Shown: positions 1 to 10,983 of the stretch, piece by piece
How positions within the stretch are numbered: the stretch's first letter is position 1
How the letters are laid out: every line of letters begins with the position of its first letter
Source of the DNA: a virus
Lineage: Duplodnaviria > Heunggongvirae > Uroviricota > Caudoviricetes
Strand: one strand, 5' to 3'
Length of the DNA: 10,983 nucleotides
IMG/VR virus record: IMGVR_UViG_2585427760_000002
Span: 1 to 10,983 of that record
The notes under the pieces: generated by a model
The model's input: only the letters and a program-made list of their open reading frames with translations
Told to the model about the DNA's origin: nothing
The model's database searches: none
Translations under genes and position numbers: made by a program

Positions 1-474
<474 letters not shown>

Positions 475-478
475 TTAG
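475..478. repeat. Candidate 4-bp IS5 target-site duplication copy (TTAG)
   Basis: TTAG lies directly at the IS5 terminus and IS5 duplicates a 4-bp YTAR target. The second copy would be at the other IS5 end, outside the window, so the duplication itself is unverified. Confidence 0.5.
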
Positions 479-1790
479 TAATTTTGATAAGGCAAGAGCT
501 AAAGAAATATTACTAAGTGAGGTTGTTGTATTTGAAAATATTGACTCGGTAATAGAGGATTTTTCAATATTTATACAAGCAATTAATTCAAAGATAGATG
601 CTAATAATACACTCTTTAGAAATATAAAAACTGAGCAGAAAAATTTAAAAGAACATATATGGGCATATATTACCAAAGATGAGTTAAAAACGGATATAGA
701 AACTTACCTTAAAGCACGAAGCAAACTTGAGAAGAAAAGAGATGGTCTAAATGTAGGAGTAGCAAAAGAAAGCGAACAACTGATCGAGTTGAAGAAGGAG
801 ATGGAAGGAATTGAATCTAGCCAGACGAGTATTCTTCCAACTGTTCATGCAATTAATAATATTTTGAAGTGCTATGGGTTCACAAATTTCCATCTTAAAC
901 CATCTGAAGATAAAGCGCATTATGTAATAGTAAGAGACAGCGGAGATAACGCTAGATTAACATTGAGCGAAGGAGAGAAGACGTTCATCACTTTTCTTTA
1001 CTATTATAGTCTTGTGAGAGGTAGCAATCAATCTTCTGGTGTTCTGGAAGATCGGGTCGTTGTTTTTGATGATCCAATATCAAGTTTAGATAGCGATATA
1101 TTGTTTATTGTCAGTTCACTAATTAAAAATTTAATGGATGATGTCCGTGAAAACAAAGGCAGCATAAAACAAATAATTATACTTACGCATAACATCTATT
1201 TTCACAAAGAGTTAACATTCAATCCAAAAAGATCAGGTAATAATGCAATGAATGAAGAAACCTTTTGGATTGTTAGAAAGAAAGATAAGAATTCTTATGT
1301 TGAAAAGTGCACTACCAACCCAATAAAAACATCATACGATCTCTTATGGAGCGAATTACGTCGTAGTGATAAAAATAATGGAACAATTCAAAACACTATG
1401 CGCAGAATTTTAGAGAACTACTTTAAAATTTTAGGTGGTGTTGATGTCAGAGAGTTAGAGTGTAATTTTGAAGGTTATGATAAATTAATTTTTAACTCAT
1501 TGGTGTCATGGATTAATGATGGCTCGCATTTTTCTGGAGATGATGTGTACATGAATTTAGATGATGTTTCTGTTGAGAAGAATCTAATTGTGTTTCAGAA
1601 AATATTTGAGTGTAGCCAACATGCAGCGCATTATAAAATGATGATGGGCGATTCGTATAAGCCCCTGGAAATAACGGTTCAACCTGTCGATGTTGTTGAA
1701 TTGGAGTCTGGTGCTAATGATGATGATATGAAAGTTGATGGTGCTGATGAGAAATCATCTTTGTTGTTAAGTGATGATGCGCCATTTTAA
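475..1790 (+). pseudogene. 3' portion (about 438 codons) of an IS5-interrupted ABC/SMC-like (AAA_13-type) ATPase gene; AT-rich cargo; possible PrrC/RloC-like C-terminal effector region
   Basis: The frame is open from the IS5 junction to the TAA at 1788-1790. The protein has a charged coiled-coil-like stretch (KTDIETYLKARSKLEKKRDGLNVGVAKESEQLIELKKEMEGIESS), an ABC signature-like LSEGEKTFITFLYYYSL, a Walker B/D-loop RVVVFDDPISSLDSD and an H-loop-like IIILTHN. No Walker A (GxxxxGK[ST]) is present and no ATG/GTG/TTG start follows the junction in frame, so the N-terminus must be on the far side of IS5. About 200 C-terminal residues are unassigned. The track ORF 405-1790 begins inside IS5 and is a read-through artefact. 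The segment is much more AT-rich than the phage genes. Confidence 0.6.
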
Positions 1791-1809
1791 TAAGTTAAAT
1801 TCTAAATAC

Positions 1810-1835
1810 GCCTGTAATAGATTTTAATTACAGGC
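1810..1835. terminator. Candidate bidirectional intrinsic terminator between the convergent cargo gene and Q
   Basis: Perfect inverted repeat GCCTGTAAT (1810-1818) / ATTACAGGC (1827-1835) around an 8-nt loop, in a 53-bp AT-rich gap between two convergent stop codons (1790 and 1844), with T/A-rich flanks on both strands. The stem is only moderately GC-rich. Confidence 0.4.
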
Positions 1836-1843
1836 CTATTTAA

Positions 1844-2872
1844 CTAATTTAAATCGTAATTTTTGAAATTTATAATATTTACACCTGCCCAATCGTTCAA
1901 TTCTTCCAACCTTTTTTGCAATGGTAAAAGTTCATTTCGAACGAAAACATTCGCTGCCTTTTCCACATCCCCAAATCCCCCAACATTGCTAGGCATTATC
2001 CCCATCATCTGCGGCGGCACCCGGTGCGCTGCCATCATGTCGTCCCGGCTCACGTTCTTGATGTTCAAAAACTCATCCTTTGCCGCCACTTCTGATAGTG
2101 GGATGATCTGGATGCCGTCCTTTTTACCGTTGGGGGAGTACATAAACAGGTTGCGGAAGTTGCCCGGCCCTTTGGCGCTTTTCATGGCTTGGCGGATGTT
2201 GTTCACGTCCTCTTGGTTCTGCGCCGCGTCGGTCATGTACATGATGAACCCTGCATGGCTGCCGTTGATGTAGTACTTGCGACGAAACAGAGTGGCGGAT
2301 TCGTTCAGCAGGGCAGAAGGAATAGCTGACAGATATTCTGGCAGGCCGTAAATCTCTTGGTTCAGGTCAGGTTCCATCAGATGAAAAATGCTACCTTTAG
2401 TGAACTCATACGGCTGCGTGGTCAACCCGTACTGTACAAACCAGTAAGTATCTAGATCCACTCCGCGGCGGGTGTATTTCGCCAGTGACGGCTCAAGCGA
2501 CAGAATGCCGCCGAGCCGGTTGGTGCGCTTCTCCAGATAGGCGTTACCAAATACCAGATAGTCCTGTACAAATCGGCTGAATGCCTGCTGGCTCAGAAGC
2601 GGGTGGGGAATAAAGGTGCTGGTCAGAATATTACGCTTCACCGCAATTGGGGAGCTGTGGTGCACCGCCGCGCGGTAGGTGCGCGCCAGCCCGTCAAAAC
2701 TCACCGGTGGCTCATACCACCTGTCCATCTGTACGCATTCCACATAGTCCAGTAATTCGCGGCGGTCCAGAACTGGGATCGGATCACCGAAGCTGAATGC
2801 TTCTGCCGCTGCGCCGCGGCTGGTATTTGTGTTGTGATTAGCCGCGGTGCGGCGGTTCTTACGTTTGCCCAT
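1844..2872 (-). CDS. Q: Phage portal protein (P2 gpQ-like), 342 aa
   Basis: The translation (MGKRKNRRTAANHNTNTSRGAAAEAFSFGDPIPVLDRRELLDYVECVQMDRWYEPP...) is recognisable as the P2-family portal. Length is close to P2 gpQ, and its ATG overlaps the P stop (ATGA at 2870-2874), as in P2. Confidence 0.9.
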   Translation of the reverse strand: MGKRKNRRTAANHNTNTSRGAAAEAFSFGDPIPVLDRRELLDYVECVQMDRWYEPPVSFDGLARTYRAAVHHSSPIAVKRNILTSTFIPHPLLSQQAFSRFVQDYLVFGNAYLEKRTNRLGGILSLEPSLAKYTRRGVDLDTYWFVQYGLTTQPYEFTKGSIFHLMEPDLNQEIYGLPEYLSAIPSALLNESATLFRRKYYINGSHAGFIMYMTDAAQNQEDVNNIRQAMKSAKGPGNFRNLFMYSPNGKKDGIQIIPLSEVAAKDEFLNIKNVSRDDMMAAHRVPPQMMGIMPSNVGGFGDVEKAANVFVRNELLPLQKRLEELNDWAGVNIINFKNYDLN

Positions 2873-4635
2873 CAGAAAATCTCCACAATGTTGTTGGTAT
2901 TGGCGGCCTCGCCCTGCAGCGGTTCGTTAAACAGCGCGTGCATCGTTGCCCAGGCCAAATCTGCATGGCTGGCTTCTTCACTTCGGCTGGCTTCATATGT
3001 TGGGCGGTTGCCGCTGGCGGTGGTGGCCCGGCGGATTGCCATAAAGGATTGCGCGATGTCGGTGTGCCCTGCGTCGAACTCCAGGCGGCGGTGGCTGATA
3101 ATGTCGTATGCCTTGAGAACCAGGGCGTTTTTGACGTTCGGGTTATAAACGAACTCGCGGACGGCGGGGAAAAAGGCTTTAACGTTCTCATAGACGCCGT
3201 GGCCTACGCCGGTTGAGTCGATGCCGATATAGGTCACGTTATATTGCTGCGTGAGGGCTTTGATAGCGTCAGCCTGGGCGCGAAAGTCCATTCCGCGCCA
3301 CTGGTGACGCTCCAGAATACGGAACTTGCCGCCCGATACTGATGGCGGGGCAATGACGACGCAACCGGCGCTGTCACCGTTCTGCGTACCTTTCGCCGGG
3401 TCATAACCGATCCAGACTTCACGCCAGCCAAACGGACGCAGCGCCAGCGCCTGAAAATCAGTCCAGACTTCCCAACTGTCCACCATGCAGGCCTGCAGCT
3501 CGCTGAGCGGGAACACTGACGCCAGATCGTCAATAAATTCACACATCAGCAGGTTCTGGTATTCGTCAGGGCTGTATTCCATGCGCAGCTGGTCGAGGTC
3601 GAACAGGTTACAGCCACCGCGCACGGCATCCTCAACGGTGACGATCTGGCGGTATTGTCCATCTGGGCAAAGCACGCCGCGCGCCAGATTGGCGTGGGTC
3701 AGGTCAATATCTACCTTGTCAGCTTTTGCGCGGCCCCGATTGAACAGGGCGCCCGACCAGAACGGATAGGCGCTGTGGGTCAGGCTGGACGGCGTGGAAA
3801 AATAGGTTTGCCGCCATTTTTTGTGAATCGCCATCCCAGATGCCACTTTGCGTAGCTCCTGGAATTTCGGTATCCAGAAATATTCATCAAGGTAAAGGTT
3901 GCCATGGTAGCTCTGCGCGGTGCGGGCGTTTGTGCCGAGGAAATACAGCGTGGCGCCATTGCTGAGCGTCATCGGGTCGCCTTTCAGCTCCACATCAACC
4001 TCTTTGGCAAAGTCGATGATGTATTGCTTAAAGACGTGTGCCTGCGCCTTGCTGGCGGAGAGGAAGATTTGATTGCGCCCTGTGGTGATAGCGTCGATCA
4101 GTGCCTCGCGGGCGAAGAAATACGTTGCGCCTATCTGACGGGATTTAAGCAGGTTGCGGATGCGGTGCTTAACGCCTGCCTGCCACCAATGGCGCTGATA
4201 TTCGAACATACCGCCACGGAATATTTCTTCCAGCTTTTCGATCTGCTCATCGGTGAAAATGTTCTTTTCAGGCTGGCGGCGCGGGCCTTTGTTGCGGTTG
4301 GCAACTTTCGGATTCAAATCTGCCTCGTTCCCGCCATCGTTGAATTTCCCGATCCGGGCGTGACGTTCTGACTGACGTGCCAGCAGGTCAATTTCCTTAA
4401 AGTCTTTCCCTTCTTTCTGCTCCTTCATGATGAGCTGGCAATAGCGGGCTGCAGTGGTGAGCTGCATCTGATCGAGTGGGCCATACTCGCCCCACTTATC
4501 ACGCTTTTTCCAGCTGTGAACGGTTGCAACTTTTTCGCCCAGCATTTCAGCAATGCGGGCTACGCGGTATCCCTGAAAATACAGCAGCATTGCCTGCCTG
4601 CGGGGATCGAGGTCTGAGGGGGTCATGGTTTCCAT
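2872..4635 (-). CDS. P: Terminase large (ATPase) subunit (P2 gpP-like), 587 aa
   Basis: The translation (METMTPSDLDPRRQAMLLYFQGYRVARIAEMLGEKVATVHSWKKRDKWGEYGP...) is recognisable as the P2-family large terminase. It is divergent from O and in a Q-P operon on the minus strand. An alternative start at the fourth codon (Met) is possible. Confidence 0.9.
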   Translation of the reverse strand: METMTPSDLDPRRQAMLLYFQGYRVARIAEMLGEKVATVHSWKKRDKWGEYGPLDQMQLTTAARYCQLIMKEQKEGKDFKEIDLLARQSERHARIGKFNDGGNEADLNPKVANRNKGPRRQPEKNIFTDEQIEKLEEIFRGGMFEYQRHWWQAGVKHRIRNLLKSRQIGATYFFAREALIDAITTGRNQIFLSASKAQAHVFKQYIIDFAKEVDVELKGDPMTLSNGATLYFLGTNARTAQSYHGNLYLDEYFWIPKFQELRKVASGMAIHKKWRQTYFSTPSSLTHSAYPFWSGALFNRGRAKADKVDIDLTHANLARGVLCPDGQYRQIVTVEDAVRGGCNLFDLDQLRMEYSPDEYQNLLMCEFIDDLASVFPLSELQACMVDSWEVWTDFQALALRPFGWREVWIGYDPAKGTQNGDSAGCVVIAPPSVSGGKFRILERHQWRGMDFRAQADAIKALTQQYNVTYIGIDSTGVGHGVYENVKAFFPAVREFVYNPNVKNALVLKAYDIISHRRLEFDAGHTDIAQSFMAIRRATTASGNRPTYEASRSEEASHADLAWATMHALFNEPLQGEAANTNNIVEIF

Positions 4636-4681
4636 GGCTCAAACATACGGCCTTGATTGCAGCCTTTCCCTGACTGCGTTT

Positions 4682-4699
4682 TGTGTGGTTTATCGCACA
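4682..4699. promoter_or_regulatory. TGT-N12-ACA dyad in the P/O divergent intergenic region: candidate Ogr/Delta-type late-activator site
   Basis: TGTgtggtttatcgcACA at 4682-4699. P2-family late promoters are known to carry a TGT-N12-ACA element centred near -55. The centre here (about 4690) is roughly 85 bp upstream of the O start at 4776, compatible with a rightward late promoter with a short leader. A GGAG Shine-Dalgarno sits at 4764-4767. No second clean site was found for the leftward P promoter. Confidence 0.45.
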
Positions 4700-4775
4700 A
4701 GGTGCGCGCGTTGTTTCACCCCCTCCATCACAGCAAACATAAGGCTCCAGTAAGTTTTCTAACGGAGCACAGCTC

Positions 4776-5609
4776 ATGACAGTGAAAGCAAAGCGTTTCC
4801 GTATTGGGGTGGAAGGTGTCACCACTGACGGACGCGAAATCCAGCGTGACTGGCTGATTCAGATGGCTGCCAGCTATAACCCGTCGGTCTATACCGCGCT
4901 GATCAACCTAGAACACATTAAGTCCTACATGCCGGACAGCACTTTTAACCGTTACGGCAAGGTAGCGGCGCTGGTTGCAGAGGAAATCAGTGATGGCCCG
5001 CTGGCGGGCAAGATGGCGCTTTATGCCGATGTGGAGCCAACGGATTCACTGGTGGAGCTGGTAAAAAAAGGCCAGAAGCTGTTCACCTCCATGGAGGTCA
5101 GCCCGAAATTTGCTGATACCGGTAAAGCCTATCTGGTAGGGCTGGCGGCCACTGACGATCCAGCAAGTCTGGGTACCGAAATGCTGGCTTTCAGTGCCAG
5201 CGCTGCGCACAACCCGCTGGCGAACCGTAAGCAGAACCCTGAAAACCTGTTTACCGCCGCTGCAGAAACGGTGATCGAACTGGAAGAAACCCAAGACGAA
5301 AAACCGAGCCTTTTTTTCCGCGTGGCTGCGATGTTCAGCAAAAAAGAACAAAGCGACGATGCGCGATTCTCTGATGTGCATAAAGCCGTGGAACTGCTGG
5401 CAACTGAGCAGCAGAACCTGGGCGACAGCACGCAAAAATCCTTATCTGAGCAGGCCGCCCGTCTGTCTGAGCTGGAAACCTTGCTGCAGGCGCAGGTCGA
5501 TGCCTTTTCCGAACTGCAGCAGAAGCTGAGCCAGGAAGATAGCCGCAAAGATTATCGCCAGCGCACGCCGGGCGGCTCTGCGCCTGCTGGCTCTCTGACC
5601 AATTGCTGA
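4776..5609 (+). CDS. O: Capsid scaffolding protein (P2 gpO-like), 277 aa
   Basis: The translation (MTVKAKRFRIGVEGVTTDGREIQRDWLIQMAASYNPSVYTALINLEHIKSYMPDS...) is recognisable as the P2-family scaffold. It has an SD plus ATG start and the conserved O-N-M-L gene order. Confidence 0.88.
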   Translation: MTVKAKRFRIGVEGVTTDGREIQRDWLIQMAASYNPSVYTALINLEHIKSYMPDSTFNRYGKVAALVAEEISDGPLAGKMALYADVEPTDSLVELVKKGQKLFTSMEVSPKFADTGKAYLVGLAATDDPASLGTEMLAFSASAAHNPLANRKQNPENLFTAAAETVIELEETQDEKPSLFFRVAAMFSKKEQSDDARFSDVHKAVELLATEQQNLGDSTQKSLSEQAARLSELETLLQAQVDAFSELQQKLSQEDSRKDYRQRTPGGSAPAGSLTNC

Positions 5610-5625
5610 TGGAGCATAAAACCCG

Positions 5626-6702
5626 ATGAAACAGAAAACTAAATTTGCATTCAATGCCTACCTGCAGCAGCTGGCACGCCTGAACGGTGTGGAGGTTGAG
5701 GAGCTTTCCAGCAAGTTCACCGTTGAGCCGTCCGTACAGCAGACGTTGGAGGATGAGATCCAGCAGTCTGCTGCATTCCTGACGTTGATTAACGTCTCGC
5801 CGGTTGATGAGCAGTCCGGACAACTGCTGGGGTTGGGCGTAGGTAGCACCGTTGCCGGAACCACCGACACCACCAAACAGGACCGTGAGCCTACCGATCC
5901 GATGGTGATGGAGGACGTGGAGTATAAATGCGAGCAGACCAACTATGACACGGTGCTGACCTACGCGAAGCTGGACCTGTGGGCGAAATTCCAGGACTTC
6001 CAGGTGCGCGTGCGTAACGCCATCATCAAGCGTCAGGCGCTGGACCGCATCATGATTGGCTTTAACGGCGTGAGCCGCGCCAAAACCTCTGACCGTTCTG
6101 CTAACCCTCTGCTGCAGGATGTGAACAAAGGCTGGCTGCAGAAAATCCGCGAAGATGCGCCGGATCACGTTATGGGCAGTACCACCAAAGACGGCGTAAC
6201 CACTAAAGGCGCGGTGAAAGTGGGTAAAGGCGCGTCGGGGCTGGATGACAAAGGCTACGAAAATCTGGACGCCGTGGTGATGGATGCCGTCAACGAGCTG
6301 ATCGATGTGGTGTACCAGGACGATGACGAATTGGTGGTGATCTGTGGTCGTGAGCTGCTGTCCGACAAGTATTTCCCTCTCGTCAACAAAGACCAGGAGA
6401 ACAGTGAAAAGCTGGCTGCCGATCTCATTATCAGCCAGAAACGCATGGGTGGCCTGCAGGCGGTCCGCGCGCCGTTCTTCCCGGCAAATGCCCTGCTGAT
6501 TACACGTCTGGATAACCTGTCCATTTACTGGCAGGCAGATACCCGCCGCCGTTCTGTCATTGATAACCCGAAACGCGATCGCATTGAAAACTTTGAATCG
6601 GTCAATGAGGCGTTTGTGGTGGAGGACTACCGCTGCGCGGCCCTGGTTGAAAACATCGAGTACGGTGATTTCAGTACTCCAGCACCAGATTCCGGGGAGT
6701 AA
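5626..6702 (+). CDS. N: Major capsid protein (P2 gpN-like), 358 aa
   Basis: The translation (MKQKTKFAFNAYLQQLARLNGVEVEELSSKFTVEPSVQQTLEDEIQQSAAFLTLINV...) is recognisable as the P2-family major capsid protein. Length is close to P2 gpN (about 357 aa). Confidence 0.92.
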   Translation: MKQKTKFAFNAYLQQLARLNGVEVEELSSKFTVEPSVQQTLEDEIQQSAAFLTLINVSPVDEQSGQLLGLGVGSTVAGTTDTTKQDREPTDPMVMEDVEYKCEQTNYDTVLTYAKLDLWAKFQDFQVRVRNAIIKRQALDRIMIGFNGVSRAKTSDRSANPLLQDVNKGWLQKIREDAPDHVMGSTTKDGVTTKGAVKVGKGASGLDDKGYENLDAVVMDAVNELIDVVYQDDDELVVICGRELLSDKYFPLVNKDQENSEKLAADLIISQKRMGGLQAVRAPFFPANALLITRLDNLSIYWQADTRRRSVIDNPKRDRIENFESVNEAFVVEDYRCAALVENIEYGDFSTPAPDSGE

Positions 6703-6705
6703 TGC

Positions 6706-7356
6706 ATGAGCCTGAGTCCCGCAAGGCAGCATCGCCTGCGCGTTCAGGCTGAACAGGCCGCTCGGCAGGGCGGCAGTGTTCGCCACGCGTCAGGTTATGA
6801 CCTGATGCTGCTGCAGCTGGCGGAGGACCGCCGCCGCCTTAAAAGCATTCAGTCCACGGTAACAAAGGCGCAAATCAAAGTTGAGCTGCTGCCTAAGTAT
6901 GCCGCCTGGGCGGAGGGGGTGCTGGCTGCCGGCGGTACGCAGCAGGACGATGTGCTGATGTTCGTGATGCTCTGGCGTATTGATGCCGGTGATTATGCCG
7001 GAGCGCTGGAAATCGGGCGTCATGCACTGCGTCAGGGCTGGGTGATGCCAATTGGCAATCGGAACGTGCAGACGGTGCTGGCGGAAGAAATTGCAGACGC
7101 GGCGCAAAGCGCCCTGATTGCCGCAACGGGCTTTGACGTTGAGCCGCTTCTGCAGACGCTGGACCTTACCGCCGATCACGATATGCCGGATCAGTCACGG
7201 GCGCGACTGCATAAAGCAATCGGCCTTGTGCTGGCTGAATCCAGCCCCGCATCAGCGCTTAACCACCTCAACCATGCGCTGCAGCTCGATAACCACTGTG
7301 GCGTGAAGAAAGATAAACAGCAACTGGAGCGCCGTTTGCGCGTCGCCGGTAGCTGA
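6706..7356 (+). CDS. M: Terminase small/endonuclease subunit (P2 gpM-like), 216 aa
   Basis: The translation (MSLSPARQHRLRVQAEQAARQGGSVRHASGYDLMLLQLAEDRRRLKSIQ...) resembles P2 gpM. It starts 4 nt after the N stop. It is shorter than P2 gpM (about 247 aa), which has a longer basic C-terminal tail. Confidence 0.85.
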   Translation: MSLSPARQHRLRVQAEQAARQGGSVRHASGYDLMLLQLAEDRRRLKSIQSTVTKAQIKVELLPKYAAWAEGVLAAGGTQQDDVLMFVMLWRIDAGDYAGALEIGRHALRQGWVMPIGNRNVQTVLAEEIADAAQSALIAATGFDVEPLLQTLDLTADHDMPDQSRARLHKAIGLVLAESSPASALNHLNHALQLDNHCGVKKDKQQLERRLRVAGS

Positions 7357-7449
7357 CCGAACGTGCCCCGCGCACGGGCGGCACGGGGTGGCGAAAGGCA
7401 ACGCCACATCAAAACCCCGTCCACCGCCCTCTAATCTGGAGAAAGCCGC

Positions 7450-7914
7450 ATGAAGTTTGTTGCGCCCGAACAGGCACCGGAACAGGCCGAAGTCATCAAA
7501 AATACGCCGTTCTGGCCTGATGTTGATTTGTCGGAATTTCGCAGCGTGATGCGAACGGACGGCACGGTGACGGCACCACGTTTAAAGCAGTTGATCCTTT
7601 CCGCTATGTCAGAGGTTAACGCAGAGCTTTACACCTTCCGCCAGCGCCAGCAGATGCTGGGGTTTATGACGCTGGCAGATGTGCCTGCGGAGCAGCTGGA
7701 CGGTAAAAGCGAGCGCATCCACCACTATCACAATGCTGTTTTTTGCTGGGCGCGTGCGCAGGTCAATGAGCGTTATCAGGACTATGACGCCACGGCGTCC
7801 GGCGTGAAGCGGGGAGAGGAACTGGCGGAGGCCAGCGGCGACCTGTGGCGGGATGCCCGCTGGGCTATCAGCCGGGTACAGGATGCGCCGCACTGCACGG
7901 TGGAGCTGATCTGA
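7450..7914 (+). CDS. L: Head completion/stabilisation protein (P2 gpL-like), 154 aa
   Basis: The translation (MKFVAPEQAPEQAEVIKNTPFWPDVDLSEFRSVMRTDGTVTAPRLKQLILSAM...) is recognisable as P2-family gpL. A GGAG sits about 8 nt upstream of the ATG. Confidence 0.87.
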   Translation: MKFVAPEQAPEQAEVIKNTPFWPDVDLSEFRSVMRTDGTVTAPRLKQLILSAMSEVNAELYTFRQRQQMLGFMTLADVPAEQLDGKSERIHHYHNAVFCWARAQVNERYQDYDATASGVKRGEELAEASGDLWRDARWAISRVQDAPHCTVELI

Positions 7915-8117
7915 TGAAAGTGCGTGCGTACCAGAATGACACGGTGGACGCGCTTTGCTGGCGTCATTACGGACGCACGCAGGGCGTCACGGAACAGGTA
8001 CTGCAGGCAAATCCGGGGCTGGCTGAATATGGCCCATTTTTACCACACGGCCTGCAGGTGGAGCTGCCGGATATTGCCACCACGACCACGGTGCAGACCG
8101 TCCAGCTATGGGACTGA
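7914..8117 (+). CDS. X: Tail protein X (P2 gpX-like), 67 aa
   Basis: The ATG at 7914 overlaps the L stop (TGATG). The translation MKVRAYQNDTVDALCWRHYGRTQGVTEQVLQANPGLAEYGPFLPHGLQVELPDI... matches P2 gpX in character and in length (67 aa). The track's longer ORF from 7845 uses an upstream alternative start inside L and is not preferred. Confidence 0.85.
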   Translation: MKVRAYQNDTVDALCWRHYGRTQGVTEQVLQANPGLAEYGPFLPHGLQVELPDIATTTTVQTVQLWD

Positions 8118-8120
8118 ACT

Positions 8121-8336
8121 ATGACGCTTGAACGAATCAGCGCCTTTGTTACGTACTGCATCGCCTTATTCATGGCGAAGCTTGGGAACTTTGATCTGCA
8201 GGCGGCAGCGACCATCACCGGAATGGTGCTGGGTTTGTGCATGTTTCTGGTCAGCTGGTACTACCGGCACAAGACCTATCAGCTGCTTGCCAGCGGAAAA
8301 ATCAGCCGGGGTGAATGTGAGTCTGCGGGCCGTTAA
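8121..8336 (+). CDS. Holin, small two-TMD type (pinholin-like), 71 aa
   Basis: It occupies the holin position immediately after X and before the endolysin. It has two hydrophobic segments (ISAFVTYCIALFMAKL and ITGMVLGLCMFLVSWYY) and a charged C-terminus. It is shorter than P2 gpY (about 93 aa). Confidence 0.7.
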   Translation: MTLERISAFVTYCIALFMAKLGNFDLQAAATITGMVLGLCMFLVSWYYRHKTYQLLASGKISRGECESAGR

Positions 8337-8826
8337 AAACTGCGTTATCGGTGTGGTGCTGGCGATTGCCGCCACGCTGCCGGGTTTTCAGCAACTCCAC
8401 ACATCGGTGGAAGGATTAAAGCTGATTGCGGATTACGAGGGATGCCGCCTGCAGCCTTATCAGTGTGATGCGGGTGTGTGGACTGACGGCATCGGCAACA
8501 CGTCAGGCGTGAAGCCGGGCCGGACCATTACAGAACGGCAGGTGGCGGGGAACTTCATCACCAACGTGCTGAGGGTTGAAACCGCGCTGGCGCGCTGTGT
8601 CCTGGTGGATGTTCCGCAGTTTGTCTATGACGCGCTGGTGTCTCTGGCCTTTAACGTTGGGGCCGGCAATGCCTGCAGTTCCACCATGGTGAAGTTTATT
8701 AATCAGAAGCGCTGGCGGGATGCGTGCTATCAGCTGCCGCGCTGGGTGTATGTCAACGGTGTATTTAATCAGGGGCTGGATAACCGCCGCGCGCGGGAGC
8801 TGTCCTGGTGCTTAAAGGGAGCGTAA
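8311..8826 (+). CDS. SAR (signal-anchor-release) endolysin, T4-lysozyme-like fold, about 170 aa; start at GTG 8311 or GTG 8317
   Basis: The track ORF 8128-8826 is over-extended upstream. Immediately after the in-frame GTG codons the protein has an N-terminal Gly/Ala-rich weakly hydrophobic segment (VKNCVIGVVLAIAATLPGF) followed by a catalytic-looking region (EGLKLIADYEGCRLQPYQCDAGVWTDGIGNT). It overlaps the holin 3' end, as is typical of lysis cassettes. Confidence 0.8.
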   Translation: MNVSLRAVKNCVIGVVLAIAATLPGFQQLHTSVEGLKLIADYEGCRLQPYQCDAGVWTDGIGNTSGVKPGRTITERQVAGNFITNVLRVETALARCVLVDVPQFVYDALVSLAFNVGAGNACSSTMVKFINQKRWRDACYQLPRWVYVNGVFNQGLDNRRARELSWCLKGA

Positions 8827-8856
8827 CGGAATGAAAAATAAAGTGGCGGTGGCCTG

Positions 8857-9282
8857 ATGCGCATACTGGCGGCGGTGATAGCGCTGGTTCTTGCCTTGCT
8901 TGGCTGGCAATCGTGGCAGTTGAACAAGGCCCGGCAGACGATTGAGCTGCAGGGACGTGATCTTGAAGCCAGCAAGGAAAAACAGGCCCGCGCCAGCAGT
9001 CAGCTGATCGCGCTGTCTGTTCTGACCGAAACCAACAACCGGGAGCAGGCGCGGCTTTATGCGGCGGCGGAAGAATCCACCGCGCTACTGCGCCAGCGGC
9101 AACGGCGTATTGAGGAGCTTAAACGTGAAAACGATGATTTGCGGCGCTGGTCTGATACTCCTTTGCCTCCTGACGTTATCAGGTTGCGGGACCGCCCCGC
9201 GCTCGCCGGAGGTGCAGCTTACCGTGAATGGCTGTCCGAAAATAACACAGTGCCGCCTGCAAAAGTCGTCAGCCAGGACTAA
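8857..9282 (+). CDS. lysB: i-spanin (Rz-like; P2 LysB-like), 141 aa
   Basis: N-terminal TM helix (ILAAVIALVLALLGW) followed by a charged coiled-coil periplasmic domain. Length is the same as P2 LysB as I recall it. No lysA-like gene lies between the endolysin and lysB; the gap is only 30 bp. Confidence 0.85.
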   Translation: MRILAAVIALVLALLGWQSWQLNKARQTIELQGRDLEASKEKQARASSQLIALSVLTETNNREQARLYAAAEESTALLRQRQRRIEELKRENDDLRRWSDTPLPPDVIRLRDRPALAGGAAYREWLSENNTVPPAKVVSQD

Positions 9283-9415
9283 CGGCGATCTGCTTACGGC
9301 GGCTGATGAAGCCGAGGCTGCATGGGCCATCTGCGCCGATAAGGTGGATGTGATTATTGCCTGCCAGGAGCGAAACAGTGAACAAGCCTCAATCCTTACG
9401 CCACGCGCTCAATAA
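9125..9415 (+). CDS. lysC: o-spanin lipoprotein (Rz1-like; P2 LysC-like), 96 aa from GTG 9125 (or 93 aa from ATG 9134)
   Basis: It starts in an alternative frame inside lysB and extends past its stop (overlapped spanin architecture). It has a signal peptide with a lipobox (ICGAGLILLCLLTLSGC). A GAGGAG Shine-Dalgarno at 9111-9116 sits 8 nt before GTG 9125. Confidence 0.8.
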   Translation: MKTMICGAGLILLCLLTLSGCGTAPRSPEVQLTVNGCPKITQCRLQKSSARTNGDLLTAADEAEAAWAICADKVDVIIACQERNSEQASILTPRAQ

Positions 9416-9812
9416 GGCGGTGCAGTACGTCCGGGAGAACCCGGACAAGCTGCATATGTTCGTGGACAAAGGCGCAGTAGTGGCGACCGGCGCGCCGTCT
9501 ATTTCATGGGAATACCGGTACACCCTGAACGTGGTGGTAGTCGATTTTAGTGGTGACCAGAATTTACTGATGGCGCCGATCCTCCAGTGGCTGAGTGTTA
9601 ACCAGCCTGACGCCATCAACAACCCGGAGCTGAGGGAAAAACTTTTTAGTTTTGAAGTGGATATCCTGCGCAATGATATTTGCGATATCAGCATAGACCT
9701 GCAGCTGACGGAGCGTGTTGTGGTCAGCACTGATGGCGGTGTGTCGAGCGTGGAAGCCGTGCCGGAGCCGGAAAACCCTGATGATGCTATGTGGACGGTG
9801 AAACGTGGATGA
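9378..9812 (+). CDS. R: Tail completion protein R (P2 gpR-like), about 144 aa from GTG 9378
   Basis: The translation (...SLRHALNKAVQYVRENPDKLHMFVDKGAVVATGAPSISWEYRYTLNVVVVDFSGDQNLLMAPILQWL...) is recognisable as P2-family gpR. AGGAG at 9365-9369 sits 8 nt before GTG 9378; the track's start at 9357 is a TTG inside lysC and is less likely. Confidence 0.85.
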   Translation: MNKPQSLRHALNKAVQYVRENPDKLHMFVDKGAVVATGAPSISWEYRYTLNVVVVDFSGDQNLLMAPILQWLSVNQPDAINNPELREKLFSFEVDILRNDICDISIDLQLTERVVVSTDGGVSSVEAVPEPENPDDAMWTVKRG

Positions 9813-10251
9813 GCTGCAGCAGGTTGATGCGTGGCTGACGGCGCTGCTGGCGAGCCTTGCCCCGGCAGAACGGAAGCGAATGCTGCGCGAGCTGGCGCAG
9901 CAGCTGCGCCGGACGCAACAACAAAACATCAGGCTGCAGCGCAACCCGGACGGTAGCGGATACGAGCCGCGCCGCGTCACGGGACGCACGAAGCAGGGGC
10001 GCATCAAGCGGCAGATGTTTTCTAAGCTGCGTACCGCAAGATACCTGAAAGCCACCGCCAGCGCAGACTCTGCCAGTGTGCAGTTTGAGGGGAGGGTGCA
10101 GCGCATTGCTCGTGTACATCATTACGGCCTGCGTGATCGAGTCAGTCGTAAGGGGCCGGAGATCCGATACACTAAACGTCAATTACTCGGATTCAGTGAT
10201 AATTCTCGCTTATTGATTCGCGATGTGCTGTTACGTTTTATAAATTATTGA
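9805..10251 (+). CDS. S: Tail completion protein S (P2 gpS-like), 148 aa, GTG start
   Basis: The translation (DELQQVDAWLTALLASLAPAERKRMLRELAQQLRRTQQQNIRLQRNPDGSGYEPRRV...) is recognisable as P2-family gpS. The GTG start overlaps the R stop. Confidence 0.87.
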   Translation: MDELQQVDAWLTALLASLAPAERKRMLRELAQQLRRTQQQNIRLQRNPDGSGYEPRRVTGRTKQGRIKRQMFSKLRTARYLKATASADSASVQFEGRVQRIARVHHYGLRDRVSRKGPEIRYTKRQLLGFSDNSRLLIRDVLLRFINY

Positions 10252-10270
10252 ATGTGATAATCCAATTTAG

Positions 10271-10720
10271 TCATTTATTATTTTTAAGTTTTTTGGATAA
10301 GAAGAATAATCCAGCGATACACATTATTAACAATGCTACGGAGATTGAATGATGTATTGTCCATTTGTCTGGATCTATAACTGAAAGCATAAGGAGTATT
10401 ACGGAAGCTATGCCCAGCATTATAGGCTCGACTGCTTCGTCAGGACCTTTTGTTATCAGCATAAATGCAAGTTGGAACCCACATGATACAGCCAGTGCTT
10501 TGGCAACATAACTTAGGGTTTTTATTTGTCGTATATGAGCAAAGAACGGTTGTGATGATATATCAATTGGCCAGAATGTATCTACTAATTCAACTGTGCC
10601 TTTGAATAAAAGGAACCCTGTTAAACCGACAAATATAAGTCGTTGGCAAAAAAACTGAATTCTATCTGCAGATTTTTCAGTTTCGGATTTATTTTCATCT
10701 TCAATGTCTTCGATGTCATC
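10271..10720 (-). pseudogene. 3' portion (about 149 codons) of an AT-rich cargo gene encoding a multi-TM membrane domain, apparently interrupted by IS1
   Basis: My own minus-strand translation shows the frame stays open from the IS1 junction (10720) to the stop at 10273-10271, about 149 codons with no stop in roughly 30% GC DNA. It reads DDIEDIEDENKSETEKSADR (acidic linker), then about four hydrophobic helices (IQFFCQRLIFVGLTGFLLF, LSYVAKALAVSCGFQLAFMLI, VEPIMLGIASVILLMLSVI, ISVALLIMCIAGLFFL), ending KKLKNNK. The first canonical start is the ATG at 10462 (the 63-aa ORF in the track); no ATG/GTG/TTG lies upstream of it in frame, so the frame most likely continues from beyond IS1. Confidence 0.5.
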
Positions 10721-10983
10721 GGTAATGACTCCAACTTATTGATAGTGTTTTATGTTCAGATAATGCCCGATGACTTTGTCATGCAGCTCCACCGATTTGA
10801 GAACGACAGCGACTTCCGTCCCAGCCGTGCCAGGTGCTGCCTCAGATTCAGGTTATGCCGCTCAATTCGCTGCGTATATCGCTTGCTGATTACGTGCAGC
10901 TTTCCCTTCAGGCGGGATTCATACAGCGGCCAGCCATCCGTCATCCATATCACCACGTCAAAGGGTGACAGCAGGCTCATAAG
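10721..10983 (-). mobile_element. IS1: IS1 insertion sequence, partial: 263 bp from one terminal inverted repeat; the rest lies right of the window
   Basis: GGTAATGACTCCAACTTATTGATAGTGTTTTATGTTCAGATAATGCCCGATGAC... at 10721 onward is the IS1 terminal inverted repeat in reverse orientation, followed by the insB 3' coding region. IS1 is 768 bp. The flanking 9 bp (10712-10720, GATGTCATC) would be the target duplication, but the other copy is outside the window. Confidence 0.92.
10736..10983 (-). CDS. insB: IS1 transposase InsB, C-terminal part (partial); the C-terminal approximately 19 residues differ from the canonical InsB I recall
   Basis: The minus-strand translation ...[61 protein letters not shown]... 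matches IS1 InsB. After LSFS the window reads [13 protein letters not shown] with a stop at 10756, whereas the InsB I recall ends [20 protein letters not shown] with a stop at 10736. This is consistent with a 1-nt shorter A-run (TTT at 10796-10798 on the plus strand). Confidence 0.85.

Follow-up and report, generated by a model that had tools for sequence, protein, structure and literature searches.

What was encoded by the AT-rich gene that an IS5 element interrupts beside the portal gene of a P2-like prophage, and can the part that is left still do anything? The question is raised by the window analysed here, the whole stretch of 10,983 nucleotides from IMG/VR record IMGVR_UViG_2585427760_000002, which holds only the 3' part of that gene. 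Sequence comparison indicates that the gene very probably encodes a RloC-family anticodon nuclease, carried as single-gene anti-phage cargo between cos and portal gene Q and broken by a recent IS5 insertion, and that the remnant is most likely dead. The left part of the window is laid out as follows.

1..474, minus strand: IS5 end, with the terminal inverted repeat and ~135 codons from the 5' end of the transposase gene ins5A (start codon at 406-404)
475..478, no strand: TTAG, the IS5 target and one copy of the expected 4-bp duplication (a single TTAG in the IS-free allele)
405..1790, plus strand: chimeric ORF of 461 aa (ORF list, translation), with its ATG inside IS5 in frame with the remnant, so that 24 IS5-derived residues come first
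477..1790, plus strand: 3' remnant (codons 341-777 plus stop) of a putative RloC-family gene of 777 aa, identified by profiles (Pfam AAA_13, PADLOC PDC-S06) and by 100% identity to L007 4981-7314
1803..1842, no strand: hairpin with 16-bp arms (inverted repeat 94% complementary, 8-nt loop) between the convergent stops of the RloC-like gene (1790) and Q (1844)
1844..2872, minus strand: Q, the portal gene of the P2-like prophage, which bounds the cargo slot on the right (Pfam Phage_portal, E 1.5e-16)

Bases 1-474 are 98-99% identical to thousands of IS5 copies in E. coli, and the terminus of the element (...GGGACTTGTTCGCACCTTCC), whose last base is 474, can be read straight off the letters of the window. 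IS5 is 1195 bp long, which leaves about 720 bp of this copy outside the window. The GC content is 51-56% inside IS5, 30-38% over positions 475-1950 and 52-64% again in the phage core genes. An IS-free allele was found in another IMG/VR locus, L007, which is 100% identical to positions 475-7787 of the window; the identity begins exactly at 475, and L007 has a single TTAG, at its positions 5999-6002. An earlier reading of this DNA, made from the sequence only, had put the IS5 terminus at 474 and the beginning of AT-rich DNA at 475, and both are borne out by the letters, by the point where identity to L007 starts and by the GC profile. TTAG also fits the YTAR target preference of IS5. An IS5 copy has thus inserted at TTAG, inside codons 340/341 of the gene, and has done so very recently, since the remaining 7.3 kb match the IS-free allele base for base.

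In L007 the gene is intact, a single ORF of 777 aa (4981-7314) that starts upstream of the TTAG and not downstream of 475. What persists of it in the window is a frame running from 477 to the stop at 1788-1790, i.e. 437 aa, or the 3' 56% of the gene. This remnant matches Pfam AAA_13 with an E-value of 1.6e-99 over profile positions 343-713 of 713, and PADLOC PDC-S06 with an E-value of 1.1e-157 over positions 337-727 of 732; both matches begin about 340 positions into the models, so that the first ~340 residues of the family have no counterpart in the remnant. The intact protein, in turn, matches AAA_13 over positions 2-713 of 713 (E 7.7e-165, 550.9 bits against a cut-off of 36) and PDC-S06 over positions 1-727 of 732 (E 8.7e-265). 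These are end-to-end matches to computational families that come without a described mechanism, and the 46-residue tail of the protein lies outside both. Along the remnant the following elements can be recognized.

540..821, plus strand: returning arm of a predicted coiled coil (remnant residues 22-115), with AlphaFold helices at 22-48, 50-69 and 71-115 and pLDDT mostly 71-92
963..980, plus strand: ABC signature LSEGEK, from remnant residue 163 (L163, S164, E165, G166 and E167 invariant in 63 homologues)
1056..1091, plus strand: Walker B and D-loop VVVFDDPISSLD, from remnant residue 194 (D198, D199, P200, S203, L204 and D205 invariant in 63 homologues)
1182..1193, plus strand: H-loop (switch histidine) LTHN, from remnant residue 236 (T237, H238 and N239 invariant in 63 homologues)
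1401..1415, plus strand: RRILE, Arg-x3-Glu of the predicted anticodon-nuclease triad, from remnant residue 309 (R309, R310 and E313 invariant; R649/E653 in the intact protein)
1515..1529, plus strand: NDGSH, with the predicted catalytic His (H691 in the intact protein), a Ser before it and an Asn four residues upstream (G349, S350 and H351 invariant; N347 and D348 nearly so)
1629..1649, plus strand: HYKMMMG, last motif of the conserved domain (H385 and M388-390 invariant; motif in 229 of 269 sampled homologues)
1650..1787, plus strand: acidic, predicted-disordered tail of 46 residues (13 Asp+Glu against 3 Lys+Arg), ending in SDDAPF (1770-1787)

No Walker A is present in the remnant frame 477-1790. 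In the L007 protein it is found as GANGAGKT at residues 31-38, and a CXXC hook is found as CPFC at residues 264-267, both outside the window; nearly all of 120 homologues have a hook at the position of CPFC, about residue 265. The IS5 insertion has thus left the remnant without its P-loop (Walker A), without the outgoing coiled-coil arm and without CPFC, the zinc hook. In the AlphaFold model the helix is nearly unbroken over remnant residues 22-115, and the best matches among solved structures are the heads of Rad50 and SMC, so that the predicted structure of the ATPase part is that of a Rad50/SMC-like head bearing a coiled coil. The sequence-only reading had described an ABC/AAA_13 ATPase split by IS5, with a coiled coil, LSEGEK, Walker B and H-loop in this order and without Walker A. 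Each of these motifs lies where it had been placed, the ABC-type ATPase is upheld by both profiles and by the Rad50/SMC structural matches, and by the profiles together with L007 the 5' 340 codons should lie beyond the IS.

The slot in which the gene resides can be recognized from its neighbours. Q is 83% identical at the DNA level to its counterparts in Salmonella phage SEN8 and Klebsiella P2-like phages, and in L007 the order is replication gene A (682-3099), other ORFs, a cos-like sequence (4836-4854), the RloC-family gene and Q. Homologues in five further loci (L005, L008-L010 and L095) adjoin a portal gene, and in L001, L005 and L007 a cos-like sequence precedes the gene; the cos 19-mer of P2 is absent from the window. 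In L095 the neighbours of the homologue are annotated P2 prophage genes and the portal gene Q, with no hsd genes, and phage SEN8 carries different genes in its A-Q slot. Judging by these comparisons, the slot is the known gpA-gpQ cargo hotspot of a P2-like (Felsduovirus-like) prophage. For this hotspot, Rousset et al. 2022 (PMC9122126, Table S5) tabulate AAA_13 systems, one of them annotated "RloC-like"; these systems share the slot and the single-gene layout with the L007 gene, whereas the allele in the window is divergent and interrupted by IS5. The E. coli homologue of L095, WP_106509408, is 68% identical to the remnant and is listed in the tables of that paper, in whose text AAA_13 systems were not seen among those validated (PMC9122126). 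The Q profile, SEN8, L095 and the published hotspot all agree with the earlier view of the gene as cargo next to Q in a P2-like phage. The same reading had further raised the possibility that the gene belongs to a multi-gene system whose other genes lie farther left, and this we reject, because in the intact allele the gene stands alone after cos: one ORF, with cos-like DNA upstream and Q downstream.

At the right border, the hairpin at 1803-1842 has a predicted RNA fold of -16.2 kcal/mol (z = -6.1), and none of 200 shuffled sequences was as stable. It is probably a two-way terminator, which a simple terminator scan missed because it has no T run. Searches with the DNA of this region yielded little: positions 478-1900 had no megablast match in 5,426 complete E. 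coli genomes and no blastn match in phage records, and scanning GTDB species genomes for exact 30-mers likewise produced 0 matches. The closest species-representative genome reached 52% identity, and this at the protein level only.

The last 200 residues of the protein had initially been called unassigned. This does not hold, as the Pfam and PADLOC models reach remnant residues 378 and 395 of 437, and what falls outside the family models is the acidic tail alone, the final ~42-46 residues. Within the modelled part, R309-x3-E313-x37-S350-H351 (the GSH ends at remnant residue 351, nt 1521-1529) is invariant in two alignments, of 93 and of 63 sequences, and more than 90 sequences, some with as little as 37-45% identity, keep the triad along with an Asn that stands four positions ahead of the His. 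In RloC the motif is Arg-X3-Glu-X36-52-His, often with a Ser before the His (PMC2610378). The remnant triad fits it, and matches R692/E696 of G. kaustophilus RloC (GkaRloC) and R320/E324 of E. coli PrrC (EcoPrrC) by motif spacing, not by alignment. Mutation of any triad residue abolished the nuclease activity of GkaRloC (PMC2610378), and N352-x3-H356 is essential in EcoPrrC (PMC3025547). A C-terminal nuclease domain of the RloC/PrrC type is thus supported as a prediction. The effector suggested earlier, PrrC/RloC-like on account of an Arg-x3-Glu...His pattern, was right as far as the pattern is concerned, all of its residues being conserved throughout both alignments, and was imprecise in type, which is that of RloC and not of PrrC.

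Assignment to RloC, a family defined by Davidov & Kaufmann 2008 (PMC2610378) and studied mechanistically by Klaiman et al. 2012 (PMC3458546), draws on several likenesses of the intact L007 protein. It has the complete ABC motif set (Walker A, signature, Walker B/D-loop, H-loop); a coiled-coil insert with a CXXC hook, CPFC at 264-267 as against a hook around C291 in GkaRloC; Arg-x3-Glu-x36-52-(Ser)His, seen as R649/E653/S690-H691 as against R692/E696/H737 in GkaRloC; a length of 777 aa, inside the published RloC range of 658-897 aa; and, as in RloC, no linkage to restriction-modification genes. Many close homologues bear the JGI name "wobble nucleotide-excising tRNase". Excision of the tRNA wobble nucleotide, and a nuclease controlled by zinc hook, DNA and ATP hydrolysis, are properties established for G. 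kaustophilus RloC only. An ORF of H. pylori, 759 aa long and adjoining fmt, aligns with the L007 protein over 749 aa at 37% identity (E 1e-148), and every motif falls in register; by its length and its fmt neighbour this ORF matches RloC entries 47/48 of Table S1 in PMC2610378. The same table gives the RloC of E. coli APEC O1 as flanked by "phage replication initiation, capsid" (PMC2610378). Unlike GkaRloC, the L007 gene is prophage cargo between cos and Q and its product has a long acidic tail with an SSB-like tip, and IS5 truncates the window's copy, which lacks the N-terminal 340 residues.

Other nuclease-bearing ATPases resemble the protein in part. EcoPrrC likewise consists of an ABC-type NTPase followed by a similar C-terminal nuclease module with Arg-x3-Glu...Asn-x3-His. 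However, it has 396 aa and neither coiled coil nor zinc hook, and it sits inside a type Ic restriction-modification locus that silences it, whereas the L007 protein has 777 aa and both structures, and its gene neighbours cos and Q with no hsd genes; EcoPrrC has, in addition, the LARP and PrrC-box motifs. PrrC proper is ruled out by the size, by the coiled coil with the CPFC hook and by a context that lacks hsd genes in both L007 and L095. P2 Old, the classical cargo of this slot, is likewise an ABC-ATPase sensor with a nuclease effector, encoded beside cos in P2, but its effector is a TOPRIM domain, where the L007 protein has a PrrC/RloC-type domain and a Rad50-like coiled coil with a zinc hook. 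Old has been reported as an abortive tRNase that surveys phage replication (2026 preprint, 10.64898/2026.07.10.737580). No TOPRIM match was found in the 777-aa protein with Pfam or PADLOC, which rules out the OLD, Gabija GajA and PARIS AriA-AriB types; the profile of the OLD-related AriA gave only E 1.7e-7, over the P-loop region.

One may also consider that this is a Rad50-like ABC ATPase whose C-terminal domain is not an anticodon nuclease but another RNase, or a module that binds RNA or DNA without catalysis; the RloC label would then be wrong for the branch. In the literature searched we found no biochemical or phage assay of the ~745-aa sub-family, which PADLOC holds as a candidate system only, and the papers that mention PDC-S06 contained listings and no functional data. 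A PDB sequence search gave no relative and NCBIfam gave no specific family, only noise, while the match of the PADLOC PrrC HMM is modest (residues 465-703 of the 777-aa protein, E 4.6e-13). His295 and Arg349, which are essential in PrrC and conserved in RloC, have no obvious counterpart by motif position; among 63 homologues the residue seven before the His is a nearly invariant Ser, no Arg stands four to six residues before the His, and no His is conserved about 25 residues before the triad Arg. PrrC and RloC were reportedly assigned to the HEPN superfamily by Anantharaman et al. in 2013, and in the C-terminal domain neither an Rx4-6H motif of the HEPN type nor a structural match to HEPN or any nuclease was found. 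Against such a reading stand the invariance of Arg-x3-Glu-x37-Ser-His with its Asn in so many diverged sequences, the presence within the branch of H. pylori ORFs matching proteins counted as RloC, and the dependence of GkaRloC activity on every residue of its triad (PMC2610378). We therefore regard it as unlikely that the label is wrong.

The remnant itself might conceivably still function, if the chimeric ORF 405-1790 were translated into a deregulated nuclease or into a dominant-negative partner of another RloC copy. There is an in-frame ATG at 405 and there are no mutations relative to the intact allele, although lack of decay is just what one would expect after a recent insertion. Loss of the hook need not be inactivating either, because zinc-hook mutations make the GkaRloC nuclease hyperactive and ATPase-independent (PMC2610378, PMC3458546). 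However, by eye we saw no ribosome-binding site at the usual distance from the ATG at 405, promoter-like sites do not exceed the shuffled expectation, the PrrC nuclease domain was non-toxic alone or with its NTPase in trans (PMC3025547), and a constitutive tRNA nuclease would be counter-selected. Moreover, no ATP site can form in the remnant, because Walker A is lacking. Continued function is thus very improbable. Even less credit, indeed almost none, is due to the idea that the junction between IS5 and the gene is an assembly chimera, with the contig merely ending in a collapsed IS5 repeat. IS5 bounds the window at its left end and IS1 at its right end, a pattern typical of short-read contigs broken at repeats, and this could suggest such an origin; yet a random mis-join would not be expected to join the exact terminal base of IS5 to TTAG, its preferred target, and to keep the gene in frame from there.

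If the gene is indeed of the RloC family, how would the intact protein work? The mechanism can be inferred from G. kaustophilus RloC and E. coli PrrC. By this analogy, a Rad50-like ABC ATPase head would bear a coiled coil tipped by the zinc hook, which would keep the C-terminal nuclease silent; binding of DNA (or a DNA end) and hydrolysis of ATP would release it; Arg649, Glu653 and His691 would then cut tRNA anticodon loops, and the resulting stop of translation would abort the infection. In GkaRloC, activation requires ATP hydrolysis and DNA (PMC3458546). With its Rad50-like head, RloC is believed to detect damaged DNA or DNA ends. In EcoPrrC the NTPase is needed in cis, the isolated nuclease domain being non-toxic (PMC3025547). 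The remnant cannot form the head-to-tail ATP sandwich that its relatives need to switch on the nuclease and, lacking half of the ATPase, is therefore most likely a dead pseudogene.

The tail was correctly described by the sequence-only reading as strongly acidic. Its disorder is suggested by pLDDT values below 50 for remnant residues 401-437, likewise in a separate model of the C-terminal domain. The C-terminal hexapeptide of SSB (SSB-Ct) is DDDIPF (PMC5872125), and in SSB, as in the tail seen here, a disordered linker leads to an acidic stretch and a terminal [IVA]-Pro-Phe; SSB has Ile in the tip where SDDAPF has Ala, and the L007 protein lacks the OB fold of SSB and is otherwise unrelated to it. 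In a large gamma-proteobacterial sister clade (Pseudomonas/Klebsiella/Enterobacter) 108 of 120 cluster representatives end in PF, with the tip consensus D-x-[DE]-[IVTML]-P-F and one cluster with DDDIPF itself, and the tips in the P2-prophage clade of the window are DDAPF, DEAPF, DDVPF, NDIPF or EVPF. Ends of relatives include NDDVPF, KNDIPF, DPDIPF and DSDIPF. The tails are otherwise unalignable (16-38% identity), most other family members have a tail of ~14 aa without the tip, and none of 866 background ORFs ends in PF. We tentatively suggest, as a possibility that we would put somewhat below even, that the tail with its [DE]-[AVI]-Pro-Phe end is a functional mimic of the SSB tip, which would couple this RloC branch to the SSB interaction network. 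The nuclease might dock on proteins that bind SSB-Ct, e.g. ExoI, RecQ, PriA or the chi subunit of Pol III; the tip might be a bait for phage proteins that target SSB; or the tail might imitate DNA and, folded back on the Rad50-like head, inhibit the protein until DNA displaces it. No paper linking RloC to SSB-Ct was found in the literature searched.

A probable RloC-type defence gene that has been inactivated by an IS in the well-described P2 cargo hotspot is known ground and, as such, routine. What we have here is a clean, dated example: since the flanks show zero substitutions, it appears that the prophage lost its defence gene very recently. The IS-free allele in L007, moreover, supplies the exact sequence for a branch that PADLOC carries only as candidate system PDC-S06. 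New in this analysis is the C-terminus that resembles the SSB tip, and a conserved docking tip of the SSB type, if true, would provide a concrete path leading from intermediates of replication or repair to the cleavage of tRNA.

The frame to the right of the IS5 end encodes, in order, a long helical stretch, LSEGEK, VVVFDDPISSLD, LTHN, RRILE, NDGSH, HYKMMMG and a 46-residue acidic tail, with no Walker A in its 437 residues. The sequence-only reading had described ABC-ATPase motifs in this order and a missing Walker A, and both observations hold. The features concerned are:

1-474: terminal part of an IS5 element, with 98-99% identity to thousands of E. coli copies
405: ATG within IS5, opening a mechanical chimeric ORF of 461 aa in frame with the remnant
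475-478: TTAG, directly after the IS5 terminus
477-1790: remnant frame, 437 residues, stop codon 1788-1790, with LSEGEK as ABC signature, VVVFDDPISSLD as Walker B plus D-loop and LTHN as H-loop
1803-1842: hairpin with 16-bp arms, between the remnant stop and the convergent Q stop (fold -16.2 kcal/mol, z = -6.1)
1844-2872, minus strand: portal gene Q

The remnant matches Pfam AAA_13 (E 1.6e-99) at profile positions 343-713 of 713 only and the PADLOC candidate system PDC-S06 (E 1.1e-157) at positions 337-727 of 732, with a weaker match to the PADLOC PrrC model (E 8e-13). Since the AAA_13 and PDC-S06 matches begin at about position 340, some 340 N-terminal residues are missing. Modelled with AlphaFold (pLDDT 79.7), the remnant has a helix nearly unbroken across residues 22-115, after which come an ABC lobe, a C-domain of helices and a disordered tail. 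The best matches of the model among solved structures are Rad50 heads, SMC heads and the retron PtuA. Both the profiles and the Rad50/SMC-head matches bear out the proposed ABC/AAA_13-type ATPase.

In the window sequence the IS5 terminus (...CGCACCTTCC) finishes at 474, and from 475 on the GC content is 30-38%, versus 52-64% in the phage core genes to the right. An IS-free homologue, which had been suggested as a check, was found by an IMG/VR scan in UViG_3300029846_000109 (locus L007), which is 100% identical to window 475-7787, lacks the IS5 and carries the same gene uninterrupted, including its 5' end:

L007 4981-7314: intact gene, a single 777-aa ORF
residues 31-38: Walker A
residues 264-267: CPFC
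residue 503: signature
residue 534: Walker B
residues 576-579: H-loop
R649, E653 and S690-H691: predicted catalytic Arg, Glu and Ser-preceded His

L007 has one TTAG only, at 5999-6002 across codons I340/S341, and this is precisely where identity with the window begins. TTAG is the preferred IS5 target. Judged from these sequences, this is a genuine IS5 insertion at a preferred target inside an RloC-type gene, as the proposed splitting of the gene implied, and a very recent one, since there are zero substitutions over 7.3 kb relative to L007.

The intact protein matches AAA_13 at 2-713 of 713 (E 7.7e-165) and PDC-S06 at 1-727 of 732 (E 8.7e-265). Because a cos-like sequence (GGCGTGGCGGGGATACGAG, L007 4836-4854) lies upstream, the gene stands alone between cos and Q; a similar cos-like sequence also precedes the homologues in loci L001 and L005. 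The idea of a multi-gene system continuing leftward has to be abandoned, as L007 has a single ORF between the cos-like sequence and Q and no operon to the left. On the gpA side of cos, L007 also has a 268-aa ORF (3912-4718) whose N-terminal part contains hydrophobic segments. None of the Pfam and PADLOC families passed the threshold for this ORF (DUF6338 reached only E 0.008), which has a weak 40% match to an ORF in the same position in L005; it may be another uncharacterised cargo gene.

The C-terminal region, left unassigned in the sequence-only reading, had been taken there for a possible PrrC/RloC-like effector, of which the RloC half stands and the PrrC half does not. RloC proteins were defined as remote homologues of PrrC that combine ABC ATPase motifs with a coiled-coil/CXXC zinc-hook insert, a size of 658-897 aa and a C-proximal Arg-X3-Glu-X36-52-His, often with Ser before the His (Davidov & Kaufmann 2008, PMC2610378), and the intact protein has every one of these features. 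Its R-x3-E-x37-SH is invariant in alignments of 93 and 63 sequences, and homologues (734-763 aa, Walker A near residue 31, CPFC near residue 265) often carry the JGI name "wobble nucleotide-excising tRNase". It also aligns end to end, with all motifs in register, to a 759-aa Helicobacter pylori ORF adjoining fmt (37% identity over 749 aa, E 1e-148), which fits RloC orthologues 47/48 in Table S1 of PMC2610378 in length and neighbour. PrrC was rejected, the protein being too long, having a coiled coil and hook, and lacking hsd neighbours. The Asn-x3-His of PrrC is present in the window protein, but equivalents of His295 and Arg349, which are essential in PrrC and are reported as conserved in RloC (PMC3025547), are not evident in the aligned homologues, and an Rx4-6H motif was not found in the protein. 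An RloC-type assignment is supported at the sequence level, with Geobacillus kaustophilus RloC (GkaRloC) and E. coli PrrC compared through their published motif descriptions.

The remainder of the window consists of a P2-like module for head, lysis and tail, which shares 82-83% identity with Salmonella phage SEN8 and with Klebsiella P2-like phages. The cargo slot beside Q, recognised as such earlier, is the cos-adjacent gpA-gpQ hotspot, for which 1,650 gene arrangements are known in E. coli (Rousset et al. 2022, PMC9122126). The supplementary tables of that study list AAA_13 single-gene systems in the hotspot, one annotated "RloC-like", and include WP_106509408, the protein of homologue locus L095. 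The RloC of E. coli APEC O1 was likewise tabulated as flanked by "phage replication initiation, capsid" (PMC2610378), and prophage-borne ABC-HEPN proteins were noted by Anantharaman et al. 2013.

The L095 allele (NZ_CP159639.1, 437228-439564) is 68% identical to the remnant; among 5,426 complete E. coli genomes, only 26 have an allele of its type, annotated merely "AAA family ATPase". Two of the closest relatives with a C-terminal Pro-Phe (PF) are also broken: in L002/L011 (3067-5403) it lies in two pieces of 278 and 474 aa in a decayed prophage keeping only portal remnants, and in L005 (593-2923) it is frameshifted at homopolymer runs, where sequencing errors are possible. The last ~60-110 nt of Q (window 1844-1950) are AT-rich, with no DNA match to SEN8 or the Klebsiella phages, and the Q protein nonetheless aligns to its end; the cargo module seems to have its recombination boundary within the 3' end of Q. 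On the right, the window closes with the terminal part of an IS1 copy (10721-10983, terminus GGTAATGACTCC at 10721, 94-96% identity to E. coli IS1A/B), which has inserted into another AT-rich stretch (10252-10720, GC 35-42%) just past tail gene S (9805-10251). IS5 and IS1 thus bound the window, the pattern of a short-read contig that breaks off at repeats. Both copies lie in AT-rich cargo, not core phage genes.

In GkaRloC, intramolecular zinc-hook joints keep the nuclease silent, DNA, above all linear DNA, and ATP hydrolysis activate it, the activated nuclease excises the tRNA wobble nucleotide, and activity is lost when any one of the triad residues is mutated (PMC2610378, PMC3458546). By homology, the prophage protein in its intact form is probably an anticodon nuclease gated by DNA and ATP; a competing phage that perturbs DNA would cause it to shut translation down. 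The window copy is without Walker A, the hook and the outgoing arm of the coiled coil, the PrrC nuclease domain is inert alone or in trans with the NTPase (PMC3025547), and the chimeric ORF in the window has no convincing translation signals ahead of it; for these reasons a dead pseudogene is the most likely status of the remnant.

The tail, the last 46 residues, has 13 Asp+Glu versus 3 Lys+Arg, is predicted to be disordered (pLDDT < 50) and ends in SDDAPF, while most of the family has a ~14-residue tail with an end unlike the PF tip. PF ends occur in the P2-prophage clade of the window gene (NDDAPF, GDEAPF, NDDVPF, KNDIPF, AEVPF) and in a separate clade, about 45-55% identical (DQVVPF, DPDIPF, DSDIPF). 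A search seeded with a Pseudomonas fluorescens member gave 120 cluster representatives, 57-93% identical, from Pseudomonas, Klebsiella, Enterobacter, Raoultella, Pantoea and Stutzerimonas, 108 of which end in PF, with the consensus D-x-[DE]-[IVTML]-P-F; background ORFs of the same loci gave 0/866. Apart from the tip these tails are essentially unalignable (16-38% identity). The tip resembles in sequence DDDIPF, the hexapeptide at the C-terminus of E. coli SSB on which its partner proteins dock (PMC5872125), and one representative ends in exactly DDDIPF; searches of the literature turned up no link between RloC and this SSB tip. The L095 tail (48 residues) has the SAND[DE] motif in common and ends in ...SNTYL, without the PF tip. 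The H. pylori RloC-type ORFs next to fmt (L087-L094) stop only 3-6 residues past the MMM motif, so the long acidic tail with its PF tip is a lineage-specific addition rather than a family feature.

Overall, the earlier observation is confirmed, its interpretation being supported as an RloC-type, single gene, and the window gene belongs to a known family, has been inactivated by IS5 and lies in a hotspot that is likewise known. Only one feature may be new: the C-terminus with its SSB-like tip sequence, kept across a large gamma-proteobacterial branch.

Follow-up and report, generated by a model that had tools for sequence, protein, structure and literature searches.

The window, by which we mean the whole stretch of DNA analysed here, is the complete 10,983-bp draft contig JOSR01000028.1 of Escherichia coli 1-250-04_S3_C2 (assembly GCA_000713815.1). 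The contig is broken at an IS5 on the left and at an IS1 on the right, so that both window ends are assembly breaks at multicopy insertion sequences, and because the window is the entire contig, no longer contig is available for extension. Positions 1-474 (- strand) are the transposase-start end of IS5, 100% identical to the IS5 of E. coli K-12, with the contig break lying within the repeat. A DUF772 transposase fragment is called as a gene there, and the terminal repeat, ...GTTCGCACCTTCC, has its last base at 474. It is followed at 475-478 by TTAG, the IS5 target site, whose first base is also the first base of homology to uninterrupted relatives, and which is present as a single TTAG in one of them (contig L004, from an E. 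coli assembly). Duplication of the target is presumed, because only one junction is visible. The 3' part of a cargo gene split by the IS5 then runs from 475 to 1790 (+ strand; residues ~341-777; AAA_13 / PADLOC PDC-S06), and the corresponding fused open reading frame, at 405-1790 on the + strand, is KEO36895.1 of E. coli 1-250-04_S3_C2. The IS5 (window positions 1-478) sits inside a defence-hotspot gene of a P2-like prophage.

Convergent with the cargo gene is the portal gene Q (1844-2872, - strand, 342 aa), which was aligned with P2 Q, 186 W and E. coli relatives. Beyond it lies gene P (2872-4635, - strand; Pfam Terminase_5 / 6N / 6C) for the terminase large (ATPase) subunit, the enzyme that would cut cos. 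After P come O, N, M, L, X, the holin, lysozyme and lysis genes, R and S, on the + strand; M (6706-7356, + strand; PF05944 Phage_term_smal) encodes the terminase small (endonuclease) subunit. Every structural or terminase gene of the window has an intact open reading frame. Directly downstream of tail gene S, the IS1 is inserted in an AT-rich minus-strand gene (10271-10722), which we take to hold the position of orf30 in P2. The IS1 end itself (10723-10983), which begins GGTAATGACTCC... and carries a DDE_Tnp_IS1 gene call, forms the right contig break.

The + strand cargo gene ends at 1790 and the stop codon of Q on the - strand occupies 1844-1846, leaving a gap of 53 bp (1791-1843). As the first-pass annotation of this DNA had described it, the gap is AT-rich (24.5% G+C) and mostly taken up by a hairpin, whose inverted repeat (1803-1842) fills 40 of the 53 bp. 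The 16-nt arms, at 1803-1818 and 1827-1842, are 94% complementary and enclose an 8-nt loop, and comparison of folding with shuffled sequence gave z = -4.5 and -4.4 for the two strands. A hairpin of different sequence was found at the same place in L001, an E. coli prophage with a 75%-identical cassette (z = -4.4). The cargo gene is transcribed towards Q, and the strong hairpin thus lies between two convergent genes, as a positional analogue of tQ in P2 and tW in 186, the annotated terminators just past Q and W. Because this position is shared with tQ and tW, and because L001 has its hairpin at the same place, the hairpin is probably a two-way transcription stop belonging to the cassette. Its role as a terminator is one that we infer, since a simple T-run terminator scan of positions 1500-2100 gave no match and rejects the hairpin, the stem being followed by only 4 T in 8 nt. 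The gap is a spacer between convergent genes, and on our reading nothing is missing from it.

The first-pass annotation had started from P2, in which cos lies close to the 3' end of Q, and had reported no P2-type cos in the 53-bp gap. The premise is right, P2 having cosR at 33575-33593, cosL at 1-19, old at 31620-33380 and the Q stop at 187, and the observation extends beyond the gap to the rest of the window. A P2-type cos was taken to be a G+C-rich 19-nt cohesive-end sequence of the form GGCG(A/T)GGCGGGG-N7. The P2 19-mer, GGCGAGGCGGGGAAAGCAC, had no match in the whole window at up to 3 mismatches, and neither had a 26-nt pattern made of the cos of the window's own lineage, GGCGTGGCGGGGATACGAG, plus CGCGCGC. 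With that 26-nt pattern, which includes CGCGCGC, unmatched, the conserved flanks of cos (TGCAT(G/T)AAAACC...AAGCGGGC upstream and (C/T)GCGCGC downstream) were likewise counted as absent from the gap and the window. When the 12-nt core GGCGNGGCGGGG was searched with up to 1 mismatch, a single match was found in the window, at 6229 in capsid gene N, against a chance expectation of 0.31.

Many contigs encode a Q protein identical to that of the window, and two of them were compared. L003, from a human-gut metagenome, matches window positions 475-10843 at 99.99%, and L004 matches 475-10716 at 100% (window 475-10716 corresponding to L004 10242-1). Both are without the IS5, and in both the cargo gene is intact and encodes 777 aa. 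In L004, the cos-like 19-mer GGCGTGGCGGGGATACGAG is located at 11405-11387, 145 nt upstream of the cargo ATG (11260) and 2,532 nt from the Q stop (8873). On both sides of the 19-mer the sequence can be aligned with the cos of P2 and that of 186, which were defined by experiment, and reads TGCAT(G/T)AAAACC...AAGCGGGC(A/G), then GGCG(A/T)GGCGGGGA..., then (C/T)GCGCGC, so that the site combines the 19-mer core and homologous flanks with the strand and side (A - cos - Q) expected of a P2-type cos. The same 19-mer stands left of the cargo in the E. coli prophages L001, which has a 75%-identical cargo gene, and L002, which has a different cargo, and a scan for the cos-cargo junction matched one metagenome contig, L094. 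Complete E. coli genomes held no close copy of the prophage, the best matches being 85% identical. On these alignments GGCGTGGCGGGGATACGAG is the putative cohesive end of the lineage. Displacement of cos to the left of the cargo gene, one of three options raised in the first-pass annotation, is strongly supported, contigs 99.99-100% identical to the window having cos upstream of an intact cargo gene, and three quarters of the species-level relatives in which a cos is recognisable also having cargo between it and Q.

Between A and cos, L004 carries three small genes (11523-13012, - strand) of 62, 64 and 268 aa with no significant Pfam match. The A-cos genes of this lineage form a second accessory slot, which corresponds to tin/old in P2 and tum/orf97 in 186.

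A second option was divergence, and under it cos could lie inside the window, in the gap or another intergenic region, in a form altered beyond recognition. Some divergence is real, since the last 7 nt of the lineage 19-mer (ATACGAG) are unlike those of P2 (AAAGCAC), and in this minor sense the word 'diverged' applies. However, the lineage has a well-conserved cos, known from identical relatives and located elsewhere, and L003 and L004 share the gap sequence yet carry a canonical cos 2.5 kb away. The gap, with its low G+C content, is nearly filled by the hairpin, and the pattern searches were negative apart from the core match in gene N, which is at chance level. An unrecognised cos within the window, whether in the gap or outside it, was rejected as extremely improbable.

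Our reading, to which we give a probability of roughly 85%, is that the cos - cargo - hairpin - Q layout is normal here and that this genome's own cos lies left of the IS5, on another contig. The order in the lineage would be A ... small genes - cos - cargo - hairpin - Q - P, with the cargo occupying the cos-Q interval. A simple IS5 insertion would have added 1,195 bp and a 4-bp TTAG duplication. The start of cos would then be 1,163 nt away from the insertion point, on its left, and 3,731 nt away from the Q stop, which puts it ~1,887 nt outside the left end of the window. On a sister contig, the other end of the IS5 would border the 5' 1,022 nt of the cargo gene, in one piece with GGCGTGGCGGGGATACGAGCGCGCGCTGGCACTTTGG. 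The left junction predicted in this way had no exact match among viral contigs. With the first 341 aa of the cargo protein as query, a protein search returned only relatives of at most 44% identity, and the predicted 376-aa product, in which the N-terminal cargo fragment is read into IS5, had no exact match in the protein collection. For the 268-aa gene left of cos, the 99%-identical match in a protein search belongs to a different, retron-carrying prophage (L095).

The remaining option is that cos was lost, an IS5-mediated adjacent deletion or recombination with another IS5 copy having removed the 5' part of the cargo gene together with cos and left the prophage unable to package its DNA. As the contig stops within IS5, its left junction is out of view, and this reading keeps a small share of the probability for this strain. 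The missing 376-aa product also speaks for it, as weak evidence, because an exact gene call is required for such a match. Breaks at multicopy insertion sequences are, however, expected from short-read assembly, and E. coli genomes carry a median of 2 copies of IS5, with a maximum of 43. At the junction that can be seen, the IS5 end passes cleanly into TTAG, with 100% identity to relatives from the first base, and the open reading frames of the structural and terminase genes show no damage. The IS1 at 10723, a second insertion sequence in the prophage, could hint at decay, but it is shared by L003, which has an intact cargo gene and cos, and it is therefore no marker of strain-specific decay; since the IS1 junction is common to that metagenome relative, the IS1 is older than the IS5 insertion. 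We consider loss of cos unlikely. The view of the locus as an anomaly with a possible loss of packaging finds no support, a cos beyond the cargo being ordinary in the lineage.

A Q-protein scan of one genome per bacterial species yielded 80 loci, 74 of them with a full-length Q open reading frame, and 68 of these 74 had the cos core no more than 4.5 kb from the Q stop and on the strand expected. In these 68 loci, cos and the Q stop were 120 to 3,518 nt apart. Only 17 showed the 'empty' state of P2 and 186, with at most 350 nt, whereas the other 51 exceeded 350 nt, with a median of 1,824 nt. Since 51 of the 68 loci are filled, the 2.5-kb spacing in the lineage of the window is typical. The first-pass annotation had named a cos normally located at a different place as grounds for giving up its concern, and this is the situation found in those 51 species-level relatives. 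A cos close to Q characterises P2 and 186 themselves, which show a minority arrangement, and does not characterise the family.

The DNA between cos and Q averaged 39% G+C in the filled loci versus 58% in the empty ones, and in the window the cargo has 33% G+C versus 53% in the body of Q. A different gene occupies the cos-Q slot in each of L001, L002, Fels-2, Cartapus and, putatively, L095. The interval is thus a hotspot in the sense that foreign, compositionally deviant genes, differing among relatives, lie between cos and the 3' end of Q.

Alignment of 66 distinct loci from many genera on the 19-mer revealed high conservation from about -125 to +7, then background. The conserved stretch past the 19-mer is 7 nt long, CGCGCGC, and the drop after it is immediate. 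Because the conserved flank of cos is all on the A side, terminase recognition beyond the cut site would, judging from conservation, also lie on the A side and leave the Q side free. Any DNA between cos and Q would then be tolerated without harm to terminase recognition. The left flank of cos (L004 11530-11380, - strand; the same in the 66 loci) holds five (T)GCATG-type repeats, to which the small terminase subunit may bind, together with a hairpin resembling a terminator, CCCGCCAG-N3-CTGGCGGGCTTTT.

The same alignment bears on whether the lineage might package its DNA by a headful or other non-cos mode. Nothing was found in favour of such a mode, and it is at odds with P, M and Q, which are terminase and portal genes of the P2 family, and with the retention of a P2/186-homologous cos region in all 66 loci; that the region is kept across so many genera indicates selection. 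A non-cos packaging mode was rejected on this conservation, and we regard its chances as negligible.

Comparison with known systems places the window among arrangements already described. P2 has the same order, A - accessory genes - cos - Q - P, a homologous cos core with its flanks (TGCAT.AAAACC...GCGGGC. GGCG.GGCGGGGA...GCGCGC) and homologous terminase and portal genes, its Q being 63% identical. It differs in the 3' 7 nt of the 19-mer, and in that its cargo (tin, old) lies on the A side of cos, whereas that of the window lineage lies on the Q side. The cos-Q interval of P2 is 167 nt long and holds only the terminator tQ (160-181); in the window lineage it is the cargo and Q that are separated, by 53 bp. 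Phage 186 is like P2, with cos at 1-19, tW at 164-187 and the W stop at 196.

Foreign cargo in this interval was described early. Dodd & Egan 1996 (Virology 219:115) reportedly found the retrons Ec67 and Ec86 in place of the DNA between cos and tW in 186-related prophages, and their paper is credited in PMC5694545 with first describing the hotspot. In PMC5694545, foreign genes are said to accumulate in the cosL-Q interval as a hotspot, with reference to Dodd & Egan 1996 and Nakayama 1999. The Ec67 and Ec86 prophages share with the window a foreign cargo between cos and the portal gene in a 186/P2-like E. coli prophage. They differ in that the cargo here is a single AAA_13 / PDC-S06 ATPase gene with no retron, and in that the replaced segment here seems to include the probable terminator and the last 45-110 nt of Q. 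In L095, a metagenome contig of a related prophage, a retron-type pair (4096-6141), consisting of an STM3845-family protein and an RVT_1 reverse transcriptase, lies downstream of a homologue of the 268-aa gene of L004 and is followed by a convergent gene of 308 aa that has no annotation and is truncated where the contig stops. The pair echoes the classic Ec67/Ec86 case and putatively occupies the same slot.

Working phages have this layout too. The Pseudomonas phage phiCTX shows the same succession of cosL (1-21), the lysogenic-conversion gene ctx (362-1222, + strand), terminators and a convergent Q (1417-2469, - strand), and its cos core is GGCGTGGCGGGG. It differs from the window lineage in its host, its toxin cargo, its annotated 21-nt cohesive end and a gap of 194 bp from the cargo stop to the Q stop. 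In Fels-2 of Salmonella and in Cartapus (prophage 4 of E. coli LF82), the 19-mer with its CGCGCGC precedes a cargo gene on the + strand, beyond which lies Q or the portal gene. In Cartapus, cos (1-59, 'putative' in the record), a DUF4145 gene (162-860) and the portal gene (869-1903) follow one another, with the two stops 8 bp apart. These two phages differ from the window in their cargo genes (STM2723.1 in Fels-2, DUF4145 in Cartapus) and in having no insertion sequence. A passage in PMC9928086 reports encapsidated Cartapus DNA in virion preparations, at 3.3x10^5 genomes/mL. As Cartapus has the same sequence, this gives indirect support to GGCGTGGCGGGGATACGAG as a site that the P/M terminase may cut to leave 19-nt 5' cohesive ends.

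At a larger scale, Rousset et al. 2022 (PMC9122126) list 1,650 different arrangements of the genes that lie between gpA and gpQ in E. coli, in a defence hotspot that adjoins cos, and a 2026 survey in NAR (PMC13586616) confirms the gpA-gpQ hotspot. The window agrees with these surveys in having variable, AT-rich, defence-type genes between A and Q, near cos, and its cargo matches a PADLOC candidate family. It differs in that an IS5 sits in the hotspot gene here. In the parts of the two surveys drawn on (PMC9122126, PMC13586616), A-Q is taken as one interval, the A-cos and cos-Q sub-slots being undivided. The cos - cargo - hairpin - Q arrangement is already known, and the window is one instance of it with no new feature.

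The intact 777-aa cargo of L004 gave a full-length profile match, to PF13166 (AAA_13) with an E-value of 7.7e-165 and to PADLOC PDC-S06 with 8.7e-265 over residues 1-735, and also has a weaker similarity to PrrC. On these matches the cargo is a candidate defence ATPase (AAA_13 / PDC-S06). The copy in the window is cut after about residue 340 by the IS5 and is presumably inactive. L002, another E. coli prophage, has a different cargo gene between cos and Q, and a copy of ISKpn26, an IS5-family element, lies at the start of that gene. Targets of the form YTAR are frequent in AT-rich DNA, which may make the cos-Q slot attractive to IS5-family elements. According to the 2026 NAR survey (PMC13586616), transposable elements are nearly absent from P2-like elements, which makes the IS5 and IS1 of this prophage a small oddity.

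The variable AT-rich DNA does not stop at the end of the spacer but takes in the last 90-110 nt of Q (1844 to ~1950). In the window, the last 90 nt of Q have 27% G+C versus 53% in the Q body. The 3' end of Q (1844-1950) was compared with that of L010-L089, and nucleotide homology of the window Q to 87 other loci was found to end at 1837-2001, with the mode at 1889, inside Q. Across the 68 species-level loci, Q-tail G+C was 40% where the slot holds cargo and 55% where it is empty (Mann-Whitney p = 4e-7), whereas Q-body G+C was alike (0.55 vs 0.54, cargo vs empty); the protein motif of the tail is nevertheless kept. From the tail composition and the break in homology inside Q, the cassettes therefore seem to include their own Q 3' end. 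We give about even odds to a fuller version of this proposal, in which the cassettes may reach 45-110 nt into Q, bringing their own AT-rich last 15-35 codons, so that swaps rewrite the C-terminal tail of the portal protein. Cargo exchange may proceed by recombination between two limits, a sharp one on the left, 7 nt beyond the cohesive end, and another on the right, within Q. Co-variation of tail and cargo was also compared, giving a tail identity of 0.70 vs 0.59, in a test without power, since the DNA next to the cargo is related in no more than 4 of the 1,225 locus pairs, the informative ones. No description of a cargo-borne Q tail was found in those portions of the literature on P2-like phages and their hotspots that were available. 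If the proposal is true, each swap of a defence gene also changes the C-terminal tail of the portal protein.

For the biology of these phages the result carries little weight; it carries some for annotation practice. The P2 and 186 reference genomes mislead in that they lead one to expect cos beside the 3' end of Q, when in most of the relatives sampled a defence or conversion cassette parts cos and Q by 0.5-3.5 kb. Where the integrity of a prophage is judged by a cos next to Q, such prophages would be wrongly called packaging-defective. Useful by-products of the analysis are the clearly defined extent of conservation around cos in the Fels-2/186-like lineage (-125 to +7) and the limits of the cargo slot on either side.

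Follow-up and report, generated by a model that had tools for sequence, protein, structure and literature searches.

The window, by which we mean the whole 10,983-nt stretch of DNA that was analysed, carries a truncated cargo gene of a P2-like prophage at 10271-10720 (minus strand). Of its 186 codons, the 3′ four-fifths remain, namely codons 38-186, followed by the TAA stop. The gene was cut by an IS1 element and the copy in the window is a pseudogene, as translation, an intact allele and 34 homologues all indicate. The intact product is predicted to be a polytopic inner-membrane protein with a conserved GPDEA motif. From the company that this family keeps, we give about an even chance that the intact protein is a prophage-expressed anti-phage function acting alone at the inner membrane.

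IS1 interrupts a 186-codon gene

The minus-strand frame contains 149 sense codons from 10720 to 10274 and is closed by TAA at 10271-10273. The first-pass annotation, made from the letters, had put the chance of such a frame well below 1%. Calculated with the region's own base composition, the probability of 149 stop-free codons was about 2e-5 per frame, and when the region was shuffled, 0 of 5000 shuffles reached 149 open codons in any frame. A start scan for ATG, GTG and TTG from the IS1 boundary found ATG at 10462 as the earliest in frame, and the ORF list confirmed the earlier statement that no start codon lies between the junction and this ATG. The start left after the insertion is Met124 (10460-10462, minus strand; ORF list and translation), which gives only TM4-TM5 in a 63-aa product. 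The missing start codon within the window is the sole point in favour of an alternative in which no gene exists here, merely a chance open frame in an AT-rich spacer with IS1 lying between genes. This alternative is refuted by the homologues, 34 of them with invariant residues plus 469 wider relatives, and its probability is close to nil. The shuffles never attained the observed length, intact 186-codon alleles exist, and compared with a 90%-identical allele the differences are mostly synonymous third-position changes.

Two intact alleles were found, one at 92-652 of a 1.3-kb Logan contig (L003) and the other at 42-602 of a contig (L053) on IMGVR_UViG_2859243816_000004. The latter differs from the window by 2 mismatches in the 520 nt compared, and the C-terminal 149 aa are identical. 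The intact gene has 186 codons and its product reads MTPTSVITFLLIAAVVIAFFGKEQFKKDVMNIFRYKI / DDIEDIEDENK..., the slash marking the IS1 site. Comparison of the window with the intact alleles placed the insertion point between codons 37 and 38 (...AAGATA/GATGACATC...), so the suggestion that IS1 interrupts a longer gene proved right. The upstream region, the start codon and TM1 were removed by IS1 from the cargo gene; the 37 missing residues comprise this single N-terminal helix together with a short stretch of basic residues. No large upstream sensor domain was lost to IS1, as the intact allele adds only those 37 residues. The proposed inactivation also held: with the start codon and TM1 cut off and no usable start before Met124, the copy in the window is a pseudogene, non-functional whatever its former role. 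The public gene call for a near-identical allele (P0001, on L003 92-652) begins at an internal Met and is 157 aa long, and the L003 ORF extends to 186 codons with the N-terminal membrane helix included. Because this call starts internally, database lengths for the cargo family may be under-called.

The rest of the window, 10721-10983 on the minus strand, is the terminal 263 bp of the IS1 element with the insB 3′ end towards the junction, as determined by megablast, translation and comparison with the intact alleles. The IS1 terminal inverted repeat GGTAATGACTCC starts at 10721, with the marker of IS1 membership read as GGTAATGACTCCAAC. In a megablast search of E. coli genomes, 10721-10983 showed 96-98% identity to thousands of annotated IS1A/IS1B copies, and the InsB C-terminus is readable on the minus strand of the piece; both the terminal inverted repeat and the insB coding end are those of IS1. 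A full IS1 element is 768 bp long and duplicates 8-10 bp of its target, usually 9 bp. Some of the megablast matches seemingly reached 25-40 nt into the cargo gene, an overshoot best explained as an artefact of ranking, with more than 72,000 hits in the search. The junction 10720/10721 was fixed because the intact allele shows uninterrupted sequence there.

Over the 2.8 kb compared, a sibling contig (L052, IMGVR_UViG_3300029846_000109) matches the window without a difference, and the IS1 junction is the same in both. The sibling contig stops 81 nt into IS1, and the window too ends within the element. Neither the predicted far junction (the 9-bp repeat with the IS1 end) nor the 5′ fragment of the interrupted gene was found in viral and metagenome collections, and a deletion or rearrangement may lie beyond IS1 in the window's genome.

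Two further observations concern the IS1 piece itself. The insB stop at 10738-10740 shares its frame with the cargo fragment, six codons upstream of it (...HYQ-stop-VGVIT/DDIED). Read-through transcripts from IS1 could cover the cargo fragment, and a fusion protein is not expected. At 10796-10798 the IS1 copy has three T, compared with four at the corresponding site in the sibling contig and in canonical IS1. Owing to the one-T-shorter run, the insB frame shifts about 21 codons before its stop and the listed ORF 10756-10980 ends early. The three-T run may reflect either a genuine mutation or an error in reading the homopolymer.

Architecture and conservation of the protein

Kyte-Doolittle hydropathy gave five hydrophobic segments in the intact protein, at about 5-21, 58-82, 103-127, 137-152 and 162-178. 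AlphaFold2, used with a 147-sequence alignment and for the monomer only, returned an all-helical model (pLDDT 89.9, pTM 0.78) with helices at 4-21, 23-39, 50-86, 95-102, 105-124, 134-151 and 159-184. The fragment in the window retains four of the five membrane helices, opens with the acidic stretch DDIEDIEDENKSETEKSAD and closes with the basic tail SKKLKNNK. An acidic segment, about four TM helices and a basic C-terminus had been described earlier from the letters, and both predictors agree with this description. The predicted order of parts in the intact product is TM1, a charged linker, TM2, a variable periplasmic loop, TM3, a KGPDEAVEP turn, TM4, a short loop, TM5 and the tail. By the positive-inside rule, the predicted topology is N-out/C-in, so that linker, GPDEAVEP turn and tail would all be cytoplasmic.

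All parts retained in the window lie on the minus strand. The charged linker at residues 22-57 has 9 K/R and 11 D/E (counted over residues 22-60); its remaining acidic part, codons 38-57 (DDIEDIEDENKSETEKSADR), occupies 10661-10720 and is predicted to be cytoplasmic from sequence and charge count. Codons 58-82 (10586-10660) encode TM2, which was delimited by hydropathy, the AlphaFold2 helix 50-86 and alignment columns and contains invariant Q59, Q63, K77, G78 and E81. Codons 83-102 (10526-10585) form the loop marked as variable by pairwise identity, predicted to face the periplasm. The invariant core of TM3, the KGPDEAVEP loop and TM4 (codons 103-152, 10376-10525) was defined by pairwise identity and the motif. 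Finally, codons 153-186 (10274-10375) encode TM5, preceded by a short loop that contains the invariant W157 and followed by the basic tail, as judged from the alignment, hydropathy and AlphaFold2.

Conservation is concentrated in the core. The turn between the third and fourth helices reads TKGPDEAVEP, and the signature of the core within the P2-clade family is SCGFQLA[YF]ML[IV]TxGPDEA[VI]EPIMLG. Mean pairwise identity was 0.83 in TM3, 0.93 in the GPDEAVEP turn and 0.83 in TM4, as against 0.15 at the N-terminus, 0.22 in the charged linker and 0.29 in the loop 83-102. Members of a second subfamily, from Klebsiella and Citrobacter, have no TM1 and carry a 20-30 residue insertion in the loop 83-102.

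The S-V spacer is an optional cargo site

The window holds the late region of a P2-like prophage. Q and P are encoded on the minus strand, and the plus strand encodes O, N, M, L, X, the lysis genes, R and S. In its head genes, the prophage shares 90% identity with Yersinia phage vB_YpM_MLG42 and about 84% with Fels-2-type Salmonella phages. The tail-completion gene S (9805-10251, plus strand, a 148-aa ORF) forms the left border of the cargo slot. Its protein shares 40% identity with P2 S and 57-75% with S from other P2-like prophages, and PF05069 (Phage_tail_S) is present on S of the homologous neighbours. The GC content changes from 0.58-0.63 through gene S to 0.35-0.42 beyond about 10200, and 10252-10720 has 35.2% GC compared with about 58% in the flanks; this profile bears out the remark in the first-pass annotation that the DNA turns strongly AT-rich right after the S stop at 10251. 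The cargo fragment begins 19 bp past this stop and ends precisely at the IS1 terminus (10721).

Homologues from E. coli (P0002), Klebsiella (P0032; 145 index blocks of the collection), Citrobacter (P0029) and Pantoea (P0017) all lie between S and V, antisense to both. In IMG/VR, the family was found on 14 contigs, 12 of which have it flanked by both S and V; the other two end early and show S only. The occupancy of the slot was surveyed in the 80 IMG/VR phages with the S proteins nearest to that of the window (L054-L133). The S-V spacer was empty in 58 of them (74-77 bp, GC 0.51-0.64) and filled in 22, with inserts of 550-2015 bp at GC 0.30-0.36 and the main ORF antisense in 21 of the 22. By blastp at E 1e-4, the inserts fell into at least 11 unrelated clusters, and the window gene grouped neither with P2 Orf30 nor with any other slot cargo. 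The spacer behaves as a hotspot: about 70% of the sampled relatives have nothing in it, and where it is filled there is mostly one gene. The window gene has the marks of hotspot cargo, namely patchy presence in collinear phages, deviant GC and its own orientation, and the optional filling of the slot supports the moron-type AT-rich cargo gene that had been proposed after S.

Five of the slot clusters were matched by PADLOC: PDC-S31 (two), PDC-S59 (E 2e-197), a PD-(D/E)xK/NucC-like nuclease and Septu PtuA. The remaining occupants match DUFs only. PADLOC holds only defence models, and for that reason its matches among the slot cargo are one-sided evidence. The slot also receives at least five mutually unrelated predicted membrane proteins, those of the P2 Orf30, L058, L096 and L095 types and the window family. 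In two contigs (L137 1405-2883 and L140), a 193-aa family member stands beside a co-oriented 286-aa PDC-S31/DUF2971-like gene, both within the slot; the latter protein is also the sole slot occupant in other phages. A simple scan found no sigma-70 site upstream of the intact allele and the simple terminator scan gave nothing informative, so that expression of the cargo in lysogeny is assumed.

The first-pass annotation had placed orf30 of P2 after S, and correctly so: P2 Orf30 (P2p15, NP_046770) is encoded between S and V, on the strand opposite to theirs, a position that the window gene shares. Like the window gene, it is antisense and AT-rich and encodes a predicted membrane protein. It is annotated as nonessential, has 261 aa and three hydrophobic segments, and differs from the window protein in helix layout. 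Homology between the two was rejected (hhalign probability 0.2, E 0.3), and the cargo protein had no tblastn match in 50,697 phage records.

The location of the gene raises the possibility of an accessory role in the phage's own lytic cycle, either as an antiholin-like factor in lysis timing or as a membrane factor in tail assembly. The holin-endolysin-LysA/B cassette is no more than 1.5 kb away from the gene, tail genes adjoin it, and family members occur in P2-like phages of four genera. However, the gene runs counter to both late operons, the 58 phages mentioned above have nothing in the slot, others fill it with unrelated genes, P2 has a non-homologous, nonessential gene there, and the composition looks foreign (35% versus about 58% GC). 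Such a role is very improbable.

P2-like phages keep anti-phage genes in accessory hotspots (PMC9122126, PMC13586616). The P2 hotspots in the literature are old/tin, near cos, and Z/fun (PMC9122126; 10.1101/2024.10.15.618418). Additional hotspots within tail genes have been mentioned (PMC13586616), and one phage paper notes another ORF between V and S (PMC6823313). These papers describe neither the S-V slot cargo nor the window family. The S-V (orf30) site resembles old/tin and Z/fun in carrying variable, AT-rich, defence-rich cargo between conserved phage genes, but it is a distinct site and mostly holds a single gene.

The other cargo site of the same prophage (1-1790) is likewise broken. 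The end of an IS5 element lies at 1-474 with the TTAG target at 475-478, and the ORF listed at 405-1790 represents the C-terminal end of a PDC-S06-like protein, with about 438 codons and a match to positions 328-727 of the 732 in the PADLOC profile (E 9e-159). In a sibling contig, the PDC-S06-like gene is intact and free of IS5 (L151 4914-7268). Because this sibling has the IS1 junction in common with the window but no IS5, the IS1 insertion is probably older than the IS5 insertion.

Relatives of the protein

A protein search returned 34 relatives of 183-235 aa, none of them named or carrying a Pfam domain. The cargo gene was absent from 5,426 complete E. coli genomes in megablast and blastn searches; no annotated E. 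coli copy was usable, since the family is rare in this species. The plasmid search gave two weak or unannotated matches. On a 634-kb plasmid of Pantoea sp. Lij88 (NZ_CP118267.1 370302-370725), a 62%-identical match is split into two pieces where no gene is annotated, perhaps as a further copy that is disrupted or was missed by annotation. Neither the single sequence nor profiles of the cargo protein matched anything in Pfam, PHROGs, NCBIfam, PADLOC or the PDB sequences. PADLOC 2.0 gave 0 families at E<=10 for the window fragment and none that was meaningful across 147 superfamily members, and fold searches returned generic helical bundles only, with no structural relative tying the protein to a known mechanism.

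An exhaustive profile search, on the other hand, collected 469 representative proteins at E<=1e-3, 174 of them at E<=1e-10. They share the signature YML(F/I/V)TxGPDEAxxP, in the form [YF]ML[FIV]TxGPDEA[VI]xP, between the third-last and second-last of four core helices. In the longer version, ...LAxSxGxELAYMLFTxGPDEAxxP..., the buried E/D corresponds to Q120 of the P2 clade, and most of the inspected members of the wider family have E or D at the position equivalent to 120. Codons 123-136 of the window gene encode FMLITKGPDEAVEP, which places its product in this GPDEA-motif four-helix superfamily. Members come from Alpha- and Gammaproteobacteria, Actinomycetota, Acidobacteriota, Chloroflexota, Bacteroidota and Firmicutes, and all are labelled hypothetical.

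The neighbours of 35 distant homologues were compared. No partner gene was shared among them and they were mostly housekeeping genes, and for this reason the superfamily as a whole is not visibly defence-linked. The reading that the protein has a conserved partner was rejected; P2-clade members are single genes, except in L137 and L140 with the independent PDC-S31 gene alongside. A few members do have suggestive company. In Saccharicrinis aurantiacus (L040 6669-8270, P0168), a 533-aa fusion protein combines a putAbiC domain (E 3e-18) with the GPDEA module at its C-terminal end. In Ancylomarina longa (L031 322-3494), the gene order is an AbiC-like gene, a module-only gene, an unknown 193-aa gene and an AbiP-like gene. 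The association with AbiC is confined to these two related Bacteroidota genomes, in one bacterial order; putAbiC (PF16872) was present in 1 of 147 relatives, as the fusion, and the window protein has no Pfam domain. Among the outgroup members, the Paraburkholderia copy adjoins an integrase-arm gene and a block of hypothetical genes, and the Aeromonas copy adjoins HipA_2/DUF3037; these are mobile or toxin-like neighbourhoods.

The scatter of single distant homologues among housekeeping genes would also suit a cargo gene that serves host fitness and is unrelated to phages, such as a membrane channel, a transporter subunit or a stress or toxin-immunity protein. Some distant members adjoin membrane-stress genes (PspA-associated, Bax1-I), and no defence model matches the protein. 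We consider this unlikely, since every slot occupant that could be annotated is of defence type, the module is fused or adjacent to AbiC/AbiP-like proteins, and the family is rare and patchy, with 35 loci in about 185,000 species under the strict motif and none in the complete E. coli genomes.

A candidate anti-phage membrane protein

The first-pass annotation had proposed a defence-type membrane effector, and the support gathered for an anti-phage reading is by association. The reading was retained because defence-type genes occupy the S-V slot in sibling phages, because the prophage's other cargo gene is PDC-S06-like, because distant homologues are fused or adjacent to AbiC/AbiP-like proteins, and because the invariant core contrasts with the fast-evolving exposed parts. 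The PDC-S31 gene beside the family member in L137 and L140, the mobile or toxin-like settings of the two outgroup members and the anti-phage content of hotspots in P2-like phages point the same way. The links to AbiC/putAbiC (PF16872) and AbiP are ones of fusion and neighbourhood only, in Saccharicrinis and Ancylomarina; the putAbiC domain is missing from the window protein and from all P2-clade members.

If the protein does act against phages, the fast-evolving N-terminal and periplasmic parts could sense an incoming phage or its disturbance of the membrane. The invariant TM3-turn-TM4 hairpin, which carries a buried polar residue (Q120) and an acidic turn and probably works in an oligomer, would then open an ion leak and abort the infection. 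We put forward this sensor-effector mechanism only tentatively and regard it as somewhat unlikely, although it is slightly favoured over a block of DNA entry because the core hairpin is conserved across phyla that share no particular phage machinery. The model for the ion-leak idea is lambda RexB, a prophage four-helix membrane protein of the RexAB abortive infection system. RexB resembles the window family in being small, polytopic and located in the inner membrane, and in being expressed from an accessory locus of a prophage. RexB needs its partner RexA, whereas the window family has no conserved partner, and similarity to RexB was not detected in PADLOC, Pfam or PHROGs.

In superinfection exclusion, the inner-membrane protein of the lysogen would instead block entry of the incoming genome, and the cell would survive. 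This possibility is rather unlikely, and nearly as likely as the ion leak. Several features are in keeping with it: the membrane protein is small and polytopic, lacks any soluble or enzymatic domain, is borne by a prophage as a single gene antisense to the late genes and varies most in its periplasm-facing parts. Because unrelated membrane proteins recur in the slot, with at least four others there (P2 Orf30 and the L058, L096 and L095 types), a recurring envelope-level function would fit. P22 SieA, T4 Imm and HK97 gp15 are likewise phage-carried, small single-gene inner-membrane proteins without an enzymatic domain, and SieA is described as a superinfection-exclusion membrane protein (PMC10883804). 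However, these three have no detectable homology to the window family, no similarity to known exclusion proteins was found in PHROGs or BFVD, and the near-invariant core of the family is kept far outside phages, in Actinomycetota, Chloroflexota, Acidobacteriota and Bacteroidota, which is unexpected for a protein specific to injection.

Significance

Taken alone, the event in the window is ordinary: optional prophage cargo was inactivated by an insertion sequence. Its value lies in the family, a conserved membrane-protein superfamily of 469 representative clusters with no name or model in the searched libraries. The Enterobacterales members occupy one fixed slot of P2-like phages in every case examined, and sibling phages place recognised or candidate defence genes in the same slot. 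The family is therefore a cheap candidate for a new single-gene anti-phage membrane protein, and intact alleles exist, for example in IMGVR_UViG_2859243816_000004. In a broader view, which we hold as possible but clearly short of an even chance, the GPDEA four-helix module would be a new phylum-spanning single-gene membrane immunity protein, and P2-like phages would have an additional defence hotspot in the S-V spacer, to which unrelated small membrane proteins, including P2 Orf30, have been recruited time and again to act against phages. The company found in the slot offers a first functional hint for the long-unexplained orf30 position of P2.
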